Virus record (IMG/VR): IMGVR_UViG_3300026484_000295
Span: 64,001-128,000 of that record
Length of the DNA stretch: 64,000 nucleotides
Strand: one strand, 5' to 3'
From: a virus
A program made the position numbers and the translations under genes. Shown in pieces: positions 1 through 64,000 of the stretch (its first letter is position 1; every line of letters starts with the position of its first letter). Below the pieces are notes generated by a model. That model worked only from the letters and a program-made list of their open reading frames with translations. It had not been told where the DNA came from and did not search any database.

Positions 1-2973
1 ATCTATTTTGAGTTCTGCCTGTGGAGCTTGTATTCTTTTTAATACCATTATATCTGTCATTGTACCATATAAAAGAGTAAGAATATTTTTAGATAAGAAA
101 TACCCTTCACCATAAATCATTGCTGGATCTTCATTTACTGCTACCGTTTGTAAACCAGTTAAACGCAATGTAAAATCATTTGCTCTATTTCCAGTATATT
201 CTCCAAAATAAGTAATTTTTTCTAATGTAAGAATATATGATTCTAATGATGTATTATTATCTATAAAGAAATTTTGATCGTCTAAAATAAATAAATTTTC
301 GCCATCTTGAGCTGCTATTTTTTCAATAGTATAAGGGTCTTTTTTAACAACTGTTAATTCGCCAGAAATACTATCTTGCTCCCAAACATGTCTAATAATA
401 GTAAATCTAATAACATCATTCTTATCAGCATTAAAGATTTTATAATTTTGACCTTTTCTTTCATACTCTAATTCTTGAACTGTTACATCTTCCCAAAATA
501 CTCCACCTTCTACAACTGCTATAGTTTTATTATCAACTGGCATAGCTTCATATGAAAGAGCAGAACCCAAATATTGAAAATATTTATCATCTTTTTTAAC
601 AATATCATTATAATCTAATTGTTCACCAGGTAATAATTCCTGTCCATCTGTCCAATTAAAACTATTTCCAGTTAATGGTTCTGGCATAACAATTATACCA
701 TTATCATTAGCCCAATGGCCATCAATATCATTTGTTGGTGTTCCAGTTTTTTCTAATCGTAAAATAATATCTTTTTTTCCAACACGCTTAATATATAATG
801 TATCACCTTTATTAATTTCTTCATTAAATTCTAAAGGTTTATCTAAACTCAATAATCCATCTATCTCATAATCACTATAAATTGAAAGTGATTGTCCATT
901 TCTAGTCAATTCAATATTACCTTGAATAATATTAAAATCAACAGGAATAACTAAGTTTAATACATCTTCTAATACCTCTTCAGTTTCAAATACAGGCATT
1001 ATATCATTATAAGAAATTGTTATAGGTGTTTCGACGCCATCTTCGGAAATTGTTACCATTTTAAGATTATCTTCAGAATCTACATAAACATAAACTTTTG
1101 TACTATCAGATTTTTTCTCAAAAACTCTATAACCGTTAACGTCAGTTAATTGAATTTCTTGTTTTGATTCATCTAAAATATATGTTCTTAATGATTCATT
1201 ATCAATATAAAATGTAAGATTATTAGCAACATAAATCATAATATCTGAATGCTTATACGTATCAGAATTATCTAATGTACCTTCAAAAATTTCTTGGACA
1301 TCATTCGATGGTGTATATAAGTTACCTCTACTATCAAGAAAGTAAATATCCCCATCTGATTTTTTATAATATTTTGTACCAACTTCATGATAATAATAAA
1401 ATACTTTACCGGCACTATGAGTATATAATTCACTATTAAGTGTAGTTATTAAAATATTTTCCGTAGTGATTTTAACAGCTCTATTAGCATTAACATCATT
1501 ACTAGTATAATTGCCATCAGCATCTAAAGTACTAACAATATTACCACCATTACCAACCATTAAAGTATCTACTCTATAATAATTAATTTCAGTTGTATCA
1601 ATAGTATGTATATCTTTAACATCATAATCATCTAAATTATCTTGAACTGTTATAGTTGTAGCAATATTACCATCAGTATCAGTTATATCTGCCACATCAA
1701 CATATTTTACATAAGATTTATCGACTACTATTTTAGATGCTCCAGCTGTTGCAGGAATATAATTTCCATCTGCATCTTTTCGTAATGTACCATCTTCATA
1801 TAACCAAACAAAATCTCCTGATGCATACGTTTCATCATTAAGTTGTTTTGAATAAGGATAATAAAAATATTTTTTTCCTGTATTTAAATACATTCTTATA
1901 TTTTTATCTTCTATATATTCATTTCCATGATTGTCAGTTTGAACTTCAAATCCTTGTTCAGATACAATTACTTTATTAAGAATATCAGTATCAAGACCAT
2001 TTATTGTTTGTGTAGTAATATTATATGTTACTAGCATAGGTTGCGTTATTTCAGATTCAACCAATACACCATTTTCTTCAACAAATCTAGTAACTGTCAT
2101 AGTATCCAAAAATACATCGGAGTCATTATGTTGTAATCTTACCTCTGTAGCATCATTAGATACCGATGGCACTATATCAAAAATTCTTGAGGTATCAGGA
2201 TCAATATATTGCGCTACAGCTTCAGAATTATAAATTCTTTCAAATTGAAAAGTATTACCAAAATCTATTGAATATCGAGTATATGGTTCTACTAAAGGAT
2301 CTGCATCCGGATCGGTTTCAATATATGATGTTCCATCATCTCTTAAATAGAAAACATTACTATCTTCATCCATATAATAATATTTTAGAACATCACCGTT
2401 AATCATTTGATCTATATCAATCTTATATTCATCAGTTATTCTATTAGTTACTGTAATAGTTATTGCAGAATCAGTTATTACTTTTTCATTAATAATAGTT
2501 TTTTTAGGTTGGAAATTTAATACCATATCGTTATCTTCTGGAAAGAAAACTGGAAGGTTTGGAGCAATAGGAAGTTGCATCATTTTTGATATATCTTGAC
2601 CAATATCACCTTTAGTATAATTAATATTATAACCTGCTACATTAATACCTCTTTTTTGACCATCAATGGTTTGTGGTTCAAATGGCGATTCATTCTCATC
2701 TAAATTTGAAATCCATACACCTGTATCTGCCTGTTCACCATTTCTAAATGGTACGAAATTTCTATTGATTTCAATAAACCCAGATTTCTCTAAGTTACGT
2801 TTATTAACTTCAATATCCCTTTCAATATGCGTTGTTTCTGGTAATCCAAATACAACATCTATTTCAGCAATTTTTGCTTCTAAATAATCCGAAAATGCTG
2901 CTGATACATTATTGAGATCGTTATCAATTTTCTCAAATACTTCACTATGAAGTTGATCTAATCTAATACCCAT
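1..2973 (-). CDS. Large virion structural / tail-fibre-like protein, partial (runs off the left edge; not in ORF track)
   Basis: ATG at 2973 with AGGAG RBS; hand-translated segments are in one open frame (MGIRLDQLHSEVFEKIDND...SGFIEI...QLPIAPN), paralogous to the N-terminus of 4509-7793; late promoter at 3147-3154. Confidence 0.75.
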   Translation of the reverse strand, partial: MGIRLDQLHSEVFEKIDNDLNNVSAAFSDYLEAKIAEIDVVFGLPETTHIERDIEVNKRNLEKSGFIEINRNFVPFRNGEQADTGVWISNLDENESPFEPQTIDGQKRGINVAGYNINYTKGDIGQDISKMMQLPIAPNLPVFFPEDNDMVLNFQPKKTIINEKVITDSAITITVTNRITDEYKIDIDQMINGDVLKYYYMDEDSNVFYLRDDGTSYIETDPDADPLVEPYTRYSIDFGNTFQFERIYNSEAVAQYIDPDTSRIFDIVPSVSNDATEVRLQHNDSDVFLDTMTVTRFVEENGVLVESEITQPMLVTYNITTQTINGLDTDILNKVIVSEQGFEVQTDNHGNEYIEDKNIRMYLNTGKKYFYYPYSKQLNDETYASGDFVWLYEDGTLRKDADGNYIPATAGASKIVVDKSYVKYVDVADITDTDGNIATTITVQDNLDDYDVKDIHTIDTTEINYYRVDTLMVGNGGNIVSTLDADGNYTSNDVNANRAVKITTENILITTLNSELYTHSAGKVFYYYHEVGTKYYKKSDGDIYFLDSRGNLYTPSNDVQEIFEGTLDNSDTYKHSDIMIYVANNLTFYIDNESLRTYILDESKQEIQLTDVNGYRVFEKKSDSTKVYVYVDSEDNLKMVTISEDGVETPITISYNDIMPVFETEEVLEDVLNLVIPVDFNIIQGNIELTRNGQSLSIYSDYEIDGLLSLDKPLEFNEEINKGDTLYIKRVGKKDIILRLEKTGTPTNDIDGHWANDNGIIVMPEPLTGNSFNWTDGQELLPGEQLDYNDIVKKDDKYFQYLGSALSYEAMPVDNKTIAVVEGGVFWEDVTVQELEYERKGQNYKIFNADKNDVIRFTIIRHVWEQDSISGELTVVKKDPYTIEKIAAQDGENLFILDDQNFFIDNNTSLESYILTLEKITYFGEYTGNRANDFTLRLTGLQTVAVNEDPAMIYGEGYFLSKNILTLLYGTMTDIMVLKRIQAPQAELKID

Positions 2974-3146
2974 TATATTTCTCCTGTTTATAAAATTTTA
3001 AGCTTAAAATTCGTTGATGAAAAAGTGTGGGGAGCAGGAGTGTATTATGAAGAACTATAAAAGTATATTATAAAAACACTAATGCCGACACACCAGTCAT
3101 TATTTAATCAATTCGAGTCGGTTTCACAGAATTGATTTACTGTTTT

Positions 3147-3154
3147 TATTTATA
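3147..3154 (-). promoter_or_regulatory. T4-type late promoter TATAAATA
   Basis: Exact T4 gp55 consensus, intergenic, upstream of a structural gene. Confidence 0.7.
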
Positions 3155-3168
3155 CTTAAATTTACTTT

Positions 3169-3627
3169 TTAATTAGATATTATAATTATGTCGCTACGTT
3201 TTGAATTGGGGATAATAATACTATTATCTTCTTGGCAATATTCTAAAGTAGATAATTTTAAACCATTTCTTGTAACTTCAAATGAATTATTTACAATATC
3301 GAATGAAGGTGTAAGTTTTTGTTCTTTTTTTCGTAATTTAAATTCATCTCTACGTTTTACGGGTGTCAATTCAACCCATCCATCACCATGAAATAATTTT
3401 ACTGTTTGTTCATTGGTATCATACCATAATTGTCCGGGCATAGGATTTTCTGGAGGATTATTGCCTGCAAAATTTTGTAAAATTTTTAATAAATTTTCAT
3501 TATTTGTTTTAACTATATCACCTGCGCCCTTTCCAACTAATTTTATACCTGCGAGTTCTTTAATTGTTTTATTAGGTACTTCAACAATAGATGCATGATT
3601 ATCAGTTTGTGTTAATACGATTCCCAT
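3169..3627 (-). CDS. Small virion/baseplate-fibre protein, short paralog of 24816-28811
   Basis: LVGKG...NLLKILQNFA...P.NP.PGQLWYD aligns with the N-terminus of the 1331-aa protein; one VTRNG module at the C-terminus. Confidence 0.65.
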   Translation of the reverse strand: MGIVLTQTDNHASIVEVPNKTIKELAGIKLVGKGAGDIVKTNNENLLKILQNFAGNNPPENPMPGQLWYDTNEQTVKLFHGDGWVELTPVKRRDEFKLRKKEQKLTPSFDIVNNSFEVTRNGLKLSTLEYCQEDNSIIIPNSKRSDIIIISN

Positions 3628-3694
3628 AAGGTATCCTTATTTTTATTTTGTATTATTTATGTATTTTTATAAGATATTTTGAAGAAAGTTATGA

Positions 3695-3720
3695 TTCTAT
3701 GGGTTTAAAAACCCATAGAA
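3695..3720 (-). terminator. Hairpin, probable intrinsic terminator
   Basis: TTCTATGGGTTT-AA-AAACCCATAGAA perfect inverted repeat just after the stop of 3726-4472. Confidence 0.6.
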
Positions 3721-3725
3721 AAGAA

Positions 3726-4472
3726 TTAGTTATAGTCTGCTGATAAAATATCAGAAATGATATTCTGTCTCTCAACATATTTATTTATTGCATTTGAATC
3801 ATGCGGTGTTAAATTATCACCATTAATCTGTTTAATTAATGCAGTTAATGCATTAGACATATCAGCGATTAAATCTTTGTCATCACCAACTTGTACATTA
3901 ATTTCTTGTCTAACAAGAATCTTTTTAATTGATTGTTCTTTGTCATCACTTAATGACGGTATTGGTCTAGCAGGTGCTGAGGTAATACCTCTGAATCCAG
4001 CTAAATAGCCATTATTAGATTCTAAATCATTTCTTAATTCTAAAGCAACAGTATAAGGTGTCTGGTGTACCTCTTTAACTTTATGTGTTTCTCTAGTATA
4101 GTGATCATAGAACTCTTTCTCAACCGTTATTGTACCTTCAGTACATTCAGCAATTCTTGCTTTAATATTTGCTTGAACATCCGGTGTCAAAGGATTGCCA
4201 TTTCTATCACCATTTTTTAGTTTTAACTCTAAAGTCTCTCGTTCAGCATCCATTTTTTGTAAATCTGTTTGAGCCTTAAACCAAGCATCTTCAATACCTA
4301 TTAATTCTCGTTCCGCTTCACCTTTTAAAGTTGTATTAGCAATAGAATTGATAACTTTCTGGTTGTCAATTCCTGATAATCTTTCGATTAAATTTTCTGC
4401 TGCTGTAAACGAATACTCTGCAACTCTTGTAACTGTTCCATTATTAAATGAATATTTGTATTTTGTAACCAT
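3726..4472 (-). CDS. Hypothetical protein, possibly a fibre-associated/assembly partner
   Basis: 248-aa ORF with AGGAG RBS directly downstream of the fibre-like gene. Confidence 0.5.
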   Translation of the reverse strand: MVTKYKYSFNNGTVTRVAEYSFTAAENLIERLSGIDNQKVINSIANTTLKGEAERELIGIEDAWFKAQTDLQKMDAERETLELKLKNGDRNGNPLTPDVQANIKARIAECTEGTITVEKEFYDHYTRETHKVKEVHQTPYTVALELRNDLESNNGYLAGFRGITSAPARPIPSLSDDKEQSIKKILVRQEINVQVGDDKDLIADMSNALTALIKQINGDNLTPHDSNAINKYVERQNIISDILSADYN

Positions 4473-4508
4473 TATAAATCTCCTTTATTAGAGTTCAAGG
4501 GCGAACCC

Positions 4509-7500
4509 TTAAACTGCATCTCCAAAATAATATGGAAGTTTAATTTTTCTATGTCCAACTTTAACCATATTTCCTGTACCACCATTATCATCTGTTGTTT
4601 CACCATCAACTACAACAAATTGATTGTTATCTAGTTTATATGCAACACCATTAATATCAACATCCATATCTAACTCTTTATATAAAAGTTTCAAGAACAT
4701 TTCACCTCTAACAGAAGTAATATATGGTAAAATTTTAATAGCTGGACCATTACCTGCTAAATCAACTTCAGCATGAGTTAAAATTGACCATTCATTATTT
4801 AAAACTGCTCCATCTTCACCTTTATTTACTAAGTAAGTTGAAAGTGGAATTCTTTTTGCTGCACCTTTTGAACCAAGTGGAGCATCATGAATTGAAACTT
4901 TATCCATTAAATTAGATATAGCTTTGCATCCTAAATCTTGTTTAAGAGCATTACCCAACCAAATATCACCTAACATATCTACTTTTGTTGAAACTGTAAT
5001 AGATGTTGGGTTAGATGAAACTTCATAATAAATCTCAACTATAGCATCATCTGTAAATGTTTCCCAGTTAATAGCAATAGTATTATTATTAGTTAAATAA
5101 ACTGAATTTTCAAATCCAAATGTAGCAGGCGTTTCATCTACTTGATCAATAATTGATTTACCATTATTTGATGCCGTGATTTGTGTTAAAAAGGCTTTTT
5201 TTCCAGCTTTTTTATCAGTTGTTACAATAACTTTTTTGATAGTCTCTACTGGTTTAGACAATTTAAAAAATTTAGTGTTTGTATAAACTTGTTTATTTTG
5301 ATTATCATCCCATATACCACTAATAACATCTCTTGGTAGCATAGAATCACCTTCCTCATTAACAACCATAGCAGTACCTAAATTTCCATACATTTTCCAA
5401 CCCTCAGAATAACCACCTTTATCAGTAATATCAATCCAAGTATTTGTATCGGTTTCATCTATTGAAAAATAACCTGCGTTATCAGTTTGCGTACCTTGAA
5501 TATCATTTAAATTTTTTGTAGCTCCTCTATAAACATAATAATTTTGACCTGTAAATGCAATATTACCATTTTCTAAAATAGTGTCAGCATCTAAATCATT
5601 ACCAGTATGCATAGAAGTACTAAATTTAAATGAATTTCCTTTTGGATCTCCAATTATATCTGCAAATAATTGTGATTTTCTAGCAGCTCTATCTTTTGGT
5701 GAAACTAAAATAAATTCTGTAACTTCATCAATGTAAATTGCGCCGTCTGAAATTACTATTTTTTGGATTAAATTTCCATCAATATCAGTTTGTTCTTCAC
5801 CATTTGTATCTAAAACAGGCATTAATTTTACTTGTACTCTTCTAGTGAATTTATTAGAATAAAATGGTCTTGGATTGGTATCCGTTGACTCAACACCAGG
5901 TCTTACAAATAAAGAAGATGTATAACCGCTTGTGATATTCGTAGCAATTTTAGCATCCATACCAGTAATTTCGCTTCCATCTGCAAGTTTATAGTAAATT
6001 GGCAATTCAGTAACATAACCATAACCTTTTACGTTCTCACCATTATCCATTAAATATGAACCGTCAGCTTGTTGTACTAAAGCATTTTGAGCAATATTAC
6101 CTTCCCAATGATATAGATGGTTTTCTTGCTCCCATCCTCTTTGTTCACCAAGAATGAATTTATTAAATTCTTGTTCTAGTATATATACCAAATCTAATTG
6201 CTTATTAATATCAATTCTTAAATCATGTACATCAACTTCATTAACTTCATCATAATATAGTCCGTCATATCTTCCAGAAATACCAGAATTCATATCACCA
6301 CCAATAACAAATCCGGCAGCATTATCATATGAAGCTAAGATGGTTGTTCTATCAAATAACCAATTCATCATAATTTCATATTTATCTTCCCAAGTTGCAC
6401 CAGTTGTAGATGATGCTAGAGTAGCATTAGCAATATCCATTAGTGCAAATCCTATAATATCATCAGATTCATCATAATCTGCAACTAATCTTAAACCATC
6501 TCTAAATCTTGCAGAACCATTAGGATTAAATATTGTATCAAAAACACCTGTATTTCTTCTTGAAACTACAGCTAGAGGTAATGCAAATACATAACCATCT
6601 TGTGATAAATCTGTCGTATATTCTGTTGAATATGTACCATTAAGCGAATGTGGATTATCTTCATTAAAAGGAGCTAATATTTTATAATTATCATCAGAGT
6701 TGTTAATAGTACCTAGTTTACCTTGCGCTTTAATTACTGATGTTGCATCATTATCTTTTGTATATCCTAATACAGTAGTATCTGTTAAAAGTGTAGCAGG
6801 ATTCTTAGCAAAAGAGACAACTCTTACTCTATACCTAATTTGTACAAGTTTATCACCATCTACAAATATATTATGTTTATAATTTGCTGCAATTATATTT
6901 TTATAAGCAGCTTTTAAATTAGTCCATTGCCAACCTCTACCTTTTGGTTTTTCAGTTGTTGTTTCATTACCATTTTGATCAATTTCTGTTAGAGTAATTG
7001 AATCACCATCGAATGATTCACAATAACCTACCTCACCTGTAAAATATTCAGTAGCTATACCATCTGCATTTTCACCAGTATATTGTACATTACCATATGG
7101 GAAAACAAATCCAGTTTCAGTAATATCCTCTCTCCATACTTCTAAAAATACTAATTCATCTCTTACTAATTCATCAACTGTATTTGGTGCGTCTGGTAAA
7201 TTTATTGCCATTAATTTATTATCAGTAATTACCTCGCTATTAGGGATAGTACCTTGTATTGTTAAATTGATACCATCAACTAATACTTCAGTTAATTCAC
7301 CTGTACTTGGATCTAATGTATCTTCAGTATAACCATTAGCATTCAATAAAAAGAAATTTTCAAACCAGAATTTCTTAATAGCATTTTCACCTTCTCCAAT
7401 AATACCGGCAATTCTTGGAATTCCATCATTTGCTAACATCGACTTATTAATAGTTTTAGAACTATTAATTTTACCACCAAATTCTAAGAAACCAGAACCA

Positions 7501-7793
7501 GTTGTAATTTGTTTTCTTGCTGTTGAAGCAGAATCAATAGCATTTCTGCCTGGCAAATATATAGCATTTGCGTTTGTTAATTCCCAGTCAGCTCCCTCAC
7601 CAGTACCATTCCAAATTTTCATTAAACTTGTTGTTGTATCGAACCATCTATACCCTACCGTTGGTGCCGCAGGTGCATCTGGACCAACAGTATATTGTAA
7701 CGACGTTTCAATTTGTTGTTTAATTGCAACGTCTTTCTCATCAACTTTACTCATAATTTCATTGTGTAGTTGATTTAATCGTATCAAAGACAT
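4509..7793 (-). CDS. Large tail-fibre-like virion protein
   Basis: 1094 aa; G.RWFDT fibre motif near the N-terminus; late promoter at 7826-7833 and AGGAG RBS. Confidence 0.65.
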   Translation of the reverse strand: MSLIRLNQLHNEIMSKVDEKDVAIKQQIETSLQYTVGPDAPAAPTVGYRWFDTTTSLMKIWNGTGEGADWELTNANAIYLPGRNAIDSASTARKQITTGSGFLEFGGKINSSKTINKSMLANDGIPRIAGIIGEGENAIKKFWFENFFLLNANGYTEDTLDPSTGELTEVLVDGINLTIQGTIPNSEVITDNKLMAINLPDAPNTVDELVRDELVFLEVWREDITETGFVFPYGNVQYTGENADGIATEYFTGEVGYCESFDGDSITLTEIDQNGNETTTEKPKGRGWQWTNLKAAYKNIIAANYKHNIFVDGDKLVQIRYRVRVVSFAKNPATLLTDTTVLGYTKDNDATSVIKAQGKLGTINNSDDNYKILAPFNEDNPHSLNGTYSTEYTTDLSQDGYVFALPLAVVSRRNTGVFDTIFNPNGSARFRDGLRLVADYDESDDIIGFALMDIANATLASSTTGATWEDKYEIMMNWLFDRTTILASYDNAAGFVIGGDMNSGISGRYDGLYYDEVNEVDVHDLRIDINKQLDLVYILEQEFNKFILGEQRGWEQENHLYHWEGNIAQNALVQQADGSYLMDNGENVKGYGYVTELPIYYKLADGSEITGMDAKIATNITSGYTSSLFVRPGVESTDTNPRPFYSNKFTRRVQVKLMPVLDTNGEEQTDIDGNLIQKIVISDGAIYIDEVTEFILVSPKDRAARKSQLFADIIGDPKGNSFKFSTSMHTGNDLDADTILENGNIAFTGQNYYVYRGATKNLNDIQGTQTDNAGYFSIDETDTNTWIDITDKGGYSEGWKMYGNLGTAMVVNEEGDSMLPRDVISGIWDDNQNKQVYTNTKFFKLSKPVETIKKVIVTTDKKAGKKAFLTQITASNNGKSIIDQVDETPATFGFENSVYLTNNNTIAINWETFTDDAIVEIYYEVSSNPTSITVSTKVDMLGDIWLGNALKQDLGCKAISNLMDKVSIHDAPLGSKGAAKRIPLSTYLVNKGEDGAVLNNEWSILTHAEVDLAGNGPAIKILPYITSVRGEMFLKLLYKELDMDVDINGVAYKLDNNQFVVVDGETTDDNGGTGNMVKVGHRKIKLPYYFGDAV

Positions 7794-7825
7794 ATTATTC
7801 TCCTTTTCTTGTATAATTTCATTTT

Positions 7826-7833
7826 TATTTATA
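7826..7833 (-). promoter_or_regulatory. T4-type late promoter TATAAATA
   Basis: Exact consensus about 30 nt upstream of the ATG at 7793. Confidence 0.7.
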
Positions 7834-7894
7834 ACTAATATTCTAAAATTAACTTTTAATAAATACAGATTATAAAATTATTATTTTACAATTT

Positions 7895-9616
7895 TTAATA
7901 TTTTTTTAAAATGCGTTTCCCACTATCTGTATAAATTAAAAATCCATTCATCAACATATTTTCTTTGATAGTTAGATTATTATCATATAATTCTATATAA
8001 GCCATTACATTAGTATGATCTAAACTATTACATGGAATAAATATATCCTTTTTATTATAATACAATGATTCCGAGATTGACCCTTCAAAACTAAAGTTAA
8101 TCTTAAAAAATAAATCTAAATATAAATTAAATCTCCTATCAATAGATACTATTATAGATTTATCAATCAATGATAAAATATCTATAAATGGATTAGTATT
8201 AAAATCTATTTCTGGATATATTGCAAATTGTTTAATTTCTATATTTTTTTTATGATTTGAAATCCCCATTACAGCTAGGAGTTCATTATTAAAAAATGCA
8301 CCATACATTTTTGTAAATGGTAAACTGATATTATATAAATGTTCATTTAAAAAATTAAAGCCCGTTGTTGTATCAATCATTTTAATTTCGAGTTCATCAA
8401 CATCCATTTTTTTTATTTTGTATTTTAATTTATAAAGTATAATTTGCTTGCAATACTCTTCATAATATGACCATTCGTATTCATAAAATTGTATTAAGTT
8501 TATATCTAAATTATCAGCATTTAAACTATTATCAATATAAGATGTATCTTTAGAAGTTGATGGCGATAAAATCTCTATAATAATATTTGTTTTTAAAATT
8601 TCTACTTTATCCAATTCTACTATCTTAAAATTATATCCTATCAAACCTAAAAAGCACTGGATTTTATTTAAAATATTTTTTCTATTATCTAGTATAGGAT
8701 TACATTGAGCACAAATAGGCAAATTATTAATATCAATTACGCTTTTAATTATACTATTACATGTCTTACATTTAAAAGTGTAAATATATTCGCTATCATA
8801 TATTTGCAAATCATCAATAAGAGTAACAAATATATTATCTTTAAATTTTTCAAAAATTTTATTATTAGTAGCGTTATCAATTTTTGATATAGATATAGGG
8901 TTTTTTTGTGCAGAATAACTGTCATATTTTGAAATAATTGTATTTTTACGTTTTTCTAAAATAGTTTTATTCTTTATAGGAAATATAGTTCCAAATTTTT
9001 TTAAATTTGTATCGTATGCTTTTTTTCTAATATAATCTAATGATAAAGGGTTGGGTACACCATACTTCATTAAATTAGTGGTTATTGTTTTATTTCTAAT
9101 TTCCTGAGATTGTTGAGCGTATTCCACACCATATTTCTCTATCATTGTTTTTTTTATTTTTTCTTTTGTACTATCCAATTTTGCAATAGAATCTACACCA
9201 TATTTTTCTTTAACTGTTTTTTTTATTTTTTCTTTTGTACTATCCAATTTTGCAATAGAATCTACACCATATTTTTCTTTAACCGATAATTTCAATTTCT
9301 TTTTTTGTTTATCATTTTGTAAAGGGTGTTCTGCCCCATAATTTTTAAGAAAGGTTATTTTTTGATTGTGTTCTTTTGAACAGCCTAAATTAAATATATT
9401 AGTACGTTCATTAAATGAGGCATACTTCGAACAATTTTTAAATTGGCATTTTGGAGGAGCATCCATATCCCTTATCAATAAATACCATTGGGCTTTTATA
9501 GATAAAGTCGGGTATCTCTTATTTAGATACCCAATAAGTTCTTTTGAAAAGTTTTTAAAATAAATATTTTTTTTAGTCTTATAATATTCAATTTCTGCTT
9601 TTAATTTAATTTCCAT
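7895..9616 (-). CDS. Hef-like homing endonuclease family protein (KYGV repeats, Zn ribbons, apparently degenerate nuclease, C-terminal GNAT-like domain)
   Basis: CQFKNC...C...H; tandem KEKYGVDSIAKLDSTKEKIKKT repeats; CKTC...CAQC; INLIQFYEYEW; FLNEH...YGAFFNNELLAVMGI. Confidence 0.6.
   Translation of the reverse strand: MEIKLKAEIEYYKTKKNIYFKNFSKELIGYLNKRYPTLSIKAQWYLLIRDMDAPPKCQFKNCSKYASFNERTNIFNLGCSKEHNQKITFLKNYGAEHPLQNDKQKKKLKLSVKEKYGVDSIAKLDSTKEKIKKTVKEKYGVDSIAKLDSTKEKIKKTMIEKYGVEYAQQSQEIRNKTITTNLMKYGVPNPLSLDYIRKKAYDTNLKKFGTIFPIKNKTILEKRKNTIISKYDSYSAQKNPISISKIDNATNNKIFEKFKDNIFVTLIDDLQIYDSEYIYTFKCKTCNSIIKSVIDINNLPICAQCNPILDNRKNILNKIQCFLGLIGYNFKIVELDKVEILKTNIIIEILSPSTSKDTSYIDNSLNADNLDINLIQFYEYEWSYYEEYCKQIILYKLKYKIKKMDVDELEIKMIDTTTGFNFLNEHLYNISLPFTKMYGAFFNNELLAVMGISNHKKNIEIKQFAIYPEIDFNTNPFIDILSLIDKSIIVSIDRRFNLYLDLFFKINFSFEGSISESLYYNKKDIFIPCNSLDHTNVMAYIELYDNNLTIKENMLMNGFLIYTDSGKRILKKY
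9146..9283. repeat. Two perfect 69-bp tandem repeats inside the Hef-like gene
   Basis: Direct repeat encoding the 23-aa KYGV unit. Confidence 0.9.
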
Positions 9617-9622
9617 AACATA

Positions 9623-10855
9623 TTATTTTGTAGCCAACCATTCTTTTCTGATTGAGGCATTATCATCAAAAAAGATTTGCATTAATTCATCTAAATGACC
9701 TTGATCGGTAATATTAAAGGCGTATTCCTCTAAATTTGAAAATACGTACTCCCAATCCGGTTTTTGCATAGAACCCAACCCTTTAAAGTAATCTATTTTC
9801 CACGAATCATCAACTGTACCAGATTCTTTAGCTTCATCAAATTCCTGTCTATTTGAATAATACAATACTTTTTTACCTTTTTTTGCAGCAATCATAGGAA
9901 ATACAATTCTATTGATAAATGGATTTTCATGATCCCAAAACAATTCTGGGAAATATTCATGAAATAAATTAACAACAAGATTATTAATGGCACTTCCGTC
10001 TGGGTCAGCATCAGTAGCTATATAAATTTTTGAATATTTTAATTTTGTATCAAAAGCAGGTCGCAACCATTTATGAAATCTATCTAATTTAGCATCAGAA
10101 TTAGCTTTTTTAATCTCTATATTTTGTGTTGATTTTGGTATTTTTTTAAGTAGCATGGATACCCTATGCCATTTTTTATCAAAATATACTTCATCAATAT
10201 CATTACAGATTAATGTTGTTCTACCTATTTTAACTTCATATTTAACACCATTTTTTCTAAATCCTCTAAATTCCCATTTTCTTCTAAAATGAAAGTAATC
10301 TGGATCTGAAAGATCAGAAATTGTAGCATCACTCGCTTCTATTTTTTGAATGTAGCCACGATATAATTTTTCATTATCTACTAATTCATCAACACTAACC
10401 CATTTTTTATTTAAGTGAAATTTATCTTCTGAGCTAACAATTACTGTTTTAATTATAGGCTCACCTTCCTTATCAACTTCAAAAATACTTTCAAATGTCA
10501 CCTCATATATGCGTGCATTATCACTAATCACCCAATCACCCATTTGTTCGTTAAACTCTAAATTTATTGCTGTAATTATATCAGCTACTTCATCATTATT
10601 CATTGCATCTATTGGTGCCTTACCATAGACATTTAAAACTTTACCTTTTAATGGCATTCCAGCTTGTGTTTCTGGATCTCTAATTTCAGTAAACGAAGCT
10701 ATTGCAGAATTATGTGTCAATAATCCATTTTCAAGAATAAATGTTTCATTATCTTCTACTTGTATATCATTCATATTAATGACTTTATTAGTACTATAAA
10801 CACTATTAATTTCTACCATATCAAATTCATCAATATTTATTTCATTCAATTGCAT
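9623..10855 (-). CDS. Type II DNA topoisomerase, C-terminal (TOPRIM) half of a gp39/gp60-like subunit, fused to an N-terminal split-intein C-fragment
   Basis: After ...LLTHN: SAIA...PLKGKVLNV, KYSKIYIATDADPDG, YFKGLGS, FDDNASIRKEWL; no GHKL ATPase domain; own TAAGGAG RBS. Confidence 0.9.
   Translation of the reverse strand: MQLNEINIDEFDMVEINSVYSTNKVINMNDIQVEDNETFILENGLLTHNSAIASFTEIRDPETQAGMPLKGKVLNVYGKAPIDAMNNDEVADIITAINLEFNEQMGDWVISDNARIYEVTFESIFEVDKEGEPIIKTVIVSSEDKFHLNKKWVSVDELVDNEKLYRGYIQKIEASDATISDLSDPDYFHFRRKWEFRGFRKNGVKYEVKIGRTTLICNDIDEVYFDKKWHRVSMLLKKIPKSTQNIEIKKANSDAKLDRFHKWLRPAFDTKLKYSKIYIATDADPDGSAINNLVVNLFHEYFPELFWDHENPFINRIVFPMIAAKKGKKVLYYSNRQEFDEAKESGTVDDSWKIDYFKGLGSMQKPDWEYVFSNLEEYAFNITDQGHLDELMQIFFDDNASIRKEWLATK
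10709..10855 (-). mobile_element. Split intein C-fragment (IntC, 49 aa)
   Basis: Block F/G pattern MNDIQVEDNETFILENGLLTHN followed by Ser+1. Confidence 0.88.
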
Positions 10856-10957
10856 TTAATCTCCTTATGTTATGTTTATTTTACATTTTTTTATGCCACA
10901 ATCTAAAACTTCTATCAATATCACTCTTATTAATTTAATAGTAATGAAATTATATTA

Positions 10958-11236
10958 TTATTTGGGTAGTTCACCAACCAAATATTTTTTTATTAATTCA
11001 TCAGGGTAGTCTTCTTTAAACTACTTATATAACGATTCAAATTTATTATATTGTCTGAAATTAGTGTTTGATATGCAATTGTAGTTTTTATAAGGTTCTA
11101 TGTTAGTTTCAATTTTATATTGGTGTTCAAACTAACCAAATGATGGTATAAGTGAAACGTAATAAATGTCTTCTCTTATACCAAAATAATATTTTAAGAT
11201 GTCGATTGTTTTAAGGTTCTTATTACTGTACGTCAC
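10958..11236 (-). pseudogene. 93-codon frame interrupted by two in-frame TAG stops
   Basis: GTG...NLKTIDILKYYFGIREDIYYVSLIPSFG*FEHQ...ESLYK*FKEDYPDELIKKYLVGELPK*; fills most of the gap between clpP and the topoisomerase half. Confidence 0.45.
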
Positions 11237-11858
11237 TTAAACTAGTAATAACTTTATCAATGAAGCCTTCTTCTGCTGCTTCTTCCGGAGATAGCCACCA
11301 ATCTCTATCAGTTTTCTTTTTCATCTCTTCAAAAGAAGTTTTGCCACCTGTAAATTCTGATAAATATCTATTTAATTTTTCATAGAGTTTTCTCGTTTCT
11401 TCAACACTTCTTTCCATATCAACATACTGTGTACCACCTTGAATACCACTCATTACTTGATGATACATCAATCTACTATTTGGAAGTGAATAACGTTTAC
11501 CCTGTGCTCCACCAGATACTAAAAATGACCCCATAGATGCAGCACTACCAATACAAATAGTAACAACATCATTAGGTATCAAATTCATAGTATCCAACAC
11601 AGCCAAACCATCAGAAACACTTCCGCCGGGAGAATTAATGTAAAAATAAATATCTGCTTCTGGATCTTCAGATGATAATACTAATAGTTGCATAATAATT
11701 GACATAGCTGACTGATTATTTACATCACTATTTAACATAACAATTCGGTCTTTTAAAAGTCTTGATGGTAAGTCAAAACTACGTTCTCTATCTCCATCAT
11801 TCTCAATTACAATGGGAGCGTATGCTGCTTTCGGCTTTAAGTTTTGTTCTAAATTCAT
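11223..11858 (-). CDS. clpP: ATP-dependent Clp protease proteolytic subunit
   Basis: SRLLKDRIVML, YINSPGG, AASMG (catalytic Ser), MYHQ (His), DRD (Asp), A.EEGFIDKV. Confidence 0.95.
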   Translation of the reverse strand: MNLEQNLKPKAAYAPIVIENDGDRERSFDLPSRLLKDRIVMLNSDVNNQSAMSIIMQLLVLSSEDPEADIYFYINSPGGSVSDGLAVLDTMNLIPNDVVTICIGSAASMGSFLVSGGAQGKRYSLPNSRLMYHQVMSGIQGGTQYVDMERSVEETRKLYEKLNRYLSEFTGGKTSFEEMKKKTDRDWWLSPEEAAEEGFIDKVITSLSDVQ

Positions 11859-11915
11859 TATATTCCTTCTAAAATTAATTTATCATATTATATATTATTC
11901 TACATTAATTTAATA

Positions 11916-12332
11916 TTAAATCATAGATATATAATTTAATAAATCTGTTGTTATACTAGTTTCAGGCTCTATATTTTGTATAGCTTGAAAATTCTCTTTA
12001 AATCTTTCTCTATGATCATATATATCTATTATATTTTTTTCTATATTAAAAGTACCTGGAATAGATAATCTTTTATATTTTAGTTCGTACATATGAAATA
12101 ATAAACTTCTGGGTGCATTCCTATCACTTATATAAATATATGTCAATGTATTAAAGCCATTTTTAATCAAATATAATTTCCTATAAAATGGTAAACCCCA
12201 TAATATATGATGAAATTCATAAATATCTTGATCATCACCTATTAATTTTAAAAATAATTCAGGTTTACTTGTTTTTAAAACTTGCATTATTATTTCAAAT
12301 TGTTTTATAGCAGGATTTTCTTGATGCTTCAT
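11916..12332 (-). CDS. Hypothetical protein
   Basis: 138-aa ORF with start overlapping the upstream stop in a packed operon. Confidence 0.55.
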   Translation of the reverse strand: MKHQENPAIKQFEIIMQVLKTSKPELFLKLIGDDQDIYEFHHILWGLPFYRKLYLIKNGFNTLTYIYISDRNAPRSLLFHMYELKYKRLSIPGTFNIEKNIIDIYDHRERFKENFQAIQNIEPETSITTDLLNYISMI

Positions 12333-12664
12333 GAAAAAATCACTTTACCAGTTATACTTTTATTACTAATATTATTAATACATCTCCATCTTTTGAGTTT
12401 TTCAAATTCATTAGGTATAACATCAACAATAGTCTCCATAATTGTTGTTGATGTACCCATTAACACTTTTTCTTTTTTAGGATTTGCTCTAGGTATTTTT
12501 GACACATTGAGATCATTTAATCCTATTTTTTGACGCATTAAGTCATATGATCTAACATGTTCGAAATAATTAAGGATTGATTGAGCATATAATAGTTCTT
12601 TCTTTAAATATTTAACTCGTTGTTGATACCATATCCATTGCTTTATTCTTTTAATATCAACCAT
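12329..12664 (-). CDS. Hypothetical protein
   Basis: 111-aa ORF overlapping both neighbours. Confidence 0.55.
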   Translation of the reverse strand: MVDIKRIKQWIWYQQRVKYLKKELLYAQSILNYFEHVRSYDLMRQKIGLNDLNVSKIPRANPKKEKVLMGTSTTIMETIVDVIPNEFEKLKRWRCINNISNKSITGKVIFS

Positions 12665-12936
12665 TTTTTAAATCCGCCTCTTTTTTTAAGTTTATTAATC
12701 CTTGCAGTTTCTATTTCATCTCTATAAATACCTTGAAATTCAGCCATAGCATATATAACCTCTATGACATCAGCATACTCTTCAATATCATTAAATGCGG
12801 TTTCTGAAAGCTCTTCTAATTCTTCATATATTTTATCTTTTAAAAAAATAAATTTTTCTGAAATATCTTCAGCAATATACATTCTATCAGTATCGATAAT
12901 AGATTCGTAGTTATCTCTAATCAATTTACTCATCAT
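12643..12936 (-). CDS. MazG-like / phosphoribosyl-ATP pyrophosphohydrolase-like NTP pyrophosphatase
   Basis: KLIRD...LKDKIYEELEE...EEYADVIEVIYA...R..K..KRGGF. Confidence 0.8.
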   Translation of the reverse strand: MMSKLIRDNYESIIDTDRMYIAEDISEKFIFLKDKIYEELEELSETAFNDIEEYADVIEVIYAMAEFQGIYRDEIETARINKLKKRGGFKKWLILKE

Positions 12937-13126
12937 TTACCCTTATAAATTTTTGTTGAAATTCTTCAATACTCCTAATATATGGGTTGTGATTGTCTTT
13001 ATTTAATTCAATATAGCCTATGGCTGGCACCCATTCATTATTAATTTGAATTGAACAAAAAAATTTAGGAATATAAATTTTATTATTCTTATAATGTCTA
13101 TAACCGGTATCAATTGTTACACTCAT
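12926..13126 (-). CDS. DUF1653-like small protein
   Basis: YRHYKNNKIY...YIRSIEEFQQKF pattern. Confidence 0.6.
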   Translation of the reverse strand: MSVTIDTGYRHYKNNKIYIPKFFCSIQINNEWVPAIGYIELNKDNHNPYIRSIEEFQQKFIRVNDE

Positions 13127-13380
13127 AATTGTACACCAGTCATATCAGCAACATATATAAGTAGATTTAATGTAGATTTACCATTTATAGGATTTACATC
13201 AGTAGAAATTTTTAATGTATCAACAATATCAATTGCCAACCATTTATTTTTCTTATCTTTCTCAGATAATGAATTACGTACTTCCAATCCAACAACTTGT
13301 TCTAAATCATTTAACATATCTATATCTATTGATATGCTTATAGCTTTCCATTTTCTATTTTTCCTATACATAGTTACCAT
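13123..13380 (-). CDS. Hypothetical protein
   Basis: 85-aa ORF in the operon. Confidence 0.5.
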   Translation of the reverse strand: MVTMYRKNRKWKAISISIDIDMLNDLEQVVGLEVRNSLSEKDKKNKWLAIDIVDTLKISTDVNPINGKSTLNLLIYVADMTGVQL

Positions 13381-13388
13381 ACTATACC

Positions 13389-13619
13389 CTATTCTTGAAT
13401 TAATAGATGATCAATTTGAATTTTTAAATCTTCCATCTTTTTCATAGTTAATTCTTTAGTTTTAGAATCCCATATACCCCATAAATGCGAGGGTGATGAT
13501 TTGACTATCCGATCTGATGTTTTAAAAATATATTTGTAAACTCTTTCTTCCGGTTTAAATTCTATGTCTAAAATTGGTAAAGTTTTAAAAATTCTACCAT
13601 CATCTAATCTAGCAATCAT
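13389..13619 (-). CDS. Stand-alone intein/Hint middle fragment (block B region, no extein)
   Basis: LDDGRIFKTLPILDIEFKPEERVYKYIFKTSDRIVKSSPSHLW...KKMEDLK matches the IntN pattern from about residue 30 onward; an in-frame TGA lies 4 codons upstream of the ATG. Confidence 0.65.
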   Translation of the reverse strand: MIARLDDGRIFKTLPILDIEFKPEERVYKYIFKTSDRIVKSSPSHLWGIWDSKTKELTMKKMEDLKIQIDHLLIQE

Positions 13620-14047
13620 AATACACTTTCAACGAATGAAGGACATTCAATACTTATTTTTTTATATAAATCTTTATGTATATTTAAAATATTATTCATT
13701 TTTTTAATAATATCATCCGATACATATAAAAAATATTTTTCTGCATCATCTCGAGTCTTAAAAAATTTAAGCCCTTTTGAATTTGCTTCCCATCTAGATA
13801 ATTTAGTACCATCTTTCATTACAAGTGTTAAACGTGTTATAGAATCATCATCACACCAATAGCTTCGATCGCCTATTTCGATTGAAACTTCTTGTGGCTC
13901 GATGTAATCAACATCTACATGCTGTTTTTCATCACCCGCATATTTCTCAATTCTTATTCCAGAAACCCAAAAATTCTTATTCTCTTTTTTCACAGCCGAA
14001 CGTAAAACAGTTTTTGGAGAAACTTGTGTAATTACTCTTGACATCAT
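13616..14047 (-). CDS. Hypothetical protein
   Basis: 143-aa ORF with ATGA coupling to the downstream gene. Confidence 0.6.
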   Translation of the reverse strand: MMSRVITQVSPKTVLRSAVKKENKNFWVSGIRIEKYAGDEKQHVDVDYIEPQEVSIEIGDRSYWCDDDSITRLTLVMKDGTKLSRWEANSKGLKFFKTRDDAEKYFLYVSDDIIKKMNNILNIHKDLYKKISIECPSFVESVL

Positions 14048-14256
14048 TAATTACCATTATTATAATCGTATAGTTTTTTTGCACCATAAGCTAAAGCTAC
14101 AGAAATTCCGCCGTCAAATATCCCTGCTATTAACATAGCTGCCCCACCTGCACCAACCCAATAAGTTTCTTCATGTTTTAATGCACTTTTAAAATCGATT
14201 TTCGAACTTTTTGATTTATTTTTCATTCTTTCATAAGCATTCGTTCGTTTTTTCAT
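14047..14256 (-). CDS. Small putative membrane protein
   Basis: Basic N-terminus followed by a Gly/Ala-rich hydrophobic stretch. Confidence 0.55.
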   Translation of the reverse strand: MKKRTNAYERMKNKSKSSKIDFKSALKHEETYWVGAGGAAMLIAGIFDGGISVALAYGAKKLYDYNNGN

Positions 14257-14312
14257 CTTTAGACCTTTTTAAAATATTTCTAAATTATATATTAATTTAT
14301 CTTAAAAAATTC

Positions 14313-14498
14313 TTAATTCTTCCAGCCAGATATTTTTGATTTACCATCCAAAACATTAATAACATCCTCAATCTTTTGAGCAATTTTAATAATATCTCTT
14401 TTTTCTATATGTGATTTATTAATAGTTTTTTCAACCATAATGATTGTCAAATCTATCCATGCTTCTAATTGTTTTAATAAAATTTCTTCTTGAGTCAT
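14313..14498 (-). CDS. Hypothetical protein
   Basis: 61-aa ORF with GAGG RBS. Confidence 0.5.
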   Translation of the reverse strand: MTQEEILLKQLEAWIDLTIIMVEKTINKSHIEKRDIIKIAQKIEDVINVLDGKSKISGWKN

Positions 14499-14659
14499 GT
14501 ATCTAATCCTCTTAAAATTTTTCCTAATATTGCGTTTATTTTGAACATTTCATTCCGGAGATATTCTTTATTTTGAACAATATTAATTTGGGAAAAGTCA
14601 ATTGATTTTAAATTTTGTGAGATTTTCTGGAGGTTGATTTTTATACTCTGTTGATCCAT
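14495..14659 (-). CDS. Small hypothetical protein (54 aa, not in ORF track)
   Basis: MDQQSIKINLQKISQNLKSIDFSQINIVQNKEYLRNEMFKINAILGKILRGLDT*; AAGGGA RBS; ATGA overlap with the next gene. Confidence 0.55.
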   Translation of the reverse strand: MDQQSIKINLQKISQNLKSIDFSQINIVQNKEYLRNEMFKINAILGKILRGLDT

Positions 14660-14704
14660 ATAAAATAATCCCTTTTTAGAGATTATTTTACATTTTTTTT
14701 AATT

Positions 14705-16975
14705 TTAGTAACCCTGAATTACATATCTTATTTGTTCGGCGTCGCCACTAGCTAATGAAATTTTTACTGTATTTACATCAATAACTTCAGTTACAACCAA
14801 ATCAAACCGCCATACAGATTCTGTAGAATCATATACCTGTACTGAGACATCAACAAATTCAGTATTAAGATTATGGGCAATAGTATATGTATCTGATGCA
14901 TCTTCTTCTGCCACTTCACCTTTAACATATCTATTTTCAATATCATTTATTTTTGTATTCACTAATGAAGCTATACCATCCAATGTATTTTTTAGTGAAT
15001 CAGCATTTAATTCAATTGTTGGATTAACTATATTTGTATCAGATTCTGTATATCCTTCATATCCAACAAAATTAGTACCATTACCAGCAGTAGTAGCAAT
15101 CAAATTATCATAATTTGTTTTAATAGTATTATCTAAAAGAATATCAGCATTAAATAATGATGTTGCACTAGAAATATAATTTGTTGTTGAATCAGCATTA
15201 TAAGTATCAGATGATAAACCAGATGCAGAATTAACATTATCAATTCTTTCTCCCAATGCATTATCATTAGAGGTTCTTATTGATATTTCATCATCGATAT
15301 TTGTTTGTAAATTTGTTTCAGCATTAGTTGCTCTCGTAACTTCATTATCAATATTTGAATCCACTTCATTGATTGCATTTACTAAAGTATCTTTTGCTTC
15401 AGTAGTTAAATTATCTAAATCGCCAACTTTACCATCTACTTGACTTTCAATATTTGTAACTCTCGAATCGATAGATGTAATATCGTCTGAATTAGTTTTA
15501 ATAGCAGAATCCAATGTTACTGTGGCATTATGAACACTTGTTGCAGATGAAATATAATTTGTTAAAGCTTCAACAACATAGGTGCCATCATCATTTAATC
15601 CTGTTCCAGTTTCAATTCTATCAATTTCAGATTGTAGTGATGTATTAGCATTAGTTCTATTTGTAACCTCATCATCAATATGAGCATCAACTTCATTGAT
15701 TGCATTTACTAAAGTATCTTTTGCATCAGTAGTTAAATCAGCTAAATCACCAGTTGCACCACCAACGTCAGACTCTAAATCAGATATTCTATCATCCAAT
15801 GCATTATCAGCATCTGTTCTAGCCGTAACTTCATTATCAATATTTGTTTGCAATGTATTATCTGCATTAGTTCTATTTGTGGTTTCATCCACTAAGTCTG
15901 AGGAAACAGTATCAATATTTGATTGTAATATATTATCCGCAGTATCAACATATTCTTCTGTTGCTATTTTTTTAAGTGTACCATTATCTTGTACTTCAAC
16001 TTGATCTAATGTTTCATTCCATTGAATTATTGTTGTTAATCCATCATTTCCTCTATCAACCTCTAATCCTGCATTTTCAGTTGGATCAACAGCACCAATA
16101 CCATCATTCAATGTTATAATATTATCAGCTACTTTTAATGTTTCAGTTTCTATTGTTGTTGTTGTACCACTTACAGTTAAATCACCATGAATAATTAAAT
16201 TATTTGAAAATGTAGTATCTGCAGCAACAGTTTGTGATGTAGAAGTCGTTTTATTTAAATAATTATTTGATAAATCATTATTAGTATCTATAATTGATTG
16301 AGTATTAGTATCAGTATTAGTATCGATTTCATTAATTGCATTTACTAATGTATCTTTTGTGTCAGTAGTTAAAGTGGTTAAATCTCCTTCTACTGATATT
16401 GCTCTAGATATTTCATTATCGATATTGGTTGTATTAGTATCAGCATTAGTATCGATTTCATTAATTGCATTTACTAATGTATCTTTTGTGTCAGTAGTTA
16501 AAGTGGTTAAATCTCCTTCTACTGATATTGCTCTAGATATTTCATTATCGATATTGGTTGTATTAGTATCAGCATTAGTATCGATTTCATTAATTGCATT
16601 TACTAATGTATCTTTTGTGTCAGTAGTTAAAGTGGTTAAATCTCCTTCTACTGATATTGCTCTAGATATTTCATTATCGATATTGGTTTGTATTGTTGTA
16701 TCTGCTGTAGTTCTATCTGATATTTCTTGAGCAATTGCATCAGTATTAGCTTGTACGTCAGCACTATTATCAATACCAATAGGTTTTATTTCAACTGATG
16801 TTCCAGCTTCATCTAAAAATCCACCTTTAAACGTTTTATCAGTATTATTAAACCATAAACGTCCAACAGACTCTACGCCTGTTAATGATGGGTCTGATGT
16901 TAAATTCTCAATTACTAGATTTGAAAACTTACTATTTTTAGCGAGTTCGGGATTATGTAATTTTATTTTAGCCAT
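14705..16975 (-). CDS. Coiled-coil fibre protein (tail/neck fibre-like)
   Basis: Repeated GDL..LTT..KDTLVNAINE and E..RA..A coiled-coil motifs; GDLTVSGTTTTI...DNIITLN...AGLEVDRG module; C-terminal TIAHNLNT domain. Confidence 0.75.
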   Translation of the reverse strand: MAKIKLHNPELAKNSKFSNLVIENLTSDPSLTGVESVGRLWFNNTDKTFKGGFLDEAGTSVEIKPIGIDNSADVQANTDAIAQEISDRTTADTTIQTNIDNEISRAISVEGDLTTLTTDTKDTLVNAINEIDTNADTNTTNIDNEISRAISVEGDLTTLTTDTKDTLVNAINEIDTNADTNTTNIDNEISRAISVEGDLTTLTTDTKDTLVNAINEIDTNTDTNTQSIIDTNNDLSNNYLNKTTSTSQTVAADTTFSNNLIIHGDLTVSGTTTTIETETLKVADNIITLNDGIGAVDPTENAGLEVDRGNDGLTTIIQWNETLDQVEVQDNGTLKKIATEEYVDTADNILQSNIDTVSSDLVDETTNRTNADNTLQTNIDNEVTARTDADNALDDRISDLESDVGGATGDLADLTTDAKDTLVNAINEVDAHIDDEVTNRTNANTSLQSEIDRIETGTGLNDDGTYVVEALTNYISSATSVHNATVTLDSAIKTNSDDITSIDSRVTNIESQVDGKVGDLDNLTTEAKDTLVNAINEVDSNIDNEVTRATNAETNLQTNIDDEISIRTSNDNALGERIDNVNSASGLSSDTYNADSTTNYISSATSLFNADILLDNTIKTNYDNLIATTAGNGTNFVGYEGYTESDTNIVNPTIELNADSLKNTLDGIASLVNTKINDIENRYVKGEVAEEDASDTYTIAHNLNTEFVDVSVQVYDSTESVWRFDLVVTEVIDVNTVKISLASGDAEQIRYVIQGY
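16301..16688. repeat. Three near-perfect 129-bp tandem repeats (43 aa)
   Basis: AATCTCCTTC recurs at 16381, 16510 and 16639. Confidence 0.9.
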
Positions 16976-17003
16976 TATTAAATTTCTCCATTATAATTTA
17001 TTA

Positions 17004-17450
17004 TTATTTATTAAGATGAAGAAATTTATTGATATTATAATTTAACACTTCTACTGGAGTCATTTCCAGTTTTATAGATTCAATAACTTTATCATTTTTA
17101 TCAATAATAAAAAAGGATGGAGTACCTTTCATATCATAATGTGAAGATAAATAATCAAACATTGAAATGTTTTGGCGCCATATATCCGAAATATCCTTAT
17201 CCCATATAATATCAGATGGATTTAATGGATTGTCAGATAGCAACTGTTTATATGCATTTAATGGATTTTTTGATTTAAATATTGCTTGTATGGCTAATTC
17301 ATCCATAGGACTGAATGGAGCCAATAACAATTTACGTGTCAATGGTATTTTTTCACACATATCATTTTTTTGTAGTTCTCTACAAACCGAACAATTTGGA
17401 TTGGTCACAATCAATAACGAATATTCTGTTTTTTTATCTATTACTATCAT
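17004..17450 (-). CDS. Thioredoxin-fold oxidoreductase (DsbC/DsbG-like)
   Basis: NPNCSVC (CxxC) and GTP cis-Pro motif; next to nrdA. Confidence 0.75.
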   Translation of the reverse strand: MIVIDKKTEYSLLIVTNPNCSVCRELQKNDMCEKIPLTRKLLLAPFSPMDELAIQAIFKSKNPLNAYKQLLSDNPLNPSDIIWDKDISDIWRQNISMFDYLSSHYDMKGTPSFFIIDKNDKVIESIKLEMTPVEVLNYNINKFLHLNK

Positions 17451-17510
17451 AATTTATTCTTCCTTTTTTATATAATATTTATGATTATATATAGGAAGAA
17501 ATATATATTT

Positions 17511-19907
17511 TCACCCACTACAACTTATGCATTCCTCTTTTTCTGAAACATCAGATGAATTTTTTTGGACACTCCTAATATAATATACAGTTTTCATGTT
17601 ACGTTCCCATGCATACATCAATGTTTCATACATATATTTTGCATTTACTTCTGGTAAATTTAAATTAAATATCAATTCCATCGATATACCCGTATCTGTC
17701 CATTTTTGTATTATAGAAATTATACGCACTACATCTTTTTGGGGGATATTTTTAAATTCTTGATAGAACCACATTTTATCTTTGATAAATGGTGGCATTA
17801 TTGGTACTGCACCTTTAGAATTTTTATCAACATAAAATTTACTAAAAATTGGCAATACCGATGCCGAACACCCTTGCACTAACGATGAACTTGTATTTGG
17901 AGCTATCATATGTAGATGTGAATTTCTAATACCATATTTCTCAAGTCTATCAAAGGTTTTCATCCATCTATCTGGATTATCCGTATTTTCTTTATACCAT
18001 TGTCTATCTCTACCTAAAATTAATCCTTTAGACCACTCTGAGCCATCATATTTTGGATATTTTCCTCTTTCTTTAGCTAAATCAATCGATGCATTAATAG
18101 TATAGTAAGCTATATTCTCAAATAATTTATCAACAACTTCATCAGATTTAGTATATGCGATATTACGTTTAGCTAAATAATCAGCTAATCCCATAGAACC
18201 AACACCAATAGTTCTATATATGTTATTATGGATTTCTCCTTCTTTAATAGGAACATCAGTAAAATCTATAGCATTATCCAATAATCTTACCGCTGTTTCA
18301 CAAGCACTATGTAAATCGGCTTCATCTTCTATGTTGGCAAGATTAATACTATTCAAATTACAAGTATGTACTAGCCCTGCTTCAGTTTCTCTTATAATTT
18401 TAAATTTACCATTTTCTTCTTCAATTTTATTCTCGATCACCTTAGATGGTCTAAAATTTGAATATGATTCTTGACATAAATTACCATTACCAATCATACC
18501 ATCATGCTTATTTGGATTAGCTCTATTCATAGCATCTTTAAAAGTTAAATAAGGCATACCCGTTTCAACTTGAGTTTTCATTATAGTTTTAAATAATTCT
18601 CTTGCTTTTGTACGTCTAACTAATTTTAATACTTTATATTCATCCTCTCTTCCAGAAATTAATCCGCTATACGTAGCATCAAACTCCTCATCATATAATT
18701 CAGTTAAATCAATATCAGCCTCTTGACCAATTTTTAAAATCATCTTTTCGATTTTTCTATAAACTTTTTCAAATGTTTCACCCCAAGATTCTGCTAAATC
18801 AACATTAAGTTTTTTCTTAATTTCATAAGGATCAACCATAAACCAGTCTTGGTTCTTTTTATTTCTACGCATAAATTCATCAGGAATAACAACCTGTGGA
18901 AATATATCAAATGCCTTTGTTCGTTGATCACCATTTTCCGTTTGAAGTTCTAAAAAATCCTCAATATCCATATGCCATATATCTAATGCAACAGTACAAG
19001 CTCCAGCTCTTTTCCCTTGTTGATTAACAGCTACAACAGTATCATTAACATTTCTAATCCAGGGTACCACACCACCAGAGGCATTTGGCATTTGTCCAAT
19101 CCATGAACCTTTACAACGAATTCTAGAAACGTTTAAACCAACTCCTCCACCATTCTTAGATATTTCAGCAATTTGATCAATAACATAATAAATACTATCT
19201 CTTGAATCATCCATTGCTGCAATAAAACAACTCGATAAATTACCAAATGGTTTTCTTAAATTCATAAGCATAGGTGTGGCTAGAGATAATTTTCGTTGTG
19301 CCAATTTTTCATAAGTATCTTTAATTCTATCCAACCTTAATTCTTTTGGTTGATTTTTTTCAATTAATAATGCAGCAGTTAAAAATGCCTCTTGAGGTAA
19401 TTCCCACGGTTTAGATCCACGTGTTAATAAATATCTGTTTATCATTAAATTTGCACCAGCATAATCAAATGACATATCATAATTAACATTAAGAAATTTA
19501 CCAATAGTTTTAATCTCCGATTCATCATAATAATCTAATATCGATGATTCATACAAATTCTCTTTTATAGACTGTTTAATATGTTTTAAATAACTATCAT
19601 AACCAAATGTCTCATAACCTTTTTCAAATTTTACATCTTTATATAGATCCATAAGTTTTAGTCTTGCCGCTAAAATTCTCCAATCCGGTTCATCAATGGA
19701 AGTTAGTTGCAATGCAGTATCAATCAAATTTTCCTGTATTTCTTTAGTCGTCATGTTATTACGAAATCTCATATGAATATTTGATTCTAGTTCAATAGGA
19801 TTTACATTCAACCCATCAGCAGCCCATTCAATAACCTGTCTTATTTTTGTTATATCTAATGGGGTAATATCTCCGTTTCTCTTTACTATTTTATAATGTT
19901 TGGCCAT
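17511..19907 (-). CDS. nrdA: Class I ribonucleotide reductase alpha subunit
   Basis: ATP-cone (IVKRNG), ATP.LMN, LSSCF, GGGVG, NLCQE, CNL.S.NL, IAPN.SSS, KTVYY.R, C-terminal CxxC. Confidence 0.97.
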   Translation of the reverse strand: MAKHYKIVKRNGDITPLDITKIRQVIEWAADGLNVNPIELESNIHMRFRNNMTTKEIQENLIDTALQLTSIDEPDWRILAARLKLMDLYKDVKFEKGYETFGYDSYLKHIKQSIKENLYESSILDYYDESEIKTIGKFLNVNYDMSFDYAGANLMINRYLLTRGSKPWELPQEAFLTAALLIEKNQPKELRLDRIKDTYEKLAQRKLSLATPMLMNLRKPFGNLSSCFIAAMDDSRDSIYYVIDQIAEISKNGGGVGLNVSRIRCKGSWIGQMPNASGGVVPWIRNVNDTVVAVNQQGKRAGACTVALDIWHMDIEDFLELQTENGDQRTKAFDIFPQVVIPDEFMRRNKKNQDWFMVDPYEIKKKLNVDLAESWGETFEKVYRKIEKMILKIGQEADIDLTELYDEEFDATYSGLISGREDEYKVLKLVRRTKARELFKTIMKTQVETGMPYLTFKDAMNRANPNKHDGMIGNGNLCQESYSNFRPSKVIENKIEEENGKFKIIRETEAGLVHTCNLNSINLANIEDEADLHSACETAVRLLDNAIDFTDVPIKEGEIHNNIYRTIGVGSMGLADYLAKRNIAYTKSDEVVDKLFENIAYYTINASIDLAKERGKYPKYDGSEWSKGLILGRDRQWYKENTDNPDRWMKTFDRLEKYGIRNSHLHMIAPNTSSSLVQGCSASVLPIFSKFYVDKNSKGAVPIMPPFIKDKMWFYQEFKNIPQKDVVRIISIIQKWTDTGISMELIFNLNLPEVNAKYMYETLMYAWERNMKTVYYIRSVQKNSSDVSEKEECISCSG

Positions 19908-20068
19908 TCTTGAAATCCCTTTTAAATCTGTTATTTGTATAATATATTGGATATATTTATAGTGTTAGTTTATACTATTTTATGAAAATTTTACAATATT
20001 TTTTTTCTTTTTTAATTTATCATATTTTAGAGAATAAATAAAGAAAATATAATAAAAAAGGATTAATA

Positions 20069-21535
20069 ATGGCTTATGATAGTTCTGGATTTGCAGGCGA
20101 CATACACACAGCAGTAGGAAAATCTGATGTTGTAATGATGCATTATGAATTAAAAATTGGTACTATTGATAATAAGGGCGATTTAACATTGCTAGCTGAT
20201 ACATATTCATATAAAACTGGCACATCATTGTCCGAAATAAAGTGGGGCTTTGTTAATTCCGGTTCATTTGGTGATAAAACTGATGCAAATATAACATTTA
20301 CATTACATGATATTGCCGGTGAAACTTTCCAGAATTTTATGAAATTACAAACAGGATCATATTGGATTTATTTTAAAGGTCCAGATTCAACTGGTTCTCT
20401 TTGGTCTGGTGATGCGGCAATATATGTACCTGATAGAGAAGGTTGCTCTGTTGAATTTTCACCAACTCAAGGTTTTACATACACCTTTACTGGAAAACCT
20501 ATGTTAATGCATGCTAGATCTGAATATGTTACAAATACTGAAGAAATAGAAGTTAATGGGTGGACTGAACCAGGAACAAATTTTATGCAGTTTTTATCAG
20601 AACTTGAAACTGAATGGAATACTGCAGCAAAAAACCACAATAAATGTAATGCAAAAACAATTAAGCTTAATTTTGGAAATCCATCAAATAAATTATGGTT
20701 GACTCCAATCCATAGAGTTGAAAAAACAGAAGAAAATGTTAGAACTATTGAACCATATAAGATTGCAGCAGGTAAAACTATATCCGATGCTATCATAGAT
20801 TTCTTCAATATTATATTCTTAAACGAAAAAGGTGTAAAAAATGATAAACCCACTATTGAAGTAAATTTTGAAAAAACTGAGGGCGATATTATACATATCG
20901 ATGTTAAAATTTGGGGTCTAGAAGATGAAAAAAGTGTAATTAGTTCAGATAAAATTTGCATTGGTACCGATGATAACTGTAATGGTTCCAGATTCAGAGG
21001 ACAATTAGTTGGTATGGATTTTAAACCTCTTTTAGCACTATTAGCAACACAAGTAATTGATGAAGAACTTGCAAATACAGGAACGGGTAAAGGTTCTGCT
21101 GAAACAATAGGACAATGTTTACCAGAAAAAAATACACCTATCGAAGGTCAAACACACACTCAAGTAACTGGAGCTAATAATCCTCATGAATTTGCAGCTG
21201 ATGGATCTTGGGCAGGTATAGATACTCTTTTAAATAAACTAAAATTTCCGAAATTCGTGATTGAAGTTGAATTACCATATTCATATGGATTTACTCCAAA
21301 AATACATGGTGGTTTATTAAAAGATGCTATTGAAGGGTCAACTGGAGGAGGAATACATATTATGCAAGGAACTCAACTTGATTTCTTCTGGTATACTTCC
21401 CCAGACTGCGATAAATTAGACTTAGTGAAAGGAATTTCAAATAAATATCGTATTTCAACCGTAACACATACAATAGGTTTAAATGGTAATTCAACACAAA
21501 TTAAATTATCACACTTATATTTTGCAAACCAGTAG
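20069..21535 (+). CDS. Putative baseplate hub protein (gp27-like position)
   Basis: Directly upstream of the gp5-like spike; C-terminal YRISTVTHTI..NG.ST.IKL resembles hub/late-control-D folds. Confidence 0.5.
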   Translation: MAYDSSGFAGDIHTAVGKSDVVMMHYELKIGTIDNKGDLTLLADTYSYKTGTSLSEIKWGFVNSGSFGDKTDANITFTLHDIAGETFQNFMKLQTGSYWIYFKGPDSTGSLWSGDAAIYVPDREGCSVEFSPTQGFTYTFTGKPMLMHARSEYVTNTEEIEVNGWTEPGTNFMQFLSELETEWNTAAKNHNKCNAKTIKLNFGNPSNKLWLTPIHRVEKTEENVRTIEPYKIAAGKTISDAIIDFFNIIFLNEKGVKNDKPTIEVNFEKTEGDIIHIDVKIWGLEDEKSVISSDKICIGTDDNCNGSRFRGQLVGMDFKPLLALLATQVIDEELANTGTGKGSAETIGQCLPEKNTPIEGQTHTQVTGANNPHEFAADGSWAGIDTLLNKLKFPKFVIEVELPYSYGFTPKIHGGLLKDAIEGSTGGGIHIMQGTQLDFFWYTSPDCDKLDLVKGISNKYRISTVTHTIGLNGNSTQIKLSHLYFANQ

Positions 21536-21560
21536 AATTTTATAATAAATGGAGAAATAA

Positions 21561-23477
21561 ATGAGTACATTTGATGAAAATGGTAGAAGAGAAATAAATC
21601 GTCTTAGAAATGTCGATGGGAATGGTGTTTTTGGAATTGCAAAAGTAATTGGTCGTGCCGATCATACTAATCAAGGACGTATCAGAATTGATGTTGAAGC
21701 ATTAAAAAGGAACGTTGAAGATTCAGAACAAGTACATACTGATGCAAAAAATAAAGAGATTGAACGATATAAATGGGCCGAACTATTATCACCAATAAGA
21801 GGTGAAGGTCATGGTGTATATTGTGTTCCAGAATATGGAGATTATGTATTTTATACATATATTAATAAATTATATATTATATTAGGATCGATTAATAGTC
21901 CTAGTTTAAATTTTCCTGGAACAAATATTCCAGTTGAAGCTCAAAATATGCAAAACAACTCATTAGAATACAATTCATCCCATTGGCCTAATTTAACAAC
22001 TCGAGGACTACATTTAGCTAAACCTGTTTTAGGTGATGTATTTCAACCAGCTTCATTTCTTCATAGATGGAGAAAAAATGATCATTTAATGTACAATACA
22101 ACAAAAATTCACGATAAATGGGGTTCAGCAGCAAAATTAGTTGAACATAGATCTGCAGAAAATAATTTTTTACAGATGGTAGATATAGGAAATCATAGTA
22201 TTTCTCCTGGTACAGCTGGGAGAAATCATAAAAAATATTCCCCAGTTAGACAATCAGATTATAGAGATTTATGGGAGGGTTTTAATATAAATAAAGAGTT
22301 TTGGACTCAAAGAACTGACAAACCACCATTATCACATGAATCACAATATATTAAATTAGCAACAAATGGTCATGATTATCATGAAGAGCCACACCCAGAT
22401 ACCGGAGCCGATTTACCTGATAAAGTACGAGGTGAAATTCGTTTAGATGATAGAATAACCGATGGTACACATGAAACTTCAAAAACTTATTGTCCTATTT
22501 ATCAAACATTGAAAGTAGCAATAGGGGATGAGAGATACGTTAATGATAAAATGCCGAAAGTTCCTTGGATTGCTGGAGCACCATTTAGAAGAAAACTTAA
22601 AAAATGGATTGAAGATACTGGGGATAAATATGATCCAGAAAATCAGCATTTTAATGTAGGTCATTATTTAACTTTATCTAATACAATTTATAAACGTAGA
22701 GCAATGCTGTCTACAAAAAAAGGGCATCAACTGGTCATGTCTGATATTGATTTTGATGAAAAAGTCCTATTAAATTCATATAGAGGCAAGCATATTTATA
22801 TGGAAGATGGATTACCAGACCTTTATGATGCTATGTGGTTTGCTTCACAAAAACATCATATGTTGTTTGTTGATCATATGCAAACACCATATTTAATCGA
22901 TGATATGGGAGAAGAAAGACATAGATTATTAGATCCAAATCAAATTGACTTTTCTTCATATCAATTAATTCAAACAGAAAAATATCAAAAAATATGGCTT
23001 GCTGATAGTCCATTATGTCCAAGGATTCATGCACATACAACATCAGGACATGAATTATTATTATTAGACCATGATCAAGGGACCATTGGTCATATGCAAG
23101 CATCTAACAAAGGCAAAATACAACTAACAACCAATGATAAACAAATGCAAATTACTATGGATGTTGAAAATGGTGATATTACTATCCAAAATCATAACCT
23201 TGTAGGTAAAGGTGCTGGTGGTAAACCATTTACTGGTGATATTAGTATATATGCAGCAAACAATCTATTATTACACGCTGATAATATGATTCAAATGAGA
23301 GCAAATTTGGGTTATGATATTCAATCATCTGAAGGATCGTATAATGTAGTAGCTTGTGGTATTTCTCATTCTACTCCTTGTGGAGCCCCAACTATACCAG
23401 AAGTAATAAGACCAACGGTTTTAACAGATATTGATGTAACAGAAGGTGTATTAATAAATAAATTTGATCCAAGTTAA
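21561..23477 (+). CDS. Baseplate central spike, gp5/VgrG-like
   Basis: OB-fold (AKVIGRADHTNQGRIRI...WAELLSP...G.YCVPEYGD.V) and GH.L..D beta-repeats. Confidence 0.8.
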   Translation: MSTFDENGRREINRLRNVDGNGVFGIAKVIGRADHTNQGRIRIDVEALKRNVEDSEQVHTDAKNKEIERYKWAELLSPIRGEGHGVYCVPEYGDYVFYTYINKLYIILGSINSPSLNFPGTNIPVEAQNMQNNSLEYNSSHWPNLTTRGLHLAKPVLGDVFQPASFLHRWRKNDHLMYNTTKIHDKWGSAAKLVEHRSAENNFLQMVDIGNHSISPGTAGRNHKKYSPVRQSDYRDLWEGFNINKEFWTQRTDKPPLSHESQYIKLATNGHDYHEEPHPDTGADLPDKVRGEIRLDDRITDGTHETSKTYCPIYQTLKVAIGDERYVNDKMPKVPWIAGAPFRRKLKKWIEDTGDKYDPENQHFNVGHYLTLSNTIYKRRAMLSTKKGHQLVMSDIDFDEKVLLNSYRGKHIYMEDGLPDLYDAMWFASQKHHMLFVDHMQTPYLIDDMGEERHRLLDPNQIDFSSYQLIQTEKYQKIWLADSPLCPRIHAHTTSGHELLLLDHDQGTIGHMQASNKGKIQLTTNDKQMQITMDVENGDITIQNHNLVGKGAGGKPFTGDISIYAANNLLLHADNMIQMRANLGYDIQSSEGSYNVVACGISHSTPCGAPTIPEVIRPTVLTDIDVTEGVLINKFDPS

Positions 23478-23492
23478 AAAAAGGAGTTAAAA

Positions 23493-23915
23493 ATGGCTGC
23501 AAATCCAATCGATATGAGTCCAGTACCACCACAAGCTAATAATAATCATAGAATTATTCAACTGCCACAAGATTTCGGTGATGGTGGAGGACAAAGAACA
23601 CAAATCATTACTATGCAAGGGCATGAAATAATTATGTTAGACTCTCCAAGTGGTAGGAGTAAAATTCAAATAACTACGAGTGATGGTTCACAACAATTAA
23701 TCTTAGATGAAATGAATAAGACATTTTATATTGGTGTTGCTGATGCAGATACAAAAATAGTAATAGAAAGTGATGCTAAAATTGAGATACGCTCTAGACA
23801 AGATATTTTTGTTGATGCACCAAATATAAACTTTAATTGTGAAGACTTTGATGTTCAAAAAGACCAACAACCTTCACACCCACCAACAACACCAAAAGAT
23901 ATGGGTTATGAATAA
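23493..23915 (+). CDS. Spike beta-helix-like protein (short gp5 C-terminal paralog)
   Basis: ITMQGHEIIMLDSPSGRSKIQITT...IVIESDAKIEIRS..DI.VDA.NINFN. Confidence 0.6.
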   Translation: MAANPIDMSPVPPQANNNHRIIQLPQDFGDGGGQRTQIITMQGHEIIMLDSPSGRSKIQITTSDGSQQLILDEMNKTFYIGVADADTKIVIESDAKIEIRSRQDIFVDAPNINFNCEDFDVQKDQQPSHPPTTPKDMGYE

Positions 23916-24777
23916 TTTAGAAATTTTAATCACTCAATTATTAGAAAATGATGAATTTGCTTTGATACCATTTAATAAAAATATTGATGTCGAACTAAAA
24001 TTTTATTTTGATTTTTTTATCAATTTAAAAACGGATTTATTATTACGTAATTTATTAAAATACCAGGATCATAATAATTTTGATAAAGCTTTAAATATAA
24101 TAATTCACTATAAAGATAAAATTTCGGATAGTAATATAATTTTAGATTTTAAAACTTTTTTAATAATTAAAGATATATTTACAAAAAATAAACAGTTTGA
24201 ATATGAGTGTACTTTCTATAAAGAAATTACTAAGCAAGTTGTAGCTGGTGAAATATTATTCATCGATAATAAATTATTAGATTTTATATATAATAATGAT
24301 ATTGACAATTATATAAAAATAGCATTAAAACTGGATATAAATGATGCAATAAATAAAATTTTTGATAAAGACAAATATAAAATATTTAATTGGTTAAATA
24401 ATCATCCTAATAAATTTACCGAATTAAAAAAATTAAATCAACCATATTTTATTCTTACCAATATGAATAGTAGATTAGATATAAATGATGAAACATTAAA
24501 ATATTTCTTTGAAGTTGCTCCAATAGATATTTCACTATATAAAAACCTACGCCAGAATTTATCATTGGAAATCATATATAAATATAGTAAAAATAAGGTT
24601 TCAGATGAATTTATTTTTGAACTCGTCGAAACCTTTGACGATATAGTTTTTATTTTAAACTTAAATAATTTAAATCTAAATACTCTAAATTCCTTTATGA
24701 ATAAGATTAAAAATGATTTTCCACATGTTTACAATAATCTTAATTCTTTATTACTTATGAAAAAGGAAATTCTCTAA
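23908..24777 (+). CDS. Hypothetical protein
   Basis: Likely start MNNLEIL at 23908, overlapping the upstream stop. Confidence 0.6.
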   Translation: MNNLEILITQLLENDEFALIPFNKNIDVELKFYFDFFINLKTDLLLRNLLKYQDHNNFDKALNIIIHYKDKISDSNIILDFKTFLIIKDIFTKNKQFEYECTFYKEITKQVVAGEILFIDNKLLDFIYNNDIDNYIKIALKLDINDAINKIFDKDKYKIFNWLNNHPNKFTELKKLNQPYFILTNMNSRLDINDETLKYFFEVAPIDISLYKNLRQNLSLEIIYKYSKNKVSDEFIFELVETFDDIVFILNLNNLNLNTLNSFMNKIKNDFPHVYNNLNSLLLMKKEIL

Positions 24778-24815
24778 TAAATAAATAAAAAATATATTAG
24801 AGATGGAGAAATGAT

Positions 24816-27800
24816 ATGGGTTTAATCGTTAAACACGCAGATGGGAGTGAATTCCTTAATATTGCGAATAAAACATATGATGATGTATCAACAAGTTTAA
24901 AATTACCAGGTAAAGGTGTTTTAAATTGGGGTGAGGCATATGTAAATAATTTTGTACACTTACTAGAAAATTTTGCTAGTTCAATTGAACCACAAAACCC
25001 ACAAGTTGGTCAATTATGGTATAATACGGGTTCAGGTGTTTTATCAGTTTATACAATAGGACAAGAATGGGAAATAATTAATAAAGATACGGATATTGAA
25101 GCTAAATTTGATGCTTTAGTTGCTGAATTACAAGAAAGTAATGCAGGGACTATACCTCCAACAGATGTATCTATTGGTACTACTTGGTTCGATACAAACG
25201 TAAACGTATTAAAAGTTTTTAATGGTACTGAATGGGTTTCATTTGGTTTCAATTCAATAGCATCTTTTATTCAACCTAGTGATAGCGAGGCGTCAGATTT
25301 ATGGTATGATAAGAATATTAATAATCTTAAAGTTTATGACGGTTCACAATTTCAAAGGTTAATTTCGACTATTGAAAGTACAAATCAACCAACTAATTCG
25401 CCTGTTGGTCAATTTTGGACAAATACTACAACAGGTCAAATATTTATATACAAACAAGAACCATCTACAGGTGAATATTATTGGCAAGAATTAGGAGCAG
25501 AAATTGTTACAGAAGGTGATGTTTTACCGACCGTTGCCAAAACTGGTGCATTACATATAACTCGTACATCTTTTTCAAATATCCTATATATTAATAAAGG
25601 TACTAAAACTTCTCCTGTATGGGTTGAAATTCCAGAATTTGGTGGCGCTATAAAATCCGTAAATGAGCCTGTTGATGCTAAAGATGGTATGTTTTGGTTA
25701 GATGGGAATGATGTATTAAAAATTAGAAAATCTGGAGTATGGACAGATATTGACCAAACTGCAATTTCATATATTTCCGAAACAATGCCAACAGATGCTA
25801 AAGATGGTATGATATGGTTCGATACTTCAACTGGTTCTATGAAAATTAAAGTTGGAAGTAATTGGGAAGCTGTACAAGATACAGGATTAATTGAATATGG
25901 TGTAGCCCCAATTTCACCAAAAGAAGGACAATTATGGTTCGATAATACAAGATCTGAACTAAAGATATTTAACGGCACTTCGTGGATAGTTGTTAATAAT
26001 TCAAGTACTATCGTAAGTTATCAAACCCCGTTAGATGCTACTACTGGGCAATTATGGTTAGATACTACAAGTTCAGAATTAAAAGTTATGAAAGATGGAA
26101 GATGGGCCGCTTTACCAGAAAATGCTAGAGCACATCTAACAATTCCTGCTAGTCCTAAAAATGGTGATATGGCTTATGTTAATAACGCATTAAAAATATA
26201 TGATGGTTCTGATTGGAAAGATATTAATATAAATATCGATAATAGTACAACAGGAGATAATGTATCAATTAATTATGATGAAATTTCACATGAAATAGTT
26301 ATAGTTTCAGATGGTATCTCAACAAGAGTGCCTCTAGCAGTTAGTAGAGACGTTATTGTTGAGAATGTGGGTATAACATCTGACGTTGTTGAAGTTATAC
26401 ACCCAGATATAAGTGAGGGCGAACGAAGAATTATTAATATACAGAAGGTTAATTTAAATAGATCTTTTTTCGTTTTTAGAAATGGTAGATTTACTGATAA
26501 TTATTATACAGACTCCCAGGATTTAATTCTTAATAATGCGGCTGGAGATGATGAAATCGATATTTTACAATTTAATGGCGATATTTCTATAAATTATATA
26601 GTTAAAAAATTTAAATCAACTATTAATGGCAATTTTACTATTGATAACTATACTAGAACATTAGAAGAACAAGAAGAATACGATATTATTAAAGCTGAAT
26701 ATGATGCTAAGCTAGTTGAATTAATCGCACAGTACGGCGATAATAGTTCTGAAAGTGATTTAACTGATGCTGATTGGACTATATTGGATGAAATCGAAAG
26801 TAGATTCCCTGTTAAAATATCAAATCAAATAGCAGATTTATCATTAGGGTCTATTATAGTATTTAAAGAGGGTATTTTTATACCCACAGACGATTTATCA
26901 ATCAATGAGTTAAATGAAAATAAAATTATTATTCCTAACACGAATGCAGGCGAAATTTATACAATCATACAATTGATTGCGGGTAATGACTATAAATCAT
27001 CATTCTTCAATCGAGAAAATTCTTTTACTATTGGATCAGTTGAAGATACAACAGAATCAGCTCTAAATGTTGCAGGTAAAATGATGACTGATATGCTTCA
27101 AGCTGCTTCAAAAAATACTGCTGGATATGGTGAAGTTGATGTAGATTATGTTTTTAACAATACTGAAAAAACTGTTACCTTCAGTTTGATGAATATTGAT
27201 ACAAACTATCATTTCTTTGTAACTAGAAATAATCTTTTTGTTTCACCAGTAAATTATACAGTAGATACAATTAATAACACATTAACAATGCATGCTAATT
27301 CTTTAGATGAAATACGATTTTTTCAATTCTATTTACCACATAATTATGTACCTATTGAATTTAATTACAAAGAAGCTTTAGCTGCAAATGAAGGATGGAT
27401 AACAATCGAATTAAGTCAAGATTTTGACTTAAATAGTCCTCTACTAGTATATAGAAATGGTATGCTACAAGAATCAGCAAACATCAATATTATTACTCAA
27501 GAAACACTTGTTGATGATAATGGCATTACATATACCGTTGATGGATTAAGAAAAGTACAAATTTTTGGAGATGCAGAAACAAATGATGAATCTGTATCTG
27601 GAGTACAAATAGGTGATATCGTAACTATTATGCAAGTTTCACAACCGGAATTTTATAATATTTATTTAGAAGAATTTGGTGCAACAGTTGATGGTTTTAA
27701 TATTTTTACCTTTAATGATATAGACAGCCAAAAAGATATCTTAGTATATAGAAATGGTATGAAATTAGATGATGTAAGTTTCTATATTAATGATGATGGC

Positions 27801-28811
27801 AAATTAGTAGTCTCAGATTGTAATGGACCAACAATCGATGAACTTAATATCGATCCTAATGCTAGAGGCGATACAATTATCGTTTATCAATTTTTTACTA
27901 AAGATGTAATAGCTGAAGATGATTTAACATTCACTAAGGAAATAATTACAGCTACAACAGATGGTTATGAATACTTCCAATTACAAAATACAGAATTTAT
28001 AGCGGATGAATTCCTTTTAGTATTTAAAAATGGTCAATTAATTACAAGAAAACAACCTGAATCTGAAGATACAAATCAAACTCAAATAAATACATATAAA
28101 GTGTTTGCTGAAAGAGTTTATAATAATACAGTCCCAGCCTTAGATATTAACGGTGATCCAATTTATGATAGTGAAGGTAACCCAGTATTAAATGTTGATC
28201 CTGAAGATTATACAGATATTATGGCATTCAGTTTAGATAATGTTGTAGCTGGTGAAGAGATAGTAATATATGAATTTAATAAAAAAGTTACTAACGTAAA
28301 TAATTTATCTAGCGAAAATCATTATGAAATTCTTCCTAAAAATAATATCCAGCGAATTTATACTTCTAAGTTTGACCAATTATCAAACTTAACAATGGTA
28401 TTTCAAGACGGTTTAATTATCGATAGAAAAGTAGATAGTAATGGTAATGATAATGCTAGAATCGATGGAATGTTTAGAATATTAGATCAATATGCAGTCG
28501 ATAACATTACAAAATCAATCATAGTTAATGATTGGAAAGTGGGTGGTAAATTAAGAATTCAACAATTTACAGCACAATCATCAGATATAAAAACAATCAC
28601 GTTAAGCGTAACAATATTAGCAGATGGAACATATGATGTATTTTTACCAAACAATGAATCATATACACCTAATGCTGGAGCAATTGAAGTGTATGTTGAT
28701 AGACAAATCCAATGGACTGGTGAAGATTATCAAGAAGTTGCTAATAATAGAATAATGTTTACCAGACAACTTATGAAAGATCAAGTTGTAAAAATGATTA
28801 TAAGAAAATAG
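24816..28811 (+). CDS. Large baseplate/tail-fibre protein with GQLWxD repeats and C-terminal VxRNG beta modules
   Basis: About 10 P...G.LW.D...LK...G..W repeats, then about 8 V(F/Y)(R/K)NG modules. Confidence 0.75.
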   Translation: MGLIVKHADGSEFLNIANKTYDDVSTSLKLPGKGVLNWGEAYVNNFVHLLENFASSIEPQNPQVGQLWYNTGSGVLSVYTIGQEWEIINKDTDIEAKFDALVAELQESNAGTIPPTDVSIGTTWFDTNVNVLKVFNGTEWVSFGFNSIASFIQPSDSEASDLWYDKNINNLKVYDGSQFQRLISTIESTNQPTNSPVGQFWTNTTTGQIFIYKQEPSTGEYYWQELGAEIVTEGDVLPTVAKTGALHITRTSFSNILYINKGTKTSPVWVEIPEFGGAIKSVNEPVDAKDGMFWLDGNDVLKIRKSGVWTDIDQTAISYISETMPTDAKDGMIWFDTSTGSMKIKVGSNWEAVQDTGLIEYGVAPISPKEGQLWFDNTRSELKIFNGTSWIVVNNSSTIVSYQTPLDATTGQLWLDTTSSELKVMKDGRWAALPENARAHLTIPASPKNGDMAYVNNALKIYDGSDWKDININIDNSTTGDNVSINYDEISHEIVIVSDGISTRVPLAVSRDVIVENVGITSDVVEVIHPDISEGERRIINIQKVNLNRSFFVFRNGRFTDNYYTDSQDLILNNAAGDDEIDILQFNGDISINYIVKKFKSTINGNFTIDNYTRTLEEQEEYDIIKAEYDAKLVELIAQYGDNSSESDLTDADWTILDEIESRFPVKISNQIADLSLGSIIVFKEGIFIPTDDLSINELNENKIIIPNTNAGEIYTIIQLIAGNDYKSSFFNRENSFTIGSVEDTTESALNVAGKMMTDMLQAASKNTAGYGEVDVDYVFNNTEKTVTFSLMNIDTNYHFFVTRNNLFVSPVNYTVDTINNTLTMHANSLDEIRFFQFYLPHNYVPIEFNYKEALAANEGWITIELSQDFDLNSPLLVYRNGMLQESANINIITQETLVDDNGITYTVDGLRKVQIFGDAETNDESVSGVQIGDIVTIMQVSQPEFYNIYLEEFGATVDGFNIFTFNDIDSQKDILVYRNGMKLDDVSFYINDDGKLVVSDCNGPTIDELNIDPNARGDTIIVYQFFTKDVIAEDDLTFTKEIITATTDGYEYFQLQNTEFIADEFLLVFKNGQLITRKQPESEDTNQTQINTYKVFAERVYNNTVPALDINGDPIYDSEGNPVLNVDPEDYTDIMAFSLDNVVAGEEIVIYEFNKKVTNVNNLSSENHYEILPKNNIQRIYTSKFDQLSNLTMVFQDGLIIDRKVDSNGNDNARIDGMFRILDQYAVDNITKSIIVNDWKVGGKLRIQQFTAQSSDIKTITLSVTILADGTYDVFLPNNESYTPNAGAIEVYVDRQIQWTGEDYQEVANNRIMFTRQLMKDQVVKMIIRK

Positions 28812-28824
28812 CTTTTTCTTATCA

Positions 28825-28854
28825 CTCCTTTATATAAATAAATATATAAAGGAG
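28825..28854 (+). promoter_or_regulatory. Late promoter TATAAATA (28833-28840) inside a 12-bp hairpin that pairs with the Shine-Dalgarno sequence
   Basis: CTCCTTTATATA-AATAAA-TATATAAAGGAG; ATG at 28865. Confidence 0.7.
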
Positions 28855-28864
28855 GGCTTATTTC

Positions 28865-29527
28865 ATGAGTAAATATTTCAATAACACAGAGTCATTATCT
28901 ACACCTATTTCAGAAGTCTCAGAAGAAAACGACTCAATCATACCCACACATATTCAACAATTAGATGACAGCGGAAAATCTAATCTTCAATCAAAATTAA
29001 ATAGTACCTTTGATGATGAAATAAAGAGAGTTGCTTCTCAATCTGCAATTATAGATGATAGTATGGACGAACTCAAAAAAGTTACAGATTCATATACCGA
29101 AATTGAAAATGCTTTAAAAAAATTTAAACCATTAGAATTATTCGAACGTTTGAATCAAATAACATTTTTGATGATTGAAATGAGGAACAGATTGGATGCT
29201 ATTGAGAATCATTTGAAAATTGATGAAGAAAAACCACCAAAATCACCAATAGAACATTTTAATGAGTCTTCTTATAATAAAGATAATGATCTTATGAATC
29301 CAAAAGTTGTTAAAGAGCAATTAAATAATATACAGAGGGGAGGTATCCCAACCATACCCAATGAAAATTATATTGAAAATGGTGCAAATTTAGAAGAAAT
29401 GTTTCCTGGTAAACCAGATGAGGCATATCAAGCAGCATATAAAAGTTTAGCTGAAAATCAAGATAAATTAAATACTCAAACTACCTCAAAATCTCCAAAA
29501 GGAGGGATTCAAGGTATTAGATTCTAA
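28865..29527 (+). CDS. Hypothetical late protein
   Basis: 220-aa ORF with strong RBS and late promoter. Confidence 0.65.
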   Translation: MSKYFNNTESLSTPISEVSEENDSIIPTHIQQLDDSGKSNLQSKLNSTFDDEIKRVASQSAIIDDSMDELKKVTDSYTEIENALKKFKPLELFERLNQITFLMIEMRNRLDAIENHLKIDEEKPPKSPIEHFNESSYNKDNDLMNPKVVKEQLNNIQRGGIPTIPNENYIENGANLEEMFPGKPDEAYQAAYKSLAENQDKLNTQTTSKSPKGGIQGIRF

Positions 29528-29529
29528 AT

Positions 29530-30171
29530 TTACCACCCTTGGATTGTTTGTGAACCATCATTACCCCATGTTTTAGTCCACAAACTAGATGTAGAATTGT
29601 AACTCCAGCCTGTTGGATCTGGAGTTACTAATTTTTCCTTTTGTGAAAAACTTTCAGTATTACGAAATGACATAGGAAATACCATAATCTTATGACTGTT
29701 TAGATACGACTCCATCGTTTCTTCCATTTCATAATTAAGTGTTACTAAATAATCTATTTTTTTTAAAAAATCTTCCTTTTTATTTAAACTAGGATAAATA
29801 GATTTAATATTTAATTTTTCTTGTTTTAATTTTTTTATCTCATTAAATTCATCTCTAGTTGTTACGTAATGAAAATCTCTAGAAGGAAATAAGGGTATCA
29901 TATATTCTAATAAACGTTTATTAAATGGTAAAAAAGCAAATTGATCAGATATAGGACTATTAAATAAAACTGTCAATGTACGTTCTATTTCTCGTTTTAA
30001 TGCATATATCATTTCATCTGATAATTCTAAATCATCATCAGCAATAACTCCAATATTTAAATTATTAATTTGAATAGACTTCTTTGCAGGATTTATATCT
30101 TTATTTTTTTCTATATCTAAATTATCATCAGATCTACTGGTTATTTTATATATTAAATCTTTATAGTTCAT
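29530..30171 (-). CDS. Hypothetical late protein
   Basis: 213-aa ORF; TATAAATA at 30191-30198 on the minus strand. Confidence 0.65.
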   Translation of the reverse strand: MNYKDLIYKITSRSDDNLDIEKNKDINPAKKSIQINNLNIGVIADDDLELSDEMIYALKREIERTLTVLFNSPISDQFAFLPFNKRLLEYMIPLFPSRDFHYVTTRDEFNEIKKLKQEKLNIKSIYPSLNKKEDFLKKIDYLVTLNYEMEETMESYLNSHKIMVFPMSFRNTESFSQKEKLVTPDPTGWSYNSTSSLWTKTWGNDGSQTIQGW

Positions 30172-30273
30172 ATAGTAATCCTTTTTTCTTTATTTATACA
30201 TTGTCAATCTTTTTTTATAAAATATTTATTTTATTGAATAAATAAGATTAAATTAATTAGGAGTTTCGACATT

Positions 30274-30975
30274 ATGCAACTTAAAGAACTAAAAGCTATA
30301 TATGAAGCTAGAGATCAAAATGAAAATAGACTTTTTAAATATTGTTCATTTGAATGGATTTTAGATTTACTAAAAGACGGCCAAGTATATTCATATGATA
30401 AATCATTGAGAGATCAAAGAAAAGGTATTATTGATGGTAAAAACTGGATAGCATTAACAACTAAACGTAGTTCAACAATCAACCAATACTTAGAAGAATA
30501 TGGTACTATTGAAGTAACATTTGATAAGGAATTATTAAAGAAAAGTAACGAAATATTTACAGTTAGATATTCTACTGAATGGCTAGATAAAAGACCAAGT
30601 ATTTTATCATTTATAACAAAAGGCAAATATAAAAGTTCTAAAGATTATTTTAAAGAAAATTATAAAAATATAAATTGGAATAACACCGATAATTTTTCAT
30701 TAAAATTCTTTGATGATTATATGAATAATGGTATATTAGATATTGATTTGATTTTATCTGAAATGTCGGTTGCAGAAATTGAAGATTATATATATGATAC
30801 CAATTATATACCTTTTGAGAATTATATAAATTCTTTAGGAACCGAAGATGAATTAGTTATCGTTGACTCCCCTTTAACTTTAGTTAATGATGCAATTCTA
30901 CAAATTGTTGTTCCAAGACGTTATAAAGAAAAAATAAAAGAGTACGAAACAGAATATAAAATTCGATACGAATAA
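30274..30975 (+). CDS. Hypothetical protein, possible ADP-ribosyltransferase-like fold / internal head protein
   Basis: LFKYCSFEWILDLLKDG...IALTT...IEVTFDKELL...EDELVI; N-terminal MQLKELKAIYEA. Confidence 0.4.
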   Translation: MQLKELKAIYEARDQNENRLFKYCSFEWILDLLKDGQVYSYDKSLRDQRKGIIDGKNWIALTTKRSSTINQYLEEYGTIEVTFDKELLKKSNEIFTVRYSTEWLDKRPSILSFITKGKYKSSKDYFKENYKNINWNNTDNFSLKFFDDYMNNGILDIDLILSEMSVAEIEDYIYDTNYIPFENYINSLGTEDELVIVDSPLTLVNDAILQIVVPRRYKEKIKEYETEYKIRYE

Positions 30976-30978
30976 TTT

Positions 30979-31533
30979 TTAAATTACAGCTGATTTAACA
31001 CTTGAAAAATAATCAGTTGTGTTTTCATTAGAGGCCGTTGCTGCAGCACTAGTTAAAATATTGGTACTACTAGCCGTAGTACTTTGTCCTGTTGTTACGG
31101 AAACAACTCCGGCTCCAAGAGATGAACTGATTATAGCCTGACCACTTGAATCAGGCTCCATACCAAGTGCACCACCGATGGTATTTGTTGTTAGTCCTAT
31201 TCCATCACCTAATGTTGATGAAATGGTACCGATACCTGTATCCAATCCAGAACCTATAAATTTTCCTGCTTCCGCTATTGAAGGACCAGCTAAAGCCATA
31301 CCTAAATCAGCGATAGCATTTAACAAAGCATTATTGCCAGATCCACAAGGATCATTATTAACATCCCCAGAACCTTGTCCTCCTCCGGCACCACTAGGAC
31401 AAGGTTTTGCTCCTAACAGATTACGCATAGCAGAATCAGCCGTATTACCTAATATTCCAGTTATAGCTGAACTTGTTCCACTTGTCAATGATACTGATGC
31501 TAAGGGGGATAAAACATTGTCTGGATCAAACAT
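30979..31533 (-). CDS. Gly/Ser/Thr-rich hypothetical virion protein
   Basis: 184-aa low-complexity ORF next to the tube-like gene. Confidence 0.55.
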   Translation of the reverse strand: MFDPDNVLSPLASVSLTSGTSSAITGILGNTADSAMRNLLGAKPCPSGAGGGQGSGDVNNDPCGSGNNALLNAIADLGMALAGPSIAEAGKFIGSGLDTGIGTISSTLGDGIGLTTNTIGGALGMEPDSSGQAIISSSLGAGVVSVTTGQSTTASSTNILTSAAATASNENTTDYFSSVKSAVI

Positions 31534-31572
31534 AATTATTCCTTTTTATATTTATTTATCAATTATTTTGAT

Positions 31573-33177
31573 TTATATCCAAATAGGACTATTACCTTTT
31601 TTTAATACTCTAGGGGATGATCCCTGAATAACATTAAATTTTTCTACCTTAAATACAGCTTGTACAGTATATATAGTTTCATCACCTTCATCATCAGCCG
31701 CATCAAAATCAAAACTACTTAATACAGCATTTTCAAATTTATATTCTAAATGATTATTTGTTTCAACACTTAAATCATATATAGAAAATACAGGAATTAA
31801 TATCGAATCTCTTAAAAGAAAAGTACCAGTATTACCAACAGATTTATGATCCCATACATCACCAGTAAAATACGAATATAAAGTCGAAACTGTTTTATGA
31901 TCAACATCATCCCAAAATGTAACACTAACATCACCAATATTATATTTTACTGGGTATTGACGTTTAACATTAAATCGAATTTGTTCAATACTCTCTATAT
32001 CAACTTTAGGCCTATCTATGGTTTTAACCATCCAATCTAAATCCGATAATTTTGAAGGGAATTCTCCCATATATGCATGTTTATTTTTTGGCTGTATATG
32101 TTGGGATATTATTTTTTCCAATTCACCATCAGTATTAGCCATTTTTGCATCAAATTTTAAATAAGTACCTTCGTTTTTAGGATTTAATTTATTTGTTGTA
32201 TCTCTATAAATTTGATCTAAAATAAGGTCTTCGGCTGTTTTCTTTTTTAGTTCTTCTATCTTATGTGTAGCATCATATAATTGGGTTGCAGCATCTTGTT
32301 TTTCTCTAATACTTGCATTAGGATCATTAACAATTTTATTTAAATCCGCTATACGCTTCTTTTCAGCAGATATCTTTGCTTGAATAACGGCACGTTTTTT
32401 TGCTATTTCGGCATTCTCTTTATCTTTTTCAATATTCTTATTATTCGTTTTTAAATTTACCGCATCTTGTTCTTTTGCTACTTCAACACTATCAACCATA
32501 TCTTTATAAATTTCTGGGTAATCTTCAGCTAATTTCTCTTTTATTTTTTCTTCATTCTCCAATGATTCTTTATAAATATCTTCGCTTTTTGATACATCAT
32601 TTTCAAGAGTAGGTAGTTCATTTTCAGCAGTTTCAATATCGCTATCGTAATCTTCTATATCATCTTCTAAATTACCATTTTCAGTTGCTAAATTGTCATT
32701 TTCAGTTGCTAAATTGCCATTTTCAGTTGCTAAATTGCCATTTTCTTTCTCTAAAGCTTTTCTCTTAGCTACAACTTTTTCATATGCCTCATTTGCTGCC
32801 GCAATTTCTTCCGGAGATTTTGAATTATCGATAGCAACATTGTATAATTCCTTTTCCCGAACTTTTAAATTATCTATTTTATCATTATTTGTATCTATTT
32901 TATCATTATTTGTATCTATTTTATCATTATTTGTATCTATTTTATCATCATTTATATCTATTTTATTTTTAGCTATCTGTTTTTTGTTTTCCAATTTACT
33001 AATATCATTCTTTTTTTGTTGTAAATTAGCATTTGCATCCATAACATCTTGTTTGGCTTGAGTTGTTTTTTTACAAGCATTATCATAGGAAGAGCTTTTT
33101 GCTCTAATGGCGTTTTTTGCTTTTAAGGCATTATTAGTCGGTAATGGTTTTGATGGTGTTGTTGTAATAGTACTCAT
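31573..33177 (-). CDS. Tail-tube-fold baseplate protein (gp54/gp48-like) with long coiled-coil N-terminal extension
   Basis: C-terminal VKTIDRPKVDIE...KRQYP....GDVSVTFWDD...Y.FENAVLSSFDF resembles the gp19-type fold of 50164-50853. Confidence 0.65.
   Translation of the reverse strand: MSTITTTPSKPLPTNNALKAKNAIRAKSSSYDNACKKTTQAKQDVMDANANLQQKKNDISKLENKKQIAKNKIDINDDKIDTNNDKIDTNNDKIDTNNDKIDNLKVREKELYNVAIDNSKSPEEIAAANEAYEKVVAKRKALEKENGNLATENGNLATENDNLATENGNLEDDIEDYDSDIETAENELPTLENDVSKSEDIYKESLENEEKIKEKLAEDYPEIYKDMVDSVEVAKEQDAVNLKTNNKNIEKDKENAEIAKKRAVIQAKISAEKKRIADLNKIVNDPNASIREKQDAATQLYDATHKIEELKKKTAEDLILDQIYRDTTNKLNPKNEGTYLKFDAKMANTDGELEKIISQHIQPKNKHAYMGEFPSKLSDLDWMVKTIDRPKVDIESIEQIRFNVKRQYPVKYNIGDVSVTFWDDVDHKTVSTLYSYFTGDVWDHKSVGNTGTFLLRDSILIPVFSIYDLSVETNNHLEYKFENAVLSSFDFDAADDEGDETIYTVQAVFKVEKFNVIQGSSPRVLKKGNSPIWI
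32667..32745. repeat. 21-bp (heptad) tandem repeats encoding ENGNLAT
   Basis: Three to four copies visible. Confidence 0.85.
32871..32964. repeat. 21-bp (heptad) tandem repeats encoding DKIDTNN
   Basis: About four copies visible. Confidence 0.85.
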
Positions 33178-33179
33178 TT

Positions 33180-33866
33180 TTAAGAAGCCCTTTTATTAAA
33201 TTGATATTCATATTCATACATTCGATCAAGCATAGGATTTTCTTCTATAATAGGTATAAAATTATTATCAAATTGAACATCTTTTATATATCTATAATCA
33301 ATTATATACTGCATTATTGTTCTCATTTCTTCTGGAGCTTGTTCAACTATTAAATTAAAAACATCATAATTTCTAGTCCATTTGATATCATAATATAAAT
33401 CTTTATCTAAAAATTCATTATTAAAAATTTCTTCAAATAACGAATCTAGCACAACATCATCTTCATTTTCAAGAAATATAGTGAATATATCTATATATTT
33501 AAGATAGTTTAGTTGATCAAATTTAAAAAGACTATTTAAATATTTTCGCTTATCATTTATTATTTTATTAATATTGTTTATTTTTATTTTATAGTTGTTA
33601 ATTTCTCTTTTTATACGTAAATAATTTTCATCTTTTTCTAAAAGCTTATATTGAGATAAAACTATTTTATCTGGAATTATAGTTTTGTTGTTTATTTTCA
33701 TTTGTTCATATAAAAATAAATTGTGAAATAGATCTTTTTTTATTGATAGTACTTGATCATTCAATGTATTGTATTTGAATTCTAATGTTTCTAGTTCAGT
33801 AATATATATTGATAAAGTATTATCTATATTATCTAAGAGAAAATCTTCTTTATTGTAAACTTTCAT
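33180..33866 (-). CDS. Hypothetical late protein
   Basis: 228-aa ORF with AGGAG RBS; TATAAATA at 33888-33895. Confidence 0.6.
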   Translation of the reverse strand: MKVYNKEDFLLDNIDNTLSIYITELETLEFKYNTLNDQVLSIKKDLFHNLFLYEQMKINNKTIIPDKIVLSQYKLLEKDENYLRIKREINNYKIKINNINKIINDKRKYLNSLFKFDQLNYLKYIDIFTIFLENEDDVVLDSLFEEIFNNEFLDKDLYYDIKWTRNYDVFNLIVEQAPEEMRTIMQYIIDYRYIKDVQFDNNFIPIIEENPMLDRMYEYEYQFNKRAS

Positions 33867-33953
33867 TAGTTACTCCTTATTATAATTTATTTATACCAAT
33901 TAATAAGATTATATTATGAAAAGTTGATTTTGCAGCAGTATAGTGTATGAAGT

Positions 33954-33982
33954 TTTTATAGAAGGTCTTACCTTCTATAAAA
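33954..33982 (-). terminator. Hairpin, probable terminator
   Basis: TTTTATAGAAGG-TCTTA-CCTTCTATAAAA. Confidence 0.6.
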
Positions 33983-34012
33983 TAAGTTCTAGTGGATATG
34001 AATAGTTAAAAA

Positions 34013-34540
34013 TTAAGAAACAGTAATCTCTACTTGATAAGTAAATGAAAGTGTTCTATTTTCAGTTTTAGTAATACCATCAAATGTAATATGTGTTAAT
34101 TTTTTATTAGATATATCAAATAAACCCAATTCATTAAACTTAACACCATTAGCTTCTGTTGAACTAATAGTAGCATTAACTTCAATAATTTTTGAGTTTG
34201 GTTCAATTATATTATTAGCATCATCCGTAATATCTAAAACTTTGATACCGTTTCCAGATCCAACTACATCTTCCGAATGTGCAGCTTCAAATAATGTGTC
34301 CGTAGATACATCAGGAGTTTTTTCATTACCATCTACATCTTCTCCACCTGATCCAAATCTAATAGTTGCTATTCTATACGCATCAGCATTAGTTACATCA
34401 CCATGAACTGCTCCAAATGCTAATGTTCTAACAAAGTTATCTAATTTAATTTTGTTTCTTTTTTCAACAACTAAATCTAAGCCATCAAATACTTTTAATG
34501 TACCAATTACACTTGGTGTTGACATTTCTTTCATACTCAT
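34013..34540 (-). CDS. Baseplate wedge / fibre-attachment-type protein
   Basis: EANG..FNELGLF...LTHITF..I.K...R.L.F.Y motif; likely start MSMKEM downstream of TATAAATA at 34579-34586. Confidence 0.6.
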   Translation of the reverse strand: MSMKEMSTPSVIGTLKVFDGLDLVVEKRNKIKLDNFVRTLAFGAVHGDVTNADAYRIATIRFGSGGEDVDGNEKTPDVSTDTLFEAAHSEDVVGSGNGIKVLDITDDANNIIEPNSKIIEVNATISSTEANGVKFNELGLFDISNKKLTHITFDGITKTENRTLSFTYQVEITVS

Positions 34541-34631
34541 TTTGGTTCCCCTTGAACAATTTTTTATTTGTTTTATTTTATTTATATTCAAATACCTTTT
34601 TTTATTTTAAAAAAGATTTTTTTATTAAGAT

Positions 34632-37600
34632 TTAAAGATACACATTAGGATTTTCAGCATATGTTCCTTGTATTTTATCAATAATTCCAACTTCAGTATA
34701 ATCCCCGAATATTAATTCAACTATTGATGAAGTATTATCCTTAATAACCGTCATTGATTTAGCTATAGAACCATCTGTTCGTTCTTTATATAAATCTATT
34801 TTTGTTTTGTAATCTGTATCTAAGGACATATATTCATCAAACTTAAATAAAGCACTTGTTAATATATCATTATTTATATCTATATCTATTTTTTCATACA
34901 TACGATATTTAAAAATTGATTCGATAATTTGATTAATATTTGGATCCAAAATATCTATACTCTCTAATTTATATTTTTCATTATAACTAAATGTATGATT
35001 TTTAACTAAATCATCAAATGTATAAGATAACTTCATTTGTTCAGTTCTAATTCGTGCTTGTATTTTTTTATTATCTACTACCAAATATCTAGTATCAATT
35101 TTATCAATCATATTCATATTTAATGTTTCATGGAATGTAGTTATATATTGATAATAATCAAAACCAGAAACATCTTTCATTGATATATTTAAGGTATCTT
35201 TAAAATAATAATCAAATCCAACAATCAAATTATCATACACACCAGTTGTAATTTGAGATAAATCATCACCTTGTTGATCGTATTCAAATTCATTATATGG
35301 TATTTCATCATGGGGAATTTGTCCGACCCAAGTCTCATAAGGAACGTTATATCCAAAAGATTCCCATTCTTTATAATCCCATATATAATCATAATAACCA
35401 ACTCCATACATAAGATTATCAGAATTATTAATTGAGATAATATCTTTTGTATTTATTCTTTCCTGATTAAGAGATGTATTTAATACATCATCAGGATATA
35501 CTGTTAATGTATCTCGGATAAAAAATTCACTTATAATATTTAAATCATCGAATAGACCTAATGTTGCACTATTATCTATTGAATAATCATCATAATATTC
35601 CATACCAACATCAGCTTTTTCATGTATTACATTGTCTACACCATATCTATTCACAGTCCATTTTCTGGAAATATATAGTTGTTCATCTCTAAAAATAGAC
35701 ACATCTAAATTATCATTAAATATCATACCGTATTTTAAACGTTCGTATGTTCTTACTGATGCAATATTACCCTGCGGATCATTCACAACATTATATTGGA
35801 ATATTTCATTCATTTGCACATCAATGTCTGATGGATTATCGGCAGATTCATCAACACTCAATCTATTTAATATAAATCCTCTTATTTTATCTGTAAACCA
35901 TTTACCCGTTCCATATGATATTTGTTCATTACCAGCTTGAATAGTTAAAGAATCTGTAAAAGTTTTATCATCATTCAAATATAATTTATCACTTACTGTT
36001 ACATATATACTATCTTCTAAATTTAAAGTACGATATTCATCAATAAGAAGAGTATCTTTAATTTTAGTATTAATAGCATCATCATAAAAAATATTCGTGT
36101 CATAAATTTCTAATAAACTATCTGAAAACACAATATTAGTTTTTTCTTCTTCCAAATTAAATTTGGTTAGTAACCAATCTGATAAATTCACTTTAAACAT
36201 ACTTTCACTTATTTTAGCATCTTCAAAACCATAATCAAGGTAATCAGTCATTTGAATATTCATATAATTGTCTCTTAACTTGTAACCATACCAAACAGTA
36301 TCAAATATTGATATATTAGTTTTATTTTCAATATTTTCTTTTCTAATAATACTATTATCATGATTTTGAATATATAATTTATCTTTAAAACCAAATTCAA
36401 CAATTTTTAACTCGTCGGCTATTGATATATTTGTACCTATTTCATCTATTTCTATTTCTTCATAAATTAAAATTTTCTCAGTAAATGTTATCAATGCATT
36501 TGAATCATATAATAAATTCATAGAATCAAGTCTTAAATATTCTCTAAGCTCCGTAGTTATATCGAATTCTTCAGATATACCATGGAACATATGCGGCAAT
36601 TCATCATGACCAAATTTATCAAATTCTTGCCATATCCAAGGTTTTTTAACTATATTAATATATGTGGTTATCGAATCTATAATACTTACAGATACACTAT
36701 CCTTAATATTATTTGATATATCTTGCATTAAATAATCATATAAAGAAATATAATTATCATCATAAAATGTATCAGTCATAGTAAAAATTAAACTATCATC
36801 TAATTTTGATGTAATTGAACGTTCTATTGATTCATCAGTATAGCCCATTTGACCATACAAATCATGATATTCTGATAGTCGTCTATCATCAAATTCATAT
36901 TCTATTGCAACATCTTCTAAAAACGTTTTCTCTGTTTGTGAAATAACTAATGAATCACTATATATTTTATTAGACAAAACATCTATAAGTTTATCATTTA
37001 GCGATATTGTCATTCCATCTATAATAAATTTACTTTGATGTCCATAATATAATCGATCTAATAATGATACTTCTTGTTTTTCTAAATTTATTTGTTTTAT
37101 ACTACCATATTCATTTTCATTTAATAAAATAGTAGTTTTTTCAATCATATTAAAATAGGTTTTAAGATTTTCCATTAATCTAGTTCTTAAATTATCATCT
37201 TTATATTTAAGCAATACAAAATTATCCTCTTCAATTTTTATTGATCTTAAATAATCTCTATCAAATTTAGTCATACCTCTTTCTATTTTCATTTTATGCT
37301 TTGTATCAATATATACATTATCACTAATTTCTAATTTAAATAAGTTATCTCGCTCTACATTTGCAGCATTAATTCCAAAAATACCAACTATTGATTCATC
37401 ATTAATAATGCTTGCATATTTATCCAATGATACTACGTACTCTCTAAAGTCGTATCTTATATGTCTATTAATTAATGAATCGGTAATTTTATTGGCAAAA
37501 TATTCTTCAGAAATATTATCATTATCAATCTTTGAATATATTTCACTTCTTAAATTTTCATCAATTATATCAATAGTATAAAAATCTAATAGATTTATAC

Positions 37601-40600
37601 GAATTATATCCTTACTAAAAACATGTATATCATATAATAATGAATCTCTAACTCTTGCATTATGCATATCTGAACCAGGTTGATTAGCTCTATAAAACTT
37701 TTGTGAAATTAAATCACTATATGGATCTATTGGTAGCATTCGCATAAACCCAAAATCTATACGTATAATACCTAATGCATCAATTAATAAAGAATCTACC
37801 ATATTAGCAATTCTATCTAAATCAGCAGAGTTATGATAAAATTCATCGTATGCAAATTCATTATGTCCTGGTATAAATGTTCCATTATCAGTTATAAATG
37901 ATTCTCTTTCTCGTCCTGCCCAAATATGTATTTCTGTATGTATTGTATCAATTGGCTTTATCTGAATATTTTCACTTTCCACCATATCTAATTTAGCAAT
38001 ATATTTATCTTTTAATGAAATATCATTCATATCTAATAACTCTGTTTCAAAACCTTGTTCTAATAGTGAATCATAAACCATAGCACTTATATCCTGTCCC
38101 AATATTGTAGGATTGCTTTGATGAAAATATTCGTCAATAGCAAATTCATCATGTCCTGGAATATCAAGTACATCATATAGAATACATATATCAGTCCAAA
38201 TAGAATCCAATACAGCAATATTTAATTGTTCATAAAATTCGTGTAAAATAGTTTGATGCATTAAATCTTTCATACCGATTAATGTTGTTTGATCTTCAGG
38301 TCCAGAATATTCATCTAAACCATATAAATCCATAGGTAATTGTTCCATATCATAAAATCGAATATTAAATTCTGTATCAATGTCAATCAAATAATCTTCT
38401 ATAATATTTGTTTCCGTAACATCATCAATATCATTCATAATATCAATAGTAGGTATATAATCTATAAAATGTGATTCAATAATATTATCTTGTTCAAAAA
38501 TATTTTGTTTGATATGAAAATAATCATCAATATAAGTATCAACTACTTTCTCAAATTCATTTTCAGGTATGCATTCCCACCATAAATTTGCTAAATTAGG
38601 TGGAGTATATATAGATTCAGGTCTCTGCTTCCAAATTTCTTTATTTAGTACATACCATTCATCATCTATACCATATGTTTCATCATCCATAACCATCAAA
38701 TCATGTCCACCAACTTTTACACTTCTATCATAATCATATGGTATTTCATCATGGGCGCCACACAGTTTTAATCCTTCAGATGGAAAAATTACACCAATTT
38801 TAGATGTTATTATAGAACGGTCTATTGTTTGTATTCTAATGTTTTCACTAAACGCAGAAATAATATCGATGATATTTCTATCTCCTACCACAATATCTGC
38901 TTCTTTAGAAACTGCTTCTGCTGATGAACTTTCCATAATCTTAATAGTAAATATAATTTTATCTAAAACAGTATGAAAAGGTAAAAATTCATCAAATAAA
39001 TCTTGGACTATTTTCTCATAAATATCATAAGTTGCATCACCTTTACTATCCTTTATATTAATAGCCATAGATAAATCTAACATTGAAGATGCAATTACAT
39101 CTTCTGTAAATAATGCTAGTATCTTAGTTATTAAATCATAACGTTTGATATTAAATAAATAGTCAAAATAATGTTCTACTGGCTGCTTAATATTGTCTAA
39201 ATACGTTAATTCTTCAAGATCAGTTATTTCAAGATTTATGAATGAATTATATACTAAGTTTGAATCGGTTATTACTTTATAAATTTCATCTACATTGTTA
39301 CCTAAATCCGCAAGGAGAGTATGTTCTTTTATTTTATTATATTCCACAGATAAATTTGGATGATCAAATTGCTTTAATTCAAAATATATCACTTTTTTAA
39401 ATTCTTCAACAGTCTTTACATCATTCATAAGAATATAATTTGGTAAAAATCTCTCAACAAACCATCGAATTATAACTAAATTAACGCTTAATATATCAAA
39501 TCCCTGTTCAATAGATAACCGATTTAATACATCTAATACCTCAAATAAGTAATCTACAGGTTTATTTAGTTCATATTTAATAATATCTTCATATTCATTA
39601 TAATTATCAGAAAAACTAACATATGAATTAGTAATCATACTATAATCTAATAATCTATAATCTTTTTTAGAAAAAACACCATCATCAATAATAGGACGGA
39701 TTAACAATAACGGTTCTTTCCAATCAACAGACATTTTAATAAATCCATTTATATCTAAAATATCATATTTGAATGGTTTTTCAAAATGCACATGATTATT
39801 ATCTTGAATATCATTCCAGTCTGAATAATTTATAATTGGTTTATACGTTTCAATAGTATCTTTTTTTATCTTTTCTAATTCATCCGTAAAAATATAAAAT
39901 AACCGTTCTTTATCATACTGATTAAATGTCATCATTGAAACTTCAGAAACAATTGCATTATCAGCATTTTCTTTTATAAAATCAACAATATCTTTTAAAT
40001 TATTCTCTATCCATACATTATGAATCAAATAATAATCGAATTGTTCTAGTAAAAAATCATCTTCAAGATATTTTCTTATATATTCTATCAATATATTATG
40101 TATATTATTCGTATCTAAAGAAAAATGCTCATAATTATTATTTTTAAAAATATCAATCAAATCATCATATGAACCAGAAATCAATTTCGTCTCCATTAAA
40201 TCAGCAACTAATTCTTTTAATGTATCAACAATATAGATTGAAGATGGTAATACAGTTGAAACTCTAGCCCATTCAGATATGAATTTATTACGTTGAACCA
40301 TATAAACCGATGAAACATTTATATCATTTGAAATGGCTTTTAAATTTGACTTTAAATATGATTCCAATCCTTTTAAAGACGAAGTATTCGTTTTAAACAT
40401 TAAATATGGTTCTTCTTCTAAATTTTGAGGTTTTGCATTATTAATATCTATATCTAATTGTTCACCCAATAAATTATGTTGTTGTGAATCATTAATTTTA
40501 TCCTGTCCTCTCCCTAACATATATACATTATCAGGAATCATCATAGATGAATAAATATTTTCTCTACCAAAAAATTGACTGTTAGAATTTTGAGGTAATA

Positions 40601-43142
40601 CATTTCCTGCATAAAAAATTGAATTTACGGTCATACCTCTATCTCTATGACTATAATTAACAAATTCAGTTTCTTCTAGTTCTAATTCAATAGTTATTAA
40701 ATCATCATATATAAAAAATAATTTTTCTTCTTTTGAATCAAAATAAACCGAATTATTCATTTTTGTATCAATAAAAATTTCACTAGTTAAATTGATATCA
40801 ATATACATATCTATTATTTTTAATCTTGGAATACCAGTCAAACTATCTATATATATTATTTTATCATAAAGACGTACCTCGTCATTGTTTGCTATATATA
40901 AATTTTTAATATTAAATCTCTTTTCATTTATCTCAATTATAAAGATCATCTCAAAACTATCAAAATATATACTATTAATTATAGGTTTATTAATAGATAT
41001 TGGAGAAACAGCTTCTATTTCATCATATTCTTCTGTAATTGGATTTTTTAAATATATTTTTTTATTAGCAAAAACAAATCCTTCTTCACATAGCTCTTGG
41101 TCGCAATAATTAATTTTATTTTTAATATTATCAAATTTGAGATTATCAATATGTAAACCTCTATTTAGACCATCGTTTAATTGAATTATTAATTGCTCGT
41201 TACAATAATTAAATATAATTAAATTACGTTCTTGATCATAATTAAATTTATTTAAAAAAATAAGATTCCGATAAAATGGAATTTTTTTAATATTGTCAAC
41301 TATTGTTGAATACACCACGGTATTACGTTGTTTATATTCAACAAGTGTAATTTTATCAATAATTTCAATCACATTTTCATTATAAGGATTAAGGATATTT
41401 GAATAATTATATCTTTCAAAAGATTTTTTATATGCTTTACCATTATCCATAAATACAGTTTTTCTAATATTATTATTAAAGTCATTTATCTCAAAATCGG
41501 AATAATAGTTAAGTTCAAAATTATCATACATAATATCATCTATCAAGACATATTCTATAATAGTATGAAATCTAAAATTTATACTTTTATTTAAGTCATT
41601 AAAAAAATCTACATAAATTTTAGGTTCATAAACATAGTTATATGTATTAAACCCAATAATCAATTTTTCATTTTCAATTATTAGTTGGTGTGATGATTCA
41701 TCCAGACCAACTATTTCATATGTACGTATATATCTTTCTTCTTGCTCTTCTATACCAACTTTTACTTTAAATGCAACATTTAATTTCTCATAAAATCCAG
41801 AATCATTATATTTATAAATTATAAAATTATCTAAAAAACCTGTAGTATATATGGTTAAATTATTATATTCTTTTTCTTCAAATACAATACCAATTATATC
41901 AGTATCAATTCTAATGTCTTCTATAATATGATTGATTGATAGACCATTTAAGTCATAAATAATATAATCTTTAACTACTACCTTGTAATACATAGTATTA
42001 TCATCAAAATAATTTTTTATAAAATACCCATATAACTCTTCACCATCTAAAGGAACTATTCTTTCATATATACGTTCACCATTTATATACAATTTAAATG
42101 TTGATTCATCAACTTGTAAATTTTTATCTAAATAAAAATAAATTTCTAAATTATTATCTTCTTCATTTAAAAAATAAGTAAGATTATCACTATCAAGATT
42201 AATAGTTTGATTACTAAATACATCTTCTCTAATAAGTTTTGTTTGACTTTTTTCTAATGCATACCCCATTCCGTTGTTATCTACCAATATACTTTGATAT
42301 TCTTTATATTTTTCAACTATTGATGATATTTCTAATGAAAAAATAGCTAACAAATTAACTATGTTATCAATTACAAAATTATCATAAGAGATTTTTTCTT
42401 TTCCAGAAAAAACATATCTAACAACATTTTTATCATATGAAATGTAGTCTTCTAAATATACAACTAATACACTCTTTGCGAAAATTATTTCATTATCAAA
42501 AGTTCTAATATTTAATAATGAACTTAATGAACCAGCTATATTATCAACGATTTGATGAATAGAATACTCATTGTGTTTAGATAATTCTGTTAAAATTATA
42601 TCAAATTCGTCTATTAATTGTTTGTGTTCATCTACTATCAATTTATAATGTTCATAAGTACTTTTATAAACTTTCTTTTTATATATTTCCGGAGTCTCTA
42701 AATATTTTTTATAATTTTCATCATATAATTCTTTGTTTATATTGTAAGTATCCTGTAATTTAAAATATAATGAACAAATAGGCTGTAAAAAATTATACTC
42801 TTCTATAGCAAAATAAAAAAATATAAAATCTTTAATATCATCAAGAGTTTGCACTAAATCTTTTTTTGAATAACGTTCTAATTTTATTTTTTCTTGACTA
42901 TCATTCATATAAACATGAAATGCTCTAGGATCGATATTATATGGTATTCTAAATTGAGGCAAGAATTTATTTTTATAATATATATCTTTATTTAATAATT
43001 CACCAACAGTATATGAATTTTCATGTTCTATATTTATATCACGTACTTTTTCAAATAATAGAGGATTTAAGACATTATAAATAAATTTTGAATCTTCTTT
43101 TTCTAGAATTTCTCTAGGTAACGATTTTAATAGATTTGGCAT
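34632..43142 (-). CDS. Giant baseplate wedge protein (gp7-like position)
   Basis: 2836 aa directly after gp6; central EFLPFHT motif; repeated GHDE motifs in the C-terminal half. Confidence 0.55.
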   Translation of the reverse strand: MPNLLKSLPREILEKEDSKFIYNVLNPLLFEKVRDINIEHENSYTVGELLNKDIYYKNKFLPQFRIPYNIDPRAFHVYMNDSQEKIKLERYSKKDLVQTLDDIKDFIFFYFAIEEYNFLQPICSLYFKLQDTYNINKELYDENYKKYLETPEIYKKKVYKSTYEHYKLIVDEHKQLIDEFDIILTELSKHNEYSIHQIVDNIAGSLSSLLNIRTFDNEIIFAKSVLVVYLEDYISYDKNVVRYVFSGKEKISYDNFVIDNIVNLLAIFSLEISSIVEKYKEYQSILVDNNGMGYALEKSQTKLIREDVFSNQTINLDSDNLTYFLNEEDNNLEIYFYLDKNLQVDESTFKLYINGERIYERIVPLDGEELYGYFIKNYFDDNTMYYKVVVKDYIIYDLNGLSINHIIEDIRIDTDIIGIVFEEKEYNNLTIYTTGFLDNFIIYKYNDSGFYEKLNVAFKVKVGIEEQEERYIRTYEIVGLDESSHQLIIENEKLIIGFNTYNYVYEPKIYVDFFNDLNKSINFRFHTIIEYVLIDDIMYDNFELNYYSDFEINDFNNNIRKTVFMDNGKAYKKSFERYNYSNILNPYNENVIEIIDKITLVEYKQRNTVVYSTIVDNIKKIPFYRNLIFLNKFNYDQERNLIIFNYCNEQLIIQLNDGLNRGLHIDNLKFDNIKNKINYCDQELCEEGFVFANKKIYLKNPITEEYDEIEAVSPISINKPIINSIYFDSFEMIFIIEINEKRFNIKNLYIANNDEVRLYDKIIYIDSLTGIPRLKIIDMYIDINLTSEIFIDTKMNNSVYFDSKEEKLFFIYDDLITIELELEETEFVNYSHRDRGMTVNSIFYAGNVLPQNSNSQFFGRENIYSSMMIPDNVYMLGRGQDKINDSQQHNLLGEQLDIDINNAKPQNLEEEPYLMFKTNTSSLKGLESYLKSNLKAISNDINVSSVYMVQRNKFISEWARVSTVLPSSIYIVDTLKELVADLMETKLISGSYDDLIDIFKNNNYEHFSLDTNNIHNILIEYIRKYLEDDFLLEQFDYYLIHNVWIENNLKDIVDFIKENADNAIVSEVSMMTFNQYDKERLFYIFTDELEKIKKDTIETYKPIINYSDWNDIQDNNHVHFEKPFKYDILDINGFIKMSVDWKEPLLLIRPIIDDGVFSKKDYRLLDYSMITNSYVSFSDNYNEYEDIIKYELNKPVDYLFEVLDVLNRLSIEQGFDILSVNLVIIRWFVERFLPNYILMNDVKTVEEFKKVIYFELKQFDHPNLSVEYNKIKEHTLLADLGNNVDEIYKVITDSNLVYNSFINLEITDLEELTYLDNIKQPVEHYFDYLFNIKRYDLITKILALFTEDVIASSMLDLSMAINIKDSKGDATYDIYEKIVQDLFDEFLPFHTVLDKIIFTIKIMESSSAEAVSKEADIVVGDRNIIDIISAFSENIRIQTIDRSIITSKIGVIFPSEGLKLCGAHDEIPYDYDRSVKVGGHDLMVMDDETYGIDDEWYVLNKEIWKQRPESIYTPPNLANLWWECIPENEFEKVVDTYIDDYFHIKQNIFEQDNIIESHFIDYIPTIDIMNDIDDVTETNIIEDYLIDIDTEFNIRFYDMEQLPMDLYGLDEYSGPEDQTTLIGMKDLMHQTILHEFYEQLNIAVLDSIWTDICILYDVLDIPGHDEFAIDEYFHQSNPTILGQDISAMVYDSLLEQGFETELLDMNDISLKDKYIAKLDMVESENIQIKPIDTIHTEIHIWAGRERESFITDNGTFIPGHNEFAYDEFYHNSADLDRIANMVDSLLIDALGIIRIDFGFMRMLPIDPYSDLISQKFYRANQPGSDMHNARVRDSLLYDIHVFSKDIIRINLLDFYTIDIIDENLRSEIYSKIDNDNISEEYFANKITDSLINRHIRYDFREYVVSLDKYASIINDESIVGIFGINAANVERDNLFKLEISDNVYIDTKHKMKIERGMTKFDRDYLRSIKIEEDNFVLLKYKDDNLRTRLMENLKTYFNMIEKTTILLNENEYGSIKQINLEKQEVSLLDRLYYGHQSKFIIDGMTISLNDKLIDVLSNKIYSDSLVISQTEKTFLEDVAIEYEFDDRRLSEYHDLYGQMGYTDESIERSITSKLDDSLIFTMTDTFYDDNYISLYDYLMQDISNNIKDSVSVSIIDSITTYINIVKKPWIWQEFDKFGHDELPHMFHGISEEFDITTELREYLRLDSMNLLYDSNALITFTEKILIYEEIEIDEIGTNISIADELKIVEFGFKDKLYIQNHDNSIIRKENIENKTNISIFDTVWYGYKLRDNYMNIQMTDYLDYGFEDAKISESMFKVNLSDWLLTKFNLEEEKTNIVFSDSLLEIYDTNIFYDDAINTKIKDTLLIDEYRTLNLEDSIYVTVSDKLYLNDDKTFTDSLTIQAGNEQISYGTGKWFTDKIRGFILNRLSVDESADNPSDIDVQMNEIFQYNVVNDPQGNIASVRTYERLKYGMIFNDNLDVSIFRDEQLYISRKWTVNRYGVDNVIHEKADVGMEYYDDYSIDNSATLGLFDDLNIISEFFIRDTLTVYPDDVLNTSLNQERINTKDIISINNSDNLMYGVGYYDYIWDYKEWESFGYNVPYETWVGQIPHDEIPYNEFEYDQQGDDLSQITTGVYDNLIVGFDYYFKDTLNISMKDVSGFDYYQYITTFHETLNMNMIDKIDTRYLVVDNKKIQARIRTEQMKLSYTFDDLVKNHTFSYNEKYKLESIDILDPNINQIIESIFKYRMYEKIDIDINNDILTSALFKFDEYMSLDTDYKTKIDLYKERTDGSIAKSMTVIKDNTSSIVELIFGDYTEVGIIDKIQGTYAENPNVYL

Positions 43143-43151
43143 TTATTTTCC

Positions 43152-45839
43152 TTATGAAACTATATCAATTGTTCTTGATGGTTTTCTTATAGTATTTATA
43201 ATTTTATGTTTTTCAACAATCTGTGTAAAAACTATTTTATCTTTTAAAATATCTAATGTTGATGATGGAGTTATCTGACTACCATTAATATCATTTATCA
43301 TCTCTATATGTTGTACTTCCTCAACATTACTATGAATCCATTCAATCAATCTGGATAAATAAAAATGCTTTCCTAATGGAATATTACTAATATCAAAGAA
43401 ACTGTCAATTACACTATCAATCTTAGACTTTAATAATTCATTTGTTATTGAAAATGTATGAGATTTAAAAATTTTCATAGCAATTTCAATTTCAAAAGTA
43501 TTCGAATTATAAACTTGGACTATATCAGAAATCATTTTTCGTTGATTAATATTATTAATTAAATTATTAATTTCAGAACTTGTTAATGGTTCATACAAAT
43601 CAATATTCTTTTTTAAATCTTTTTTTATTGCAGTAACATATATCTCAACTATATTTGATTTACTAGGGTTAATAAATATATCATCTGATTTATAATGCGT
43701 CCAAATATATGATAAATTTACTTCTGGTAAATATATATTTTTTGTCTTATATAGTAAAGTCATAGAATACAATGTATCGGTCGATGTTAAATTAATATCA
43801 ATTATATCAATATCATCAAATAACTTATTCAATGATAATAAAATATTAATCTTATTATCGTCTAAATAGTTTTCTATATCATCTTTTGATATCGCATCAA
43901 ACTTAAAATATAAATATTTATTTGTATTCGATTCAAATACTATATTTTTAATTGAGTAATCAAGCATTAAAATATTATTTAATGTATTTTCATTAATAAT
44001 ACTTAAAATATCATTTTCATTAACCTTTTTATTAATCAATTTAATAATAGTCCCTTTAGTTTTCCTTTCAGTAAACTCAGACGGATAACGATACCAAAGA
44101 TTTGCTGGAATACTATCTATATCAAAAATTTCAAAATAATATTCTTTACTATTTTCTATAAATTTAATACTATCAAATTTGTCAACTACTGATGGTTCAG
44201 TAAAATATGCGGTTGGAGTAATTATAAAAATCTCTTCATCAAATCCATCTTCAACTAATTTAAATACAGAAATATCCATTTTTTCTGCATCAAAGAATAT
44301 ATCTATAAATTCATTAGTCATTCTAGCACTATTTTTACCAATATAACTACGTAGAATGACCGTAGAGTATTTAACCCTTGGGTGTAGCATTCCTGCAGTT
44401 TCATAGTCAGATGCCGTTACAAATCGATCTTGAATACTTCTTAACTTTCTGGCCATATATTTGATTTGTTCATCACTTTCTGCCGGGGTACCATCTTTAG
44501 CACTAAATCTATCTATAACATCTAAGCTTAATGACGAAGATTGTGTTTGTTCAATGTAACTATCGAAATATTCTACATCTAAACTTATAGCTGGGATTTT
44601 TGCATTCACCACATTCATAATTTCATCACTATTATTAAAATTTTTTCTATAAAATAATAATGTTTTTGCAGCAGGTAAAAGAATTTCTGAATTTTTACCA
44701 TCACCAAATAATAATTCTATATGTCCATCTGGAGTATTATTTACTTCATAAGCATATTTATGAGTGTGATTATTTAAATTATCAACTTCAAAATAAGTTC
44801 TTAATAAATTATCTTGTGCATCATATTGACGTACTAATGTTTTATTATCAAATATATTTTCTTCATATGAAGTCATCTTAAAGTTTTTTATAGATTTTGT
44901 TACTTCTATTGGTCTAGTAAATGTACCACCTTGAATTGCAGGTATATACATAAATACATTTTTATCCAAAATATTATAACCTTTATCATATCGTAATGTA
45001 AATTCAAATCCGGCCTCATTAAACGGAGCATATAATGCATCTTCATTATAAGATAGCGCATCTTCTGTATTTTCACTATTAAAATAAGTAATACTATCAA
45101 ATAATAAACTTTGTAGCTCAAAGGGCTTGTCCTGTCCCATATATTCTGGATATATATTAGTATTTGGTTTATATCTCATTTGAAATTTATCTATAAAAAT
45201 TGATCTTTCAAAATATTCAAAATTATCTTCTACTATACGTTTCACTTTAATATTTTCAGTTTCTTTGAAATCAGATAACTTATCAAATATATTATCTAGT
45301 GTATTCATAAAATCTTCGGCCGTTACATTTTTCAACAAATAATCTAATTTATATTGAAAATATCTACTTACTGTAAATTCAATAGGTACAAAGGTTATAT
45401 CGTTGGTTTTTGAAAGTATATCATTTACAGATCCAACATTTTTAACCTTATTTAGAATCTGTGCTCCAGATGCACCATTTGAAAGGTCTATTTTTAAAAT
45501 TGAAATCGAGGGTTTAATTCTAGCATATTTATATCCCAACATATCTGCAATTTTAATTATGTTTTTTCTTTCTTTGGCAGAAGATAAATACACTTCATTC
45601 ATATTAGTATCCATACGATATGCCATCATTTCACCATAAAATGCAAATAATTCAATCAACATCATAACATAATCAGATCTGAAATAATCATTATAGTTCG
45701 GATAAGTTTGTTCAATATAATCTTGAAGTGTTTGCCTAATAGAATGAAAATCATATTCCTCAAAATTATAATTTTCGATAAGATTAGTGAATTCCGTAGA
45801 TAATTGTTTAACTTCTCTTTCAAAAGTTTTTACTGCCAT
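43152..45839 (-). CDS. Baseplate wedge subunit gp6-like
   Basis: YDF.SIRQ.L..YI, E.YL.SA.ER.NI...A..LGY, ELLFGDG, ESDEQIK...QDRFVTASDY; start at MAVKTF with GAGG RBS. Confidence 0.9.
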   Translation of the reverse strand: MAVKTFEREVKQLSTEFTNLIENYNFEEYDFHSIRQTLQDYIEQTYPNYNDYFRSDYVMMLIELFAFYGEMMAYRMDTNMNEVYLSSAKERKNIIKIADMLGYKYARIKPSISILKIDLSNGASGAQILNKVKNVGSVNDILSKTNDITFVPIEFTVSRYFQYKLDYLLKNVTAEDFMNTLDNIFDKLSDFKETENIKVKRIVEDNFEYFERSIFIDKFQMRYKPNTNIYPEYMGQDKPFELQSLLFDSITYFNSENTEDALSYNEDALYAPFNEAGFEFTLRYDKGYNILDKNVFMYIPAIQGGTFTRPIEVTKSIKNFKMTSYEENIFDNKTLVRQYDAQDNLLRTYFEVDNLNNHTHKYAYEVNNTPDGHIELLFGDGKNSEILLPAAKTLLFYRKNFNNSDEIMNVVNAKIPAISLDVEYFDSYIEQTQSSSLSLDVIDRFSAKDGTPAESDEQIKYMARKLRSIQDRFVTASDYETAGMLHPRVKYSTVILRSYIGKNSARMTNEFIDIFFDAEKMDISVFKLVEDGFDEEIFIITPTAYFTEPSVVDKFDSIKFIENSKEYYFEIFDIDSIPANLWYRYPSEFTERKTKGTIIKLINKKVNENDILSIINENTLNNILMLDYSIKNIVFESNTNKYLYFKFDAISKDDIENYLDDNKINILLSLNKLFDDIDIIDINLTSTDTLYSMTLLYKTKNIYLPEVNLSYIWTHYKSDDIFINPSKSNIVEIYVTAIKKDLKKNIDLYEPLTSSEINNLINNINQRKMISDIVQVYNSNTFEIEIAMKIFKSHTFSITNELLKSKIDSVIDSFFDISNIPLGKHFYLSRLIEWIHSNVEEVQHIEMINDINGSQITPSSTLDILKDKIVFTQIVEKHKIINTIRKPSRTIDIVS

Positions 45840-45957
45840 ATTAACCTCTTTTTTCCTATTTCCTTTATTTATTCTATTTTTAAACAATTTTTTATTAAAA
45901 CATTAAGCTTAACCATTTATTTAAATAAATAAAGGAAATAGGAAAAAAGAGGTTAAT

Positions 45958-46413
45958 ATGGCATCAGGAAGCTGGAAACAGGGAAAATACACACCAACGA
46001 ACCCAGATAAATATAAAGGGTCATTACCAATAGTTTTTAGAAGTAGTTGGGAAAGAAGAGTTTTTTATTTCTTAGATCATCACCCAGCTGTTATATCTTG
46101 GGGTAGCGAAAGTATAATTATACCGTATATTTATCAAGTTGATAATAAACAGCATAGATATTATATAGATGTTGATTTTATAATTAATGATAAAGATGGG
46201 AAACAAAAAAGGTATATAATAGAAATAAAACCTCACGATCAAACAATCCCTCCAAAACCACCAAAGAAAAAATCAGCAAAAGCTATGCAAAGATACAACC
46301 AACAGGTTTTGGCTTTTCAAAAAAATCAAGATAAGTGGATGGCAGCTGAAATTTGGGCTAAAAAAAATGGATATATTTTTAGTATATGGACAGAAAAAAC
46401 ATTAGGTTTATAA
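45958..46413 (+). CDS. Head completion nuclease gp4-like
   Basis: GKY.P.NP.KY.G...I.FRSSWE, WGSE...IPY, HRYY.D, IEIKP..QT.PP, NQ.KW.AA. Confidence 0.93.
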   Translation: MASGSWKQGKYTPTNPDKYKGSLPIVFRSSWERRVFYFLDHHPAVISWGSESIIIPYIYQVDNKQHRYYIDVDFIINDKDGKQKRYIIEIKPHDQTIPPKPPKKKSAKAMQRYNQQVLAFQKNQDKWMAAEIWAKKNGYIFSIWTEKTLGL

Positions 46414-46432
46414 ACTCTGCGAACATAAAAAA

Positions 46433-46460
46433 AGCCAATAATTAAAAATAATTATTGGCT
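46433..46460 (-). terminator. Intrinsic terminator between the convergent gp4 and gp23 genes
   Basis: AGCCAATAATTA-AAAA-TAATTATTGGCT with a T-tract on the minus strand. Confidence 0.75.
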
Positions 46461-46488
46461 ATTATATAGTTAAATATTAATTTAGGAA

Positions 46489-47712
46489 TTAACCTAAATT
46501 AACACTTACTTTACCATAGTATGCATCAGCACCCATCATATTGTCAGCGATACCATATCTAGTACTTAACATTACTCTAGGCATAAATGAATTACCATCT
46601 AAAATTGTTGGAGATACTTCTAATGGTACATATGGCATATAAACAATACCAGTATCAGTTTCAGTATTACCTTTGTAACCCATTAAAATATCATCAGTTG
46701 TTCTGATAATATCAGTAAAAACTTTAAATCTACCTTCAATTGTTCCAGCTAAACCAATGTTTGTTGGATCAACATATGAACTTGCAGATGGAGCAAAGTT
46801 AAAAGATTTAAGAGTTTGAAGAATTGTTAAAACATTAGGATTAACGATCATCCAGTTTGCAGCCCCTCTTCTAGTTCTTACAGCAATTTGATTAGAAACT
46901 TCTAATACTTTAGTGTACATAGCTTGATATTTTTCAGCCATTGAGTTAGTTCCAGAAACATTACTATAATCATAGTTTGCTGTATAACCTACTTTTGATT
47001 CAATAGTTTGTAGTAATTCTCTATCAATATCATTAGCAATTGTTTGTGCAAGCGCTGTAATCATTTCTTTTTCAATATTGATACCTAATGAAGCTTGAGC
47101 ATCTTGTGCTGCTTCTAAAGACCATTGTGCTGCTAATTTTCTTGTTTTAGCAGTTACAGTAGTTTGAGTGAATTTTAAAGTTGTTTCTTTAAACTCATTG
47201 TAAGTTGGATTAGCAACTGTATTAAGAGTCATTTTTTCACCATCTTCAGTAGTCATTTTACTTGCATACTGATTAACACCAGCTACATATGATACTTCTG
47301 CTCCAGCTGGGTATGTTACATTTGTACCATCAACAGTTGCTTTTGGAGCATCTGGGTCGTTTTGTACTAATGCATTATATCTAGCTGCTTCTGCTGTTGC
47401 AGTATTAGCATCACCTAAATCAATTACTGAATCAGATGCATAAACATATTTAAGAGACATACATATACCTGTTCTCTCTTTAAGTGGTTGAACACCTACT
47501 AATTGATCAGCAACAACATTTGTCATTACTCTTCTTGCCAAAGGCATAATTAATTTTGGAACCGATTTGATAGCTCCACTAAAAGTAGCTTCATTTAAAG
47601 TTTCAGCATAATTCGCTTCATTTTCTAAGATTACTCTCATAGAATCTTTTTTGTGTTCAGCTACACCTTCTAATAATGATTCTACTAACATTTTTGGTTG
47701 TACTTGTGCCAT
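46489..47712 (-). CDS. Major capsid protein gp23-like
   Basis: LVGVQPL, V.AKTRKL.A.WSLEAAQD, I..DIDRE, IA.RTRRGAAN, GYKG..E.D.G..Y.PYVPL, SF.P.....TRYG; TATAAATA at 47760-47767. Confidence 0.97.
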   Translation of the reverse strand: MAQVQPKMLVESLLEGVAEHKKDSMRVILENEANYAETLNEATFSGAIKSVPKLIMPLARRVMTNVVADQLVGVQPLKERTGICMSLKYVYASDSVIDLGDANTATAEAARYNALVQNDPDAPKATVDGTNVTYPAGAEVSYVAGVNQYASKMTTEDGEKMTLNTVANPTYNEFKETTLKFTQTTVTAKTRKLAAQWSLEAAQDAQASLGINIEKEMITALAQTIANDIDRELLQTIESKVGYTANYDYSNVSGTNSMAEKYQAMYTKVLEVSNQIAVRTRRGAANWMIVNPNVLTILQTLKSFNFAPSASSYVDPTNIGLAGTIEGRFKVFTDIIRTTDDILMGYKGNTETDTGIVYMPYVPLEVSPTILDGNSFMPRVMLSTRYGIADNMMGADAYYGKVSVNLG

Positions 47713-47825
47713 TTTAATTTCTCCTTAAAAAGAACTTCTGTTTTTTATTATTTCATTTTTATTTATATCGATATTTTAAAAAATATCATTTTTTAAAAGA
47801 TTTTAACCTTATTTTAATAAGATTT

Positions 47826-49055
47826 CTATCTAATTCCCGCTAATGACATTAAATTTGTCAATTCATCTGATGTTTTTGTTTCTGTATCACCTGAACTTAT
47901 TGAAGTTTGTACCGATTCAACAATCAATTCTTCTTTAATTTCTTGTTCAACATTTTTAATAACTTCTTCTTTTGAAAAACCTGCATTAAAAGTATCTACA
48001 ACTGATTCCATTAAAGTATCAATTTGTGTTTCAAGTTTATCCGATTCAATATTTTCAGCTAATTTTTCTAAAGCTTCTTTTTTATCATCAGTTAAGATTG
48101 ATCCTTTTGATTCAACAATTACTTTTTTCTTTAAAGTTTCAACTTCTATTTGTGACTCTTCTAATCTTGCATGTTCTTTTTTCAACATATCTTTATATTG
48201 TTCAACTTTTGCTTCAGTTTCTTTTTTCATTTCAAGAATTTCTTCTGCTACTTCTTCATCAATATTCCAATATTGTTTAACAATACCTTTAATTGATTCT
48301 AATAATTCTCTACCTTGAACTTCTTTCATAATAGATTCTTTATCAGCTTTAACTTCAGCTAATTCTTGTTCTAAGAAAATCTCTGTTGATGTAACTAAAT
48401 TTTCTTTTATAGATTCGATTCTTTCATCAGCTTCAGCTTTCATTCTTTCTTCTGTTTCTCTTATAGCTTCTTCTACTCTATCAATAGATTTAGATTCAAC
48501 TAATTCAGATTCTGCTTCTTCTAAATTATTTTCTAATTCATTAATTGTTTCAACTAATTCCTTATTTAATAATTCCGCTTCTTCTAATGATTCTTCTAAT
48601 TCAGTAATAATAGATGTACTACTCTCCATAGCAATTTCAAATGTATTATTAAATTTTTCCTTTGCTATATCAAATGCAGCCTCGTATTTTGCTTCTAATT
48701 CTTCAGTTAATTTCGCTTCTGCTTCTTCTAAATCACTTTCAGAAATATTTACAAAAGGTTTTGATTCTAATTCTTCAATATTATCTTCAAGATTTTCTAT
48801 TTCCTCTTTTGCCGCCTCAGCAACACTTTTAGCTTCCTCTAACTTTGTTTTATAAGATTCTTCTAACGTTTTAAAAGTTTCTTCAAATTTAGTTTTAGCA
48901 GCTTCAAAATTTTCTTTAGCTTTTGCTTCAACTTCAGCTCTTACCGCTTCTTCTCTCGCCGCAATAGCTTCTGTTAAAGAAACTTCTAAAGTTTCTTTTA
49001 CTTCATCTGTTAAAACATTATTTTCCAATAATGGTTTTAGGATTTCTGTCATCAT
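47826..49055 (-). CDS. Prohead core scaffold protein gp22-like
   Basis: Glu-rich coiled coil between the protease and capsid genes. Confidence 0.85.
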   Translation of the reverse strand: MMTEILKPLLENNVLTDEVKETLEVSLTEAIAAREEAVRAEVEAKAKENFEAAKTKFEETFKTLEESYKTKLEEAKSVAEAAKEEIENLEDNIEELESKPFVNISESDLEEAEAKLTEELEAKYEAAFDIAKEKFNNTFEIAMESSTSIITELEESLEEAELLNKELVETINELENNLEEAESELVESKSIDRVEEAIRETEERMKAEADERIESIKENLVTSTEIFLEQELAEVKADKESIMKEVQGRELLESIKGIVKQYWNIDEEVAEEILEMKKETEAKVEQYKDMLKKEHARLEESQIEVETLKKKVIVESKGSILTDDKKEALEKLAENIESDKLETQIDTLMESVVDTFNAGFSKEEVIKNVEQEIKEELIVESVQTSISSGDTETKTSDELTNLMSLAGIR

Positions 49056-49083
49056 AGTCTAACTCCTGTTCAAGCTTTTTCTT

Positions 49084-49722
49084 TTATTTATTTTTATTTA
49101 TTACAGAATTCAAAAACTTCTGAATTTCTTTAGTAAAATATTTTTGAGCTGCTTTATCTTCAACTACAGCTTCACTTAACGAAACAATTTTTGGATCATT
49201 ATAAATTATATTCAATGATTCTTGTAAACTATTTGGAAACGCCTCTGGTGCACTTGGTGTAGCAACAATATCCACAGTAATTAAATTAAAAGATTCTACT
49301 AATGTAATACCATCTTCATGTTTTGTTGAACCAGAACCCCTAGAAGAAACACCTAATTTTATACCCTCTTTAAGTAAAGCTTTAACAATTTCACCTTTTG
49401 GAGTATCTAATATTTTAGCTCTACCAATCACATCATTACCATTCCAATTAAAACTCTCAATAACATGTGAGACATTATTAAGATTTACCGTAAGTGCCTC
49501 AGGGTGTTCTAATTCACCTAAAACAGTATATCCTTTTAGCATTTTATCTTGAATTTTAGATACTGCCTCTGTTAAAACAGATTTAGGATAAATTCTACCA
49601 TTACCATTTTTGGCTTCAGACTGCATAAAAATACCTTCTAAATACCAATTTTTACCATCACTTTTTGATTCTTGTAAATTAGCTATATTTGGTGCTAATG
49701 ACTCAATTAATAAATCAGCCAT
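49084..49722 (-). CDS. Prohead protease gp21-like
   Basis: LEGIFMQ.E.KN.NGRIYP, LGELEHP, VSH, ILDTP.G, LGVSSRG.GS, D.VA.PSAP.A. Confidence 0.95.
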   Translation of the reverse strand: MADLLIESLAPNIANLQESKSDGKNWYLEGIFMQSEAKNGNGRIYPKSVLTEAVSKIQDKMLKGYTVLGELEHPEALTVNLNNVSHVIESFNWNGNDVIGRAKILDTPKGEIVKALLKEGIKLGVSSRGSGSTKHEDGITLVESFNLITVDIVATPSAPEAFPNSLQESLNIIYNDPKIVSLSEAVVEDKAAQKYFTKEIQKFLNSVINKNK

Positions 49723-49724
49723 AA

Positions 49725-49940
49725 TTACTCCTCATTAGATAAATCTTCTGATTCATCTAATTCTTTCTTTAATTCTGCTTCTTCATCATTAGGATTTTTA
49801 TATGTACCACCAAATACCTCTTCATTTGAAAGATATTTTTTTCCAGCCATATATTCAGCTAAAGATGTTTTTAATGCTTCTCTTGCACCATCAAAATCTT
49901 CACCTTCAATTGCATCAACCATTTTTCTAATATTTGACAT
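49725..49940 (-). CDS. Prohead core protein gp67-like
   Basis: Small acidic ORF (MVDAI..EDF..A) upstream of gp21. Confidence 0.6.
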   Translation of the reverse strand: MSNIRKMVDAIEGEDFDGAREALKTSLAEYMAGKKYLSNEEVFGGTYKNPNDEEAELKKELDESEDLSNEE

Positions 49941-50117
49941 GTCTTAATCTCCTTACAATTTTTTAAAATTTATTGCGCAAAAAAATTGTTTTCATTAGTA
50001 TTTATTACAATTAAATCTTTTTTTATATATTTTATGTGTTTTTCATAAATATAATACATCATTAAATTATATTTGTTTCATTATTTTTAAATTTGAAGAT
50101 AATAAATGTGAGGGGGG

Positions 50118-50143
50118 TTATCTGGAGAAAATTCTCCAGATAA
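50118..50143 (-). terminator. Hairpin terminator after the tail tube gene
   Basis: TTATCTGGAGAA-AA-TTCTCCAGATAA. Confidence 0.7.
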
Positions 50144-50163
50144 AATTATTTAAGAATTATTTT

Positions 50164-50853
50164 TTATTTTTGTGAAAATGCATTAGATGTAGTAGCATTT
50201 GAATCATCTGTACCATCATCCACAGCAGTACCATAACTAAATGAAGGCATCCAAGTAGTAAAGTTAGCGTATCTAATACCTAAATTTACAGATGAAAGTC
50301 CTGCATCATCCGAATAGTCTAAAGTACCAAAATCACAAGTCATTACTACACACTTGTGATAATACCATGCCATTAATGCCGTTCCATCACCACTTAATTC
50401 TTCCGCAGTCATGTTGAAAAAATATGCTGCAGCAGATTTAGCATGATAATTAGTATCAAAGTTTGCTTGTTTTTGTAGTTGTGTTTGAGCTGCTCTTGAA
50501 ACTGCTCCGTCTAATGAGTCATCCAACTCAACTGTTGCTTGATCTTGAGTTTTTCTACCTGCAAAATAAACTTTTGAGTTTAACTTAGGTACTTCAATCT
50601 CAGCAAATGTAACATTAGGTTTTGTTATTGTTTTAACATGATGTCCTACAGCTCTAAATACTCCAAATTTAACTCTAAATCTGTGCATTAATTTTACTTC
50701 AACATCCTCTACGTTATGAGCTCCGTCACCACCAACATTAAATGCTGCCGATCCAAATTCATTTCCACCAGTAGCTTTAGAATCAGCAAATGCATCTGCT
50801 GCTGCCGCAGAAGTTCCTACTGCAGTTCCATTATCTCCATTATACCATGCCAT
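50164..50853 (-). CDS. Tail tube protein gp19-like
   Basis: RFRVKF...VKTITKP.V.F.EIEV...NSKVYFAGR; W....C.....DFG.LDYS; TATAAATA at 50896-50903. Confidence 0.85.
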   Translation of the reverse strand: MAWYNGDNGTAVGTSAAAADAFADSKATGGNEFGSAAFNVGGDGAHNVEDVEVKLMHRFRVKFGVFRAVGHHVKTITKPNVTFAEIEVPKLNSKVYFAGRKTQDQATVELDDSLDGAVSRAAQTQLQKQANFDTNYHAKSAAAYFFNMTAEELSGDGTALMAWYYHKCVVMTCDFGTLDYSDDAGLSSVNLGIRYANFTTWMPSFSYGTAVDDGTDDSNATTSNAFSQK

Positions 50854-50937
50854 AATTATATCTCCTTTATGAGTTATTTTTCTATTTCTTTTAATTATTT
50901 ATATCGAAATAATTTTTCTTTTAATTTAGAAATAAGT

Positions 50938-52416
50938 TTATTCTCCACCTTCAATCTGAGTTTGAATTTTTGACCATTTTTTAAGTTGTGTAATATTTTC
51001 TTGAACTTCTTCTTCTGACCAACCAAGTACTTTCTTTTGTAAATATGTAGGCGCAAATTGCTCCATAGGAAAGCCTGTAAATACCGATTGTCTTTGAATC
51101 ATTTTTTCTAATTCTTGATTTTCAGCAACATTTATTGACTCTCGCCATTTCATATTTAATTGATCTGATGAAATATTAATTCCCCGTTCTTTAAGAAACT
51201 CAATAAATAATGATTTAAAAGACCATAAAAATTGTTCCCTGATTTCTGTAAGCCATTTACCGAACCTTGCTTCTTCTGCTAAAGCACTCCCGACTTTACC
51301 ATCATTCCAAGTAGGTTGATTTTCTAAATTGAAATATGAACTTGGGACCCGCATACCAGCTATAAGTTTTTTGTAAAAATAATTAACATCAGCTATTTCA
51401 CCTAAATTTGAAGCACCCGGTAAAGTTTCAACTCTTGATCCTCTACCATCAGCTCTTTGGGCAAAGAAATAATCTTCCTGCATTGATAGTGGATTGAATG
51501 ATGATGCTATACCTAACTCTTTAGATTCCTGAGATGCTGCCGTTCTTCTTCTTTTAATTTCTTCTTTAGTTTGAGTTACAACTTTTTCAGCAATTTTTGC
51601 AGGTGCTTTACCAACATCAATATAAAAAACTCTTCTTTCTGGCGCTCTTACAATCCTATAAATAATCAATGAATCTTCCAATAATGAAACTTTTTTCCAA
51701 TATGGAAATATACTTTCTAAATAACTTTCACCAAAAGGGAAAAATTTAGAATTTTGTCCCTTATTCATAAATCTAACCATTGATGATGAAGGTATGATAT
51801 AAAATTCTTCTCCCTCTTTAACTGCTATACCTGCCGTCTTATCTTCTGATGCCTTTGATAGGTTTTGGTATTTTAAAAATTGTAAATAACTTCCCATTTG
51901 TGCAGAGTCAATTTTTGATTTAGCAATATAATAATTTAATGGTTCAATTCCAACTTCATCATATTCAATAAAATCAATATCCTTATTTTCTATTCTTCTT
52001 AAACCTGCAATTCTGTTTTCTTTATTTTTAACAACAAAATAAAATGAATCCCCATATTTTAGTGATTGTCTTACCGCAAACGGTAATATCTCTTTCAATT
52101 TTAAGGTATCTGTAAATTGACTTATAGCTTTAGATAATACATTTTCTGGGACTTTATCATCAGTATCAAATAGGAAAGGGGAATTAGCTATCGGTTCAAA
52201 CATAAATATTTCTGTTGATATTATATCCAACGCTAAATGAATTTCTGGGTAACGATCCATTTCTTCATAGGTTTCATATCGTTCTAAACGTTTTCCACTC
52301 TGCTCTACAAACTGTGTAAATGCTTCCATATATGACATCCACATAGGTGTTGGAGACTCCATTAATGATTCATCCTCATTCAAATAATGATTTAGTTGTT
52401 CATTTAATATTTCCAT
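50938..52416 (-). CDS. Portal vertex protein gp20-like
   Basis: LLEDSLIIYRIVRAPERRVFYIDVG, SMQEDYFF..R..GRG..VETLPG..NLGEI.DV.YF. Confidence 0.97.
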   Translation of the reverse strand: MEILNEQLNHYLNEDESLMESPTPMWMSYMEAFTQFVEQSGKRLERYETYEEMDRYPEIHLALDIISTEIFMFEPIANSPFLFDTDDKVPENVLSKAISQFTDTLKLKEILPFAVRQSLKYGDSFYFVVKNKENRIAGLRRIENKDIDFIEYDEVGIEPLNYYIAKSKIDSAQMGSYLQFLKYQNLSKASEDKTAGIAVKEGEEFYIIPSSSMVRFMNKGQNSKFFPFGESYLESIFPYWKKVSLLEDSLIIYRIVRAPERRVFYIDVGKAPAKIAEKVVTQTKEEIKRRRTAASQESKELGIASSFNPLSMQEDYFFAQRADGRGSRVETLPGASNLGEIADVNYFYKKLIAGMRVPSSYFNLENQPTWNDGKVGSALAEEARFGKWLTEIREQFLWSFKSLFIEFLKERGINISSDQLNMKWRESINVAENQELEKMIQRQSVFTGFPMEQFAPTYLQKKVLGWSEEEVQENITQLKKWSKIQTQIEGGE

Positions 52417-52482
52417 TTAATACCCTTTTATACTTAATTATTATTATTTATATATATTTTTTCCATAAATTATAAATATCTT

Positions 52483-55400
52483 TTATCTATATTGTGCTTT
52501 ACTTATATCTCTTTGACGTATATTATCACTAGAATCAACATCACGTTTATATGATTTTTGAGCAATCTTATTCTGTTTTGTAAATTCTTTTGATGTATTA
52601 TTAAGATGACCCAATTGTTGATTTTGAACCTGTAACATTTGCTCTAATAATTTTTCAACATTTAATAAGGTAGATGGTTCTGTTTTTTCATTATTTATTG
52701 TTGTTGAACTACTAGAATTATTATAGTCTTGTGTTGAAACATTATTCAATTTTGGACTTGTATTAATACCCGATGTACTAGTTCCAGATATAATACCGGA
52801 TGTTGGTTTTGATGCTTCAGATGAATTAGACATTACTAATTGGTCGAATATAGATACTAATGATTCAGGTATTACCTTCTCATTGGTATGAACAATTCCT
52901 GCTGCGCCTTTCATACCAGTTAGAGTTTCTAATATAGGATCTGGAGCCGATGGTGTTTTCCCTCCTTCTGCAAATCCAAAGAAATTACCAACAGATGATG
53001 CAACTGAAGAAATTGTATCTACAACCACACTAGATCCACCTCCACTAGATCCACCTCCACTAGATCCACCTCCACCTAGTAATCCACCTAGTGTACCACC
53101 AAGATTATCCATTATATTACCGAAATCAAATGATCCTAAGGCTCCAGTTAAGCTTTCCCCCATACTTCCAGTAATATTTTTAAAGGTTTCTGTTATGCTA
53201 CCATCACCATCAAATGCATCCATTACAGAATCTAATGGACCGCCTTCTGCAGTAAATGATGAAAATGTTTTAGATAGATTGCTTGTTAAAGCACCAGTTA
53301 CATTAGTTAAAGCATCACCAATACTAGTATCACCATTTAATACACCCGCAATATTTGTTGATACCAAATCTCCAGCACTACTTAAAGTCGTTGAAATGTC
53401 ACCAATCGTATTTGTTAAGGTTTTAGGTAAAATATTTGTTAATGAACTAGTTACATTAGTTAAAGCATCACCAATACTAGTATCACCATTTAATACACCC
53501 GCAATATTTGTATTTAAAGATGTTCCTACATCTTTAATACTTGAACCAACATTTTGTACTATATTTTGAACCGAGGTAGGTAATAACGACGTTACATTCT
53601 GTGCTAAATTTTGTAATGATTGAGATGCAGTCCCACCAATATTTGTTAATGCTTCAGTTATTGTACTCTTTCCATTAAAAACATTAGTTATTCCATCCAT
53701 AACACTTTTTCCAATATCAACTTGCCCACCAAAAAATGATGTAGCCGTCGCACCTAAACCTGTGGCTAGAATACCTAATTTATCTTTAAGTATATTTTTA
53801 ACATCATCAAGAGTATTAACCATAGTATTTGCTTGTTTATCATCAATACCTTCTTTTGTTGTCTTTTTAACTTGTTCATCTGCTATTTGTTTTTGTTTTG
53901 ATATAATCTCTTTTTGATTATTACGTTCTTTTATTTCTGTTAATTTATTACTATTTTCAGGTTTATTACTTGGTATTATTTTATCATAAGCATTACTAAC
54001 CGCACCTTTAACAGAATCAACTGGAGCACTAATAAATCCTTTGATACTATCTGTAATTTTACTAAATACATTAGTCTCTGTTTTTTTAGATTCTTTTTTA
54101 GATAATGTTTTATTATTTGAAGTTGAAAAATCTAATAATTTATAAAATGAATCAACTGTGTTTGCAGGTATAACAAATTCACCAGGACCATGGACTCCTG
54201 CAATACCATTAGGTTCTGCTGAACCGGTTGGATCTATTAATTGTGTTAATGCTTTGTTTACTGTATCACCAGTATACCCACCTTTAGCTTTAGCTTCTAC
54301 TTTTATGGTTTTTGCATCAGCCCCATTTTCAAGAGCTTTAATAAGTCTATCTAATTCATCCTCATACTTACCTTCTAACCCAGATTCAGATTTCATAGCT
54401 TTTAATTCTTTTAATCCAATTTCACCAGAATTTAATCCTTCTTGAACTTTAGTTGTGTTTAAAGTGTTGTAGCCATAATCATCAACCCAATAACCTTTCT
54501 CTTCAAGATCAGCAGATGATTTTTCTTCTTCTGAATCTGGACCCATACCAGGAATCATACTAAGAAGCCAATTTATAGCATTACCTATTGGTTTAGCAAC
54601 AACATCATACAATCCATCAAATATTTTTTTACCTGCATCTACAATACCATTAAACATATTTTTAAACATTTCTAAGAGACTCATATCTGGATCATTAAAA
54701 TAATCTACCACAGCCTGAAAAGGAGCAGTTACCAAATCGATAAATCCACCGAAAATATTTTTAACTCCATCTACAATTCCTTGGAATGTAGACATAATAT
54801 CAGTACCAAATATACCATCAACATAATCAATTATAAATTTAAATGGAGCAGTTACTAAATCAGTAAATCCATTAAATAATGATATTACACCGTTTTTTAC
54901 ACCATTAAATATCTGTTTTACGGCATCTATAAATGATAAGTCACTAGAAATCCATGCAGAAATAGCTAAAAATGGCGCTTTAACTATGTCAATAAATCCT
55001 CCTAAAATATTTGAAACAGCATTTACAATATTATTAAAATAACCTTTTATAGCATTTACAAATGAATTGAATACATTTGTAAAATTAGTACCAAAATATT
55101 CATCAACTAACCCAAAAATCCAATCAAATGGTTTTCGTACTAGATCAACAATACCATTTAAAGCGCCAGATATAGCATTTTTAACATTAGTAAAAATATC
55201 CTTTACCATAGTATCAAATGATATTTCACCTTTGAAAAATGACGTTATTGATTTAAAAGGTGCAGTTATAAGTTCATAAAATGTACCAAAGATATTTTTA
55301 ATTGCTGTAAATGAATTTCTGAAAGTTCCAAGCATATCTGTTCCAAAAATACTATCAACAAAACCCAAAACAGCTTTTAATGGAATTGTTATTATATCTA

Positions 55401-58400
55401 AAAAACCATCGAAAATTGTTTTTATACCCTCACCAATTTTACTAAAATTACCCGTAAATATACCAGTAATAATTTGGAAGAAACCATTAATATATTTAAA
55501 TATACCTTTAAAAACATCTCCAACCACACTTAATAAAGGCTGTATTCTATCAAATATCCATCCTATTACTTCACCAACTTTAGAAAAGAATGATCCTAAT
55601 GCACTACCCAACTCGTTAAATGCAGCAGTAATCCCCATTTCATCCATTTTTTTACCTAACCATGAAAAAGCTTCAGCTACTTTGTGAGCCACATGTTGCC
55701 CATCTAACATACCAAATGTTAATGCTTCAAGTGCTCCACCAACAGCTGAAGCTGATTTTTGAGTTAAAGAAGCTCTAGCTTCTAGTTTATTACCATATTC
55801 ATCTTCCCATTGACCATTAACAAAAACCGCTTTTCCCGTTTTTGATAATGATTCAGCGTATTTTTTTCCTTCTTCAGTATTTTTCGTTAATAATTCTTTT
55901 TGTGGTTCTAAATCTTTTCCAAACCATTCGGCTGCTTTACCCCAACCTTCCATTCCACCTTGGAGTGCTTTCATTGCGGCTCCAGCAAGAAAAGCAGGAC
56001 CCATCATACCTTTTAAACCGCCACCTATGGTTTTTAAACCACCACCAAGTTTAGTTTTAAAGTTTTTCCAGTTTTTACCTGCTTTTTGCCAAAAGTTACT
56101 ATTATCTTCCATTCCAGGAGGAAGTGCAGGTCCAGCACCCTGACTTCCTGTTTTAAATGACAATTTGATATTTTTAAAGGTATTTCCAATACTTGAACCC
56201 ACATTTGAAAAAACATCTTTTATTTTTCCAATTCCCGAAGATAAAGATTCTTTAAATCCTCCAAAAATATTTGATAATCCGGACACTGCACCTTTTGCAG
56301 ATTTACCAATAAAACCTATTATTTTTAATGAAGATTTACCAATGTTGGTTGCTAAATTTTTCATTGTATTTGGAAAATTCATTAAACCTTTTGTGAATTT
56401 ACCTATACCAATTGCTATACCTTTCGTAACATTCCAACCTGCAGTACCTATTAAATTAGTAGTTTTCATTATACCGGAACCAAGTTTCGATATAGTACCA
56501 CCGATTAAATCAAATGCTCCAGAGCTTTTTAATAGTTTTGCTAAAAATAATCCTCCCATAACCATTGCAATAGTATTAATATTTTCAGTTAAAAACGCTA
56601 AAGCTTTATTTAAATACGGAAGTACATCATTAACCAATTCCATAGTTTTATTTTGAAATGCATATAATGCTGAGGTCGCTTTTTGTTCTATAGTATCTTT
56701 AGTATTTTCAACCCCTGTACTATTAGCCTTTATTTGTTTTTGTAAATATTTAGGATCTTCGATCGTTTTTTTAACATCATCACCCGTTAAGGCACTACCA
56801 TCTTTTTTTGTTAAACCTGCCATAGTTAATTTTTTACCATCTTTAGCTAATTTAATTTGTTCTTTTATTAAATCAGCATTAGAAATTTTAAAAGCATCTT
56901 TTTGGTATTCTGCATATTTTTTAGGGTCATTCTTTTTTAACTCAGCAAGTTGAGTTTCACTCATTTTGGAAATAATCATCATTTGTTTTTTTGTTTCTTC
57001 GGCATTTTGATCATTCGATATAAGTTGATTTAACATCTTATCATAACTTTCTTTATCAGTAGCACCCATTGAAACTAAAAGTTTATCTAAATCAGCAGTT
57101 GATTTTTCTCCTTTTGAACGAGCTATAAATTCTCTAGTCCCTTCTTTTTGTGCAGCAACGGTAGCTGCAACACCTTGCTGATTTATTTTATTTGCTACTT
57201 CAGAATCTTTAGCCCAATCTTTATTTTGTTGTAGCATTTGAAGTTTTGCTTTCTCGCTTGCTGTTGCAGTACCATCATTAACTTTTTTAGCTAGGTCAGA
57301 ATACATAACCTGTTGTGCTTGAACATTAACTTGTTGCATTTGTAAAAATAATTTCTTATCTTTTTCACTTAATCCGTCAAATCCTACAAGAGATGCTTTA
57401 GCTGCTAAATCATTTGCTTCTTTTTGATTCATACCGATAGCGTCTAATCCCTGTTTTAAGAAATCAGCTCCTTTTCCACCCATCTGATTCATCATATTCA
57501 TATCTTTAATAGAATCAGCTATAGCTTCTGGGTCTGCAGCAATATTAGACACCTTCTCTAAAGTAGCTTTTATATATTCTTCTGAAAATCCAGCTTGTTT
57601 CATACCAGAGGCCATTCCACCCATAGTTTTTTCAATTTCTTTAGCAATATCAGCATTCATACCTTTTGTTATCAGTTTTGAATTTTCATGAATAGCTTTA
57701 ATTTGTTCAAGAGCATATTTATTACTAACCCCCATAGTTTTCGCAAGTGCTGAAGTTTGTGCAGCTAAATCATCCATCATTCCTGCTGGTGATTGTCCTT
57801 CTAAGACAGTTTTTAGTGAATTAAGTGCTTCCATTTGATTTTCAGCATACTCTTTACCCATAGTACGTTCAGACAATCTTTGTTTTACGGCTACCTTCTC
57901 CATTTCAACACGATTATTATTTAACGAAACATTAAATGTAGTTTGTAAATTATCAGATAGAGCTTTTAATCCAGCCGGATCTATCAAAGAATTAATGTGC
58001 ATATTTTGAAGATCTGAAATCATATTACCACTAGTATCACCCATTGATCTTGATATATCTAATTGATTATGATACATACCTATCGCTTTAGTAGCCATAG
58101 CCATTGCGGCTCCTAATGCTGCTACTGGTGCACCAACACTACTAATCATTCTTATAAAATCATTACCTACGTTTCTAACTTCACCAAATGATTTCATACC
58201 ATCACCAACATTATCAAATGCGGATGATAAGTGTCCTGCTGCATCACTCACTTTATCTAATTGATTAGAAAATCCTTGTGTACCTTGAGAAAGAATATCA
58301 AATTTAGATTTTGATTTTTGTACGGCTTCATCTAATTTTTTTTGAGATTTTGATTCATTTTTAATATTTTGATTGTCTACTTTTTTTTTGGTTTTACCTT

Positions 58401-59148
58401 TTATTGCAGGACCCAAATCATTTATAACTTTAGCATTTTCTTCTTGTAATTTTATAACTGTTGATAATGAATCTTGAGTAGATTTTAAATTCTCCGAAGC
58501 TTTTATAATTTCGGACTTGTCAGCACCATCATTAACTAGACGTTCAATTAGTTTTGTTTGACGTTCAGTTTCTATTTCTAATCGATTTTGTTCAGATATT
58601 AGATCATCACTTAAAGTATCTATACTATCTATAAAAGAAGAAGTATCACCATTAAAAGTGATATTACTACCATCTACATTATAAATATTTTCAATATTTT
58701 CTTTCAAACCATCATCAATCAAACTATCAAGTGTAAACGAATTATCACCCAATGAAATATTATTTGTATTTTCTGATTTCTCTTTAGATTTACCCAAATT
58801 TGCAACATATGAACCCAACATTTCTTTTGCTTCATTACTATTTGAATTCTTACGTTCTTCAGCAATCTCTTTAATAAATGCAGCAAACTTTTCATCATCT
58901 TGATCATTAGTAAAATCATGAGTAACTGAATTTAATTCTTTTTTTAATTCATCTGCAAAATTTTCTTCTAATTGATTTAGCCTGTTAATAATCTCAGTTG
59001 GATTAATATCATCATTAAGAAAATCATCTCGTAAATTTATTTTTTCACTTGATTGACCAGATAATTTTTCAACAAGTGTATAGAGCTTTGACATTTTCTC
59101 CGATGCATTTTTATAATCAATTATTTGACTACCTTTATTAAATTCCAT
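52483..59148 (-). CDS. Tape measure protein
   Basis: 2221 aa; helical Ala/Gly/Lys-rich; amphipathic F/W-periodic repeats; A.GG...G.VH..E.VIP motifs. Confidence 0.8.
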   Translation of the reverse strand: MEFNKGSQIIDYKNASEKMSKLYTLVEKLSGQSSEKINLRDDFLNDDINPTEIINRLNQLEENFADELKKELNSVTHDFTNDQDDEKFAAFIKEIAEERKNSNSNEAKEMLGSYVANLGKSKEKSENTNNISLGDNSFTLDSLIDDGLKENIENIYNVDGSNITFNGDTSSFIDSIDTLSDDLISEQNRLEIETERQTKLIERLVNDGADKSEIIKASENLKSTQDSLSTVIKLQEENAKVINDLGPAIKGKTKKKVDNQNIKNESKSQKKLDEAVQKSKSKFDILSQGTQGFSNQLDKVSDAAGHLSSAFDNVGDGMKSFGEVRNVGNDFIRMISSVGAPVAALGAAMAMATKAIGMYHNQLDISRSMGDTSGNMISDLQNMHINSLIDPAGLKALSDNLQTTFNVSLNNNRVEMEKVAVKQRLSERTMGKEYAENQMEALNSLKTVLEGQSPAGMMDDLAAQTSALAKTMGVSNKYALEQIKAIHENSKLITKGMNADIAKEIEKTMGGMASGMKQAGFSEEYIKATLEKVSNIAADPEAIADSIKDMNMMNQMGGKGADFLKQGLDAIGMNQKEANDLAAKASLVGFDGLSEKDKKLFLQMQQVNVQAQQVMYSDLAKKVNDGTATASEKAKLQMLQQNKDWAKDSEVANKINQQGVAATVAAQKEGTREFIARSKGEKSTADLDKLLVSMGATDKESYDKMLNQLISNDQNAEETKKQMMIISKMSETQLAELKKNDPKKYAEYQKDAFKISNADLIKEQIKLAKDGKKLTMAGLTKKDGSALTGDDVKKTIEDPKYLQKQIKANSTGVENTKDTIEQKATSALYAFQNKTMELVNDVLPYLNKALAFLTENINTIAMVMGGLFLAKLLKSSGAFDLIGGTISKLGSGIMKTTNLIGTAGWNVTKGIAIGIGKFTKGLMNFPNTMKNLATNIGKSSLKIIGFIGKSAKGAVSGLSNIFGGFKESLSSGIGKIKDVFSNVGSSIGNTFKNIKLSFKTGSQGAGPALPPGMEDNSNFWQKAGKNWKNFKTKLGGGLKTIGGGLKGMMGPAFLAGAAMKALQGGMEGWGKAAEWFGKDLEPQKELLTKNTEEGKKYAESLSKTGKAVFVNGQWEDEYGNKLEARASLTQKSASAVGGALEALTFGMLDGQHVAHKVAEAFSWLGKKMDEMGITAAFNELGSALGSFFSKVGEVIGWIFDRIQPLLSVVGDVFKGIFKYINGFFQIITGIFTGNFSKIGEGIKTIFDGFLDIITIPLKAVLGFVDSIFGTDMLGTFRNSFTAIKNIFGTFYELITAPFKSITSFFKGEISFDTMVKDIFTNVKNAISGALNGIVDLVRKPFDWIFGLVDEYFGTNFTNVFNSFVNAIKGYFNNIVNAVSNILGGFIDIVKAPFLAISAWISSDLSFIDAVKQIFNGVKNGVISLFNGFTDLVTAPFKFIIDYVDGIFGTDIMSTFQGIVDGVKNIFGGFIDLVTAPFQAVVDYFNDPDMSLLEMFKNMFNGIVDAGKKIFDGLYDVVAKPIGNAINWLLSMIPGMGPDSEEEKSSADLEEKGYWVDDYGYNTLNTTKVQEGLNSGEIGLKELKAMKSESGLEGKYEDELDRLIKALENGADAKTIKVEAKAKGGYTGDTVNKALTQLIDPTGSAEPNGIAGVHGPGEFVIPANTVDSFYKLLDFSTSNNKTLSKKESKKTETNVFSKITDSIKGFISAPVDSVKGAVSNAYDKIIPSNKPENSNKLTEIKERNNQKEIISKQKQIADEQVKKTTKEGIDDKQANTMVNTLDDVKNILKDKLGILATGLGATATSFFGGQVDIGKSVMDGITNVFNGKSTITEALTNIGGTASQSLQNLAQNVTSLLPTSVQNIVQNVGSSIKDVGTSLNTNIAGVLNGDTSIGDALTNVTSSLTNILPKTLTNTIGDISTTLSSAGDLVSTNIAGVLNGDTSIGDALTNVTGALTSNLSKTFSSFTAEGGPLDSVMDAFDGDGSITETFKNITGSMGESLTGALGSFDFGNIMDNLGGTLGGLLGGGGSSGGGSSGGGSSVVVDTISSVASSVGNFFGFAEGGKTPSAPDPILETLTGMKGAAGIVHTNEKVIPESLVSIFDQLVMSNSSEASKPTSGIISGTSTSGINTSPKLNNVSTQDYNNSSSSTTINNEKTEPSTLLNVEKLLEQMLQVQNQQLGHLNNTSKEFTKQNKIAQKSYKRDVDSSDNIRQRDISKAQYR
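53296..53511. repeat. 63-bp perfect direct repeat (53296-53358 and 53449-53511) in the tape measure gene
   Basis: Encodes TNIAGVLNGDTSIGDALTNVT twice. Confidence 0.9.
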
Positions 59149-59149
59149 A

Positions 59150-59632
59150 TTATTTTAATAACTCCATTCTTAATGATTCTATGGATTCACTTATAATATC
59201 ATCATCTAAATCTCGTAATGATGGATTATTTCTTAAAAGTCTTACAATATTAGCTTTATTCCATAATTTATTATTTCTTCTATTCATTCGCATATTTCTT
59301 TTTTCTGAAAAAATATCAAATGGTATATCAATATAATTTAAAGTATCTTTATAAAAACGTACAAAAGTAAAATCAATATTACAACCTTTTGTAGCTTTCT
59401 TTTCTGCTTCATCAAGAATCTTTTTAATTTTTGAAATATTTCGCATAAAAACATATTTAAAAAATGATCGATATGAAGTATGACCTTTGTAATAATATAT
59501 TGACATCAGTTCATATTCAATTTTGTTCAGTTTCGATTTCACTAAACATGTTTTAATTTCTTTACCATATGAATCATCAGTTACATTATTACGTTTTTTT
59601 AATAGTGATGATAAACTTCCGAATAAACTCAT
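59150..59632 (-). CDS. Hypothetical basic protein
   Basis: 160-aa ORF abutting the tape measure gene. Confidence 0.6.
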   Translation of the reverse strand: MSLFGSLSSLLKKRNNVTDDSYGKEIKTCLVKSKLNKIEYELMSIYYYKGHTSYRSFFKYVFMRNISKIKKILDEAEKKATKGCNIDFTFVRFYKDTLNYIDIPFDIFSEKRNMRMNRRNNKLWNKANIVRLLRNNPSLRDLDDDIISESIESLRMELLK

Positions 59633-59690
59633 ATAAAATCCTTTTATTTAATATAACTATTTATTCATTTTTTTTATTTTTTTCTTTAAA

Positions 59691-60365
59691 TTAAGTATTT
59701 TGTAATCTAATATTACGTTTATCAATTTCTAAATAACTCAACCATCGCTTATAAGAAACTTCTTCAATAACTTTTATTTCTTCAGCTTTATAATTTCTAT
59801 ATGCTAATGAAAGTTCTGGAATGATTTTTCTAACCATTTCGATTGTTAAAATTGGCATTTTTCCACTTTTTATTCGTGGTCCATTAATTTTTAAAATTTG
59901 TTTAACAAAGAATTCACGAAATACCGGTATTAAATAATGTAAGTTAATAGCATTAAAATTTTGAAACTTACTATCATAGGAATTTAGAAAAATTACTAAT
60001 GGGAATGGATCATGTTGATAATTTTTATATTTTATCTGATACATTTGTCCTAATTTTATTCCTCGTACAATTTTAATATGATTAGTTTTCCAAACGGCAC
60101 TATCTTTATAATCAGTAACTAGATCTAATATCGAATCTAATAATAATTTTGTATTATTTTTATATTTTCTTTTTAGTATTTCGTATTCTTTTAAGTCATA
60201 TTTTGTTTTATATGAAAAATAGTTCATAAATTGATCTCTAATATCTGGAGTCATATTTTTTAAAAATTTATAATGTAATGGAAGAGTTTTATCGGTAGTG
60301 GATAATAATTTATCAAATAATTTTTTAAGTTTTCTATCAATTTTGGGTTTAATTCTAATTATCAT
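59691..60365 (-). CDS. DNA end protector gp2-like
   Basis: GQMY...Y....D.FPLV.......F.AINLHYL...R motif. Confidence 0.8.
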   Translation of the reverse strand: MIIRIKPKIDRKLKKLFDKLLSTTDKTLPLHYKFLKNMTPDIRDQFMNYFSYKTKYDLKEYEILKRKYKNNTKLLLDSILDLVTDYKDSAVWKTNHIKIVRGIKLGQMYQIKYKNYQHDPFPLVIFLNSYDSKFQNFNAINLHYLIPVFREFFVKQILKINGPRIKSGKMPILTIEMVRKIIPELSLAYRNYKAEEIKVIEEVSYKRWLSYLEIDKRNIRLQNT

Positions 60366-60407
60366 AAATTCACCTTTTAATTTTATTTATGATAATTAGA
60401 ATTAAAA

Positions 60408-60434
60408 TTTAATAGGGTATTCAAACCCTATTAA
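60408..60434 (-). terminator. Hairpin terminator
   Basis: TTTAATAGGGT...ACCCTATTAAA just after the stop of 60441-61472. Confidence 0.65.
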
Positions 60435-60440
60435 AAATAA

Positions 60441-61472
60441 TTATTTAAGTATTTTACTACTAGCCTTCATATGTTTACCTTTGTTTCTCATATGTTTAAG
60501 AATACCAGGTATCAAAACAAATTGTAAATATTCATCTGAATATGCTTTACCCGTAGCTTGTTTATGAGCTTTTGCTGCTTTCTTAACATGTTTTCTTAAT
60601 TTACCAGTTAATTTATCCATTGATAAATCTTTGATATCTTCCCCACCATGTAATTTTGGATTTTTCATATAATATTTTTTTGCATCTTTAGCTTTTTTCT
60701 GCGCACATTGAACATCACCAGGCTTACATCTAGTAAGTTTTTTCTCAATTAAAACTGTTGCACCTTTAGCTTTTCTTAATAAATTAGCTCCATCTTCATC
60801 TTCTGCTTCTGCTAATATTTCTTCATTAACTTGTGCCATTTCTTCTAATAAATCTTCTGTATCTTCATAATCATCTAAAAATTCCATTAATGATTCACCC
60901 TCATAATCTTCAGAATCAAAGTCAATTACACCTTCATTTATAGCTTTTTCTAATTTATTAGAAATTTCTTCTACTGTTTCTACTAAATCCATAGTTTCAA
61001 CAGAATCATCAAGATCTAAATCTTTTGCAGCTTCTACAATATCAAATACCATTTCAGCTGGTAATGATTCAACTGTTTCTTCTCCTAACATCTCTGTTAA
61101 TTTATTTGTTACGATTGATAAAAGTGTTACTGATGCTGTTTCATCTTCTTCTAAAAATTCTATATCAATATTTTCAATATTATCTAGTGCTTCTTCAATT
61201 ATTAATTCTGGCTTAGAAGCATTTTTTCTAGCAGATTCTAAAATAATATTTAAAATTTTTGAACCATCAACTGTTTCAGCTATAATTTTAGCATTTTCAT
61301 CTGTTTGTGTTTCTACAAATTCAACCAAGTAATCTAAATGATGTACTATATCAAATTCAATATCAGTCCCTTCTTCTAGAATTGTTTCAATAAGATCTAA
61401 CTTGGATTCTGATAATGTTCCTAATTTTGACTCAATGTCTTCAACGATTTCAACGATTTCAACAAACTTCAT
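60441..61472 (-). CDS. Putative prohead core/internal head protein
   Basis: Very acidic N-terminal two-thirds rich in (I/L)xE sites, basic C-terminus; TATAAATA at 61506-61513. Confidence 0.5.
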   Translation of the reverse strand: MKFVEIVEIVEDIESKLGTLSESKLDLIETILEEGTDIEFDIVHHLDYLVEFVETQTDENAKIIAETVDGSKILNIILESARKNASKPELIIEEALDNIENIDIEFLEEDETASVTLLSIVTNKLTEMLGEETVESLPAEMVFDIVEAAKDLDLDDSVETMDLVETVEEISNKLEKAINEGVIDFDSEDYEGESLMEFLDDYEDTEDLLEEMAQVNEEILAEAEDEDGANLLRKAKGATVLIEKKLTRCKPGDVQCAQKKAKDAKKYYMKNPKLHGGEDIKDLSMDKLTGKLRKHVKKAAKAHKQATGKAYSDEYLQFVLIPGILKHMRNKGKHMKASSKILK

Positions 61473-61622
61473 ATTTCTTTCTCCTATTTTCGGTTAATCT
61501 ATTTTTATTTATACACTATTAACCATATTTTTTATTTATTTATTACATTTTTTTAAAAATCATAGATTTTTACTAATAAATAAAATAAATCTATAAATTA
61601 TATAGAAAAAAGGAGATTTTTT

Positions 61623-62405
61623 ATGAGTGTTATCAATCCACTATTACAAAGCCAAGAGCCAACATATTATGATACAGAATTACCATCACACGGTATCCCA
61701 TATGAGGATATTGAAGAAATATTTGAACCGGGAACTATTCACGATGGTATTGTTCAAGTTAGAGCATTAACCACTAAAGATGAACTTATTTGGACAGATC
61801 AAAAATTAGTTGAAGATTTAAAAGCCCCAATAATCATTTTAAAAAATACAGTTTTAGGATTAAAAAAACCAGAATTATTAATTCGGGCTGATGTTGAAGC
61901 TTTATTACTTCAAGCAAGGGTACTGACATATGGTAAAATGACAAAAGTTAGTTGGACTTGTTCGGAATGTTCAAATACCAATGAAATTACAGTAGACTAT
62001 ACAAAACTACCTATCAAAAAATTAAATTCATTCGATGAACTTATGTTAAAATTTAAAAATTATGAAATATTTATGATACCTATCGTATTTAAAGAAGCCG
62101 TAGAAATACAAAAAGTTAATGATAATGATATAGCCGAACAATTAGATAAAATTGTTAGTTGTATTCAACGAGTAAATGTAATCGATCAATCGGGTGAAAA
62201 ACAAACCGTTCAAGATAAACAATTTATAGCTCAATGGGTAGAACAAGTAAATCCTAAAGATTTTAAATATATTATTGACCATTTTACTGAAGTTAATAAA
62301 ATTGGTACTGTATTAGATTTAGACGTTAAATGTGCACATTGCGCTTATAAAGAAAAAACTGATGTCGTGGTGGATATAACCAATTTTTTCTCCGAAGAGG
62401 ATTGA
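61623..62405 (+). CDS. Baseplate hub assembly protein gp26-like
   Basis: LPS.G..Y, VRALTTKDE, D..ALL...R..TYG, C..C...C..C. Confidence 0.8.
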   Translation: MSVINPLLQSQEPTYYDTELPSHGIPYEDIEEIFEPGTIHDGIVQVRALTTKDELIWTDQKLVEDLKAPIIILKNTVLGLKKPELLIRADVEALLLQARVLTYGKMTKVSWTCSECSNTNEITVDYTKLPIKKLNSFDELMLKFKNYEIFMIPIVFKEAVEIQKVNDNDIAEQLDKIVSCIQRVNVIDQSGEKQTVQDKQFIAQWVEQVNPKDFKYIIDHFTEVNKIGTVLDLDVKCAHCAYKEKTDVVVDITNFFSEED

Positions 62406-62620
62406 AAAACTTCACAGAACATGATGTTATTCCAATCCTCAAATCATTAAAAATACAACAAGATAATATTTTATTTGAAATTTGGGCATTAAATTATCAT
62501 ATGAATACTCAACGTAGTGAAACTATGTTGATGACACCTGACGAACGAAAATTTTGGATTGAAGAGTTGATTAAACAACGTGAAAAAGAAAATGAGGAGA
62601 TTAAAAAATCTTCTAAATAG
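62402..62620 (+). CDS. Baseplate hub assembly chaperone gp51-like
   Basis: L.YH.......MTPDERKFWI..L....EKE; follows gp26; TTG start. Confidence 0.65.
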   Translation: MKNFTEHDVIPILKSLKIQQDNILFEIWALNYHMNTQRSETMLMTPDERKFWIEELIKQREKENEEIKKSSK

Positions 62621-62622
62621 TA

Positions 62623-62648
62623 CAACCAAAGAATTTAATCTTTGGTTG
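62623..62648. terminator. Bidirectional terminator hairpin
   Basis: CAACCAAAGA-ATTTAA-TCTTTGGTTG between convergent genes. Confidence 0.7.
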
Positions 62649-62662
62649 GTATGTTAATCATA

Positions 62663-64000
62663 TTAGCTAACTGATATAGGAATTATAAGGTGTTCCATAT
62701 AAGGACTCGGTTTAATTGCTACTAAAGCATTAAGTTTAGATTGTGCTAATACAATCGGTGGATTATATTCTTCCGTTACACTTGCTTCTGCTTCTGCTAA
62801 ACAACTATTAACAACATACGTATTTAAATATGATTGGAAATCATTTTGAATTCTATCCCATAATGCAGGAATACTTAAATCAAATAAATAATTTTTACCA
62901 GCCATTGTTAAATCTCTTACAATTTGTTCAATCATAAGCATTGTTCCCACTTTTTGCATAGGGGATGTTTTATTATAAGTTGTTTTTTGTCCCATAATAT
63001 GAATACCTGTTGTTAGACCTTTAGTAATTGGATTGATACCCATTCCATAAAGTCTGTCTCTCATTACTTGTGATAATTTAATATCTTTAGAAACAGCTAC
63101 AGCATCATAGATTACACCTCTTACTGTTCCTGCAGGAGCATCACAGATTTTACCATTATTAAGTGTTAATGCCATAGATTGTAATGCAGAACCACTTGGT
63201 GGTACAGCTACAACTTTTTTAGTCATAGTATCTAATTTCATAACCCATGGGTAATAAATAGACTCAAATTTAGAATTATGATTGCCACTAATTCTCCAAT
63301 TAATAACTGCTTGAGCTGTTAAATCTGGAGTATCAATAACACAATGGAAATCTCTTCTGCTTTCAGCTAATGAAACCATTTCACCACTAACAGCGCCATA
63401 TTGTGAAAAATAAGGGCACGCTAATGCTTTATAAGCAAATTCTTCAAAGTTTTGAACAGCCCATACACCCGTTTGATGAGCAACAGATCCAGCAATATAC
63501 GGTATCAATTTTTCATCATTTTTATAATCATCTTCCGTAAACATATCAGCTCCACCCATTAATTGGACTGGTTTTTCACTTCCTGTATCTGGATCTATAT
63601 CATTAACTGGATGTGTTAAACCGTTTGCTGGATCTACTGGAGTAGCAATACTAATAAGTACATTTTTAAATGTTAATTGATCAGCTTTATATGATACTGA
63701 TACACCATTTTCAATTTCAACTATATCCGAACCACGCTCTTCATAGATATGAATATTAACTTCATCAATTGAAACATCATAATCAACAGAAACTTGATAG
63801 TTATTACCCCATTCACCTGGAGAAATAGCATCAACTCTAAACGCTTGATTTGCTGGATCTTTCTTAATATTATTCATTTTTTCAATAATTTCAGCAAGTT
63901 TTTCAGCTGCATTAGCAAATTGTACAACAACATTATAATTTCTACCTGTACCTTCTATTGCTGGCAATGTAGCAGGGCCATCTGATACTTGCGGACAATC
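62663..64000 (-). CDS. Tail sheath protein gp18-like, partial (start beyond the right edge)
   Basis: A.SPG.WGN, AESRRD...VID.P, YYPW, VPPSG, APAG..RG, RD.LY..GINPI, GQKT. Confidence 0.93.
   Translation of the reverse strand, partial: DCPQVSDGPATLPAIEGTGRNYNVVVQFANAAEKLAEIIEKMNNIKKDPANQAFRVDAISPGEWGNNYQVSVDYDVSIDEVNIHIYEERGSDIVEIENGVSVSYKADQLTFKNVLISIATPVDPANGLTHPVNDIDPDTGSEKPVQLMGGADMFTEDDYKNDEKLIPYIAGSVAHQTGVWAVQNFEEFAYKALACPYFSQYGAVSGEMVSLAESRRDFHCVIDTPDLTAQAVINWRISGNHNSKFESIYYPWVMKLDTMTKKVVAVPPSGSALQSMALTLNNGKICDAPAGTVRGVIYDAVAVSKDIKLSQVMRDRLYGMGINPITKGLTTGIHIMGQKTTYNKTSPMQKVGTMLMIEQIVRDLTMAGKNYLFDLSIPALWDRIQNDFQSYLNTYVVNSCLAEAEASVTEEYNPPIVLAQSKLNALVAIKPSPYMEHLIIPISVS

Follow-up and report, generated by a model that had tools for sequence, protein, structure and literature searches.

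The open reading frame at 9623-10855 on the minus strand raises the question of how a giant phage, probably from a hydrothermal vent, can obtain a type II topoisomerase from a gene that begins in the middle of the catalytic motif, and where the missing part of the enzyme is encoded. The window, i.e., the whole analysed stretch of 64,000 nucleotides, comprises bases 64001-128000 of a 172,404-bp IMG/VR contig, hereafter G000, with a CheckV completeness of 61%. The frame is intact, starts with ATG and encodes 410 amino acids. The following parts were assigned to the gene and its immediate upstream region:

10709..10855, minus strand: C-terminal split-intein fragment (IntC), 49 residues with blocks F and G, ...MNDIQVEDNETF...LLTHN
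9623..10708, minus strand: C-extein, topoisomerase II large subunit from Ser+1 (S50) to the end, stop codon included (Atu_ph07 alignment, phrog_543, Pfam)
Within 9623..10708, minus strand: order of the C-extein, i.e., TOPRIM after EGD, insertion, DxDxD, TOPRIM_C
9998..10012, minus strand: TOPRIM DxDxD metal-binding motif, D282 A D284 P D286, invariant in the family alignment
10861..10866, minus strand: ribosome-binding site AAGGAG, 5 nt 5' of the ATG, read from the sequence

The intein fragment, residues 1-49, ends in ...DIQVEDNETFILENGLLTHN, also written ...MNDIQVEDNETFILENGLLTHN, and the protein continues from residue 50 onward as SAIASFTEIRDPETQAGMPLKGKVLNV. In BLASTP alignments S50 was placed right behind ...LLGEGD of the contiguous large subunit of phage Atu_ph07 (residues 410/411), and the C-extein spanned residues 411-603 of this protein, with E-values of 2e-12 and 6e-25 for two extein blocks. 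The family profile aligned C-half residues 47-103 with residues 416-472 of T4 gp39, where GD is followed directly by SAIGYLIDVRDKELHGGYPLRGKVLN. The first-pass annotation had proposed that a topoisomerase II large subunit is fractured by a split intein at EGD/SA, and had matched it to the T4 gp39 sequence after EGD; both agree with the placement of S50 behind the EGD of Atu_ph07 and of T4 gp39. The C-extein matched phrog_543 (E 7e-47) and, above the Pfam cut-offs, Toprim (PF01751, E 2e-7, residues 269-302) and TOPRIM_C (PF16898, E 2e-11, residues 318-408). A match to Pfam Intein_splicing stayed below cut-off and covered C-half residues 13-49 and model positions 120-155, which are the last 36 positions of the model. 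The AlphaFold model of the C half had the central domain of T4 topoisomerase II (8yo3_C) as its top fold match (Foldseek E 2.8e-10). Judged from these alignments, the gene codes for the C half of a T4-type (GyrB-like, gp39-type) topoisomerase II large subunit, cut at EGD/S. The large-subunit genes of the top GenBank phages, Atu_ph07, Yersinia fHe-Yen9-04 and Vibrio 1.081.O, are contiguous. GenBank matches to query residues 12-49 were set aside as a chance resemblance between the last strand of the intein and the TOPRIM strand before EGD.

With the cut at this place, the catalytic TOPRIM Glu would be supplied by the N half, a separate polypeptide. No GHKL/gyrB-type ORF (PF00204, PF02518) was found in the window, as had been stated at first reading, and the same holds for the entire 172,404-bp contig. 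Searches of G000 by tblastn with the Atu_ph07 large subunit, and with the N half described below, gave no N half either, up to 97.5 kb on one side and 73.6 kb on the other side of the C half. Close relatives of the C-half ORF were found in three IMG/VR contigs. One of them, G001 (289,880 bp, 87% complete), has a 95% identical C half at 59244-60476 on the minus strand and was the sole examined record with both halves on one contig. Its N-half ORF, at 176790-178421 on the plus strand, encodes 543 amino acids and lies approximately 116 kb away from the C half, on the opposite strand. The N half matched Atu_ph07 residues 1-412 (E 1e-48) and phrog_543 (E 3.9e-91), and precomputed PF02518 and PF00204 assignments fall within it. 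It consists of a GHKL ATPase, a transducer and ...AFSEGD, followed by a 95-residue N-intein (IntN) with Cys as the first residue, CIDSNTKI...ISFSKNHKHPIF...HKLLRKKGL, which includes the segment SKNHKHP. EGD is here the end of the N-extein of a separate gene, so that two further proposals of the first-pass annotation, a catalytic Glu located on another polypeptide and a partner gene that is not adjacent, were borne out in G001.

Positions 15893-172404 of G000 are collinear with 189-158243 of G001 at 81-93% identity, i.e., over a stretch of 156 kb that includes the locus. G000 lacks the N half because the contig ends 18.5 kb before the N-half locus. In run X1, a hydrothermal-vent metagenome and the probable source, 100% of the sampled words from the C-half locus were present. 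No RNA run was listed among the public runs with this locus, which has no bearing on its expression. A 13.3-kb contig from X1 was collinear with the N-half locus of G001 along its whole 13.6 kb. The piece over the N-half ORF was about 91% identical to G001, with 363 differences in 4105 bases, among which substitutions could hide a stop codon; the three indels in this piece were all outside the N-half ORF. The identity of about 91% between X1 and G001 at this locus resembles that between G000 and G001 elsewhere. The flank of the N-half locus is conserved in G001, in the X1 contig and in G004 (122 kb, from the same sample as G002), the N half of the latter being 72% identical. Other halves of the family were also seen on contigs of 346,973, 496,182 and 264,683 bp.

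In the protein database the C halves formed 57 clusters (47-95% identity) and the N halves about 60 (58-100% identity), in both cases alike in lengths and architecture. More distant N halves (P0186, P0192) had EG(D/L) followed by C and an IntN that could be aligned. IntN (95) and IntC (49) together make 144 residues, among which blocks A, B, F and G are all present. The N-terminal nucleophile C449, read in the gene of G001, stands directly behind EGD, and block B of the same protein is S507-K-N-H510, aligned to S-E-E-H of gp41-1. In 19 aligned N halves E446-G447-D448-C449 and the block B residues S507 and H510 were invariant. Block G consists of H48-N49, after which comes the +1 nucleophile S50, and all three were invariant in 24 aligned C halves, as were D30 (block F Asp), T38 and F39 and, in the extein, D282, D284 and D286. 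The position of the block F His is occupied by Glu (E37; ...DNETF) in at least 90% of these 24 relatives, a replacement that had been noticed already at first reading. This His assists Asn cyclisation in many inteins and is common yet not universal in active ones; with Glu in its place, the kinetics may be unusual.

Mean pairwise identity was 0.44 for IntN, 0.39 for IntC residues 1-27, and 0.71-0.83 for the exteins. Catalytic residues that are fixed, while the rest of the intein is variable, make up the pattern expected with the chemistry under selection. Comparison of the C half with that of G001 gave a dN/dS of 0.06, with zero non-synonymous changes in IntC. The IntC-coding DNA differed from that of G001 in 1 of 147 bases, and dS elsewhere was about 0.4. 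We did not conclude recent homing of IntC from this single difference, since other 150-nt windows nearby had as few as 3 differences. When IntN and IntC were run by jackhmmer over the complete ORF sets of G000 and G001, they matched only themselves. Among solved structures the top sequence match of IntN was the gp41-1 split intein (6qaz, E 0.006, residues 2-76).

Complex prediction for IntN (residues 431-543) with IntC (residues 1-100) gave a score of 0.76, the best of three controls being 0.00. The runs agreed in at least 78% of contacts, and partner pLDDT was at least 58. The prediction passed a mark that 58 of 80 solved complexes and 2 of 110 mismatched pairs also attained, counts that apply here only approximately because the prediction was run with own alignments. 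The predicted interface comprises residues 447-543 of IntN and 3-50 of IntC, i.e., nearly every IntC residue. Since own alignments were used and solved split-intein complexes exist, the prediction was taken as likeness to such complexes and not as proof.

The surroundings of the C half include one neighbouring gene and one short motif of relevance:

7895..9616, minus strand: homing-endonuclease-like gene, 573 aa, 6 nt downstream of the C half (phrog_3339, DUF7487)
10877..10889, minus strand: promoter-like 13-mer AAAATGTAAAATA, 21 nt before the C-half ATG, also present before the N half

The 573-aa neighbour matched phrog_3339, “homing endonuclease”, with E 4.9e-23 and DUF7487 with E 1.3e-29. 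It is found at the same position in G000, G001, G002 and G003 and has a dN/dS of 0.18; the G000 copy lacks the nuclease motif that is present in G002. No endonuclease gene was found within 6 kb of the N half, and a tie between the endonuclease-like neighbour and the splitting of the gene is uncertain. Four contigs, which stem from at least three samples and show 65-95% identity, share the order clpP, C half, endonuclease-like gene and 1094-aa gene. The 13-mer AAAATGTAAAATA also stands 29 nt before the N-half ATG in G001. Its degenerate form, AAAWTGTAAAATW, had 4 matches in the window against 0.38 expected, a number reached in none of 100 shuffles. In G000 and G001 taken together this word occurs 21-35 nt upstream of the genes for a Dda-like helicase, an SbcC-like nuclease, thymidylate kinase, GTP cyclohydrolase, a small polymerase piece, the C half of a split PolB, the topoisomerase N half, and others. 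The 13-mer overlaps a sigma-70-like site, TTTAGA-18-TAAAAT. The T4 late-promoter word TATAAATA was not enriched, with 29 matches against 29.5 expected. By its consensus the 13-mer is probably a replication-class promoter and, since it is common to both halves and to replication genes, the halves are probably expressed together.

From the observations above, we consider it highly probable that an essential enzyme is made here from dispersed genes and joined by protein trans-splicing of a class-1 split intein. The translated IntN and IntC fragments would dock and form a single HINT domain, in which Cys1, the Ser-x-x-His of block B, the block F Asp and the terminal His-Asn would perform the standard splicing steps. 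The product would be a subunit of 448 + 361 = 809 residues, reading ...FSEGD-SAIASF... across the TOPRIM metal-binding site, and the expected junction peptide of the ligated product is ...EGDSAIASFTEIR. As the junction crosses the metal-binding site, the enzyme would be inactive until spliced.

The intein fragments could also bring the halves together without splicing and serve as a non-covalent assembly module, as is thought for the tails of T4 gp39/gp60. T4 builds the same enzyme from unspliced pieces (PMC11461880), and the Glu that at least 90% of the clade have at the block F His position would be in line with such a function. However, docking alone would not fix the chemistry residues, and approximately 60 clusters all keep Cys1, the Ser/His of block B, the Asp of block F, His-Asn and Ser+1, whereas the remainder of IntN and IntC averages only 44-55% identity. 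In addition, an unspliced HINT domain of 144 residues would occupy the TOPRIM metal site, and we regard assembly without splicing as quite improbable. A requirement for a third fragment was considered for the free-standing, intein-like ORF of 76 residues at 13389-13619 on the minus strand, 2.5 kb upstream, which could act as the middle part of a three-piece intein; by eye it has an S-x-x-H like that of block B and a ...DHLL... tail. Its product has no BLASTP similarity to IntN, the 144 residues of IntN and IntC already carry blocks A, B, F and G, and the two fragments are predicted to dock directly with nearly all IntC residues in the interface, which makes a three-piece arrangement very unlikely.

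The remaining explanations concern the gene and the contig rather than the intein. Neither an N half nor a gp52-like gene was found in the 172-kb contig, as would be the case if the C half were a decaying relic of a broken topoisomerase gene, left without a working partner. The frame is intact, though, and its dN/dS is as low as 0.06; the catalytic residues are invariant in 57 clusters; and the gene has a ribosome-binding site together with the promoter-like motif common to replication genes. Moreover, the intein-bearing N half, the lack of which had been named in the first-pass annotation as a mark of a relic, is intact in G001, whose C half is 95% identical, and a matching copy of the locus, about 91% identical, is present in X1. 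A relic is thus very improbable. The separation of the halves could finally be an assembly artefact, with halves that are truly adjacent or with a contig that is chimeric just upstream of 10855. The records are metagenome assemblies, and a small, indel-rich gap in collinearity lies right upstream of the gene (G000 74894-75040). Against this, the gene order stays constant among four contigs that stem from three or more samples and show 65-95% identity; the collinearity of G000 and G001 extends over 156 kb and includes the locus; and a conserved flank of its own accompanies the N-half locus in G001, G004 and the X1 contig. An assembly break upstream of 10855 had been a concern at first reading, and the succession of clpP, C half and endonuclease-like gene in four independent contigs speaks against it; an artefact of either kind is extremely improbable.

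Trans-splicing of an essential replication enzyme from two far-apart genes is the case in cyanobacterial DnaE (Ssp/Npu), and Ssp GyrB carries a cis-splicing intein. The inteins at that DnaE site are all split (PMC4760082). The phage topoisomerase is like cyanobacterial DnaE in having two distant genes for one replication enzyme, and unlike it in belonging to a phage and not to a bacterial chromosome, in having Ser+1 where DnaE has Cys+1, in the host protein, and in the lack of a close sequence relationship. In the fractured genes described from phages the two halves are neighbours on the same strand and enclose an endonuclease gene, and seven of the eight enzyme types are named, topoisomerase not being among them (Dassa et al., 2009, PMC2677866). 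Here, in contrast, the halves lie 116 kb apart on opposite strands, as seen in G001, and the endonuclease-like gene is found downstream of the C half. The first-pass annotation was therefore right about a layout that differs from the usual one by the distance of the halves, and has to be amended in that an endonuclease-like gene adjoins the C half downstream, instead of lying between the halves. The split inteins of that study differ also in their host proteins and in the block F His, which is Glu in the topoisomerase. These inteins, gp41-1, gp41-8, NrdJ-1 and IMPDH-1, resemble that of the topoisomerase in that they come from DNA-metabolism enzymes of uncultured phages, belong to class 1 and have the canonical split site and short IntN and IntC; the native C-extein of gp41-1 also starts with Ser (PMC7090010). 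The proposed splicing mechanism is itself known, being that of a canonical naturally split intein, and the distant layout is nearer to cyanobacterial DnaE than to the fractured genes of phages. In the literature that was searched we found no report of a split intein in topoisomerase II or gp39.

The large subunit is in pieces also in T4, where the enzyme of the same family consists of gp39, gp60 and gp52 (PMC11461880; PDB 8yo3). In T4 the cut was made inside a TOPRIM insertion of ~70 residues by a mobA element, without an intein, and assembly is non-covalent, whereas in the G000 phage the insertion is contiguous, duplicated or extended, and the cut is at EGD/S with an intein. The insertion of the G000 phage comprises 165 residues (approximately 105-270), is absent from the contiguous relatives and conserved in the split clade, with invariant PDYFHFRR...RGFRK. 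Folded alone it reached an AF2 pLDDT of 86 and showed two similar beta units:

10268..10543, minus strand: insertion unit 1, residues ~105-196, beta-rich, weakly HINT-like (AF2, VIA-align)
10046..10267, minus strand: insertion unit 2, residues ~197-270, homologous to the “unique TOPRIM insertion” of the T4 gp39 tail and gp60 head

Unit 2 was superimposed on residues 475-545 of 8yo3_C with a VIA-align Z of 7.3 and an rmsd of 2.3 A over 68 residues, at 22% identity. An HMM made of unit 2 only matched the T4 gp39 tail and gp60 head with 26.6 bits (E 5.9e-5 at Z = 177,635, the size of PDB), and the alignment of the family profile to T4 runs through unit 2. The gp39/gp60 break of T4 is located inside a domain which is contiguous in the G000 phage. 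According to the T4 structure paper, other gp39 homologues lack the T4 insertion, and it helps the split subunits to assemble (PMC11461880). Given the contiguous homologue of unit 2 found here, the T4 insertion probably pre-dates the mobA-associated split and did not arrive with mobA. Unit 1 matched more than 20 intein/HINT structures, but with a VIA-align Z of only 2.3-4.9. It had no sequence similarity to the topoisomerase intein in hhalign, and Foldseek searches of the insertion against PDB and BFVD returned nothing significant. The origin of unit 1 from a decayed intein is only a lead, taken from the modelled fold.

The smaller partner of the enzyme was searched for as well. A gp52/GyrA-like subunit was not found in G000, G001, G002 (306 kb), G003 or G004 by protein query, PF00521 or phrog_551, and a local gp52 HMM made from three sequences, run without filters (--max) on the same five contigs, gave 0.74 as the best E-value. 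These contigs are 48-87% complete and, since the contigs of the split clade are all incomplete, the gp52 gene may lie in unassembled DNA. The matches listed in the protein database were confined to medium subunits with at least 60% identity, none of them on a contig of a length that fits the split clade. In two of the nearest non-split relatives that were checked, gp52 lay within a few kb of the large subunit. Approximately 100 gp52-bearing loci from IMG/VR and JGI metagenomes all had a contiguous large subunit directly upstream, and none of them had flanks like those of the G000 phage. Here the endonuclease-like gene stands where every retrieved relative with a contiguous large subunit has gp52. 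A true absence of gp52 from the split clade seems unlikely to us. The same degree of doubt applies to a clade without gp52 in which the spliced GyrB-like protein, with its 165-residue TOPRIM insertion, works with GyrA or ParC of the host; if true, the type II topoisomerase would be a phage-host hybrid. As a complete topoisomerase II the spliced product is putative, its gp52/GyrA-like partner not having been found in the contigs of the clade.

The locus is a well-supported addition to the natural split inteins, placed at the catalytic TOPRIM motif of topoisomerase II. Its Ser+1, the 95/49-residue split and the conserved Glu for the block F His make it a candidate orthogonal ligation tool, and such a use in protein engineering is plausible. 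The conserved replacement can also be regarded as a natural experiment that bears on what this His contributes. The most useful leads are the homology to the T4 insertion and the missing gp52, and the former may matter more to T4 biology than the intein itself. For the phage, the two loci indicate that an essential enzyme can be retained even after its halves have moved 116 kb apart and to opposite strands, apparently with one promoter type in front of both.

A gp52/GyrA-like topoisomerase II cleavage subunit was not found in G000 (the whole contig to which the window belongs), G001, G002, G003 or G004, the split-clade contigs, each covered as a whole contig. In all retrieved relatives with a contiguous large subunit, gp52 lies directly downstream of it or at most a few kb away. 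In the split clade, the position directly 3' of the C half, the topoisomerase gene beginning with IntC, is taken by an endonuclease-like gene:

7895-9616 (-), endonuclease-like neighbour with tandem KEKYGV-type repeats (DUF7487)

The nuclease motif ...EIDIYLP...IEYNG.FWH... is gone from this copy and is retained in the 34%-identical copy of G002. Despite the loss of the motif, the gene evolves under purifying selection at dN/dS 0.18, so it has perhaps been domesticated as a DNA-binding protein. In the interval separating clpP from the C half, the relative G001 carries an ORF of 182 codons without family matches (9383-9931 of stretch L006), whose counterpart in the window, 10856-11222, is shortened and no longer has an open frame.

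The TOPRIM insertion of the C half consists of two units:

10268-10543 (-), unit 1, ORF residues ~105-196 (hhalign, structure comparison)
10046-10267 (-), unit 2, T4-type homologue, ORF residues ~197-270 (VIA-align and HMM)

The "unique" TOPRIM insertion of T4, about 70 residues formed by the gp39 C-tail and the gp60 N-head, is believed to tie the split subunits together (PMC11461880). Unit 2 matched this insertion both in structure (VIA-align, Z 7.3, rmsd 2.3 A) and with a unit-2-only HMM (E 5.9e-5). In T4 the insertion is divided between gp39 and gp60, whereas its homologue here is contiguous in one ORF. The gene 39/60 break point thus falls within a domain that is unbroken here, and the insertion is therefore probably older than the mobA-associated split. 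Unit 1 is a repeat of unit 2 (hhalign E 1.9e-4, 30 columns). Its structure also matched over 20 structures of the intein/HINT type at Z 2.3-4.9, while showing no similarity in sequence; the unit could have arisen by decay of an intein, or the likeness could reflect only a common beta arrangement.

Several other intein-like or fragmentary ORFs were recorded. A free-standing 76-codon ORF at 13389-13619 (-) resembles an N-intein by its S-x-x-H motif and ...DHLL... tail, lacks Cys1 and an extein, and did not match the topoisomerase IntN in BLASTP; it is dispensable for the complete two-piece topoisomerase intein. The proteins P0186 and P0192 (607 aa) are N halves from further afield, at 36-39% identity. 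They too end EG(L/D)/C plus an alignable IntN, and ~65 additional residues at their C terminus include a second motif resembling S-x-T-H. Near the N half of G001, a 309-codon ORF (11129-12058 (-) of stretch L017) matched thymidylate synthase families over only ~100 residues (phrog_85 positions 392-466 of 866), and may be one more gene in pieces.

The promoter-like word AAAWTGTAAAATW is enriched in the window (4 observed against 0.38 expected):

10877-10889, 7882-7894, 14684-14696 and 26561-26573, all (-), in the window
G000 41129, 153825 and 156622, and G001 176748, elsewhere

It lies 21-35 nt 5' of genes for replication and nucleotide metabolism, among them the two topoisomerase halves and the C half of a B-family DNA polymerase. 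This polymerase is a second split-intein gene of the same genome, with both parts outside the window:

G000:C1:20156-20959 (+), N part, ...ISDTD/S... then a Hint-like tail
G000:C1:41177-42331 (+), C part, starting with IntC, end ...ILVHN/SCYF

The two parts are on the same strand, ~20 kb apart. As the polymerase is also split by an intein into distant parts, this phage genome makes a habit of dispersing its split-intein genes.
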